Assembly (NCBI RefSeq): GCF_006345805.1
Contig: NC_043006.1
Coordinates: 98,084,001-98,148,000 of the forward strand
From: Octopus sinensis
Taxonomy: Eukaryota
DNA length: 64,000 bases
Reading direction: 5' to 3'
Below the pieces are notes generated by a model, which searched no databases, was not told where the DNA came from, and saw nothing but the letters and a program-made list of their open reading frames with translations. Each line of letters opens with the position of its first letter. The first letter of the stretch is position 1. Positions 1 to 64,000 of this stretch are shown piece after piece. Made by a program: the position numbers and the translations under genes.

Positions 1-49
1 ATATATATATATATATATGTATATATGTGTGTGTGTATGTGATTGTATG

Positions 50-83
<34 letters not shown>

Positions 84-95
84 ATTGTATGTATG

Positions 96-127
<32 letters not shown>

Positions 128-207
128 ATTGTATTTATGTATATATAGATATGTGTGTGTGTGTGTGATTGTATGTATATATATATGTGTGTGTGATTGT
201 ATGTATG

Positions 208-244
<37 letters not shown>

Positions 245-360
245 ATGTGATTGTATGTATCTATGTATATATGTATGTATGTATGTAGTATGTATGTATG
301 TGTGTTGTGCGTGCGAATATACATACGTTTGCATATATATATACGCATTGATAAGCATGT
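1..360. repeat. Compound (AT)n/(GT)n/(GTAT)n microsatellite
   Basis: Directly visible; higher-order unit (AT)n(GT)n-GATTGTATGT repeated several times. Confidence 0.95.
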
Positions 361-662
361 ATATTTAATGATATAAAGGAGCCGAGTGCGTTTGTTTCGT
401 TGTAATGTTAGTTCTCTATAATCAATATAGCTGTTTTGCCTTCTATACAAGCAGAGATCTTGATTTTAGCGCGGTCCTTACATGGGATCACAAATGAATC
501 ATGTCGCAACCGAACACTTTCCAGTCCCAGGTCTAAATTATTGGTGATTGCCAACCACTGTCTCAATTAGGGGCTAAGATGTATAAGAGACTGGGTGCAG
601 TGATGAATAACAAGCCATTTAAAAGAAAGTCCTTCCCAGCAAAACCTGTGAGGGCTAGGCAT

Positions 663-1073
663 ACTCTTTACTCTTTTACTGTTTTACTTGTTTCAATCAT
701 TTGACTGCGGCCATGCTGGAGCACCGCCTTTAGTCGAGCAAATCGACCCCGGGACTTATTCTTTGTAAGCCCAGTACTTATTCTATCAGTGTCTTTTGCA
801 GAACCACTAAGTGACGGGGACGTAAACACACCAGCATCGATTGTCATCAATGCTAGGGGGACAAACACAGACACACAAACACACACACATACATATATAT
901 ATACATATATACGACAGGCTTCTTTCAGTTTCCGTCTACCAAATCCACTCACAAGGCATTGGTCGGCCCGGGGCTATAGCAGAAAACACTTGCCCAAGAT
1001 GCCACGCAGTGAGACTGAACCCAGACCCATGTAGTTGTTTAGCAAGCTACTTACCACACAGCCACTCCTGCGC
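663..1073 (-). mobile_element. tRNA-derived SINE family A, full-length copy
   Basis: Reverse complement matches copies at 37545 and 39457: A-box-like TGGCTGTGTGG, B-box-like GGTTCAGTC, internal (AT)/(GT) tract, (AAAGAGT)n tail. Confidence 0.9.
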
Positions 1074-1250
1074 ATATCTACTTTGTATCAGCAACCATCA
1101 GAAAAATTGGGTCTTAATAGATTTGTTTCCCCTAATAATTAAACTTTATTTCAATGTCAAACAATGTTTAACTCAACGACAGAAAACCTATACTTCCAGC
1201 GGTAGGATTTGGAAGGAATCATTTGATAGACATGTTGCTATGTTTCAAAG

Positions 1251-1447
1251 GAGAAGTCGGAGATGTCCTGTTTAGAACAAAGTACCTCTTGGTGGCTTAC
1301 ATATAAGGCACGCCACAGATATCGTTTCTTTAAACGGTATGACATCCCTAATTGCAATGACGGATGGTTTCGGCTCTACGCGCAGAGCACGGGATACAGC
1401 TATGAAGACATTCTTTCGCAAAAATGGGAAGCTGATTTATCTTTCAG
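1251..1447 (+). CDS. Candidate coding exon of unidentified host gene (EKSEMSCLEQ...WEADLSF)
   Basis: Open frame in non-repetitive DNA, acceptor tttcaaag, donor AG|gtacga, phase compatible with next candidate exon; no recognisable homology. Confidence 0.35.
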
Positions 1448-1677
1448 GTACGACTGACCGATTTATTACGCGTTATTAATTAGTCATTGGTAAGTTGCAT
1501 GTAGAGGGATTCACAAGGCTGAATATTTCAACAGTGTTAAGCTGTAATCTGTGTTCATAGTGAATTTATCATGTAATGTGATTGAGTCAAATAATGCGCA
1601 GACCGAATTTATGAGTCTCATATGGCAACTTCTATCAGTTTGTCTATTTCAGTTTGGAGCACTTTTCCCTCTCACAG

Positions 1678-1753
1678 GATAAATCGCCGGATATTCGCAA
1701 GAGCATATGCCGAGACATTTATCCATTGTATCAGTAGTTCTTCTCCATATTTA
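1678..1753 (+). CDS. Candidate coding exon (RINRRIFARAYAETFIHCISSSSPYL)
   Basis: Strong acceptor acttttccctctcacag, donor gtatgt, frame continues from 1251-1447. Confidence 0.35.
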
Positions 1754-2171
1754 GTATGTTTCTCTTGTTATCCCTGTGTTTCTCGGGTATAGTTTTGTAG
1801 TGTAGAATGCATATAGCACTTCCATGTAGTTGTCATCTTTCCACTGTTCTCTTTTGGTTTTGTTTTACGCTTGGGGAGTGACATCAGGAGAAGGGTCTGC
1901 CTGTTCTGAGCTAACATTTTTGCAGAACATCGTCTCTGGTTGTATGCAATTTTTTCTCGAGCACTTCATGCTCATAGATAAAAAGTTCGCCTTTATTTCA
2001 TTACGAAGTTTTATTACCGAGCATATTTGTATTTTCATTTCTGTTTAGTTGAGACGTGGGGCATTTTATATTTATAGTTATTATTATTTGTCTCGTTTAA
2101 TTTGTTTAAACAAGCGATGATGTAAAAGTAAGAATAATAAATTTAAATAAACATTCCTGCTTCCTTCACAG

Positions 2172-2189
2172 GTCATATCTCAAAAATGA
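2172..2189 (+). CDS. Candidate terminal coding exon (VISQK*)
   Basis: Strong acceptor ttcctgcttccttcacag; phase 0 reaches TGA at 2187-2189. Confidence 0.25.
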   Translation, partial: VISQK

Positions 2190-2939
2190 CGTTATGGCGA
2201 GAATCACGACACGCCCTGTGCGAATGGAGTAGCCGAACTCGTATAAGTAGCCGCTTGTTTGACTGAATGAGGGAGATGAGAAACCGTAGGAATTCGAAAG
2301 ATGTTATTCGCGAGTTTATGGAGTCGCAGGAAATTGTTGAGAAGTTACTATAGTTCATTCAGAGCTGTTACAGTTATTAGCAGAGTATATGGGAATACAT
2401 CGAGTGGAGACAGTTGGTGTCTACCCCGTTCCGTAGTAGTATATATCGCACTGTATTAATGCACGGCATTATGGTGACATACACAGACACCGCGTTATAA
2501 AAATCTTGTACATTTCTTCATTCATCTTAAATGTGAATATAAGAAAGTATATGATTCCCGTACGTCGACTCTGCATCATCTTTTAATGAACCAATGATAA
2601 ACTATAAAAATGTCCTCAGACAGTGCACAACGTAAGCAGCACATTGTTTCCTCTGCTGTTATGCGGCTAATTATCAAAATAAATTCAAATTTGACTCCTA
2701 AGAGTGACTGTGTCAAATCATGAACTCGCAAATCTAGCGGAAATTGTACACATATACTTACATATATAGTTATGAAAAAAAGTAATAATCAATATATGCT
2801 TCTGCATACATATTTGGAGGACTGGGAATTACAAAGCATTTATAAATATGCATCTAATATGTAAAATATATATAAATGTGTGAGCATGAAAATGTGTATT
2901 TTATTGCAAATTTTATATGTATGAATGCATGTATGTCAT

Positions 2940-5900
2940 TGTTCAGTTTTATTTCAAGATTTCTTGCTTATAGAGAACGGTTTCTAACGTAGATACAAGG
3001 CTCCTTCATTGCAATTTCAACACCAACAAAGGGTATTTTTATTAGTTTGTATCTATGTATATATGTATGTATATGTGCAGATTTGTATATTTTGCTTTAT
3101 GTATGTATTCTCATGCATATTGTTGCATACCTAGACATGCTAATGTATATTTAAATGATAAACTTCTGGAAAGTTTTACAGATTTTTAGTTTCAGTAATG
3201 GATTGGATCTGTAGTCTCCGAATTAGCTTTCTCCTTCCTGATTTTGAGAAGCCTAATTTCTCGAGATTGATAGTTAGTCAGTGCGTTACATATACCAGGG
3301 CCCCAATAATTACAAGTATAAAGCTGAACTTGTAATGTGGATAGAGTAACTTCAGCAAAGATATTCTCTTTTTCACTGATCATTAACTTTATTTTAACAT
3401 CCACTGGGCAGCTAATTTCACAACTGTACACAGTCACTCGTCTCAATCGCACATCATTATATCAGCTCTGTTGTGCTTACATTTTACTGAGGTCTTCACT
3501 GGGACATTCCACCAGTACCCATTTCTATTATGAGTGCCTATGGCTTCTGCCATACTGTGGGTTCTTATTTCTATTCCTTGGGGTCATTCTTCGACGAATT
3601 TCATTATAGAGTGTTCTAGTTATAACATCGTGTCTCATCGGTAAATAATAACCTGATGACATTTTGGGACAACTGCTTACGCTGCGGGTGATATCTTTGG
3701 TGTTAACCTCATGAGGTCTGCAACGGTTGTCCCATTTTACTTCTTTTCCTGCATGTCTATTCCTTTCGTGCATCAGGTACTTGGTTGATATTTCCTGTTC
3801 CTGGATTGCAAACGCATACCCTTCAAAGCGGGAGGTACTATTTCGGTTATTGGTCCATGATAAACTGCTTTGACGATCGATGTTACTATCATCTCGGAGC
3901 TTTCTACTAAAATATTCATACTTAATCTTCTTCTCATAAATGATCATCATTTCAACTGATGATATGTTTCGGCAGAGACGTGCGACTTCTTTGCGCTTGT
4001 ATTTTCGGTTATCAGACAAAAAATGTTGCTCAAGGAGCTGCCTTCCAATTCTTATGATGGATGTTCTCAGCCTCATGTATGCAAACTTGGTCAAGAATTG
4101 CACTTCGACAATTGGTGGTTAAAAGATGTTGCCGAAGGGATATGTACGACATTCAAAGGCATTTTGGGTTGATGTTAGGCCTCTGCCGCCTTGTTTTCGT
4201 TTTAGGTAGAGGCGGTCTACGTTACAGTTTATGTGGATATTATGTGTGATTATTAGTGTTTTTCGAGTTTTCACATTAATGGCTCGGATCACATCAAGCA
4301 TCCAATCAAGCAGCCCAAATGTTGGTATGAATACCGACACAGCAAACACATTGTGGGCTACTGTTTTATTGAATGCAGAGAGTTCTGAGATTCAGATTTT
4401 CTTTATTCGGTTGTAATATTCTTTAATAACACGTGTTTTGTTACAGGTAGCATTGTAAGATATGTTGTCACCCACCCCTACTTACCTGTAACATTCCTCG
4501 TCCGATATAGGGGAGACAGTCAAATTATTGATGGAAATGTCACTAGAATGGTTTATAGTTTCACCTTTTCACAACCATGACAACATTTGTTCCGACCAAA
4601 CTGCAGCCATAAATCCTTTGAGAATGTTGTAACTAGGTCAAGGATCTTTTTCATCTCATGCATATTCTGTGCCTAAAGAAACAGGGTAATTTTGGTATTT
4701 CTGTTTCCTTATGAACCAGTGAAATCCTTCAGACTTCCTTAATATGAATGACAAGGTGTTTACGGAAAGTATAAACAACATCACAGAAGGAGGCTGTCCT
4801 CTTGGAATATGCCTTTGCGACACTGTATTCTATCAGTGATAATACAATGACTCTTCGGGGTTAATTTCAAGATGGTGACCCACGATGAAGTCAGTTCAGT
4901 TATGTCTTTGACTATGCTCACTAAAACTTTAGCAAGTTGAAGGGCCTCTAGCATCCATTAGTGAGAAACAGAGTCTAGCCACATTGAAACTAGCTTCCTC
5001 CTATGCTCTCGCACCTCTGACATTACAGATTTGTTGATTAACAATTGCTCGGTGCATCACTTGCTTGTTCTGCAGTGATGACGTTATTGATTTCACAATT
5101 GTCCTGGAAGAAGAGGTTCAAACATGCTGTGTATATCTCATACATTAAGTTCTGGCATGCAACTGGCCGGTAGTGTTTTGCCATGTGGGTGGTTCTGCAT
5201 TTGGGGTTCAATTTTGTCTTTGCCAGAGCTAACCAGTGTGGTATGCTACTGTTCCCAATGAGTGCTTGCTGGTACAGATTGATAAGATACGGTCAGTAGA
5301 ATGTGAGCTTCTTGTACCAATATCGAACCAGCAAGTCTCTTCCAGGTGTTTTTCCATCCTGGAGTTCCTGGATAACAATTGGAAGACTTTTACCATCAAT
5401 GTTGTATGTCTTGAGTGTAAGGCAGGAGCAATACCTTCTTCGGATTTCTTCCAGCCACAGTGCAACTTGATTAAACTCCTTCTCGTCATTCCATATTTTT
5501 CTCCAAAAAGATTTTATGTCTTCCCATGGAGGAGCTTCTGTGATGTTCCCTGCTCTTCCTCTCATGTCACTGTATACTGTTGCCTGGTTCTGGTTAATTT
5601 TTTTGTTTATTGTTATTTTTTCTTGGTTATTCTCTTCGTGAAATCGGAGGTTTTCTCTGATAGCCTTTAGCTCCTGCTTGAGGCTAAACAGTCTGCAAGT
5701 GAGTGTACTCTTTTTGCTGTCTCCAATCATCATTTCTATCTCCTTCTTTACTTTCTGTTAGTGGAACGTATAGTGATTTGCATGTTTGCACGCAGTAAGC
5801 ATCATTATAGTACTGATGGTCTTCCGTAAATCAGTTGTATTTTTCTCTGTCTTCAAAACCCATGATAGTACTTACTTTGTTGTTTCAATTTTGTTTCCTA

Positions 5901-6120
5901 TTTGAATGTCAGACTTGTACTGCTTTGCAGTAGTAGCCAGAGAATATAGGCAGGCTTTAACCTGCCAATAATCTAGGTTCATCACACTGCTGTAAATACT
6001 CATCACCAATTTTCTAAACAGCTTTTATTACCGTATCTGGTGAATATTTACTTACTTTGGTAGGGAATACTCTCTCCTCGAGAGAGTACTTCGAAGCCAT
6101 ATATTCTTACATAATATGCC
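2940..6120 (-). mobile_element. Degenerate Dong/R4-type non-LTR retrotransposon (RT + restriction-like endonuclease)
   Basis: Minus-strand motifs HYRPVACQN, GIFQEDSL, RLYLKRKQGGRGL, decayed zinc knuckle ending SCP...MRHD, EISCP..EKE; many frameshifts and stops; catalytic DD motif appears deleted. Confidence 0.85.
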
Positions 6121-7579
6121 TATCTTAATTTTTTACTGGTTAATTACATTACGTCGGAAAAGTAAATAGATTTGCAGTATTTAAAATTCATATAACGACC
6201 CATTTTCTATCGTCCAAACTAGAGATATAATATTGTTCTCGTCACTTCTATAGATTAAATAATTATTAAACACAGTTTCCTTTCTTGCCAGTCAGACAAT
6301 ACGAATGCTGTCTTATTTCAGTATTGGAAATATTTGCCATTTACTGAATCAAATTTATGAGAAAGAAACGTTCTTAGACATTGTCTATAAATCGAAATGT
6401 ACTATTATGTTTTAACCACAGTGTTCAAACTGTTTCCAAGATAATGCAGCATTATAATATAGAAGCAGCATGACGGCTTTAAAATCTAGAAGTGTAAGAG
6501 ATAGTTGGATAATTTTCCCTTTCGCTGAAACTTAAGTATATTTATTAGAGTAGTTTTTAAATAGTTTTAATATATTCTCTTACGTTTGGGATCACAAATT
6601 CCCTAGAACTCCGTAACCTGATGCACTTTTTCAGCTGCCGGAATTATTTGGACACTGAACTCCGGTGCAATATTTCACTTCCCTTTATGTATTTTTGATA
6701 CGTTTTATTGTCCACGGTTCCATCTGGAATCGGAAGGCGGCGGTCAGCATAGGTGATTTGAACAACTTGGTGGTAAAGAACTTCAATCCATATTGAAGGG
6801 AAGAGAAATGTGTTACAGTGTTGGTAATCAGTATAGTTTGAAATATTAAAATGTTTAACAGCCCAGAGGAAAATGAACCAGTATACATATTCCAATACTA
6901 ATGTCATTTCGGTTATAAAAGCCCAGTGACGTTACATTGCAATACACAAAATTTTACATCAGTTTTCTTTACAGAATAATCATAAATCTGTCCATGAGTT
7001 TTAATATGTCTTTCGATTCTTAACACAATAAATATTGTGAGTAAAATATCTATGATTCAAACTGGCAGTTATACGAACCGAACTAAATCCATATTGCTTC
7101 AACTCATTCCAAACTAGTGAATATTGTAATTGCGAAACAATATGTAATAACTAAACATATTCTTTTTAATTTCCGGTAGAGTAGATTTAATATTTTTAAC
7201 TGGATACTTCGCTGCAAATGTCAGCTTCTTCTTTGGCAAAGAAACATCTACACTACCTATTACATTAATTCTTTCTATGATGATGAGCGTGATTGATAAA
7301 GAATACGAATACGACAGCCGTTTGAACTTTTACTTGAAACGGTTTCTTTTGCAATTTTTAAGCCTTAAATAGTGTTGTACGAATTACGGACTTGTAAAAG
7401 TGAAAGTAATCAAAAGAGATCTACCGATAAAATACAGAAAACCCACTTTGGCAAATTGTTCCAATATGGCGGAGATGGTTGTGTAATTATAAATATACAT
7501 ACATACAAACACACACATGCACGCATATATATATGTATATATATATATACTTGTGTATATGTGTGTATGCATGCACAAC

Positions 7580-7662
<83 letters not shown>

Positions 7663-8535
7663 TATATAGTGAGAGAGAGAGAGAGAGATATATCTCATTA
7701 TAGTTACAGAGATAGATACATAGTTACACATATAAAAGTTATAGTCGCTAGCCCCGGGGTGTCTACGTTTTAGATATCTTTTAATGCTTTTTCATTTGAA
7801 TGACTCCTTTTCACTTTGTGCAAAGAATTATAATTATATAGCCGACGAATCAACGTTTATTTACTTTTTTGATTCTTTTATTTCAGAGAATAACTGCAGA
7901 AAACATAATCAATATATGCCAATATATTGGGATTTTGAAGTATCTGTGCTTACTTTACATTTACTAATGACTACCTTCTATCTTTCTTTCCACCTCAAAC
8001 ACCATTAGACTATGGCAACTCTTTCCCCAGCACCGTCTCAAAATAACTAACTCAAACTTAATTCAAAGCCACCACAGTGACAAATTCAGTACTTCTCTTT
8101 ATTATTGTTTTTCCTTTAGTTTTCGCTATCCTTTTCATATATTAACTATTCATTAAAAAAAAAAATCGATTGCAACCCAAATTAAACATACGTCATTGTC
8201 TACACATCATCACTTTAATGTCCATTTACCTATTCTGAAATGAGCGAGACGAGTATTCTGTTAACAAAACAATCATTATCGCTTCGCATTCAGTAAAGTA
8301 CTTGGCATTTATTATTAGTTTTTTTTTTTTTCCTCTTTGATGCTAACATCTTTTGATGACTATTAAAAATGGCTAGAACAACAGTAACAACAGCAGCATT
8401 AGCAGTGAAAAGACAAATTAACAATAGAAGTGCTTCATAACAGTGTGTATGTGTCTTATATGTGTGTGCATCTATATATATATATATATATATATATAGA
8501 TGTATGCATACAAACATACACACGCACATAAACAC

Positions 8536-8632
<97 letters not shown>

Positions 8633-8734
8633 CAATACATACATACATACATACAAACATAAATATATATGCATATATGTATATACATATATACATTAAT
8701 ATGTGTCTATATATACATATACATTTATGTGTAT

Positions 8735-8771
<37 letters not shown>

Positions 8772-9350
8772 TTGTACATCTATAGAAACAGAGGGAGAGA
8801 GAGAAAGAGAGCGTGAGTGAAAACGAGAATTAGTGAAATACAAGGATAGGAAGACAAAGAAAGCGAATGAATGGAGAGAGAGACAACAAAGAAATCACAT
8901 CTAAAATCATTTCAATATTATATTTATACCTAAAAGGTATACTATAGCAAATGAATAAAGTAAAGTTCATGCGTGTGTGTGTGAGTGTATGCGTGTGTGT
9001 TTGTATGCGTGTGTGTGTCTGTGTTTTTAGGTGTTACCATGTGCATTTGTGAGTGCGCGTTTGCATGTATATATATATATATATATATTTGTTGTGCAAT
9101 ATTTTTATATATATACATGCGTGTGTATGTATATATTAGCTCATAAATGGTAAATAAAGTAGATTTGCAGTAGCTTTAAAAGATATATCAAACTTAATAG
9201 ACGTTAAAACACAATGTACATCACCATAACAGCTGCTTTGTGCTCTCCTCGCGAGCCCTCACGCTCGCTATCTCTTTCACCGTGCACAATTCGCCCTCAC
9301 ATTCAAATACGCGTACACACACATATACACACACACGCAGTCGCAACCCC

Positions 9351-9400
<50 letters not shown>

Positions 9401-9434
9401 CCTATGCATATACATATGGATATATATATATATA

Positions 9435-9817
9435 TACAGACACTCATGTATATATGTATATATATATATATAATATATATATATATTATATATATATATA
9501 TATATATATGTATGCATATGCACACACACCACATCCTTATATATATATATATATATATATTGTCTATTTATATACGAAGAAAATATATGTGCGTCTATCA
9601 ATATACCTATGCATATACATACGTATATTAATGTGTGTGTATATATATATATATACTGACACTCATGTATATATGCATATATATATGTATGTATATATAT
9701 GTATATATATTTATATACATACATGTATGCCTGTATGCATACGCACACACACCATATCCTTATATATATATATATTGTCTATTAATATACGAAGAAAATA
9801 TATGTGCGTCTATCAAT
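9435..9817. repeat. Two-copy tandem duplication (~220 bp period) within microsatellite field
   Basis: GACACTCATGTATA...TACGAAGAAAATATATGTGCGTCTATCAAT occurs twice. Confidence 0.8.
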
Positions 9818-10930
9818 GTCTACATATTTACTTCGATGATTATCTCTGCGTCCATCTTTTCTCACCACATTCTATTATACATAGCGAAACATACACAACT
9901 CAGTGATAACCGAAATATAAACTAGGCAGGAGGCATCAATTGAGAATACACTGTTGACCAGCGAAATTCTTATACGATTTGATATATAGTTTTATATGAA
10001 ATAATAAACTTACATTATTCACACTGCAGGATCTATTGTCAATCAGATATTTCATATTTTGGATATTGCTTTTGTATCGTTCATTGTTTTCTTTTAAATT
10101 TATTCTGTTCCATGTGAATCCATACTGGGCGAGCAGCTGCAGCATTGTTTTCACTAAAGTGCGTGTGCCATTACCTTGTGGGAAAGTAAAAACGTTTCTG
10201 TAAACTGTATCAGCATTTCGTGTGGAGTTTGTGTTAGTTGAGCGTTCTGCCTATTGAGTAGAGAATATAGAGAGTGAATTGTGTTATCTTCTATGGTTTG
10301 CGCTTTAAAATGTTATCTGATTGCTTATGAGTGTGATTTCCAGATTATAACATCGAGTTATTGGTGTACTATGCCTGGTATCGGTTATGTAGGATTGTCT
10401 GTTCTTTTATGTGATTTAGTCTTGGTTGTAATGAATATGTTTAGCAAGAGCTCTGTTAATTGATTGGGTGGATAGTGTTATAGCCTGTGTTTTGTGCAGA
10501 GAATATACTGTTTGATCTATGCTACTGAACCGGAATTATCTGGTGCAAAGGTGAGCGGCGTTTTGCAACCATGTGTCACCTGGTATTAGTGGTATGGGTC
10601 TATTCATATTTGTCATTACACCTACAGCTCGAAGAATTGTTTTGTTAATTTTACGTTCATACCCCACGGCTTGGATTGACATTTGAAGCTCTCAAGAAAT
10701 ACACATAGGTACCTACATGGAGATTTACACTTACACACAGAAAAATAAAAGAAACATGCACGCACACACAAATATATATGTGTGGGGGGGGTGTATCTAT
10801 ATATTTTTTAATTCATATATATGTTTCAGTCCAAAGGTTGTGGCAATGCTGGAGCACCGCATGTGGTATCATCTTTTCTGTGGCCATTCTTCTGCGATCG
10901 GCTTTTGGTGAAGGAGGGAGATCGATACAG

Positions 10931-10981
<51 letters not shown>

Positions 10982-11012
10982 TTATTACACAAATATTGAT
11001 ATGGGGCAGGTA

Positions 11013-11383
11013 TCTTTCTCTATATAAACGGCAGTTTGTCTGTGCGTGTTTCTGTGTGTCTGTTTGCTTGTACCCTCACCCTGACTACGGCTTTCAACCG
11101 ATTCTGATGAAATTTGACACACACATAGCCCAATGTCATAATTCAAAACTAACGCAGCGAAAATTATGAAGTTCCCCCAGTTCTGAAAAAAATCGATAAA
11201 TTCGACATGGGGTCGAGAATTAGAAACACAAACCGCAAACTGTCTAGGGGACGCAACTCCACCTTTTTTAACTAAAAAAAAATTTTACCATCATTTTTTT
11301 CCATTTTTTTGGCTATAACTCTCTAAAAATGCTTTATAGTTATTTCCCTTACAAACCTGAGCAACGCGGGGCGATACTGCTAG
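11013..11383 (+). mobile_element. Non-autonomous Helitron-like element (~370 bp)
   Basis: A|TC 5' end, TGTCTGT subterminal repeats, CCGATTCTGATGAAATTTG motif, GC-rich hairpin CCTGAGCAACGCGGGG then CTAG|T; no TSD. Confidence 0.75.
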
Positions 11384-13534
11384 TTTAAGAATAAATATGA
11401 CCATGAAATGAACGTGAATATTTAATAACAAAATTAAAGGTAGATATTAAAGGTAGTAAATTTTTACTCTGTTTTCTAGTTTTGAAAGGCGGTTTATTTT
11501 GGTATGATTGAGTGCCGGGTGCAACGAGAAGCCCCAGTCTTATCTAACTTATACTAAGTACATATCCATTAGTCGTATTCAGTTGAACAATACGTAGAAC
11601 TTTGGTATTCTGTGCTCTAAGATCGAATTTTGTGGTGGCTAAATTCACTTCACCTTTTGGAGTCGATAACAAATGTATCTAACCAGAGCGGTCGATTATT
11701 TATCGACAAGTGACTTACTTCGGTTCTTTGGTTTTTGACTCATATTTCATCCAGGTGTCCAAAATTCCACCATAATCCGCCCACGTGCCTCGTTTGGCAA
11801 TGAATACTCAAAGCAAACGCCTGCACTAAAGGGATGATGATGGTTGAAATCTGTACAGAACGAACAACTTAAATGAATAAATGAATGAATACATATATAC
11901 ATGATTGGTGCAAACTCGTGTTCGAGAATTGCCATCGCCTGATCGAAAGTCCCACACATGCGAAGGCAACGACCAGCCATTTTTGTGATAAATCTTACTT
12001 AATTCAAGCGATGCCTATGCATGGTGAATATTTCTTAGTGGGGATACGATTTGCACAAATCCAATCACAATTTTTGAACATGGACAAATAAACTCCAAAA
12101 GAACTAGTTTACATCATCGAATATTGTCAGTGTCGCAGGTTTTATCTCTGTGCCAATAGAGGGACTCCTACTCCCAGTGGGCCAACCACGCACCTGGACA
12201 TCAACCCAGGTATTTCCCCGTCCCCGCGCATGCACACACATGTACACATATTGTTGGATGGCCGTTGACGCCTCATGTGCTCTTCCGCCCTTTGACAGGT
12301 TTTATTTTTCGTCTTGCAGGATGTCTAACAAACACCCTCCATACCAAGAAAGTTCGATGGTGTTGCCAGTTTGGTCGCTGACGACCCGAATATGCAATAC
12401 ATACATACAAATGTACATACATGCATACATACATACATACATACATGCATACATACATACATACATACATACATACATACATACATACATACATACATAC
12501 ATACATACATGCATACATACATATACATACATATATACATAAATACCTACGTGCATGGATGCATGCACATATGTAAAGAAAGTGTCGTAACATGTATGAA
12601 AACAATTAATTTTATGTTCCCAGTGACTGCCAGTCCAAGCGATGGGATAATTCTGAGTAGACAATGAAGTTGCGAAATTACACGTGTGTATATTTGTGCA
12701 CGCATGTGTTTATGTGTGTGCGTGTGTGTGTGTTTGGGTATGTATTTCTTTGTATGTGTGTGTGTGTGTGTGTTTGTGTATGTATTTCTTTGTGTGTGTG
12801 TTTATAAGAAAACACCAGCCTCACATGACGTCGAATCGAGACATTTAGTACTAATACTCACTCTACGGCTGCTAATTTAATACTGTGTATTATGTTGTGC
12901 ATTGGTCTATTACTTGTCTACCATCTACCAGTCTAATTTTTATTCCTTTATATGTTTTCCCGAATGCAATTTCAATTTTCAATATGTTCTCCCGCAGACA
13001 TTATTTTCTTCAATTTTACCAAGACATGTAGTGGCTTGCTTTTACATTCATTATTTTTCTCCCCACCTCTATTCCTTTCTGTGTTTCCCTGTTAGACATT
13101 AGTATTTCAGCAAAAAGAACGTTCTCCGATACTTCATAGAAACGATTGAATTACACCTTTATATTTATATACACAAACCTATATTACTTCCTCACTGTTC
13201 ATACACAAAATATCTGTTCAAATATTCTTTATACATACAACCAAATCAGATACTTCTATTTAGTATATTGGTTCTTTTTAAAAGTTTTTTTTTCGTTTTA
13301 GGATGTCCTTTTCGTTTGTCATGTTATGTTCGGCATGAGGAGTCATGGGAAGATTCATCATGATGTATGCTCTAAAGTTGAACGAAAAAACGAAAAATTG
13401 ATGTGTTGCGGTAGGACGGCAAAAAGTACTGATTTGACAATTATGACGTGTAAACAGAAGGCAATGCACACTCATACTGTCGCACACAGACACTCATACG
13501 CACACAAAAACGCATGGACACCTAGACACACATA

Positions 13535-13584
<50 letters not shown>

Positions 13585-13725
13585 AGACGCACATACATAC
13601 ACACATATGCATATGTATTTGTATAGATATAAATATGCATATCTATATCTATCTATCTCTGTATCTATCTGTATATACATACATACACACACACACACAC
13701 ACATATACATATATATGTGTATATA

Positions 13726-13777
<52 letters not shown>

Positions 13778-13780
13778 ACA

Positions 13781-13951
13781 ATTTAATCATGCCAAGGAAC
13801 TATAATCTTGTAAGGGATGTCTGCATCCTAGCTCTCCGATTAATAGCTAAGAACTATGTATGTATATGTGTGTGTATATATATGATTTAATCACGCCAAG
13901 GCTCTACAATCCTTTAAGGAATGTTTGCATCCTTGTTCTCCGATTAATAAC
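13781..13951. repeat. Diverged ~70 bp direct repeat, two copies
   Basis: ATTTAATCAYGCCAAGG...GCATCCT...CTCCGATTAATA at ~13781 and ~13884. Confidence 0.7.
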
Positions 13952-14293
13952 AGAGAACATACAAACAAACACACACACATACACACTCTCACACACACAT
14001 ATACATATGTATATACATATACAATATATAACGTATGTAATTCTGTTTTTTGGATTAGAACCGATGTCATGTCTACTGTGTGTAGGATTTCATATCCCAG
14101 GGACACCTTTTAAGTTTGTTGTATACGAAGTAGTTATTTAAACCAATATCTAAATGCTATTATTCTTAACTTTGGGTGTGTTTAGAGATGTTCCGGTGAA
14201 AGCATTATTTAACGTACTGCTGAAAGCTTATTAAACTGTTTTATCATCAACAATATGCATATACATACATACATAAATATGTGTATGTATCTT

Positions 14294-14462
14294 ATTCAGT
14301 TTATTTCAAGATTCCTTGCCAATAGAGAAAGAACCGGTTTCTAAATTAGATCCAAGGCTCCTTCATTGGAATTTCAACTCAACAGCAATGTAGATCTGTT
14401 GGTATGTATGTATATAAGTATGTATGTGTGCATGTAAGTATGTATGTATGCATGTAAGTATG

Positions 14463-14493
<31 letters not shown>

Positions 14494-14925
14494 GTATATA
14501 TGTGCAGATTTGTATGTTTTATATATGTGTTCTCACGCATATAGTTTCATATCTATATATTTAAATGATGAACTTCTGGAAAGTTTTGCAGATTTGTACA
14601 GTTCCAGTGATGGATTGGTTTTTGTAGCCTTCGAATTAGCTTTCTCCTTTCTGGTTTTGAGAAGCCTAATTTCTTAAGATTGGTATTTAGGCAGTGTCTT
14701 ACATATCCCACGGCTCCAATAATTACAAGTATAAACCTGAACTTGTAATCCGGATAGAGTAACTGTAGATTTCTCAACGGTTCAGCATAGGTGTTCTCTT
14801 TTTCACTGATTTTCAGCTTTATGCTAACATCCGCTGGGCAGCTAATTTCCACAAGTGTGCACAGTTTCTTTTCTCTATCCCAAATCATTATATCAGGTAT
14901 GTTGTGTTTACATTTTATTGAGGTC
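14294..14925 (-). mobile_element. 5'-truncated Dong/R4 LINE 3' end (restriction-like endonuclease + 3' UTR)
   Basis: KCKHNIPDIMIWD..LVEISCP..EKENTY (PD..E.K-type core); 3' UTR homologous to 2940-3200. Confidence 0.85.
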
Positions 14926-15076
14926 TGTATGAATGTATGATTGTAAGTATGTATGTATTATGTAAGTCTGCATGGATCAATGGATGGATGGATGGATAGA
15001 TGCATGCATATATGTATGCACGTACATACCTATATGTATGTACACACACACACATATATAGATATACACATATATA

Positions 15077-15389
15077 TATTTGCGGCCAAAATGTTCAGAA
15101 CGGCATTGTTTTCGCCAGAAAAGTAGGTATAAGCTTTTAAATATACCGGTTAAATATACTAAAACATTGAGTAAAAGCAACCGTTCTGATCATTTTGGCC
15201 GCATGGGTTTTGCAGTAAATCACTAAATCATCCATAACTTTTGTATTATCCTCTCAAATCTCAGACAATAACAATTAATATTGTATTTATTGTCTGTGAA
15301 AATTATAGAACATAAAACAACTTTGATAAAAACTTATACCTACTTTGCTGGCGAAAACAATGCCGTTCTGAACATTTTGGCTGGAACTG
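15077..15389. mobile_element. Tc1/mariner-type MITE with ~60 bp TIRs
   Basis: GCCAAAATGTTCAGAACGGCATTGTTTTCGCCAG..AGTAGGTATAAG inverted at both ends; right end ACTG|TA; inner copy of the terminal motif at ~15179-15203. Confidence 0.85.
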
Positions 15390-15422
15390 TATGTATTTAT
15401 ATATGCATGTATGTAAGTGCGT

Positions 15423-15920
15423 ATACGAGGTGGTAGGAAAAATTTCGCGGACGTGTTCAATAGCACGCCAATAGATGGAAGCACACATCTACGTGCGCAG
15501 TCGGAGCTAGCAGCGACCTTCATGAAGCATTGTGCCGAGTGACGTCACTGAGGTTACTGCGCAAGTGATCACGTGTATGCTGTAGGCTGCAATTTTTCAT
15601 GGACAGGAACAAAGAACCAACGTCTTTGATAAGTCTGCTACAGAGACATTTAGCACGTTTCGGCGAGCTTAGACTGGAGGCAATGGATCTGGTTAGAGTT
15701 TATTTCGTGAGAAAAAAAAAAGCATGCCTTGTTTATGAGTGTTTTTCACTTTGTTAAGTAACCGTTTTGAACAGATGAGACGGTTTCCCTGTTTCTTTGC
15801 AGACACGAATTGGCCTTTCCTCATTACATAAAATTTGTATCGAATGTCACGATATACCACAGTTCTGATAATCCACTCTAACACCCGAAGTTCTTTAGCA
15901 ATGGACCTCTTTGATCTTTT
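15423..15920. mobile_element. Tc1/mariner relics (TIR-like TACGAGG start; minus-strand transposase fragment 15693-15900)
   Basis: IRTVVYRDIRYKFYVMRKGQF..NRLICSKRLLNK resembles the HTH-linker region of Tc1/mariner transposases. Confidence 0.55.
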
Positions 15921-16155
15921 TTTAGATTTAGATTATCACATATACAAGTTACGTATTGAAAAATTAAATTGATAATTGTGTTTTGTTTCCAAGCATACAG
16001 TTTAAATCATCTTTTAAGCTTTTCTACTGTCTATTATTAAACGAGTTATAATGAAACATGAATAATCTAATTTTACAATTGCATGTACTGAGCCAAATGC
16101 CGCATGCTGTTTGGGCATTGAAATTCGACAGAATATGCCTCTGTTACATTCCAGA

Positions 16156-16228
<73 letters not shown>

Positions 16229-18068
16229 CATCGAGAGCCTTTCACGTGAATAATAAATTACCAATTTTTTAACCGGTATTACGAATGATATCGCCTTTCC
16301 AGGCCACATAGTGATTTTTCGTTTATTCAGTATAGAAATGATAAATAAATAAACATTGTTCATGCACAAGCGGTTTTCATTCAATTTAAACTAACAGAAT
16401 CTTGATTAGAATCACATTCGCTATTAAATCTAATTATTCAGTTTATTGATTCCACTCACTGATGGTATTAGTTTCGGAGAGATGTTGAAAATATGTTGAT
16501 ATCACAATATGTTAATCTCCACGATATTCATTCTCTATAACACACAGTTAAATGTTTGAATAATAACCGAATAAAAATATTTATAGGAAAAATCAATTCT
16601 TATTTTCGTCCTTAGAATTTAACAGACCCCTTTGATTTCATTCAATGAAATATTAATTAACTAAAACTGTAACTAGGCAATTTTGAGGCTTCTTGCTAAC
16701 GTGTTTGTTGATTTACAACAACAACAACAACAAAAACAACAACAGAAGCGGTAGCAGCAGCAAAGTTAATGACAAATTAATTAATATAACAAAAATCAGA
16801 AATGAAAATATCAGCGAGGAAGGAATATGAGGAGAAACCATAATTTTACCAAGAGTTTAGTTGTGTTGAATCTCAAACACTTGCATTCTTCCCGAGAGAC
16901 CAATTAACGAATTCGTTTTCTCATAATTAAAGAAATATGTAAATATATAAAAGTAAAAATAATGCTCATAATTATGAAATAGAAAAATATAGAAGACAAT
17001 GAAGGAAACAAAAAATTAGTGAATATATATCAATAAAACTGAGTATGAAACGGAGAGAAATGCTGAGACGCTTTCGAAAATGTATTTCTCAACAATGATA
17101 AATTCAAGTGTATTTTATTGTAATATATTAAAAATTTAATAAAACGTTTAGTTGAACACAAATGGTTACTATGTTCAGTAGTTTGCGAATGGAGGGAATA
17201 TAGCAGGGTACTTCATAATTTGCTGCTATAAACTCAATAAACAATTCTTTAAATTCGATAATTTAAAAATAGCATAAACATTTTCTAATAAATCATAGAG
17301 ACAAATAAAATCCTTGAGATAAGAACGAGTGAAGTATTTTTTTTTCATATATATAGAAATGATATTTGAAAACGGAGAGAAATTTCCCGAACTAATAAAT
17401 AAACAAGATTGACTAGTTTCGAATACTTTATCGAACAATACGTTATTAGATAAAAAAAAATTTCATTCAAGGGGGGATGAGTAGAAACAAAATTTTGAAG
17501 AGATTATTAGAATATTCTCCTTGCCCATAATTTCGTTATCTCTTTCAAAATAAAGAAATCTCATTGAGAAAACCCCGCACCCTACACATATAAAGATATA
17601 AATGAAAATGCTTATTGAACTGGGTTGCTTTCCCCAATAATATGCCCAGACGATTTCAATACTTTGTTATCTAGAATTATTCGGTCTCAGTGATGTAAGA
17701 AGATATTTGTTCGAAATTATTAAACTTTCGCATTGAGTTTTCTTGCATAAATATAGACACTCCCACAAACAACACACACATAAATTTCTCTCTCTCTCTC
17801 TCTCTCTCTCTCTATACATACATACATATATATATATATATTAGGGAGATGTACTTGCATAGCGAGTGACTGGATCTGAGATCGTGTGCTAGAACGAAAA
17901 CAATTGCAGCGTGCTGCGCATCTGTCAGATGCAGCACGAAGTTTTGTCAGTGAACAGGTCGCGGTCTCAAAGCGACGAAAATGTTTTGACAAATTAAATT
18001 TGAATGTTGAAGTGAATCTAACGGTCTTGTGTGTTTCTTAATTGGCTTATAAACACCTGCCACGCTGC

Positions 18069-18138
<70 letters not shown>

Positions 18139-18275
18139 AAAGCAATTAAGATTCAAGTGAGTTCCAATGAATTCACATGAATGCGCTACTTAACTTAGAT
18201 GCACAGAAATAAATTTATATGGTATTAACCATAAAATAAGTTGGGGTGATTATAAACAAGAAAAACACAACAAAA

Positions 18276-18399
18276 ATGGATTAGTATTTCAGTACAATTG
18301 ATTCATACGAAGAACAGGTTTATTAAAAGCTGCAAATATTTGCAGCTTTTAATAAAGCTGTTCTTCGTATGAAACAATTGTACTGAAAAACTAATCCAT
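18276..18399. repeat. Loopless near-perfect palindrome, ~62 bp arms
   Basis: ATGGATTAG...AAAAGCTGCAAAT|ATTTGCAGCTTTT...CTAATCCAT with about three mismatches. Confidence 0.95.
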
Positions 18400-18424
18400 C
18401 TTGTTGCTTTTTTCTTCTATATAT

Positions 18425-18487
<63 letters not shown>

Positions 18488-18664
18488 CGTTTAAATATTT
18501 GTTGTGCAAGATTTTTTTATGTGAAGTCGTGTGTTGAAACAGATATTGTTATATTTCGGAATGGTCATATTGCCAGTTTAGCCAATAAAAACACACGCAC
18601 TATATATTTGGTCTTATTTTACTTCAGTGTTATTTATTTTTTACATTAATCTTAATCTTATTTC

Positions 18665-18709
18665 GGCCAGAGTTCTTTCGTCACACTCCTGTGACCGCAT
18701 CAGTGGTCC
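18665..18709 (-). ncRNA. Degenerate type I minimal hammerhead ribozyme motif
   Basis: Minus strand GACCA-CUGAUGC-G-GUCAC(aggagu)GUGAC-GAAA-GAAC-UC-UGGCC; stem II perfect, A9 substituted. Confidence 0.55.
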
Positions 18710-19100
18710 TTTGTTTTCTTCTTTCATATTTGTGTCTCTCCTTACTAACCGTCAGCCATTTTGTATTTCTATTGTATGCCTTCATTTGCGCATGCTTATA
18801 TCTCTATGTGCGTTATATTTATTTAGTGTGTGTATGTGGAGGGGTGCCTGTAATATTTGTATTTTCTGCTTATATATGTTCATGTAATTTGTATTTTGTT
18901 TTTTGTTTTTGTTGTTTTTGTTTATTCATTTATTCTTATGTTGTTCATGTGTTTACATCCACTTATTATTATCATTACATATGCTTATATGTATAACAAC
19001 AATACTAGTAATAACAATAATAAATCGAATCGAAAAAAAAAAATAAAAAAATAAAAAATAAAAAAAAATTATAAATAAAAAAATAAAATATATATATATA

Positions 19101-19642
19101 TATATATTTATATATGAGGATAATATCGATATTTAAGTATCCATATTATCTAGTGGCCAGCATGGGAAAAATACCGTACAAAGGTAATAATTTTTAACAA
19201 TTAAAAATGAGGGTGTCTAAGAGACACCAACATGCCGAAATAGCAGTCGAAACTCTGACTATAAAAACCACGTTAAGGGTTCGTGTCGCACCATGAGATA
19301 AGACAGATAGACAAAATATACAAGCAAAAATTATTGAATAATTCAAGATCCAGGATTTCTGATTTTGCTTTAAATAAGCTTTACCGTCATCGGTTGAATA
19401 TATCAAGAGTACATAAATACAGATATATACATGCAGAACAAACGGTATACTTACATATACGAACGTCCATACATAAATACATATGCACGTATGCACGCGG
19501 CCAGTTAAATTACCCGCCGAATCATCCCAAAGTACGACACGGTTAAAATAAACACCGCAGTGAAAATAATAACGAATTATATATATTTATATATGAGGAT
19601 AATATCGATATTTAAGTATCCATATTATCTAGTGGCCAGCAT
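19101..19642 (-). mobile_element. Penelope-type terminal repeat (pLTR) with ~62 bp terminal direct repeat
   Basis: Identical TATATGAGGATAATATCGAT...GGCCAGCAT at ~19101-19163 and ~19580-19642; contains hammerhead motif; downstream of GIY-YIG fragment on minus strand. Confidence 0.7.
19341..19399 (-). ncRNA. Type I hammerhead ribozyme motif (U4C variant)
   Basis: AUUCAA-CCGAUGA-cggu...auca-GAAA-UCCUGGA-UC-UUGAAU; 6 bp stem I, quasi-palindromic stem III, imperfect stem II. Confidence 0.65.
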
Positions 19643-19654
19643 ATATATATATAC

Positions 19655-19685
<31 letters not shown>

Positions 19686-19769
19686 CATATATATATACAT
19701 ATAAATAGTTATTTATTTCTATTAGTTTATTTATCTGTGTATTTATTATGTTTTCAGGATCCTCTATCG

Positions 19770-20142
19770 TCATATGTTGTGGTGTGTGTTAGTGCTCCAT
19801 TCTGGTTTTCTATTCAGGCTAGGTTTATTTTCTATTATGTGTGTAGCTCCTGTAATTTGTCTAATTGTTGCATCTGATCTATGTGTGGATAATATTTTAA
19901 TTTCTATGTTATTGATTGACACCCCGTGTTCCTGTTCGGCGTGTTGGTACAGAATCAATGAGATTTTACCTTCCTTGAGTTGTCTCCAATGCTCATTTAC
20001 CCGCTCTCCTATGCTTCTTGCCGTTTCCCCTACGTATGTCGTTGTCTTGTTACTGCATCGTCCCTCTATACATCTTATACTATAGACTACATTTTTGGCT
20101 TTACAGTTTGTTTGTGGGCTAAATCTACATAGAGTACAGTAC
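19770..20142 (-). pseudogene. Penelope-like GIY-YIG endonuclease C-terminal fragment, copy 1
   Basis: CTLC..NCKAKNVVYSIRC..TYVGETARSIGERVNEH..LYQHAEQEH..KPSLN. Confidence 0.85.
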
Positions 20143-20224
20143 TTATCCGTACAGGGGGTTGTACTAAAAGGATAGGTTCTACCCCAGTGTCAATTTGATG
20201 GCATGCACTGTTCTCTCACGCAAC

Positions 20225-20258
<34 letters not shown>

Positions 20259-20557
20259 ATAATAATAATATGAAACCCTGCAGAATTTCAACTCAGAACG
20301 TAACGACGGACCGAATGCTGTTAAGCAGTCTGTCTGCCGTGCTAACAATTCTGCAAGGTTGACGCCTTAATAGTAATAGCAATAATAATGAAAAGCAGAA
20401 GCATGGTTTCAAATTTAGGAACATGGCCAGCAATTTTTGGAGGGAGGGGATTTTTAATAATTTTTGCGGTATTTAGTTTCATTTCCTTTACAACAGGCCG
20501 ACCCTTTTTCTTTCACTTCGTAAGAATATGGATGCACTAGATGCCAGTTAATGTAAT

Positions 20558-20710
20558 AGGCGTAGGAGTGGCTGAGTGGTAAGTAGCCACATATGATTCT
20601 GTGTTCACTCCTACTGCGTGGCACCTTGGGCGAGTGTCTTCTACTATAGCCTCGGGCCGACCAAATCCTTGTGAGTGGATTTGGTAGACGGAAACTGAAA
20701 GAAGCCCGTC
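20558..20710 (+). mobile_element. SINE family A 5' half (duplicated at 21640-21792)
   Basis: Matches first ~160 bp of full copies; ends at internal (AT)n. Confidence 0.85.
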
Positions 20711-20727
20711 ATAATATATATATATAT

Positions 20728-20767
<40 letters not shown>

Positions 20768-20851
20768 TATATATATATACATATAAATAGTTATTTATTT
20801 CTATTAGTTTATTTATCTGTGTATTTATTATGTTTTCAGGATCCTCTATCG

Positions 20852-21224
20852 TCATATGTTGTGGTGTGTGTTAGTGCTCCATTCTGGTTTTCTATTCAGG
20901 CTAGGTTTATTTTCTATTATGTGTGTAGCTCCTGTAATTTGTCTAATTGTTGCATCTGATCTATGTGTGGATAATATTTTAATTTCTATGTTATTGATTG
21001 ACACCCCGTGTTCCTGTTCGGCGTGTTGGTACAGAATCAATGAGATTTTACCTTCCTTGAGTTGTCTCCAATGCTCATTTACCCGCTCTCCTATGCTTCT
21101 TGCCGTTTCCCCTACGTATGTCGTTGTCTTGTTACTGCATCGTCCCTCTATACATCTTATACTATAGACTACATTTTTGGCTTTACAGTTTGTTTGTGGG
21201 CTAAATCTACATAGAGTACAGTAC
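20852..21224 (-). pseudogene. Penelope-like GIY-YIG fragment, copy 2
   Basis: Identical translation to copy 1. Confidence 0.85.
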
Positions 21225-21306
21225 CCTCCCGTACAGGGGGTTGTACTAAAAGGATAGGTTCTACCCCAGTGTCAATTTGATGGCATGCACTGTTCTCTCA
21301 CGCAAC

Positions 21307-21340
<34 letters not shown>

Positions 21341-21820
21341 ATAATAATAATATGAAACCCTGCAGAATTTCAACTCAGAACATAACGACGGACCGAATGC
21401 TGTTAAGCAGTCTGTCTGCCGTGCTAACAATTCTGCAAGGTTGACGCCTTAATAGTAATAGCAATAATAATGAAAAGCAGAAGCATGGTTTCAAATTTAG
21501 GAACATGGCCAGCAATTTTTGGAGGGAGGGGATTTTTAATAATTTTTGCGGTATTTAGTTTCATTTCCTTTACAACAGGCCGACCCTTTTTCTTTCACTT
21601 CGTAAGAATATGGATGCACTAGATGCCAGTTAATGTAATAGGCGTAGGAGTGGCTGAGTGGTAAGTAGCCACATATGATTCTGGGTTCACTCCTACTGCG
21701 TGGCACCTTGGGCGAGTGTCTTCTACTATAGCCTCGGGCCGACCAAATCCTTGTGAGTGGATTTGGTAGACGGAAACTGAAAGAAGCCCGTCATAATTAT
21801 ATATATATCTTTATATATAT

Positions 21821-21862
<42 letters not shown>

Positions 21863-21865
<3 letters not shown>

Positions 21866-23610
21866 AAATAAGCAACAAGAATAACTCCGGTAATTTGGTA
21901 CGATCGTTTCGCACTACATCATTTTATTAAATGTTGTAAATATTACAACAGTTTTAAAACGCTGAGCACTCATCAGCCATTGATAGAGGTTTTCCATTAA
22001 TACATAGTTTTCATATCAAGTGGTAACATTATAGAGAAGGTAAATATGTAGACAAAGATGTGGATTTAAATTTTAAGAATATTTGAGGTAGTGGAGCCCA
22101 TCAAGTGACTGACTAAAATCCAGTTGCTAGGAACTACTGCAAGGTTCTGAGAAGAAAGAACAAATGAAAGGAGAACAAAGATTTTCTATTTATAGAATTG
22201 GGGTGAAAGAGATGTCAGAGTTCCATATAAAGAAATTTATGTAGAGAACATGATTGTCACACTACAATACCAATTACTACTATTTGGTAAACAGATTTGG
22301 TATTAGGAGAACTAGGTCAATGTCAAGTGGTCACAATAACATTCATAGAGAATGCAGAGACCTTACAAACCCTATGCACATCAACACAAACATCAGCTTA
22401 TAGGTTCCCAGTACTATGACACGTTGGATTAAAGGAAAAAATATAGATATAAAATTTATTCAAGTTAGAGAAAAGACTATCACTTATTATGAGTAGGCAT
22501 AATACTTATTAATGGGGAAAAAGTCTTATTAATGAAGTGAATATATTAGGGGTCAAAATATACTAGGAAAAATGGAAGAGGAGAAATCAAAGAGGAAAGG
22601 TAATCGTAGGTTTAGTAGAATGTGATTTAATAATATGAGGAGAGGTAATTTAGAAGAGTAAATTATTCAGATTTCATAGATAGTGAGTTGTTATTAATGA
22701 ATTAAAGTATAGGATCTGTTGGAAATAATATTTACTACCCGCGGATAAAGGTTAATTAGTTAGATAAAAATACCTTAAGTTAATTATATATTAAGAAATG
22801 GAAGTGAGATAATCAAGGTGAACCGAATAGTTTCCTTAGGGACATAGGATTTATAATATTTAGTATTGGAGAATATTAGAAGAAAGAAGAATTTAATTCT
22901 AAGTTTGCAATGAAGTTTTTTAGTAATCTATGAATGTTAAATTAAAAACCAGTATGGTATATTCATTCTTATTTGGTTATAAAGAATTGAAATTTAGGAA
23001 TATTCATAATATTATTATTTAAAATATTTAAACGTACGGTTATTTAACAGATTTGTATTACTCCAATGTTTTAAAATTTCATGTTTCCATAGAACAAAGT
23101 TGACAACCATCCCTACTATTTTTATAAGGCCGTGCTTTTCTTACTATATCCCATTTCAGGTTGAATTCTATATTATTTGTTTTTAGTTCCCAAATTTTAC
23201 TAGACAGTGTTGTGCAACCTGCTTTGTGTTTGAGCCTAAAGGAGGAAAAATGATTGTTTAAACGTTTTTTTAAATCTACCGAAGACCCGAAATAAAGTAA
23301 GTTATTGTTTGAAGTTATTATCGTACATTTATAAATCACGTTTTGGACCGGACAACGGCCAGATACCGGACATTTCGATCTAATCCTACAAATACAGCTG
23401 GGGGGAAAAAATTTCAGTACTAGTATTATTTAAGGACAGTTCACTTTCATTACTGTTATTTGAGTTATTATTAGTATTAATACTATTTTCACTAATAGTA
23501 ATAACATTGTTATGCAAACTGGGGTTACTAATTATTAATCCATCCTCACTATCATCACCTACTACACTTTTATCTAAACTACCTACTTTTTATCTATTTT
23601 ATCTATACTA
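21863..23610 (-). mobile_element. 5'-truncated Penelope-like element (GIY-YIG at ~23040-23400, long 3' region, terminal hammerhead)
   Basis: SCICRIRSKCPVSGRCPVQNVIYKC..LYFGSS.DLKKRLNNHFSSF..TTLSSKIWELK..CQLCSME; bounded by (AT)n on both sides. Confidence 0.85.
21896..21979 (-). ncRNA. Type I hammerhead ribozyme motif with intact core
   Basis: UGG-CUGAUGA-GUGCU...AGUGC-GAAA-CGAUCG-UA-CCA; palindromic stem III ACGAUCGU, GUA site, loop II contains an 8 bp hairpin UGUUGUAA/UUACAACA. Confidence 0.8.
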
Positions 23611-23644
23611 CCTATATATATATTTATTTATTTATATATATATA

Positions 23645-23882
23645 TATGTGTGTGTGTGTATGTATGCATGTGTGCGTATGTGTTTGTGTATCTGTGTTTG
23701 TCCCCCCAACATCGCTTGACAATCGATACTGGTATGTAACTTAGCGAATCGGTAAAAGAGACCGATAGAGTTAGTACTATGCGTACAAAGAGTAAGTCCT
23801 GGGGGTCGATTTGCTCGACTAAAGTCGGTGCTCCAGCATGGTCACAGTCAAATGACTGAAGCAAGTAAGAGCGTAAAGAAAG
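23645..23882 (+). mobile_element. SINE family A 3' half
   Basis: TGTGTTTGTCCCCC...GGTGCTCCAGCATGG...AAATGACTGAA and tail. Confidence 0.85.
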
Positions 23883-24206
23883 AAAACGAGAGTACAAGAG
23901 TCGATATAATAGACTGCACACTCTAGGCTGGTTGCATAACTTTGTCCAGTAATATGCAAATATTATAATACATTCTTGAGTTCCTGATATTATAGAAATA
24001 CTGTTGAAGGTGTTCTCTTCTTTTGTAATATGGCTGTGTCTTGTCTCCATTAATCAAGTCTTCATTATTTAATTATGTTGAATACTTTCTGCTGTAATTT
24101 TGCTCTTTATATAACTGCAGGTGTTGTCTAATTTTTCAAAGAGAACATGCAATTTAGATACCTGAATTTTAAAATGTTTGAAACAAATTAAATAACATTT
24201 TATTTC

Positions 24207-24249
<43 letters not shown>

Positions 24250-24638
24250 ATATATATGCATGCGAGTGTGTGCGTGCGCATTAGTTTGTTCGAGAGAGTG
24301 TACAAATGCACACGTACACATACACACACACATGTACGTATGTATGTATATATGAATGTATGTAGTACGTATGTATGTAAGTGTGTATGTGTGTCTGTGT
24401 TGATATTAGAATGTATTTTCATTTATCATTATATGTACAGATGTTCAGAGAATTCTATAATTTTAACACACATTTATGAAGAAGAAGAGAATTTCATAGT
24501 TTGTGAGGCTCCATTCGTGTTGTAGAGAAAGTTTCTATGAACGAAATTTGAAATCCAGATCAAATCGAATTTCAGAATACACACACTCACTCACTCACTC
24601 ACTCACTCACACACACACACACACCACACACACACACA

Positions 24639-24676
<38 letters not shown>

Positions 24677-24694
24677 ACACATGGGTATATATAG

Positions 24695-27610
24695 TAATTT
24701 TGAACTCCAACTTAACGTGGAGGTTGTGTTTTAACAAAGAATGTTGCGTTATTTAACTTGAGAGAATCTCTCATATTGTTTTATCATGCATAAAACCACT
24801 CGAAATTATATCGTTCAGAGTCTAGGGTTGTCTGCTATGGCCTCCAAAACTACCAGATCACGTGGTTTCATCCTGCTATATATTCCTGCGTTTATGCACC
24901 ACAAGTTCTTACTAGAGATACTCTCAGGGTAAATAACGCAGAATAATGTGTTCCAACTCAACCACCATATTGCGATGCATCTCAAGATTGCATTTTGGCA
25001 TTAATGCATCTTGTATCGCTACCAATTATTTTTAATATACCCGCTGGCTACTCGCGATATCAATGCCTGAATGGACAGTGAGATTCTACATATGGTTGGC
25101 CGTTATCGTCCTGCTGGAGATCTGTCAGTGGGGAATCCTTAAGAGAGTGTGATCACAGGATCTGGCAGTTCCGGTGGCCGAGGCGGACAACACTCCTGTA
25201 TCAACGATAAAATTTCCAGTGCTTTATGCACTCCAAGATTATCTTTTGGTATTAACAAAATTTCAGTCCCTATTGAATCTCTCTCTCTCCCTAAATCCCT
25301 CCCTCCTTCTCTATATATATTTCTATATTTGTTTGTAGTTATTAGCAAAAGAAGCAGTATAGGAACTGAACAGCAAATTATATACCCAACTTAACGTGTA
25401 TGTACTTTGTGAACACCATGAGACTGTATTAGTCGTTATTAGAAAGCGTCTTATATTGACGTAAAAACCAAATCAACATACTCCCCAAAGGGCTCAAGTT
25501 TACACCCACCACCTAACGCTCCAACTACAACGAAATGAAAGAAAACGTAGAATGCTGTAGTAAATTACGGCTCATCGAGGAACTCTACTACAAATACAGC
25601 GAAGACGAAGAGTTAGTCCGAAATAGAAGTAACTACACCCCTTCAAAAGGTAAGAACATTTCTGTGAATACATTACGAATTACCCATATCAACATATACA
25701 CAAACAAAAACACGAGCCAAACTTCAGCAAAAGCAAATGAGTGAGCTGAACAGATTAAAGGTCGATAAAACAATAACAATCGAAAAAGTTGATAAAGGGA
25801 GTTGAGTTGTCTTATTGGACACGGTATACTATATAACTCTAGTACATTCCATATTAGAAGACAACATATTTTGAAAAGGTCCAACACTACAGTCAGCAGA
25901 AAATAGTGTAAACCTAAAAACTATGTTAAACCTATACATAGAAGGGCTCACTGACAAGGAATACGATTATATGACTAAATTCAAAAGTAAATCCAGTCAA
26001 TTCTATGGTATTCCTAAGATACACAAAAGTGAGAAAATAAGTAACGCATTCAGGATAGCCACAGACATAATAATCAAGGTACCTACTCCTAATGACCTCA
26101 AATTAAGACTTATAATAGCAGGTCCTGCAAGGGAAAACCCACCGCCTCAATATCTTTTTAGATACCCTCTTAAAACCATTCCTCAGCCACATCAAAAGCT
26201 GACGACATAGATATGCTCAGTCACCCCACTGAAACAATAAATAAAAGCACCCTAGAAGTATCCTTCGACGTAGTCAACCTCTATTTTAATCTCCCCCATA
26301 GCCTAGGAATGGAGGCAATCCAACTCTGGCTAGAGAATTACATCAATGAATTCCCGCACCGCATCAAGAAAGAATTCGTAATAGGAGGACTAAAATTCAT
26401 CTTGGAAAATAACTTCTTCGTCTTCAAAGACTACTTCTTTCGACAAAAATCGGGGACTACGATGGATACGAGAATGGCTCCCTTCTTTGCTAACTTAGTC
26501 ATGGAATATCTAGAAATCAGTCTTTATCGTACAGTACTAGAAAAATATAACAAACCCATCCTTCCTCTACATAGAAAATAAGTGGAAGAGGTATCTAGAT
26601 GACTGCTTCATTCTTTGAAAAGAACGTATAGAGAGACAAAGAATTTCAAGCACTTATAAATGGATTTGACATAAATATTTAATTTACGCTGGAATATAGC
26701 CATCAACAAATTCCATTCCTCGGTGTCCTCATTGAGAAAATAGAAACAGACATATACTATAAGCCTACGGAATCCAAGCAATATGTACCGTTCAACTCAT
26801 GCCACCCCAGACACACTAGAATGAATATCCCCTTCAACCTAGCAAAACGGATTTTTACTATAGTTTTTAATACAATCACCAGGGACACACGACTGCATGA
26901 AATGAAGGATACACTAATCAGCAGGAACTACTCACCATCACCTATTGATATAGACTTTCAATATGCCAGACAACTCAACACCCTCGAACTCAGACATCCC
27001 AAACTAGAGAACGAATTACAACCAAAATCTCTACCATTCATCTGCATACAGAACCCCCTTAACAATGAAGCCTTCGACACCATTCTCCATAATATTCCTC
27101 TACTAAAAAGGGACCACGGACGAATCTAATCCTCCAAATGCACACCATCATAAAGAGTAAAAGACAATCCAACTCAATGAAAATTCTCCTAACACAAGCC
27201 CAAGTACACTCAGCAACACGTTGAAACCGTCAGTAAAAAAATGCCGAAGACCTAACTGTGGTTTACCCGTTTAACCTAATTGAAGGAAAGTTCTCCTTCA
27301 AACAAGGTCAACGTTTTACAGTGAAAAACAACTTCACATGTGCTTTGGAAAACCAAATATGTGTATTAACATGCTCAAGGTGTCCATAGCAATACGTAGG
27401 CTAACCACAAAACGGTCTACGTAGATCCCAGATTAAAATTTGGGAATACAGAAAAATAGCAGCGTATACATCGACATTTGCATCACTAACGAACAACGCA
27501 ACTTCAGAATTTTCTCCTCTATAAATTAAAGGACGATGCAACCTATAATCAGCGCAATAGCAAAGAGTCATATTTCATCGCAACTAATTTTTCCACAATT
27601 TAACTCTTTT
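24695..27610 (+). mobile_element. Near full-length degenerate Penelope-like element (RT + GIY-YIG)
   Basis: KGLKFTPT, FYGIPKIHK, SFDVVNLY, KSGTTMDTRMAPFFANL, KRYLDDC, DIYYKPT..SCHP, C-terminal CRRPNC..VLTCSRC..YVG; many frameshifts and stops. Confidence 0.9.
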
Positions 27611-27960
27611 TCATGCTTTACCCTTATTTTAAAAAGTCGCAAAGACTTTGAAAATGTTCAGCATGATAAAATTATGTTAGCATTTTCTACCTTGTACTAT
27701 TTTCCTTATATATATCAACTCGTGTGTTACTTTTTAACATGCAAGACAGACAGAAACACACACACACACACACACACATTCATACACACACACACACGCA
27801 CACGCACACACATACACTCATACACATACTCATACACATACACACTCGCACACCTATAAACATACACAGACATATATGGTCGGTCAAAGAGATCAAAGTG
27901 ATATATACATACACATATGTATATATATATGAGGTTGTGTGTACATATGTATATATGTAA

Positions 27961-28012
<52 letters not shown>

Positions 28013-28083
28013 ATGTGTGCGTGTGTGTATGTGCGTACGTGTGTCTGTATTTGTGTGTTTATGCGTGTTTTCGTGTGTATTTT

Positions 28084-28119
<36 letters not shown>

Positions 28120-28451
28120 GAGGGATGTTTATGTATAGGTGTATGTATGCACATGCTCAGAGAGAGTGCAGCTTTTATTCGTCACTTAACATTCAATACA
28201 TGAAAATGCCGCATAGTTTTTTTTCTTTACCTTTGTTTTTACCATTACAAGAATTGAAATATAGAAAAAACTAAATGGCAAACATACTGGACGTGTTTTT
28301 TAAATATAAAGAAGATAGAAATTTAGAAACAAGCATGACTATGATGTTATTTTTACTTTTCAGTTGGCAACGGTGAAGAGCAATAGGAATTAACTTTTGA
28401 ATAAACAGCCATTAATACAAAATGTACCATTGAAATGTGTTTACCTCAGCC

Positions 28452-28470
28452 ACTACAGCCGCTGCTGCTT

Positions 28471-28542
<72 letters not shown>

Positions 28543-28598
28543 ATATTACTACAACTCCTACTACTAGCATCACCCACCACCACCACCGCTACCACCAT

Positions 28599-28648
<50 letters not shown>

Positions 28649-28954
28649 TTGCTGCTGTTGCTGTTGCTGCCTGCACTACTACAGCTGCTGCTGCTGTTTC
28701 TTCAGGAATTTCAATGTTAGCAATACCATCAAAAGAATCAGTATTAACAATGATTACGGTAATGATGTTGCTAATAAAACTAGTAGTGATAATAATAATA
28801 ATAATGATAACAATAACAATAATAATAATAATAATAATAATAATGATAATAATGATAATAATAATAATAATAACAACAATAATAATAATAATAATAATAA
28901 TAATATAATGATAATAATAATAATAATAACAACAATAATAATAATAATAATAAC

Positions 28955-28989
<35 letters not shown>

Positions 28990-29005
28990 TAATAATAATA
29001 ACAAC

Positions 29006-29076
<71 letters not shown>

Positions 29077-29218
29077 TAATAATAATAATAATAATAACAA
29101 TGCTATTATTATTATTCATATAAAAAAATTAATAATATGAACAATAGGAATATGCATCTTTCATTTTCTTTTTTCTTCTTTTCTTCGTCCCTTTCCCATT
29201 ATTATTATTATTATTAGC

Positions 29219-29261
<43 letters not shown>

Positions 29262-29487
29262 TTATTATTGTTGTTGTTGTTGTTATTATTATTATTATTA
29301 TTATTATATTGTTGTTGTTGTTGTTGTTATTATTATTATTATTATTATTGTTGTTGTTGTTATTATTATTATTATTATTATTGTTGTTGTTGTTGTTGTT
29401 ATTATTATTATTATTATTATTATATTATTGTTGTTGTTGTTGTTGTTATTATTATTATTATTATTATTGTTGTTGTTGTTGTTGTTG

Positions 29488-29522
<35 letters not shown>

Positions 29523-29620
29523 GTTGTTGTTGTTGTTGTTATTATTATTATTATCATTATTATTATTATTTTATTAACTTATCATCAACATCATCATCAT
29601 CATCCTCATCATCACTATTA
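28452..29620. repeat. Large compound trinucleotide array (CTA, CAC, GCT, AAT/AAC/GAT, then ATT/GTT, CAT)
   Basis: Directly visible. Confidence 0.95.
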
Positions 29621-30987
29621 TACTATAAATAGCAATGCATCAGTACAGGAAATACAGAAGAAGCATTTAAGATGACTATTTGCAGCCTATTGTCCTACAT
29701 GGTACTTGTGACATCATGTCTAGATGAGTAATATTATATGTACACACATGTATATACGTATGCATCTGTGTATATGCCTACACACACACACACGTAACAG
29801 ACACAGAAACTCACACATACATATATTTGCTGTGTACTTCTCAACGAAAATGAATGTTATGACGAAAAGTCTTCTATTGATATTCAGCAGAGAAGAGAAA
29901 GAAATGTTTATGGCTTAATCTCCTTTTTTCTTTTTTTTTCTTAACAATTACCCTTTTATTTGTTATTTCCTTGTTCAGATATTTAGTGTTCCGTTGAATT
30001 TTTATTACACATTGTGTTGGCGTTTTCATAATGTACGTAAGCTGTATGATAAGAAGGCAAATGAAGGCGTGTGTTTTTGGAGAAGAATTTCAGAAAATCT
30101 TTTGGCGTTAAAAGTCAATAATCAGCCATGGAGGATGGTACTGTTTCTTTATCTAAGTATTTCAATAACACTGAAAGTCACATTCTTTTCTTGACTTTAT
30201 CATAGCAAGTGAACTAATAAAACTTTTCTATAAACTGACTTATAGATTAATTGTTGCATATGATCATCATATGGTCGGATTCTGGGTTATCTTCTAGAAT
30301 GTAAATTTGCAGCATTCTATTATTCTAAATAGTTATCAGTTTCATCCAGGGACGTTGTCTTTAACACTATTACTTGCTTCTTTTAGACTAAATTCTCGGA
30401 CCTGTGACCCGAATCGGTCCTGGTGTTTCTTCCTGTGTTATAAGTTCGTCAGTATATTATACGAGAATTTATATAATTCTTCTTTGAACACATGGAGACC
30501 TACACCGCATAGATTTCCCAGGCCTTTTGGCGATGCAAGGAAAAGGTAATGGCCTTTGAACCCTAAGTTATCTCAGTTTTGATTTTTGATTCCTGATCGA
30601 GATGGCATATATTTATATTACGCTATGTCCAGTATGCGTAAAATGTAGAAAAACATACCTTGGAGCGATACGTATTTCATCTGTATTCGAAGCACAAACT
30701 TTAATTGGATGAAAGCAACAAATAAATTGATAAGTTAGGGGTTAACTTTAGGTTCTTTATTTTCTGAGTTGACATGGTGATAGTGTCAACTTTGTGTTTC
30801 ATCCTTCAGGTGTCAAGTGTACACGAATATTTTCTCTCAGTTTTATTAAGCGTGTGACAAAAATATATCATCTCAGTATCGAAATATCAAACGATACGTA
30901 AAAAATATTGAGACAAACAGACAGAATACGTTACTAACATACATACAGGCTTACGTACACATAAATCAACTCAGCCAGTAAACATCT

Positions 30988-31399
30988 ACTCTTTACTCTT
31001 TTACTCTTTTACTTGTTTCAGTCATTTGACTGCGGCCATGCTGGAGCACCGCCTTTAATCGAGCAACTCGACCCCGGGACTTATTCTTTTGTAAGCCCAG
31101 TACTTATTCTATCGGTCTCTGTTGCCGAACCGCTAAGTATCGGGGACGTAAACACACCAGCATTGGTTGTCAAGCAATGCTAGGGGGCAAACACAGGCAC
31201 ACAAACATATACGCACACATATATATACATATATACGGCGGGCTTCTTTCAGGTTCCGTCTACCAAATCCACTCACAAGGCTTTGGTCGGCCCGGGGCTA
31301 TAGAAGAAGACACTTGCCCAAGATGCCACGCAGTGGGACTGAACCCGGAACCATGTGGTTGGTAAGCAAGCTACTTACCACACAGCCACTCCTGCGCCT
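30988..31399 (-). mobile_element. SINE family A, full-length copy
   Basis: Colinear with other full copies. Confidence 0.9.
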
Positions 31400-32294
31400 A
31401 TATACAGATATATAAACAATCATCCATAAACTGAAATGCGCTATAAATATACCTACATATAAATGCATATATAGTTATGGAAATATTCGGTAATATTTTA
31501 CTAATATACATACACACTTACGCACTAATAATACAACTTAAGTAGTAAGGAACTATATCCGCACACCACACACACACACCACACACACACACACACTCAT
31601 GCATAAACGAATACATCCGTCATTGTGTTCAATAACGTATATACACATACGAGAAACACATGTAAACACACGAATATACACTCATACATAAAGCAAAATG
31701 GTCCATATTTTGTAAAACAACTTTATTTCATTTTTATTTTATATTTTTATTAACATATTAAATTATTTTCATTATTTATTATTAATCATTATTTTTATCC
31801 TTTATTTTCATTATTATACATTTTAATTTATTATCATCATTATTGTATTTAAATGAAAATAAAAAGATTAACATATGCACAAACACACACACACAACACA
31901 CACACACACACAATAAACATTCTTTCATCTGCTTAGACTGTTGTAGTAATTCGACTGATCAAAATGTAAACTATGTAATGTTCATTTTCGCCCAGAAGAT
32001 TTTCTACACAGGATACTCAAAGTGCAAGCTCATGTTATTGTATATGTTTGGCAATTTAAATTGGAAGTGAAGTGAAACAATTGTAGGCAATATTAATTAA
32101 TTAATAAATTAATTTATGTCCATTTAATCTCTCCATTTTCAAACTTAAGAATATTTATGTTTTATGATATATTTATAGAAGAAATATCTCTTCAAAGTAT
32201 ATTAAACAAGGTACCTTGGATAAATCTAACCCTATAATAGGTTTAAGTATTTTCATAGTGAATATATATTTATATATATATATATATATTTAAA

Positions 32295-32449
32295 ACGGAC
32301 TTCTTTCAGTCTTCTTCTTCCAAATCCACTCAAAGATTCAGTCGAGCCGAGGCTATAGTAAAAACACTTGCCCAAGGTGCCACGCAGAGATTGAATGCGA
32401 ATCCCTGTGGTTGGTAAACAAGGTACTTACATAGTCTCTCCTGCGCCTA
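32295..32449 (-). mobile_element. SINE family A 5' half, diverged
   Basis: CAAATCCACTCA..ACACTTGCCCAAGGTGCCACGCAG..CTCCTGCGCCT. Confidence 0.8.
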
Positions 32450-32455
32450 TATATA

Positions 32456-32545
<90 letters not shown>

Positions 32546-32683
32546 TATATATATTTATGTATATATATATATATATGTATATATATAAATGTATGTGTGT
32601 GTGTGTACGTGTGTGTACATAATTGTGATTCAGAGATCAACGGTTTTGTGCGTGGAACTTACCAAAATTGAGATAACGTGAAA

Positions 32684-33957
32684 TATTGGGTCATGTCATA
32701 AATAATGGGCTTTTTTTAATACTTCCTTATTTTCCAATGATAAGATAAATAAAATATTTTTTCCACCTAAAATATACTCTCCTTCATTTTCTACAATGCT
32801 CGTCCATCTGTCTGAAAGGCTTGCAAGGCCCTTCTTCCAAAATTAATTTGTCCATGACGAAAAATACTCCCCCAGTACTGTTCTGACATCGTCTACAAAA
32901 TTCATATTTTTTTCCGTCCAGATGATTTCGAAGACTGCGGAATAACTGATAACCAGATGGGGCAACGTCCAGCGAGTATGATGGGTGGGACATTGTTTCC
33001 CATCCAAACTGCTCCAGCCTTTTGAATGACATGCTTGCTGTATGCAGTCGAGCATTAACTGATGGAAGAACACCTTTCGTCTTGAAACCAAAGATGGTCG
33101 TTTTTATTCTAGCGCTGATTTTTGTCGCTCACGCTGCTTACAGTAGAACCCATTTGTTATCGTTTGGTTTGGGTTTAAAATTTCAAAGTGAACTAAACCA
33201 CCAAACAGATAACAGTTTATGTGGGTGAAGACCTTTTTAACAAGGGGTTCCGGTGTTTCTCCTTTCCCTACCCACTGTTTTCAGCGCTTGACGCTTTTAT
33301 AAAGAACCTATTTCTCGTAATCAGTCCCTATTCGGTTCAAAAAAGTTTCAGTGTTGAGACGTGACAGCAAAGAACAGAACATATTCATTCCCGTGTGCAA
33401 TTAGACTCGGGAAGTTTGTAAGGAACCCATTGACCTAATTTGCTGACTTTTCCGATGGCACGCAAGTATCGATAAATGGTTGAATGACCAACTCCATGCT
33501 CGTCTTCTCGCTCCTCATTAGTTGCCATGTGATTTTGTTTCACCAGGGTTTGCAGTACGTCCTCGTCAAGCTCTACAGATCTTCCAGGACGAGGCCCGTC
33601 TTCTAGGCTGTAGTTTCTGACTCGGAATTTCTGGAACCACCGTTGACACTGGCTTACGCTTATTGTACGATCCTCATATACTGCATTAATATTCATCGCA
33701 CTTGCCGTTGCATTGATACTTTTATTGAACTCATTAAGCAAAATATGTCGAATACGGTTCTTTGTCACTTCCATTGTAGCTTTGATAAAATAACTATTAA
33801 AATAGGATTACCCTCTTCAAAACTTGCACTAAGAATATATATAAGGTAAAATCACTACTTGCTTTTATAGCAAGTTGATAAATGTACTTTATCCCGCTCC
33901 CTCCGATTTCTAGTTCATGCAATTAAAAAACCGCATTATTCATGGGACGGGCCAATA
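32684..33957 (-). mobile_element. Full-length defective mariner transposon (~1.27 kb)
   Basis: Diverged ~36 bp TIRs with terminal TA; transposase 33774 to 32784 with HTH, PRPGRS, WVPYKL (WVPHEL) and HPSYSLDVAPSGY (YSPDLAPSDY); frameshifted. Confidence 0.92.
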
Positions 33958-34575
33958 CGTGGGTCATTGTACCACTAATCTAGTAACTGTTTGGCGATGA
34001 AAAATAGAAGGCAGAGACTAAGGGAAACAGAACTCGCGTACTAAATTCTGCTTCATTTTATTTGTTCCAAGCTGTACCTACCTTCAGTCTGTCTGTCTGT
34101 TTGTCTATTTGTCTCTCTGTGTACGTACGTATGTGTAATCTATTTTCTCTCTCTTTATTTATGCCTATGTGGGTGTATGGGTGTGCAGTGGAAATGCGGA
34201 TTTTTATCTAGCGAAGAAACCCAAGTTTGGACATCAGACAAGCAGTATTCGTCAGTACTTTAGTTCACTTCATTATTATGTAAATACATACGTCAATAGC
34301 AGCTGTTCGAACAAGACTTCAATATCTTTGTTGCCCATAATAACATTTTCATTTTTCATTGTCATCTTTGTTCAGTAAGTATATTTGAATAACTCAAAGT
34401 AGATGACACTTACTGTTTCATGATTGCACAATCATCGATCTCTGTGAATGCCTGCAAGGTTGCTGAGATCAGCAGTGACAACAATGATGTAATTACATCA
34501 ATAATTACATAATGAAACAGTTAATTAAGAAATTAATGATTTATGAAGAGTATTAGGAATATACGTGCGCACGCT

Positions 34576-34677
<102 letters not shown>

Positions 34678-34779
34678 CAGGAAGAATAACTTATACTGCT
34701 TAGATTTGAAATGCCATTAGCCTTATAGTTTATAATCTTGCTCTACGTAAAATAAAATTGAAGATGTGGGAAAAATTTT

Positions 34780-36260
34780 CATGTAGTAAAAAGCTTAGCA
34801 TGCCCAAGAGGTTGGTAAGAGTTAGTCCCTTTCATACTCATTCTTCTTGGCAATGCAGTGTTGGTAATGATTCCCAGTAAAGCTGCTCACTTTCATTACT
34901 TCATCAAGTGTTAGATGTTCACGAATTGTTCTAAATGTATTGGTGCACCATCTAGACTTTCCAACCCGGGTTATGCGATATATCGATGCAATGGCCTGTC
35001 AAAACCCTCGTACCCATTTGTGCAACATTATTTCACCCCTTTCATTTGACACGATGTGAATGTGTATTGTGAAGAAAGCCAAATTCACCACGTTATTCGT
35101 TTCATTCGCTTTCCTGACCGAGATTCAATTGTTCTCAAAGCACGTCGTGTATATTGATGATTGAACGGTTCACTTGAAAGCCATTCAAGTGTACATGTAA
35201 ATGAAGGAAGAGCAACTGGTAGAATAACCAAAGGATTTCGCTAGATTACCTTACTACCAGCATTCATTCTGTCAAAAGAGTAGTATACACCCCTGAAGCT
35301 ATAATTTTTGCTGAAGTGTACGTCGAAATATCGTGAGTCTGGCAACTTAACATAAGTATTTTTTCTTGCACAGATTACATCTGCAACATTATTTCTAAGA
35401 CTCAGTGGCCCCACCATAATTCAGCATTCGAGTACTCTATATTTTTTTTAACATCACCTGTTCTGCTCTACTCCATGACTTTCTTCGTGGCCAATGCGAT
35501 ACAAGTTTAGACTAAGAACTTGGGGTAGGTTGGACCGATTGGTTTGAAGATGGCCTCACTCTCAAGAATTTAACTAAGCTAACGACTGGGATATTATCAC
35601 ATGTATTTCGGTCAACACATAGAGCTATTCATCATAATGCGCGCTATCTTGCAGTTCAGCAATGGTAACTCCCTGAAAAATGGCAAGCTTACACTCAAAC
35701 CTCTCAGCCATGTACACAGAAACATTGCATTTGCTCTATACCTCCATCTCAAGATCTACGAATCAAGTGAATGCCACATTGATGCTCTTGTAGACAGGGT
35801 AGGATTTCACATATTCAGTTTGTCTTTAATCACTTGGTGTTCATTTGCCACCTCGAGCTGAGACTGTTATAAAAAGGGGCCACAACCGCGACGTTTCCGG
35901 CACAGTTTGAACCTATTAACCTTTATCACAGCGACGATAGGTATGTAGCCGGATTAATCATTATTTCTATTTGAATGGGGAAAAACTATACTCTGAGATG
36001 ACATGTGCTGCGACAGATTTTCCTTTGTCCTGTTTGTCCTTCCTCTCAGAAATGTGCAGTACGCCATTCGCTACGTAATGAATCAATGACGCGAACTATG
36101 GGTCTCCGCGCTGTCCGGAATTCCACCTTCCTCCGACAAGATAGAGATAAAGGTGTTATGCCTAGGAAAAGAATACTCCAATGTAAGGTGACTGTTACGT
36201 TAGATGCTGGTAGATGCTACTTCTGGTAGAAATACGTATTGTTCACTATCCACTTGGACT
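34780..36260 (-). mobile_element. Highly decayed LINE relic, possibly RTE-like (endonuclease to RT start)
   Basis: Faint minus-strand matches to PG.DG, NYRP-like and WH.LD-like motifs in GC-richer sequence. Confidence 0.3.
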
Positions 36261-36739
36261 TCTATTGCTGTCTAAATCGTTCTACCAAAAACGTGAATTT
36301 GTTTATTTCCCGTAACTTAGCGTTTCGACCAGAGATAACGATAGATTAAGTGACAGCAGGCTTTAAAAAAAGTACTGTCGTTGATTTCTTTGACTAAGAA
36401 TTCCTCAAGGCGGTGTCCCAGCATAACGGTATTCTAGTGACTGGAACAATTACAAGGTTAAAAGATAAAAGATAAAGGACAAATTTTAAAATAAAATATA
36501 TCAGGCTGAATAGCTGTTGACAGTATTACTTTCAAGTGTCTCTGCTGTAAAATATAAACCATTATTTCTTTTAGCACCACCAGCTGACTCTTGGTAAACT
36601 TTAGCGGAACCAAAGACTGCTGCAAGAATTCAGGCCCCGTTTTTGCTCCGTGGAAGAACTTGGTCAACTGTTTCAAGGAAATTTAGCCAACATTGTGCTA
36701 TATTAGCATTCAGTTTGTTTCTAACGAAGTAAATAGCTA

Positions 36740-36995
36740 CAGAAGCAGTATTAAGAACAAAAAAGCAGTCATTATGTCTAACGTAACGCAGATGTTTTTT
36801 TTTTGTTTTGTTTTTTTATAACACCATTATTTATTTAGAGAAGATCTCACTTATGTACTCGAGGTGTATAAAACACTAATATTTATATGATTCGCAGACG
36901 AGAGTGGTCTGCTACAGCCTCCGGAACTAGCAGATCACGTGATTTCGCCCTGTTTTTGGTTCCTCAGCCCGCTGACTAATCGGGGTATCAGTGCC
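36740..36995 (+). mobile_element. Solo fragment homologous to the 5' region of the Penelope-like element at 24695
   Basis: GTCTGCTA..GCCTCC..AACTA.CAGATCACGTG shared with 24830-24866. Confidence 0.6.
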
Positions 36996-37060
36996 CGAAT
37001 ATACACCTACATACAAAGATACATAGATACGCACACACACACACATACACGCATACACAT

Positions 37061-37096
<36 letters not shown>

Positions 37097-37149
37097 ACAC
37101 ACCACACACACACACACACACACGTATATATATATATATAATATATATA

Positions 37150-37187
<38 letters not shown>

Positions 37188-37191
<4 letters not shown>

Positions 37192-37540
37192 TCGGGATGG
37201 TCACTTTGTTTGCCAAATAAACAAATGCACTATATATCTTCATTCTTCATTAGGTTATTACTGTTCTTATACTAACTCATGTCCATTGTCTGGAAGTCTT
37301 TCGTCTCACATCAATGACATCTTTAGCGACACTTTTCGTTCTCGTCTGTGCTCTTGCTCCGCTTAGCACAGAGAATGGACTAAGCGGAACAAGAACATAC
37401 ATGAGGATCAAAAGTGTCGCTGAAGAGGTCACAGATGTATGACGAAAGATTTCCGGACAATGGACATGAGTTAGAACAAAGGTTCTCAATCAATTTTGGA
37501 GTCACAAAGGGCGCCCTTAGGAATTTATTTTTATTTTTCA
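37188..37540 (-). mobile_element. Putative solo pLTR related to 18540-18720, with decayed hammerhead
   Basis: Shared ATTTCGG.ATGGTCA..GCACTATATAT; minus strand CUAAAGA-U-GUC..GAC-GAAA-GAC.UC. Confidence 0.5.
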
Positions 37541-37544
37541 ATAT

Positions 37545-37710
37545 AGGCGCAGGAGTGGCTGTGTGGTAAGTAGCTTGCTAACCAACCATATGGTTTCGGG
37601 TTCAGTCCCACTGAGTGGCATCTTGGGCAAGTGTCTTCTGCTATAGCCCCGGGCCGACCAATGCCTTGTGAGTGGATTTGGTAGACGGAAACTGAAAGAA
37701 GCCTGTCGTA

Positions 37711-37753
<43 letters not shown>

Positions 37754-37962
37754 TTGTGTGTCTATGTTTGTCCCCCTAGCATTGCTAGACAACCGATGCT
37801 GGTGTGTTTACGTCCCCGTCACCTAGCGGTTCGGCAAAAAAGACCGATAGAATAAGTACTGGGCTTACAAAGAATAAGTCCCGGGGTCGATTTGCTCGAC
37901 TAAAGGCGGTGCTCCAGCATGGCCGCAGTCAAATGACTGAAACAAGTAAAAGAGTAAAGAGT
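37545..37962 (+). mobile_element. SINE family A, full-length copy
   Basis: A-box, B-box, CCTTGGGCAAGT-like core, internal microsatellite, (AAAGAGT)n tail. Confidence 0.92.
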
Positions 37963-38662
37963 ATATATTGCCCGAACAAAACGTACTCAGATACAGACCT
38001 ACACACAAAAAGCAGAAATAGAGAATATGTGTATATATATATGTATAGACAGTCACACAAATGTATGTGGCTTAGATCCGTATATATACTGACACAAACC
38101 CTGGTGAAAGTAGAGTGGATGGAACAAAATGTTTGTAAGGTCATTAAGATTATCTAACAGATAATAGAAGAATCATAGAACATTAGGCTATGTATTCGTG
38201 CTCTAAGTGTGCAATCAGGCGTGTGTCCAAATTCGCGATTTTTCCCTTGTACAGATAGACTGAATTTCATTGCTTTTTAGGCTGATATAACTGGCATTTT
38301 TATACCTAATCAGAGAAAAAAATTAAGGCATCAGTGAACTTCATATTCAAGGGTACGATGAAGCTATAGAATTATCCGGGTACTCGACTGATAGTCAACC
38401 ACATCTTATAGCAGAAATTGCTTTTAGTTATATCAGTTCATGACATAACCTCTGTTTTTTTCTCCAATGTCATCTGTTTTTTCTTATTACCACTCTATAT
38501 TCATCTAATATTGTATGTATGTATCTATGTATGTATGTATGTATGTATGTATGTACGTATGTATGTATATATATTAGTTTTTTCACTTTTTACTATTTTC
38601 TATATATTCAACCACGTGCTTTGACAAACCAACTTTCTCATCTATATATATATATATATATA

Positions 38663-39440
38663 TGTAATAAATAAAAATATATGCATACATACAAACATAT
38701 ATGTACGTACCTACATCTACATGTATATATACATGCATATATAAATAAATATACGTAAGTACAGGACGCCACAACAAGACGTAGAAACGGGAAAAACAAA
38801 AATTTTTACAAGAAAACAAGTACAGGACATGCTACACAAGGAAAATCTCACCGTCATCAGCTGTCGCTAGTTAACTCAGGCGTGTTTCGAAGGCAAGACA
38901 GGACACATCGTCAACTAGGCCTTCCTGCGAGAGAATTAAAATAAAATTCCAAGCAGCGGGGTAAAACGGGTAAGAACACAAACAGGATGTAACAATAAAA
39001 CTGCACAATAAAATACAAGAAAAAAATACATGTACAAAAAAATACAAGACGAGAAATAAAAAGAGAATACAATACGGGAAATCAAACAAACAAGAGAACA
39101 AATGAGAAAAAAACAAACAAACGAAAAGGCCGTTTTTTGGCTAGACGAAAGATTTTGTGTGGCAGCGTGTGGAAAGCATGACTTTTCAGTAGCAGAGGCA
39201 GCGTGCAAAAGAAAGAAATTTTTTAGGCTGGCAGTGAGAAAGAAGGAAAGAGGAGGGGGACACGCTGCTAAGAGAGAGAAAAGAGGAAGAGTGAGAGGGA
39301 CAGAGAGAATGGAGAGGGTAAAGCAAAGGGAGAGAATTTCGCGTCTTAAATATTTATATAAAAATTAAATGGAGACAAGAAGTGGAACGAACCGACGAAT
39401 GGAAACGAACCTGACGCGAGGCGCTGTCAGACAATAATGT
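38663..39440 (-). mobile_element. Putative pLTR-type repeat unit; first ~170 bp repeated at 39437-40007 (SINE-interrupted); homologous to 52211-52576
   Basis: Direct sequence similarity; partial tandem arrangement; abuts (AT)n; carries hammerhead core motifs. Confidence 0.6.
38847..38907 (-). ncRNA. Candidate non-circularly permuted hammerhead ribozyme
   Basis: GUGUC|CUGUC-UUGCCUUC-GAAACAC-16 nt-GACAG-CUGAUGA-CGGUGAG; stems I and III pair, stem II register ambiguous. Confidence 0.55.
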
Positions 39441-39456
39441 AATAAATAAAATATAT

Positions 39457-39857
39457 AGGCGCAGGAGTGGCTGTGTGGTAAGTAGCTTGCTAACCAACCT
39501 CATGGTTCCGGGTTCAGTCCCACTGCGTGGCACCTTGGGCAAGTGTCTTCTGCTATAGCCCCGGGCCGACCAATGCCTTGTGAGTGGATTTGGTAGACGG
39601 AAACTGAAAGAAGCCTGTCGTATATATATATATGTGTGTGTTTGTGTGTCTGTGTTTGTCCCCCTAGCATTGCTTGACAACCGATGCTGGTGTGTTTACG
39701 TCCCTGTCACTTAGCGGTTCGGCTAAAAGAGACCGATAGAATAAGTACTGGGCTTACAAAGAATAAGTCCCGGGGTCGATTTGTTCGACTAAAGGCGGTG
39801 CTCCAGCATGGCCGCAGTCAAATGACTGAAACAAGTAAAAGAGTAAAGAGTAAAGAG
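39457..39857 (+). mobile_element. SINE family A, full-length copy with apparent 3 bp TAT target duplication
   Basis: Compared with empty paralogous site at 38671-38690. Confidence 0.92.
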
Positions 39858-40005
39858 TATGCATACATACAAACATATATGTACGTACCTACATGTATAT
39901 ATACACGCATATATAAATAAATATAATTTAGTACAGGACATCACAACAAGACGTAGAAACGGGAAAAACAAAAGTTTTTACAACAAGAAAACAAGTACAG
40001 GACAT

Positions 40006-40043
40006 GCTTTTCAAATTTCTTACATGTAAGAAATTTGAAAAGC
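40006..40043. repeat. Perfect 38 bp palindrome
   Basis: GCTTTTCAAATTTCTTACA|TGTAAGAAATTTGAAAAGC. Confidence 0.97.
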
Positions 40044-40228
40044 TGAACGCGAAATCGGTCTTTCTTCAAAAATTATGTCATTGTAGGAAAAAAAATTTAT
40101 AACATCCTTCAGACATATTGTCTCAAATATATATTTTTTAACCTTCTAAAACAAGCCTTCTGCAGTTTTTTCACTTTTTACTATTTTCTATATATTCAAC
40201 CACGTGCTTGCACATACCAACTTTCTCA

Positions 40229-40267
<39 letters not shown>

Positions 40268-41481
40268 GATCTGAATGATATGATATATATATGTAAAAAA
40301 TGTAATATATAAATAAATATCTGTAAATATGAACCATCCGATCTTCTGATTACCTCATTTCTTCTAATATCTAATACCTGCACATCATCTCCAAACCTTC
40401 CAATATATATATACACATATATATATATATATATATCAACAAAAATAACCGTACGTGGTGTTCCATTCAATAAGTTAACAAAACATAAGGGATGCACAAC
40501 AAACGAGAAATAGACACGGGAGGTAACGAACTCCTCATCAGTTCTCGGCCAGAGGGTCAAACGCAGTTTGACGCCTTAAAGATATGTGTGTGTATGTCTG
40601 TGTGTATGTCTGTGTGTATGTGTGATGTCTAGGTTGACATAGTAACTGATGTCCCTATCAGTGATATATAGAATTCAGTTGTCTATTTATCTTCTTGTGT
40701 TTCAAGTAGCCAGTGGGCTTACTAAAACAATAATTGGTAGCGGTAGAAGCAGTAATAATACTAAAACGTAATATTAAAAAATTAACTTTAGTTAGATATT
40801 GTGATAAAGCGCAAAATATTGTGTTATTTACCATAACAGGGCCTTTTCGGCCGCTATATCTAGCTGGATGTCATTCATTGACAAACCCATGTTTGGCAGC
40901 TGGGTTTGGCTCCTTGGCATACCTTCCAAAAATCAGCGGCTTATGTCGGAGAATTTCTATGACTTCACCAACTGCAATTTCCGGTCCCTTATTCACCCTG
41001 TTGTACTCCCATGAATTACTCTGTTTGGGGCGCGGAAGAAAATGCACCACCTGCTTTGACAGCTCTTCCCACGGACGCAGTGAGGAATGCATACACCTGG
41101 TTCCAGATCAGTTTTGTGACCGTGGAAAATGTAGAAGCTGGTTGAGGCTAGTTTGAGTAAACCAATTTTTTCCCACCCATAGTGTAGTTGATAAAAATGG
41201 ATTTAAAAAAAAGATACCTTTTTTTGGAAGGGATTTTGTTTTATTTTTTGTGAAAAATGTCAAAATTCAGGCGTACACTCTATGTCTATCCATCTATCTA
41301 TTAATCTATCTGCCCGTTTTCCTTCCTCCCCGTCTGTCTGTTTATCTGTCTGTCTCTCTCTTTCACTCCACCTCTCTCTATTATATATATAAACAAAACA
41401 AAAAATGTAACAAAAACGTAACAGGCAACTACAAAACACCCGGACAGTTAGGTGATACAAAGCAGGCCAGGAAAAAAGAAG

Positions 41482-41555
41482 GACGGGTCATTCGGAGCTT
41501 TCAATCGTCAGTCGAGAACAACGTTGCAATTTCGGCCAGTTACATTCGAGACTGC
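41482..41555 (-). ncRNA. Candidate non-circularly permuted hammerhead ribozyme, second sequence family
   Basis: GCAGUC|UCGA-augu-aacuggcc-GAAAUUGC-10 nt-UCGA-CUGACGA; stem III 5 bp, stem I 4 bp, stem II partner weak or displaced. Confidence 0.5.
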
Positions 41556-43483
41556 GCCAATCTGTCCGACCCCAAGATAATCTAAGCTAAGAGCACTTGA
41601 TTCTTTGGAAGTAAGCAAGCGGATGTATACGAAAATAAGGACACAAAACACGTAGAAATGGTACACAGTTACAAATACAAACAACAGGTGTCTTTCGACT
41701 AAGGACGAATTGAATTAAGCTGACGTGTTTAGAAGCGAAGCATTACAGCAGGAATCTAAGAGATGAAAATCATGGGAAGGAATATAAGAGATGCTACACG
41801 CATGGTAGTCGAACTAAAAAAGAAAGGTCAGGCTTGGCGGAACACCGGCCACATGGAAGGAGAGGGGAGAGTTGGAAGTAGAGGGTTAAAGAGTTAGGAA
41901 GGGACGAGAAAGAAAGAAAAAGAAAGGAAAGGAACAGAGTGAGGTAAAAGAGGATGGAGTAGTTCTCTCTCTGTGAATTAGATACGTAAAAAAGAACGAC
42001 ATTGATTTGAACGTTTATCTCAAAATAACAGGAAAATAAAAAAAACCCTCGTGATTGAATGGTTAAAGATGCTAAAATTACATCACTAATAATGCTTGCG
42101 GTGGTCTGTTATGTATGTTACTAGTTGCTTGTATTGATCATGCAGTTATCCTCTTTATCTCTTTTAGCGATGGCATATTCATGATTCTGAATTATTTTAG
42201 GAAGTTTCTTCAAGTCTGTTAAGAAAACCCATTTCCTATCTTTCAACATTTAAACGTATATTCGATACAAACACAATATATATATATATATATATATATA
42301 TGAGATCGTGTTTTAGCTTCAGAGAAATTCATATACAGCTGTCATATGATTAAAAATCACTCCAGCGGTGACTACACTGAATGTTCATTCAAAATATTAG
42401 TGACTATTTTGCCGAATATGTGCTTTCTGTCTTTCAACAGATTCTGTGAAGGAGATTAGTCAAATAATTCTAGCAGGTAGGAACACCATGTGCGGTAACT
42501 TCCTTAGTTTCATACGCCTTTAGGCTTTTTCGACATGAGCGCTCACATGCACATATTTGTAGAAAAAGAGAAAATGAAAGAAAAAGTAGGAGAGAGAAGG
42601 AACGTGAGAAAAAGAAGAAGCGTAAAAATTCTTATAGAAACATACCTACCAATATATTTACTATAAAATAAAAAAAAATGTGAAGACACATTAAATTTAA
42701 AATTCTATGTATGAACATTCCTGTTATCATCATCATAATGGTGATTATCATCACCTACATTGGTAACGGAATAAATTTTTTTTTCGCCTTTCGTAAAATA
42801 AACGGCTGCGATTGCCTTTTTATAAATAAAGTACTCACATTTTGTATAAACTATTTATTTTATTGCCGGCGAGATATTATTTGCGTTATTTCTTAGAATA
42901 GACAACTATATCTGCTGCCTCAGCATACGTAGTACGTTTATAGGAAAATTAGGTACATTAGGTGTGAAAAATAACATCTTGTATATTTATGAATAAAAAA
43001 AAATAATTAAAAGAAATCCATTAAAATTTTCGAAATCTTTGTGACATTTGGACCATCCTGTATATTAGAGTAACTTCTTTTTTCTTAAAGCGGGGTGCAA
43101 TATGTTTCAGCGAAGAAATTCATTGTAGAAGTGTAGTCTGAAGATTCATTAACCGAGCAAATGAGATATAGATTTTGATTTACCAACATAATAAATAGAT
43201 ACAATTCAATGAATCAAAGGGTCATATTTTAAGTTGTTGGTTATGGCAGGTCAGACAGTCAGCACTGTTTTCACGTTTACTATTGAACTTAACGATACAG
43301 GAAGCCTATCAGAGTTAGAGGCTGGAGTGAGATCTCAGAAGGAGACAATCGTGTATGCAAACACATATACATGTATACATTTGTATACACACACACATAC
43401 ATAATACATACATACATACGTACATACATACATACATAAAACATAATACATACATACACACGCACACTCACACATACACATAT

Positions 43484-43669
43484 AGGTGCAGAAGTAGCTG
43501 CGTCGTATGTAGCTTGCTTACCAATCACGTGGTTCTGGTTTCTGTCCCACTTGCGTGGCATCTTAGGCAAATGTCTTTTACTATACCCTCGGCCGACCAA
43601 ATCCTGGAGAGTGGATTTGGTAGGCAAACACTGAAAGAAGCCCGTCTTATAGATATACATATATATACA

Positions 43670-43730
<61 letters not shown>

Positions 43731-43935
43731 GTGTGTTTGTGTGTCTTTCTTTGTACCACGCCATAGCATGACAAAAGATGTTGGTGTCTTTTCCCCCCGT
43801 AACCTAGCGGTTCGGCAAAACATTCGGATGGAATAAGTACTAGGCTTACAAAGAACCATTCCTAGGGTAGATTTGATCGAATAAAGGAGGTACTCTAGCA
43901 TGGCTGCAGTCAAATGACTGAAACGAATATAAGAA
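43484..43935 (+). mobile_element. SINE family A, older diverged full-length copy
   Basis: Colinear with young copies, expanded internal microsatellite. Confidence 0.85.
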
Positions 43936-43961
43936 TAAAATAATATATATACCTATATACA

Positions 43962-44045
<84 letters not shown>

Positions 44046-44179
44046 TAACATAATATAATATAATATAACATATATGTATGTATATATATATAATATATAC
44101 GTACATGTATGTATGTATATGTATATATATATATATATATATACATATATACATACATACATACTACACACACACATAA

Positions 44180-44213
<34 letters not shown>

Positions 44214-44430
44214 ATATATATATTATATATATATATATATATATAAGAATATGTATATGTATATATGCTTAGCGGAACATAAATAATTTGTTGAGATAAA
44301 TCTTAAGACAAAATCAGAATAAAAAATCCAGAATTTCACGTGATTAGGTAACTAGGTATGACCACTCTGAATTAATAGGGATAATCTGAATTGATATGAA
44401 TAATCACATGGTAAGGCTTTACAACAAACT

Positions 44431-44500
44431 TCCATGAAGTGTTTCCAGTATCCCCAACATAGATTTCAATATGAGAATATTGACTGTAATCAGAAATGGA
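44431..44500 (-). ncRNA. Degenerate type I hammerhead motif in an (AT)n-flanked island
   Basis: UCCAUuu-CUGAUUA-CAGU...ACUG-GAAA-CACU-UC-AUGGA; G8U substitution, stem I offset by 2 nt. Confidence 0.45.
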
Positions 44501-44530
44501 GATTCGGATGTCAAGTTAAAACTATGTATA

Positions 44531-44592
<62 letters not shown>

Positions 44593-44627
44593 CATATGTA
44601 TATATATATGTACATATATATATATAT

Positions 44628-44683
<56 letters not shown>

Positions 44684-44731
44684 TTATGTATATATGTACG
44701 TATATACATATGTATACATATATGTATGCAT

Positions 44732-44772
<41 letters not shown>

Positions 44773-45368
44773 GACAGAACTTGGTTATCGGCCAGTATTT
44801 GAAGAATTCGTTATTGCATAAATAGTTATCAAAAGTAATAAAAGTTCTTTTTAACGAAATATTGGCCAGCATTTCCTTTCCAAATAGATATAGTATTATA
44901 TTCAACTGTGATTTAAGATGGAAAACAGCCGTTACTCCCCCATTAATTACAATAATATATGGGCAATTTAGTTTCTCGATAGATTTTTGTTTCAATAAAA
45001 TTACAGTATCATAAAAAAAAACGAAATTATTTACAGCGAATAAATGTTCTATTCAGCTATATTTATGTGTTTTTTATTTTATTATTATTGACATTACAAT
45101 AATGCTAATTTAAAATTAACATTATCTTATCCCAATCCAATCTACAAACCTTGTAAAAATAAAAGTAAAAATCGACTAAAAATATAGAAGAAATATTAAT
45201 GTCTAAGACAACCCTGTGCTTTCGTTTGAACTTATATGTATAGAAATATACATATATACCTACATATATACATACATACATATATACATACATGTGTACA
45301 TGCATACGCATAGCACAGAGAAATACGCAGGTACACTCATATATACACAAATATCTATATATAATAAT

Positions 45369-45415
<47 letters not shown>

Positions 45416-45519
45416 TTTTTGTGCATACTTTCGTATATATATATACACATACACACATATATATATATGCATATGTGTGTGGGTGTGTGTATGCACAAAC
45501 ACGTGCATATATATGTGCA

Positions 45520-45557
<38 letters not shown>

Positions 45558-45610
45558 CATATGTATATACATTAATATATGCATGCACACACACGCGCAC
45601 ACACATATAA

Positions 45611-45647
<37 letters not shown>

Positions 45648-46162
45648 TGTGTATATACATAGTGGTTTCTTGTTGTATCAAATAGATTTTCCAGGATGTT
45701 CTAGTGTTAGTATTTGCTGTACAAACGACTATCAAGATAAGGAATAAATATTTAAACTGACATTGATACCATTTAGAATTCGTTCCGAATTAGCCATCAT
45801 ACAGGGAAAAAAGTGAGGAAATAAAAAGAATATAATTTGAGACATCTAGTTGGAAATTGATAAGAATATTTGCAAAATTCAAATAATTGTCTGTTGCTTA
45901 GTATTATTTATCTGATTATCCATTAAATACGAGGTCTATACATAACCTTTCATTGGACATACAGTTTGGTTACGACTCCTGTTTGGTAATGGCTTGTGTT
46001 TAATTCATTCTATTATATTTCTATTCTATTTGCACGTTTCCTCAAATAAACTTGATGGCTGGATACATTTAAGAACTATAATAGTATAAAATAATATAAA
46101 CAGCTTAATATCAGTAAAGTGTCCTTCCTTAGCGGAACAACCTATCAGACTATATTCCATTT

Positions 46163-46211
<49 letters not shown>

Positions 46212-46459
46212 GTTGCACAAGCACGTACACACATACGCACATGCACACACGCCCACACACACACGCACACGCACACATACATATACATATACATGTATAC
46301 ACATATATGTATGTAGACATATATGTATGCAGATACACCCATACAAGTATAAATATATATCAATACATACGTGTGTATGTATATATCTATCTCTCTATCT
46401 ATCTATCTATGTATCTGTCTATCTTTCTCCCTCTCCCCTCCCTTCCTCCTCTCTCTCTT

Positions 46460-46491
<32 letters not shown>

Positions 46492-46699
46492 CATACATTC
46501 ATATACACGTACATCTAATATGTACATTTGCATATATATCTACATTTACATGTGTGTGTGTGTGTGTATGGAAGTATACTGTAAAGATACATTACAACAA
46601 AAATATATTCTAGTGCGAAATATTTGATGGTAGGCATTATAACAGGAACATGTTGCTTTGATATTTGATACTGAGATCTATGATGAAAGGCTCAAGTAG

Positions 46700-47036
46700 T
46701 ATATTAGATTTACATATTTAAAAAAACTGAAAAGTTTATGCCTACAATATTTGTATGTATTTCATAATGCCAGAACGGCTCGACACTGCATAGTACCAAA
46801 GGTCTCAGCCATGTCATCACGCTTCAAGACCGGTTACTGCAACAGCCTGGGTTTCAAGGGCCCACAGCTTTTTAATATTCTCCAAAAGAGTCTGAGGAAC
46901 TAGCACAAAGTAAATGTAGGGTTTTTTAAATCAAAGCTGGACCTCTTCCTGTCGAGAGTCCCAGATGAACCTACCTCACGGCAAGAGGTGCAAATGAAAG
47001 TAGATATATCAAGCTCCATGCTTCACCAAGTGCCAC
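46700..47036 (+). mobile_element. CR1-like LINE ORF2 C-terminal fragment
   Basis: NSLGFKGPQLFNIL..LRN*..FFKSKLDLFLSRVPDEP. Confidence 0.75.
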
Positions 47037-47399
47037 ATATATATATTGAATGATACAGTTATGGAAACTCACATAGAGGACTTCAAGTTTCTAAAACAAC
47101 GGTACAAATTTTTCTTCACTTTATAGACTATCCTGTGGGATTTTCGTGTTTCTAAGGATGGGCTACGGGCACCGGACGTGCGACATCTGAAGTTCTGCGT
47201 GTCTCTCTTTATAATCGTAGCATTCATTAAGTAATTAAACATGCATGTTTGTTCTTGTAATAGAGAAGTGAGATCCTCTATGATTGTAGTAAAGACATCT
47301 GATTAACTTCAAGCATAGACAAGGCTTATATAGATAACATAAAATGTTTATTAATCATTGTACCCTATACACTTCGCCACATATTGAATTCGATAAAAA

Positions 47400-49070
47400 C
47401 ATCTCTGAAGCGGAATGTCCGCTCTACAGTTGCATTATACAGCAACAAAAGTTGCTCATTGTGCGGAAATAAGTCTGTGGTCGAAGGAATTTAAATAGGT
47501 AGTTATTTATAATATATGTTTTAAAAGAATTGCCTCTAAAGCTACTGTATAGATGTTCTGTTGTAGAAGCGATAAATTTGGATTTCGAAACTGGTAACGA
47601 AGAATCAATATTTTGTTGCGAATTGGAGTTAAAAGAAAAGTGTATAAAGAACTTTGCGGTTAAATATTTTTTCAGGTTCCGCAACGCAATTGAAAATTTA
47701 AAAAAAGCGCTATTTTCGATCGAATTTAGGATTTTATGAATATAAATCAAAACGAGTACACATTTCTATATAGCCAAATACAAAAGAGTAAATATAGTAT
47801 CCTTTAAAGTTGATATACTTAGTTTCAATACAATTGACTAATATCTTGAGGTTCCGCATTCGTACGTGTCTGAAATTTTCTTGTTCGCAACTTGACTTTA
47901 GGCCATTGAATTAAAATTAATGATCGTGTTAAATTTAGAGTTGTTTAATTTTAGTGATAACTCATAAGCCAGTAACGCGTCATGATATTAATTGCCCAAC
48001 ATTTGGTACTCCATGTGATCTTAGCGAGTGAGCTTTGCCAACTTACAAGGACGAACTAAAATGTGTTTTATTTGAATGGGAAAAAGAAAAGCATGTAGTT
48101 AACAAAGATCCTTCAATTAAACAAATTGTCAAGATTGTAGCAGAAAAGGTAATTCTTCTTTGGCAAAAGGCACTGCATTCCTTGTATTACGATTGAGTCA
48201 GTTAAACCGAAAATCTTGAACTTCAGTCTAAAGTATCAAGCTTAACTAAAATCAGAAAAAATGTGCCATCGTTTCAAACAAAGTGTAATGTGTTTCAAAA
48301 CATGGCAACAAAAGATGTTTTGACATTTTCTTTGCAAGTGTAACTCATTTAAAAGCAGGTGTAGTAGAGACAAAAAGTATCACAGAAGGAACAAAATTTT
48401 ACAGGATCGACGGTCAAATCGAAAAATGATCATTGGGGAATAGATCAAGCAGTATCTAAGCAGAATGTTTAGAGGTTGATTAGAAAGAATCGGCCAGATC
48501 ACAGTCCCCCTTCTACGTCAGCAAAGGAAAGTTTAAGATTTTCGGTTTAACTCACTCAATCGTAAAACAAGGGGTGGATGACTTTTGTCAAAGAAGAATT
48601 TTCTTTCTACTATAATACTGGCAAATAGCTTAAATTATTTTAACATGTGTGTAATTTAGACCTCATGTAATATATATATATTCTGCGATCTAAATTAAAA
48701 GTTATAAAGAAAACAAAGTCGAAAAGTCTATTTATTTCACGTAATTTCGAAATTTCAAGTGCTTTGCGAAGCTTGAAGATATAAAGTTTAGAGCGTGAGA
48801 TTTTAGCACTCTTGTGCGCAAAAGATTTCTCAAAAGAAAATTGATGCGTAATAATGAATGTAAAAAATCATATTTAGGAATGGCAACAGTGTTAGAATTT
48901 GATTTTTCCCTTATTCAAAATTTCAAGTAGGTTGTAGAGCCTGCAGATGTACATTTAAAAACTTCAGATTTAACACAGTTGTTTTTAAAGAATTTCGTAA
49001 TAAAAAAGAGTATATTACTGAAAACATATTTCGAAAATCTGTATAAAAGTACATTTTCGCTCCACCCTAA
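47400..49070 (+). mobile_element. Internally deleted DNA transposon, hAT-like (hATm-type terminus), left boundary uncertain
   Basis: Decayed N-terminal coding CPTFGTP..LPTYKD..AEKVILLWQKA..D.RSNRKMIIG.ID; right end CACCCTAA; family assignment from recall only. Confidence 0.45.
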
Positions 49071-49517
49071 TGTACAATGTTCTTTCTCCTCAGGTACTGC
49101 TTTACCTGTCGCAGAAAATACCTATTGTCGTAATGATTTCGCCAAGAGAAAGCAAGGAAATTCGTACGTTTCAACAGTGCAATAGCGAATAGATTACAAA
49201 TTGTTGAAACAACCAATCAATTGCCCTCTCAAGAAAGAAACTCTAGTGAGGTAAGAACGGTTCCGGTTTAAGAAGATCATTGTCGTATCTATATACATGG
49301 TACTTAGGGTGTTGTTGTAGAGAGTTCATAGATGAATAATGATATCGTTATATGGTAATAAATATGAAAAGGTGACAAAAGGATACTTGTGTGAAAAATA
49401 TAAAATATCAGACATACGGTTGTCTGTGAGACACTGGTACGCACATCACCCCACAATCAGATCTCAATAGATGAAATAAAGACAGACAAGCACACAAGTA
49501 CAAAATATACTTATGAA

Positions 49518-49640
49518 GAGGTGAGGTGGCAGAAACGTTAGCACGCCGGGCGAAATGTGTAGCCGTATTTCGTCTGCCGTTACGTTCTGGGTTCAAATTC
49601 CGCCGAGGTCGACTTAGCCTATCATCCTGTGGAGGGTCAG
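49518..49640 (+). mobile_element. SINE family B 5' fragment
   Basis: GAGGTGGCAGAAACGTTAGCA..GGTTCAAATTCCGCCGAGGTCGAC, as at 51135. Confidence 0.8.
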
Positions 49641-49688
49641 TTTGTCAATAATAAACATACGCAGTGTTTAACTTCACTTCTTTTGTTG

Positions 49689-49960
49689 TGGATGCACATG
49701 GCCTAGTGGTTAGAGCAGCGGACTCGCGGTCGAGGGATCGCGGATTCGAATCTCAGATCGGGCGATGTATGTGTTAATGAGCGAAGACACCTAGGCTCCA
49801 CGCGGCTTCGGCAGAAGGTAATGACGACCTTCTGCTGATTCTTTTGCCACAACCTCCTCTCACTCTTTCCTCCTGCATCTTGCAGCTCACCTGCGACGGA
49901 CCGGAACCAAGGAAACCGAGAGAACCGGCCCTTATTAGCCAGGGATGGCTCGAGAAGGAA
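49689..49960 (+). mobile_element. tRNA-derived SINE family C
   Basis: A-box TGGCCTAGTGG and B-box GATTCGAATC at tRNA-like spacing, followed by non-tRNA body. Confidence 0.7.
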
Positions 49961-50049
49961 CAAGCAGCTCATTTGTTAATAGTTAACCAATTTGCGCATT
50001 GGCTGTTTGCTCCATCAGTGAATCAGCTATGATTCTCCATCAGTGAATC

Positions 50050-50450
50050 CGCTTTGTAGGAGTATAGTTAGTTCGATTTTATGGTGTGAAAGATGTTGTG
50101 TGTTAACGAACGGAATCGTATTAACGAACGGAATCGTGTTTTCATTAACTTTTTCCTTAGGTGTCCGTAGTTGAGTGATGTTCAGTTTCATCGCCTTTTT
50201 AATTCCCTGGTTAATTAATCCTATGGGGTATTTCTGTATTGTGAGGAAGACTGAGTTCGTTGAGTCGGATTTCACGAATTTTGGGGTCAGTCACCATAGC
50301 ACCGATGCGTCATGACATGCTGTATAGGATGTTTCTTTTGATGTGTGATGGATGGCAAGAGTAGAAATTTAGACGTTGGCGTGTGTCAGTTCTTTTTGCA
50401 AGATATGTCTGTTGTAACTGTGGAGTTCTGTATTTTTATGTGAGGGTGCA
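50050..50450 (-). pseudogene. Penelope-like RT thumb/linker fragment
   Basis: TDISCKKTDTRQRLNFYSCHPSHIKRNI..KYP..IPFVNT, homologous to ~26745-27060. Confidence 0.75.
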
Positions 50451-50801
50451 AACCGCGGTTTCATATGAAACAAAACTGGAGACACTACATTTTGTATTCT
50501 AAATAAAACTCACAGGAGAAAAAGAAAGAGAGGAAAAAAGAAGGACAGAAGAGAAAAAAGGAAGAAAAAGGAAAAGAAAGAAAGGAAGAAAAGGTGCAGC
50601 AGAGAGAAAGAAAGCAAAAATACTTGCAGTGATGACTACACCGCACTATTATTATTTTTTTCTGAAGAGGTCACCATCCTTAAACCTATTTCATTGCAAT
50701 GGTAGATGACTAAATAAATAAATGAATGATGAATAGGAACGGGGACCCCCTTCTCTCTCTCCCGCTCTCTAGCTATCTGCCTGTCTGTCTATCTATCTAT
50801 C

Positions 50802-50832
<31 letters not shown>

Positions 50833-51134
50833 CTTTCTATCTATCTATCTATCTTTCTATCAACCTATCAACCTATCTACCTACCTATATTTCTATCTAT
50901 CTATCCCCATTGTCATGAAAGCTCACCCCACCAAAAAAAAAAAAGAGAGAAAAAGCCCAAACAATGTTCTCTTCTAAAGAACCTCCAAATAAAAGCATTT
51001 GTTTCATATAGATGAACAAGCTGTTTATATTTCACAAAATATTCTATCTATCGATAATAATAATAAAGAAATAAAAATATTTTTCCAAACTTCTGACGAC
51101 CTTTTTCTTAATATTCAATTTATGTGAATGTGTC

Positions 51135-51340
51135 GAGGTGGCAGAAACGTTAGCAAGCCTGGCGAAATGCTTAGCGGAATTTCGTCTGCCGCTACGTTCT
51201 GAGTTCAAATTCTACCGAGGACGACTTTGTCTTTCATCCTTTCGGGGTCGATAAATTAAGTACCAATTGCGTACTGAAGTCGATCTAATCGACTGGCCTC
51301 ATCCTCCAAAATTTCGGGCCCTGTGCCTAGAGTAGAAAAA
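51135..51340 (+). mobile_element. SINE family B, near full-length
   Basis: B-box GAGTTCAAATTC; central CTTTCATCCTTTCGGGGTCGATAAATTAAGTACC resembles the Meta-type SINE domain (recall). Confidence 0.8.
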
Positions 51341-52179
51341 CATTCAATTTTTGTACACTACACACATACACACACACACCAAAAACCGCTCCGATAAAAG
51401 TGGAGATTGGAAAGATGATCACAATTGCGGTGCTCCAGCATGGCCGCAGTCATTGGACTGAAACATATAAAAGAATAAAAGAACATATGTACACGCACAC
51501 ACACACGCACTTATATATATGTATATATATATACGTATACATATGTGTATGTGTGTGTGTGTGCAGAAATATTAAAGCTAATACTTCATGTTCAATGTTG
51601 ATTTCACGTATTCACCCGCTGTAATCCTCGGCCTTCAGAAGATACCTGGCATGTTCAAAGACGTTCCCGAAAATTCTTACGATGAGCTTTTTAAAGTCAA
51701 CTGAAATATATAATTTTCCTTCCGTTTTCTACATTGTTTGATATTCCCTTTCTAGAGATGGCGCACACTTAGACTATGGTATATATTATTCGACAAGCAT
51801 AATTACTGAACGCATATCCACCAGGTATTTACTACAATTAGCAGTAAATCACCTGATCGTATCAACATTTCACTTTGTATATTAGAGCATTTATATGAGT
51901 CAATTCGGAGTTGCAGGTCTACCGCTTACGGGTGCCGACTTAATACTGTTTACTTTTATGACAAATGAGGGAATTCGCAGTTATTGAGTGAGAAGCTAAC
52001 CAATGTTTCCAATTATGTGTCTAAGATGACTATACGCATTCAAATGTATTAGCGATTATTAATGATAATTCGTCATCTCAAACACTCAGAAGACACACAC
52101 ACATTCATGTACATACAAGTACACATATACACTCACACACATACACAAAACCAGACACATATTTAAATATATCTATGTT

Positions 52180-52210
<31 letters not shown>

Positions 52211-52214
<4 letters not shown>

Positions 52215-52576
52215 AGGACCATTTCAACGTAGTTGTGTCCTGCCCTTACCTTCGAAACACGCAATAAGTCGAAATAGGAGCAGTTGAAGAAGGTGAATGT
52301 TCCTTGTGTTGTTGTCTTGTACTCTGTTTTTTCGTTGTTAAAAAAAGTCCGTTTCCATGTTTTGTTTTTATGTTTTCATTTCTCGTTGTGTTCTACGTTC
52401 TTTTTTTTTGTGGTGTCCTGTACCCATATATGCATGTATATATACATAGAGATGTAGGTATGTACATATATGTATGTATGTATGCATATGTTTTATTTAT
52501 TAAATTGTTATTAATAAATATATGTTCCACGTGCTCGCGTTTTTGTGTTATCTCTTTGTTCATATTTGGATTAACT
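52211..52576 (+). mobile_element. Putative solo pLTR embedded in (AT)n
   Basis: Homologous (inverted) to 38663-38930; (AT)n on both sides. Confidence 0.6.
52234..52297 (+). ncRNA. Candidate non-circularly permuted hammerhead ribozyme (C3U variant)
   Basis: GUGUC|CUGCcC-UUACCUUC-GAAACAC-17 nt-GaGCAG-UUGAAGA-AGGUGA; compensatory stem I pair relative to 38847 copy. Confidence 0.5.
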
Positions 52577-52585
52577 ATATATATA

Positions 52586-52666
<81 letters not shown>

Positions 52667-53313
52667 CATTTACATATCTGTGTGTGTGTGATTGTATGTG
52701 TGCGTGTGAGTGTGTATGTATTGAAATCATCATAATCGGTGCTTATAATTGTTGTGTATGTTACTTAATGAAGTTTATTTATTAGTTGATTCAAGACTTA
52801 ATTATCTCGTAATCGTAACAGCTAAGGAAATCTGTCAAGGTATAACCCACACCAGTACCTGAAACCTACGTCTTAATTGTGTTTAATTTCAAATAGCTTT
52901 TGTGAAAAATCGAAGGAAACAAAATCTCAAAGAAAACAATGTCTCTAGTTATGCAAATTTAATTAAGAATGGATAAATAATTCCGAACCTTGCAATTAAA
53001 ATTTCTAAATATATTTGCAGCAAAGATTTACTTTCATTTTGAATGTACTACATGCTGGTATGTATGCACTGCTACATACATAAAGATGCTCTCCTCTTTC
53101 CTCTCTCTCTATCTATCTATCTATCTCTCTCTCTGTCACGCACACACATATTCATATAAATGTATACATATACATATGTATATATATGTATATATACATA
53201 TGTATATATATGTATATATAGATATACATATATATATATAAATATATAATGCATGTACATATATATATATGTGTGTGTGTGTATATATATATATACACAC
53301 ACATATATTTATA

Positions 53314-53404
<91 letters not shown>

Positions 53405-53471
53405 CGTTTTCAGCAAGTTTTGCTTCCAATACATTATTGGAATATATTGAAATTAATCATATTGTTTTAAA

Positions 53472-53505
53472 CATCATCATCATCATCATCATCATTATCA
53501 TCAAC

Positions 53506-53584
<79 letters not shown>

Positions 53585-53637
53585 CGTATTCGTCGTCCTA
53601 ATCATCATTATCAGTATTCTCAATAATGATGATGATG

Positions 53638-53723
<86 letters not shown>

Positions 53724-53772
53724 AATAATAATAATGATAATAATAATAGATGACGATGATGATGATGATAAT
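53472..53772. repeat. Compound trinucleotide array (CAT)(TAT) then (AAT)(GAT)
   Basis: Directly visible. Confidence 0.95.
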
Positions 53773-54727
53773 GCTAAGCAAATTACAATGGGTAGAATAA
53801 TGTCTGCAGAGTTCATAGAGGATATTATTGAGATTAATATGTCATTTAATTGCTTCTTCATTTCGATTAGTATTTTTAGCAGATTTTGTTTTCATTACTC
53901 TAAAAAAAAATATCGTATGTCAGTATTCAATTTGACCTAATATTAAATATTGTAGAGATTGAATGCGATGTATGATTTACGTAGTTTAGTTTATGTCTGA
54001 AGATTTTATTCGTACGTAAACTGTATGCTTTAATATGCTTAATAAGATATTGTCTGTAATATAACACAGAAATTAATGACGATGACAACTGAACACATAT
54101 GTTACAAATACCACTACTTTTGTTGTTGCTTCCCCTCCTAATCCTCCTCCTCTTACTGCTACTACTACTACTACAACTACTAGTACTAGTAGTAGTACTA
54201 CTACTGATGATGCTGCTGTTGCTGGTTTCAAGTTTTTGTACAAGTTCAACAATTTTCGGGGAAAGCCAATGATTTTATGAAGTCAGCATCATCGACCGTA
54301 GTTCATGACTGGAATATTTATCTTATCTAGCCCGTAAAAAATAGATTCGACCTGGGCACAATTGGAAAGTATGAGCTATTGAAGGAAGTGGAGGAAGATT
54401 CTAATCATTGAAGTAGTGACCGGAGCATTGTGATGCAAATCGGACATTTTCGATGACTGTGCAAAAAAGAAAATAATTGGAATTAATGCAAAGTTAAAGG
54501 TCATGCAAGATACAGCACTTTGTATAGCAAAATTTCTAAAGAATTCTATGTAAAGAGAAGGAAAGAAAGCAGTAAGGGACCATTTTTAACTTGTTGCCTA
54601 CTCACTACCTGAAATGCCCGGACAGTTCAACATCTAAGTCTCCGAGATGTACAACAATGACTGACAACAACATAAAGCAATAATAACAATGTTTAAAAAG
54701 TGACACCTACGCCCCCATAAGTATGTA

Positions 54728-54930
54728 CTGGTTTCAAATTTTCACACAAGGCCAGCTTGTTTGTTGGCGGATGCTAGTCGATTACGTCGGCACCAGTTGT
54801 TCAACTGGTACTTAATTTATCGACCCCCGGAAGGATAAGTCAACTACGGTGGAATTTCAACCCACAGCTTCTAGACAGACGAAATAGAATTTTTTCCGGT
54901 GTACTAGCGATTCTGCCAGCTCACCACCTT
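54728..54930 (-). mobile_element. SINE family B, diverged copy
   Basis: CTGGTACTTAATTTATCGACCCC..GGAATTTCAAC..TTCTGCCAGCTCACCACCT is the reverse complement of family B. Confidence 0.75.
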
Positions 54931-56248
54931 TCCATACGTATACATTAAAACATATGTGGTGGGGTTATAAATTACATGTGCATGAAAGTATATAATCACT
55001 AAACTGTACATGGTCGACGGTATAGATTAATAGTTAAAAATTTTCCGTTTACATCAATGAGAATTCTAATATACTTTGCCGATGCGCTATCCTGGGCAAG
55101 TCCATTTCCATACCCCAAATATCAGTGCCCTTCAGTAGATTTCTGTAGACAGATAAATCGCGTTAGCCTAACCGATGTTCAGTAGCTTCAATTCAAAGAT
55201 TGAGAGTTGCATTCTATCGCTCTGATTCTGCATGATGTGTCTGTTGGACAGTCAGAGTTTTTACCCGCTTAATGAGGAACTTGTTTGACCAATAGGACGA
55301 ACTACTTAACTTCCATGTGTAATAATCAATAGGAGAGCCCCTTATTAATATATAGATAAATATTGGTATATCATAGCTTAATGTTCGATATGAAGGGTAT
55401 CAAATATTGTAAGCGATTTAGATGATAAATTTCTACTTTAATGACTTTGTTTTAAGCCTAATCACGAAATTTGAATTCATGTAAATCATTTACCTCGTGT
55501 CAACGGCATTAAGTTCACTATGAGTCACTGACGTCTCCTTCTCGTCAACTTAGCAGTTCTAATGCTATCATTCTAAAATCCTTCATCTGCTCAAATATCT
55601 TATGTCATAGTTAATCCGATAACCATCTAATTATTAGTGTTCATTACAACAGAAGTTAATTTCAACAATTCGACGTAGAGATGAACACTTTAGTTACAAT
55701 CCGACATTTTACTACATTGCTTTATCTTTATTCTATCTCCATTTCTCGCTGAAGATCAATAATTAACGGCATAATGATGTGCTTTACTTCATAATAATTA
55801 AACCAAAAGGATGCAAGAAAAAGAGTGGCATGAACACCAATACACATGTCTAAACATGTCTCAGATTTTCTTTTGTTTTCGTTGATTTGAATTCCAAATT
55901 CAAATTCCATTGGAGCGACTTTAATCACCGCAGTCAATAAACTAATTTCAGATCATATAATGGCGTCAGTTTAATCGACTATGCCCACCACTTTGAAAAT
56001 CTTTGGTCTTTTGTCTATGAAGGTAATCAATTTTAATTTCTAAAGTTTTTATCTTGAGTTGTTATTTCATTTCAGCTTAATTATTATTTTTTCCCTAATA
56101 TGAATGTTATAGAATTATATACAAACACACACACACACACACACAAACACACACACGCACGCACACTAACACGTTTACACACACACACCTACATACATAT
56201 ATCTATATTTATATTTATATCTATCTATCTATCTATCTATCTATATCT

Positions 56249-56279
<31 letters not shown>

Positions 56280-56282
56280 TAT

Positions 56283-56321
<39 letters not shown>

Positions 56322-56330
56322 CTATATATA

Positions 56331-56395
<65 letters not shown>

Positions 56396-59300
56396 AATAT
56401 ATGACTGTGTTTTTATCCAAAATGGAGATGAGCACAATTCGTCCATGTGATCATGTGATCGACATGAGATATTTTTAAGATACTAAGATATGTTTCTTAA
56501 CATGAAACAAATGGTAGCGTTAGTACACAAATAAATAAATTCTAGCCACGAACGTGGTGTTTAGCATTCATTCTCATCGTTCGTCATTTAGGCATACACA
56601 CACACATTCATGCATACATCTATGCGTGTGTGTATATATGTGTGTTTATGTACAGATACATGCAGGCATATACACAACGATTATTGAAGTCGTGTGAACA
56701 TCTTTCTCTTTCAGATGATGACGTTTTGTGTACTTAGGAAGCTTCAAATACTCATGATAATTGTTTCATAGTAACTATTTGAAAATAGAGTACTTCTGAA
56801 GCGAAGGATTAGCCGATACGCCCGAACCTACCCCAGTACTTGGTTTGTACTTTATTTTTATGATCATCTGATCGAGACAAAATTAGCCGCAGTGATACGT
56901 GTATCCAGAGCTTAGTAAACCTGGGTAAATAACATTTGGAATTTTGAGCAGCATTGTAAATATTCTGTCAAGCCACCAAACTACAATTATAAGGTTGATA
57001 AAGGTATTTAACTTTGCCAAAAGGCCAAAAGCTTGTGGGAGCCCGAGCTGGAACAATTATTGTAATATATTTTCTGCAGCGCCCTCTCTATTCTGTTTGG
57101 TGCCCCAATTATTAGAATGTTGTTAATAAACCTCTGACGTTCTTTGAGGTATTTAGGGTTTATCCTTTTCTTCTTTTAATATGTACAAAGTAAAATCCAA
57201 CTAAGACATCTAAAATAATCCTGTTTTGTCATGCAATGATATAATTACGTGTTTTGCATCCTGTGCTAATTACTTTCGTACAATTAGATGGAAAGTATCC
57301 ACTACTTTATCTCGTCAGCAACCAAAATTTGTGAGTGACATCAAATAAACAGACGCTCCTGTAACTTCACCACAGTGCCTGCACCAATAATTAAATAGTA
57401 GAATTAATCGCTTGCCTTGGTTAACAAATCTGACTCGTGTATATTGTTATTGAAATTGATACTGTAATCATTTGAACCAGCCTGAAGATTAACTAATGTT
57501 CATGGTCTCTTTCCTTGCAGACATATATTCAATAAGGTAGGTTTTACTTCGCGATCACTTAAAGCCTTTCAAATTACGGCTTGAAACCTTGAAATATAAC
57601 CTTGAAATACGAAACACTTCTTATTGAAACATGCATTAAAATAACCTTGATTTAATATAATTCAGATATATTTTTATTTACACTGAGCGCCAAAAATCTA
57701 CCATTAAAATTTAGTATCATTTACGTACATACTTATGGTCATATTTCGATTTTGGCTGACATTGTAACCGAAAATTATCTATTGTGTCCAGCGCAGGTCT
57801 ATTTCTTTTTTTCCCTCGTATATATTGAAAAAGAATTTTACATAAAGATAATTTAATACTTTTGAAGAAATTCCAGCTGTACTTGGTTACTCCATTCGGA
57901 ATGTAATTGTAAACAATCATCTCTGACTTGGAAATTTAATTGATGCCAAAATCTTATGCAATATCTAATTGTATTTGCCTTTCTTACCACAAAGCTTGCT
58001 TATGCATAACGAGAATATCAAAGCACTTTCAATTTCAACTTGAAAATACTATTATTGATAGAAATAGATAAATGTCTCCTCATTAAAAATGACATTTTCT
58101 GATTTATAGAAAAAAAAGAAATCGTTGATTATTGTAAACTAACAAAACACCTGGCATTATAATTATTTTATTAGTTACCCCAAAACAATTTTACCTTCAA
58201 ATATATTAATTTAACCTTTGATGAAATTGCATATGTCAGAAATAATATAATTGTTTCTATTCTACATGGATTGTTAAGTGTAACAGAAAGCTTAGAACGA
58301 TATTCAGTGAGAAATAGCTAAGTTTCCACACCAAGTTCGAAAAACGACGTCAAAATGTTTCACACGAAAAACAGCGCTCTACATAAAGCCGCATAACGTC
58401 TTCCCATACTTCTAGTTAAGAAAAGGAAAACAATGTCTTGTATTTGATATAAGACAGGCTTTTGAATCCATGCATTCAAAGAGTATGTTGAAATCATTTG
58501 CACTTTAAATATTTCTCATTGAACCCATTTTCTGAGAAATTTGAACCATTATATATTATATGAAATATTTATTTCATTTAATATATATTTCCTCATAAAG
58601 TTTCATTAAATTTTCTGAAATTATATGAGCTTCACTTGCTTTTGCTAGTCGATAATCGAAACGATATAAAGCGAGTAAAGCACTTTGGATTTTCAGATGA
58701 ATGAAGAAAAACAGTTTTTCTACGACTCAATTCCAAACGGTTTAACATTTTTTCAACTGGAGTTTTAAAATTTGATTATATTGATTATAAATGTCACATC
58801 GTGTTATTTTATCTTAAAGATTCTCTGAAGTGTTAATGCTACGTAAGTCATCTGAATATTCAATTAAGTTATGAAACGAGAATTCCTGTTTACATTTGAT
58901 TTTCTTCGTTCGGAGAGAGTGAAGTAAACACGCCTACATTCCACGCTTATATTTTACGCTGTTTCATTTTAAAATACACAATCATATACATTAAAAACAG
59001 ATAATATAGTTATAGCTATAAGTGAAAACATTTTCAGGATGAATTACACAAACAAAATTGTATTATTTGCTGATTAGAATATATTAAGAAAGCATTGGAT
59101 CATGTTTAACAGAGTAATATTTAAAATAAGATACGAAAAATCATATATAATGTAATTTCTTCAGATGTATAAGTGAGTGCAGAAAAAAAATTCATGTTGA
59201 CTACAGTATTTGATTTAAATAAACTTTTTGCACTTCACTGTTTATGCAGTCGTGCTTAGTTAATTAGAACATCACATGAAAATATCTAATTATGGATATA

Positions 59301-59588
59301 TATTAATGAAGCCAACATGGCATCAAGGGCTACTAGAAATGCATTGATAACCTGATGTATTTGTTTATGATAAAATGAAACTATAAAATTACAGACTTTT
59401 CATTTTAATATTTTAAAAGTACACTTATGATCTGTGCATATTCCGTAAGTTTATTTTAGTGAAGGTAACTGACGTGTTAGTATTCGGTGTGACTAACAGT
59501 TCCATAGAAATATATGCAGGGTAACCTCATTCTATTAAACATGCATACTTACGTGTATATATACACAAAAAAGGAAAAACTTAATTGT

Positions 59589-60057
59589 CACTAAACATGA
59601 CTAGGGTATTAGAAACACCTACATTGCTAGAAACAAGAGCTAAAATGTTGTACTGATGTAATCAAAAAACATGATTGTATACATATATACTGACAGGGAC
59701 TATAATAACCCGAAAATACCGATCGAGAATTCCCTATGCCTACCGGTGAGTTTATGGCAATTTTAGTTTCCGAATCAAGGACCGCTTGACTTCGGCTGAA
59801 TCCGGACTGAATTTTCTGTAATAATATATAATATATGTTTTCACCATAAGAATCTATGGATGATTTAGCAAATCGCTAATGTGTTTACAGAACATTAACA
59901 TTGACTGCAGTGTGCAAAAGTTTTAGCAAACTGGAAAACTATTATCGTCGCTAAATATGACTAGGATGTTAGATACACCTACATTGCTTAAAATAAGAGC
60001 TAAAATGTTCTAATGCTGTAGGCAAATCACATGACTGTTTACATATATACTGACAGA
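59589..60057. repeat. Diverged ~108 bp direct repeat, 360 bp apart
   Basis: CTAAAYATGACTAGG..ACACCTACATTGCT..AAGAGCTAAAATGTT..ACATATATACTGACAG twice. Confidence 0.85.
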
Positions 60058-60809
60058 AACTATGTTGTAGGGAATTAGTACACCCCTCCCACGTGATGAG
60101 TGGAATGAGTGTCCACCACCAGGAGTGAGGGTGGAATTCAAAGAGTTGCCACCAGCAGTGGATCTAATAGATATTGAACCACTGATAAAGTATTATTAAA
60201 AAGAAAAATAAGTCTGTTAAATTGTAGGAAAAAAAAGAAAGAGTAAAGTGTTTTATGTTATCTTTAGGAAAATAATGGTGAAAAACAAAAAAAAAGAACA
60301 ATTGTAGATAACGTATATAACGGTTCAAATGGTACCACATGAGTGTGGGGCCCATGCGACCATTTTAATCTTTTAATTTTTATATAATTTCATCTCTTTT
60401 ACATTCGTTTTATTATTTTTGTTCCCACTGTAGTCGTGTCTGTCCTTGTGATGTCCCCTCTGTGTTTGGGGCCTTATGCCTAATAAAGAAATCAATACGT
60501 AGACTGTGTTTGTCGTGTCTGTGCTGATCTAGTTATTGTACAACGATACTAAGTGGACGTTATAACCATCCAACCTTTGAGGATAAGAACACAGTTAAAT
60601 TCTTCTATAAATCCTAATCTAAATTCACCCCCCTTATAACACTAACATACAAACCTCCATGATCGTTAACACATAACCCTGTATATCTCTTCTATCAACC
60701 TTACGTTAGCACTTATATGGTAAATGATAATTCTTTAATTTAATTTTAAACCATAACCTAATAATTCCCCTAATATTTAATTCTAACACTTATTCCTAAA
60801 TAATTTAAC

Positions 60810-61240
60810 GTTCTCCTAGTTTCTCCACTCATGACTACCTAAACAGTTTGGCGCCTCCCATATCACGATCATCAACCACCTACATCGTCTCAGCAAGGTC
60901 AGCAAGCTTGGAAAATGGGTGCCACAAGAATTGACTGAAGCGAACAAACAAGAACGTGGATCTGCATGTCAAAGTCTGCTCTGGCGAAGCGGAAGATTCG
61001 ATTGGTTGGTGTCAGTAATCACTATGGATGAAAAGTGCAAAAGAAGTTTATGATCTCCGTTTGGTGGGAGTGCCATGGTGTGATAATGCTGGATCTTCTA
61101 CTACGCAATGCTACCGTTGACAAGGATGTCTACTGCGAACAAATTGCTCGTCTAAAGATCGCGCTGGCTGAAAAATGCTCAAATTTGAAGAAGAGAATTT
61201 AGCACCAAGACAACGCGCAAGAACATCGTGCAAAGAAGAC
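60810..61240 (+). pseudogene. Mariner transposase fragment
   Basis: HLHRLSKVSKLGKWVPQELTE..VITMDEK..HQDNA. Confidence 0.85.
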
Positions 61241-61465
61241 GTGTGTTTGTGTGTCTGTGTTTGTCCCCCTAGCATTGCTTGACAACCGATGCTGGTGTGT
61301 TTATGACCCCGTTACATAGCGGTTCGGCAAAAGAGACCGATAGAATAAATACTTGGCTTACAAAAGAATAAGTCTCGGGGTCGAGTTGCTCGATTAAAGG
61401 CGGTGCTCCAGCATGGCCGCAGTCAAATGACTGAAATAAGTAAAAGAGTAAAGAGTAAAAGAGAG
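61241..61465 (+). mobile_element. SINE family A 3' half
   Basis: High identity to 3' half of full copies, with (AAAAGAGT)n tail. Confidence 0.88.
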
Positions 61466-61493
61466 TATATATATATACAACCACACAGGTGTA

Positions 61494-61524
<31 letters not shown>

Positions 61525-61571
61525 ATATATATATAATATATATATATATATACAACCACACAGGTGTAATG

Positions 61572-62843
61572 GTGTCTTTCTGTCTGTGCGTTTGGGATTA
61601 CTCTAACTCCAACCACACAGTCCAACCGATTTTAATGAATTTTGGCACATACATAGATCACATAACATGAAGTTTAAATAAGAAAACTCGATAATGCTCA
61701 CTTGGCATTGATTTTTGTGAGCGCAGTCGGGCGTTTGAATGGAAATTCCCATAACGATGTTATTTTCCCAGTAGCTTTTGCACTTCTTGTTCGATCTTGG
61801 TGAAAAATAGATGAGTGAACGAGGATCATGGCAGTGAGTTGATCTCAGTATATGGCGTTGACAAAAAATCAGTAATTGCGCCTAAGCAGTGGTTTTATAA
61901 AATCAATAGGCTTTTTGTGTGCAAATACCCATAGGGATTTCATTTTTGGCCGTAACTTTTAAACATTTTATCCGATTTTAATGAAATTTGGGATGTAGGT
62001 AAATTTTGTGGTTGAGGAGTCGGTAAAGGGATTTATTTAATTCAAAAGGGCTTGAAAAGGGCACACACACAAATAAGCATTTCCTTAGAGACATTCTTAT
62101 CGATTTTGTAGAAATTTTACACGTCCCTTAGTGGATGCCAGAATAAAGAGTTGACAAAAATCGATAATTGATCGTGAACGGAGGATTTTAAGAAACCAAT
62201 AGGCTTTTCGTACGCAATTATCCATAAGATTATTATTTTATGATGTAACTTTACAGAAGTTATCTGATATTTATGAAATTTGACATTTAAGTAATGTTTA
62301 TGGTCCAAGTCATGAAGTAGAATCCAAATTAAACTTGTGAAAGGCAGATATCGTCAAAATTCACGCAATAAAATAATGAGCTCATTTTGAAGAAAATTGA
62401 CCCACGAGTTAAATTAAGCACTTCGACCTATGAAACAGCGATTATTCATATAATGTATTGGGATTTGAAAGTCAATGGGATATTTCCATGTAAATAGTCA
62501 CATGGATTCTATTTTATGCCATAACCTTAACACATTTCTTCAGATTTTGCTGCGATTGGACACGCTGATCAATTTTGTACAGAGAGTGACATTAAGGGAA
62601 TAGAAACATACAAACATCACTCACAATGGGTCGAGGTACGCTCAAAATTTTGAGTGCGATTTCAGACGGTCCATTATGTAAGAGTATGTCGAAAGCGTTA
62701 ACCAGGTAAAATCCCTGTCTAAAGAGATATAACATCGTAATGTGTAATAGTTGGGATGGGGAATGTAGAAGATTTCAATACAAGGTCAGAGGTGGGCTTA
62801 ACTTAAAAACGGAAAACACCAGCAACGCCGGGTCAACAGCTAG
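61572..62843 (+). mobile_element. Non-autonomous Helitron-like element with internal subrepeats
   Basis: TGTCTGT start, about six diverged CCGATTTTAATGAAATTTGG-type motifs, 3' AGCAACGCCGGG..AGCTAG|T like 11383. Confidence 0.7.
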
Positions 62844-62864
62844 TATATATATGTATATATATAT

Positions 62865-62900
<36 letters not shown>

Positions 62901-63064
62901 CACGACGAGTTTCTTTCAGTTTCCGTCTACTAAATACTTTCAAAGCTTTGGTCGACCCGAGGATATAGTAGAAAACACCAGCCCAAGGTGCCATGCTGTA
63001 GGACTGAACGCGGAACCATGTGGGTGAGAAGCAAGCTTCTCACCACACAGCCACGCCTGCGCCT
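62901..63064 (-). mobile_element. SINE family A 5' half, diverged
   Basis: TTCTTTCAGTTTCCGTCTAC..ACCACACAGCCACGCCTGCGCCT. Confidence 0.8.
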
Positions 63065-63197
63065 GTGTATATATATATCCACATATGAATTGCACGGTGT
63101 TCATTTATGTCTACTCTTCTATGTATGTGGCAATGTGCGTACAGCCTTTCCCTTTCAGTATTCGTAAATGTGTCAGCTTCATGCATTTGTATACACA

Positions 63198-63237
<40 letters not shown>

Positions 63238-63898
63238 GATATATATATAGACATACGTTCGCACGTGCACGTCTGCACGCATGCTCACATACACACACAT
63301 ACACACACATGTGCATTCCTATTCATACTAACTACCTCTTGCCGTAGATAAATGTTTCTTGATTTGATTAATTCTAATTCTTGCAGAGGTTGTGAACTTA
63401 ACGAATAGACGATGAGAAATTGTAGAGAAATTGTGGACGTTGAAGGAATAAAATGTAATATGCAATATCAACAATGGTCATTTTCTTAATTCCTCAATAA
63501 TATTCAGTTCCGCTTCATATGCGAATACCTTAAAATGTAATTTGCTAAATGCTATTCATTGACATGAGCTAAGACGTCATTATGTACTGTTTCGCGTGCC
63601 CAGAATATGATTCTTCATTCTGTCTATCTGTAGCGATCAGCAGAGCAGAAAGCTGCATAGTCTTAATAACATTTATCTTTGAGAGACGTATGTCGTATTT
63701 AAGAAACAGTGGGGTACATATAATCTAAATTGGATGTATCTTTCAAGTGTCCATCGCTTTTGAAAGAATTCTGGAATGTTGCCATACACGGTGCTGCTAA
63801 TGATGCATGGTAATGTCTCTTACTTTCTCAGACGTAAAAAGAAACAACGGGGAAAGACTCAGCGAGGTTGTGCGCGGCCGAGAACTGAAACATATCCA

Positions 63899-63940
<42 letters not shown>

Positions 63941-64000
63941 GTGTGTGTGTGTGAGTGTGTGTGTGAAAAGGTAATGAAAGAAGAAGGATGCATGAATTGA

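Follow-up and report, generated by a model that had tools for sequence, protein, structure and literature searches.

Six permutations of the hammerhead ribozyme were derived by Eckert 2023 on the assumption that CUGANGA cannot be parted from its stem II strand, and non-circular forms came almost only from environmental sequence (PMC10085705). There, type SGC was reported only from metatranscriptomes, and type CSG was represented by two metagenomic sequences, both of which cleaved. Naiads were reported without a canonical hammerhead (Craig 2021, PMC8557442); 'HHR_half_core' was flagged in eight Naiad families including Naiad_Ovul, and that report gave no fold for these half cores.

The locus described here lay on the minus strand of a 64-kb stretch of Octopus sinensis DNA (contig NC_043006.1, positions 98,084,001 to 98,148,000; hereafter the window). 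Its design displayed the strand order II(a)–b–III–cut–I–II′(a′)–GAAA–III′–b′–I′–CUGANGA, with the chain open between A9 and G10.1. CUGANGA thus stood apart from the stem II strand, which breaks the block rule of Eckert 2023 (PMC10085705). Type SGC (HRIMA-1 and variants) and the octopus design shared the S-G-C order, a stem I–II bracing helix, the full set of core letters, and a short connection between stems I and II, but they displayed three differences (PMC10085705): (i) block C was split in the octopus design; (ii) the stem II and bracing strands followed CUGANGA in type SGC, with the stem II strand 1–2 nt after it, while both preceded block S in the octopus design; and (iii) type SGC came from metatranscriptomes, while the split-core design occurred thousands of times in an animal genome. 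Type CSG and the octopus design had an identical cyclic strand order, but the opening of type CSG lay between stem III′ and the bracing strand (PMC10085705), while in the octopus design these two were joined, often via a kink-turn-like motif, the opening was at A9/G10.1, and the linear order C, S, G with an intact block C was not present. The cyclic C-G-S order of types I, II, and III was likewise absent, the order here being S-G-C.

Penelope-like hammerheads (PMC4209133) resembled the octopus design in placing the core within the terminal repeats of retroelements, in G10.1:C11.1, and in tolerating a base between positions 9 and 10.1, but they had a circular order and a very short palindromic stem III and work as dimers, while the octopus design had a stem III of 4–6 pairs and a non-circular order. 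The tolerated base points to a flexible 9/10.1 step; no precedent for a full opening was found. In the pseudoknot-containing hammerhead (Zhan 2024, PMC11300833), the role of helix II likewise involved long-range pairing, its loop forming a pseudoknot with a stem-loop that is attached to helix I, but the accessible text described no A9/G10.1 opening. In the literature searched (mostly sources other than subscription papers and the Eckert supplements), this wiring was not described, and no hammerhead cleaving with A9 and G10.1 unlinked was found. The split-core hammerhead is a real feature and a new hammerhead variant, outside the membership of SGC and CSG; by analogy, it would work much as a type-SGC/CSG hammerhead does.

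Organization of the copy at 41382..41958

The features of this copy were as follows.

41382..41958, minus strand: family A repeat copy, non-coding, 77–83% blastn identity to six long copies
41566..41571, minus strand: strand a, the stem II 10.x strand (G10.1 = 41571), upstream of the cut site
41560..41565, minus strand: strand b, stem I–II bracing helix; family pairing 78–100% per position
41556..41557, minus strand: 5′ GA site of the predicted kink-turn at the stem III/helix b junction; GC here
41550..41555, minus strand: block S, composed of stem III strand GCAGU (41555–41551) and C17 (41550)
41546..41549, minus strand: stem I 5′ strand UCGA; 4 pairs with 41515–41512 (subfamily majorities 5–6)
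41526..41539, minus strand: block G, composed of 11.x strand (41539–41534), GAAA (41533–41530), and stem III partner (41530–41526)
41516..41525, minus strand: bulge of the kink-turn plus strand b′; lacks 6 nt relative to the family, GA changed to GU
41505..41515, minus strand: stem I 3′ strand UCGA (41515–41512) and core CUGACGA (41511–41505)
41482..41504, minus strand: 3′ tail including GACCCGUC; no stem II strand

The copy was 5′-truncated (longer family A copies were ~750 nt) and ended in a short (TA)n run. The original prediction had read permuted hammerhead blocks on the minus strand, GCAGU-C-UCGA / GGCC-GAAA-UUGC / UCGA-CUGACGA, and all of them were located at 41555–41505, with stem III (five pairs, one G-U; partner AUUGC at 41530–41526) and stem I (four pairs) in register as it had stated. 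Its view of stem II as missing or weak, with GACCCGUC as the partner, did not hold: GACCCGUC gave 0–1 consecutive pairs with the 11.x strand at offsets 0–2 in six family A majorities, and the strong partner was found upstream of the predicted 41482..41555 segment, where strand a GGUCGG (41571–41566) formed 6/6 pairs, two of them G-U and one of them G10.1:C11.1, with CUGGCC (41539–41534). Two further readings were excluded by register: the tail read as type I, and a type III fold whose stem II would have 2 nt.

The predicted cut fell between 41550 and 41549, the chain exited the core after A9 (41505), and the hammerhead core letters were intact. Damage was seen elsewhere: both kink-turn GA steps were altered, stem I had four pairs, pair 15.2 was a wobble, and the partner of strand b had suffered a deletion in the b′ strand, as judged from an alignment of 41 segments from 30 family A loci. 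Helix b stacking was −5.2 kcal/mol, compared to about −13.7 in intact copies L002 and L006. Disruption of the bracing helix abolished cleavage in type SGC (PMC10085705), and because helix b is damaged here, the copy is probably a weak or dead cutter; on this analogy, self-cleavage would probably be poor or nil. Rfam gave no match at E up to 10 within 41380–41700, and no hammerhead appeared among the 150 listed of 298 matches for the whole window. Read from sequence, 41382..41958 is probably a decayed non-coding copy, likely of Penelope type, with an S-G-C core and an upstream stem II, whose intact relatives likely self-cleave as monomers.

Pairing support for the four-helix fold

Helices III, I, II, and b were observed in a fixed register, together with all core letters and a chain ending after A9. 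The original prediction had been made to depend on the family consensus holding a stem II, and such a stem is there: in the family A majority, GGCCGG, 21 nt upstream of the cut, paired with CCGGCC before GAAA, giving G10.1:C11.1. The next strand after GGCCGG, CCAGAU, paired with AUCUGG directly before stem I′ to form helix b.

When 409 distinct seed regions were clustered, 23 clusters had at least three members; 15 of these parsed as the motif, and the other eight (two family A groups with truncations or deletions, six unrelated repeats) were left out. The 15 subfamily majorities plus four single copies made up 19 representatives, with 95 pair cells per helix. The cells were paired as follows: stem I, 94/95; stem III, 94/95; upstream stem II, 93/95; and helix b, 88/95. 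Because the representatives are related in groups, these cells are not independent events; moreover, the best-pairing upstream strand was the one chosen, and the search pattern already constrained C11.1 in part. At least two Watson-Crick pair types occurred at 4–5 of the 5 positions in each helix (stem I, 5/5; stem III, 4/5), and of the within-family compensatory changes two were at CpG sites. Shuffling of the upstream 40 nt gave p of at most 0.053 in 14 of the 15 majorities and 0.20 in one. CUGANGA, GAAA, and UH were present in the 41382..41958 copy and in the 19 representatives, all of which also had G10.1:C11.1, a pair not independent of the search pattern.

Stem II was the point at which the fold could be set against an ordinary type SGC reading: there, the sequence downstream of CUGANGA would form stem II after a single extra base, leaving the upstream strand as a competing and perhaps inhibitory partner. 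Penelope-like hammerheads often carry a base between positions 9 and 10.1 (PMC4209133), and the tails of families B and C (AGGG) gave 3–6 pairs with CCUUC at offset +1 in 7/9 such majorities; these tail pairs, however, were mostly G-U and showed no covariation, while the upstream pairs were Watson-Crick and varied by family. Tail pairs numbered only 0–1 in family A, 2 in the Naiad-linked family, and 0 in the L313 family. Across the 19 representatives, classical stem II cells were paired in 39/95 with no insert and 51/95 with a 1-nt insert, the first pair being formed in 0/19 and 11/19, respectively, and a stem II with purine 10.1:pyrimidine 11.1 was provided only by the upstream strand. In 68 gap-free family A copies, upstream stem II was 76–91% paired per position, compared to 3–15% for the classical pairing. 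We regard the type SGC reading as very unlikely and retain the upstream strand as stem II.

All four helices were kept in only 7/68 of these copies, which indicates that copies decay neutrally. Position 7 was free in copies otherwise conserved (A 31, C 13, G 13, U 11), with no alignment majority letter, and position 17 was C in 58, U in 9, A in 1, and never G. A kink-turn consists of a 3-nt bulge followed by tandem G-A pairs. Of 20 representatives listed, 12 had GA on the two strands next to stem III together with a 3-nt bulge, four had a variant spacing, and four lacked the pattern; GA on both strands was present in 50/68 family A copies. The predicted kink-turn would bend stem III towards helix b. 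In nested folding, from which pseudoknots are excluded by the model, helix b and stem III were recovered in intact L002, L006, and L161 and were not recovered in L192, L401, and the two window copies.

A leader-tail helix closing the A9/G10.1 gap was considered and dropped as a general feature, because it was not significant across the 15 majorities (p 0.07–0.88). It was clear in single families, namely L167, L312/L313, and published coral entries (accessible part of the PMC8557442 supplement); in L312 and L313, a long leader-tail helix started from A9+1.

Chance expectation and genome-wide counts

In 25 local dinucleotide shuffles of 600 kb, the three-block match occurred 19 times, corresponding to ~0.76 per 600 kb and ~0.08 per 64-kb window, and none of the 19 shuffle matches had four helices. 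By three-block match, the single 41482 locus is suggestive only; being only modestly rare by chance, it leaves the case to rest on family and genome-wide evidence.

The descriptor search proposed with the original prediction came out divided. The strict form gave 0 matches in 60 evenly spaced 10-kb stretches of the real genome (600 kb), and the window therefore overstates the density of intact copies; a relaxed form gave one match in the same 60 stretches. Two block-order patterns, on which no pairing rule was imposed, were enriched: pattern 1 had 2,724 genome matches versus 15 reversed-pattern controls, and pattern 2 had 3,938 versus 398, summing to 6,662 versus 413. The family A core pattern had 257 genome matches versus 0 controls. 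These patterns, with the pairing across the 19 representatives, support the predicted recurrence of a permuted hammerhead architecture in retroelement repeats.

Family A

In a genome search with family A, 40 of 1,988 candidate matches were scored, the 39 other than the window copy showing 81–84% identity, and homologs were present in 3/60 evenly spaced 10-kb stretches. Inspection of 30 family A loci (3.2 kb) turned up no coding remnant, and no blastn similarity was found between family A and RT or GIY-YIG ORFs or Naiad loci. Family A thus has no ORF with N-terminal GIY-YIG and RT as Naiad/Penelope elements do and is non-autonomous; because it lacks similarity to candidate mobiliser ORFs, its mobiliser is a presumed one. 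Naiads and other Penelope-like elements show (TA)n insertion, partial tandems, and inverted truncated copies (accessible part of PMC8557442), and family A displayed all three: (TA)5 directly followed 21/53 complete 3′ ends (background 8%), partial tandems occurred in 7/59 loci, and an inverted partner in 9/59. It differed from the Naiads there described in its lack of an ORF and of detected Naiad similarity. Family A sequences were also present in contig sets from runs under four organism codes, which are uninformative on ends or expression. At window positions 41800–41850 (minus strand), A-box- and B-box-like words lay ~35 nt apart in family A; the many T runs after these words make Pol III transcription doubtful.

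Other families and links to coding elements

Two further copies of the design, of family B type, were found in the window.

38854..38924, minus strand: family B copy with the same four-helix design, intact; predicted cut after 38902; unit ~38641–39460
52213..52290, plus strand: decayed B-type copy; begins at a (TA)n junction immediately ahead of strand a

The former had 6 pairs in stem II, 9 in helix b, 5 in stem III, and 5 in stem I. It followed the family A layout in other letters (GAAGGC/GCCUUC plus the 9-pair helix), and the 41482 repeat showed no blastn similarity to this 38847 family, in agreement with the predicted difference in stem sequences. The claim that both share a strand order with the 52234 copy was borne out in part: the S-G-C order was that of the copy cut at 38902, but the core at 52234 was broken, reading UUGAAGA at 52284–52290 with a change at position 3. 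The claim of two independent sequence solutions is doubtful. Because layout, spacing, and often the kink-turn-like motif are common to the families and published Naiads share the fold, families A and B are more simply read as common descent with stem turnover than as independent origins.

The proposed link to Penelope-like ORFs was seen for another family of this genome, and none was seen for family A. At locus L310, a decayed RT end was followed by the motif; with this RT fragment as the query, the motif was found downstream on the same strand in 7/29 further Naiad-type RT loci, with one opposite-strand raw match, lacking the helices, near RT loci. The motif was absent within the 1.5-kb flank in 22/30 RT loci. 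Three RT fragments matched the RVT_1 profile with weak scores. The seven RT-linked loci formed one family, resembling by eye the 3′ ends of Naiad_Obim and Naiad_Ovul in the accessible supplement of PMC8557442. Inspection of 30 loci from a GIY-YIG search revealed no Naiad-type N-terminal arrangement; the domain was C-terminal in loci with a readable frame, and a few of the 30 were other genes. L127, L128, and others made up a young abundant family with open frames of ~780 codons and GIY-YIG at the end.

The design was also located behind decayed frames of LINEs with a zinc knuckle and a restriction-like endonuclease in L312, L313, and L314 (motif near 5403, 5075, and 5046 on the minus, plus, and plus strands, respectively). 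In the window, 3531–4118 (minus strand) held a remnant of 196 codons in which cysteine/histidine and RHD-like motifs could be read, and related pieces lay at 3045–3495 and 14470–14926. This remnant resembles the end of a REL-type LINE; Pfam gave no relevant match for it, and no hammerhead core was found near it.

The split fold was recognized by eye at the 3′ ends of two octopus Naiad entries (including Naiad_Ovul) and, among the entries reached by term searches in part of the PMC8557442 supplement, at those of three coral and four unnamed ones. An intact CSG form with the bracing helix was recognized by eye in four Naiad entries of that supplement, two of which were placed among nematodes via neighbouring headers. 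The octopus fold is a circular permutation of this type-CSG hammerhead of nematode Naiads.

In B/C families (window 38925–38945 on the minus strand, L161, and L191), a 3′ splice-site-like pyrimidine run and CAG preceded G10.1, and some tails carried GU two bases after A9; family A had no such splice-like features. They bear on the proposal that the core is completed after RNA processing, whereby splicing, circularisation, or a tandem transcript would join CUGANGA to strand a to give a CSG/GCS-type ribozyme. A Penelope intron ending at a hammerhead helix (PMC4209133) and the partial tandems in 7/59 loci fit such a route, but the acceptor before G10.1 was missing in family A, the Naiad-linked family, and the L313 family; a donor was lacking in most B/C tails, which read AGGGG; several hundred bases separated A9 from the next G10.1 in tandems; and no spliced genomic copy was seen among the motif loci listed. 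Completion by RNA processing is thus highly improbable in our estimate, and the core is taken to act in its open form.

The window carried other repeats. A ~420-nt dispersed repeat was present in both orientations, with ~90% identity among four full copies (656–1084, 30987–31404, 37541–37963, 39453–39852, 43480–43950, and 61241–61540 being its sites). At 19641–21870 lay a ~1.1-kb tandem duplication with 98% identity, either recent or an assembly artefact, and at 28695–29570 a long low-complexity short-period array switched orientation to give 260-nt inverted arms. Microsatellites dominated the repeat listing of the window.

Insertion 5′ ends near the predicted cut

Among 26 family loci with (TA)n junctions, 24 had the junction at +1 to +13 relative to the cut and two at −1 to −16 (p 5e-7); this tally was made by hand from the first 100 matches listed, which represented 27 loci, one unrelated locus being left out. 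In a downstream control covering 27 nt and 227 Mb, 30 family loci were counted, ~four-fold fewer per base (39 loci listed by hand; seven unrelated and two with internal deletions left out). In family A copies anchored at GAAA, 17/94 5′ ends fell at +1 to +17 (p 6e-5), compared to 2–6 per 16 nt upstream of the cut, and 77/94 copies extended upstream through the cut site. A family A set anchored downstream (66 copies), which overlaps the GAAA set, showed a weak excess (7/49 at +1 to +17). The peak of the excess lay around +5 to +14 instead of +1, and its form may owe something to microhomology with (TA)n.

This profile could also be produced if the structure were a non-catalytic relic that binds or primes the reverse transcriptase, the excess reflecting enzyme stalling: the ends peaked within stems I and II, and copying could stall at a strong four-helix knot. 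Yet the ends fell sharply just upstream of the cut despite stem III, b, and a lying there, and the catalytic letters were all kept across families with unrelated stems, with position 7 free and position 17 never G. A relic is accordingly judged unlikely, and cleavage at the predicted site is preferred.

Proposed mechanism and significance

In the proposed mechanism, stem III and helix b would fold first, bending at the kink-turn, and stems I and II would then close as pseudoknots; A9 would pair with G12 atop G10.1:C11.1 with no covalent link between them. The cut after position 17 would set the 5′ end of the RNA copied by a partner reverse transcriptase, which is likely that of a Naiad and possibly that of a REL-type LINE. 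The design may have originated by circular permutation of a CSG ancestor, plausibly via tandem repeats, for which the nematode Naiad CSG forms would be the natural parent.

On balance, we favor the fuller reading, in which this is a seventh natural hammerhead wiring, found in animals, with the core open at A9/G10.1 and supplemented by an extra helix and a kink-turn; in which it is the missing ribozyme of Naiads, derived from a CSG ancestor still present in nematode Naiads and having spread also to an unrelated LINE group; and in which it cuts in vivo and sets insertion 5′ ends. If true, an animal-genome form that breaks the assumption joining CUGANGA to stem II would widen the fold space of the best-studied small ribozyme, and it would explain the Naiad 'half cores' and reverse the view that Naiads proliferate without a hammerhead.
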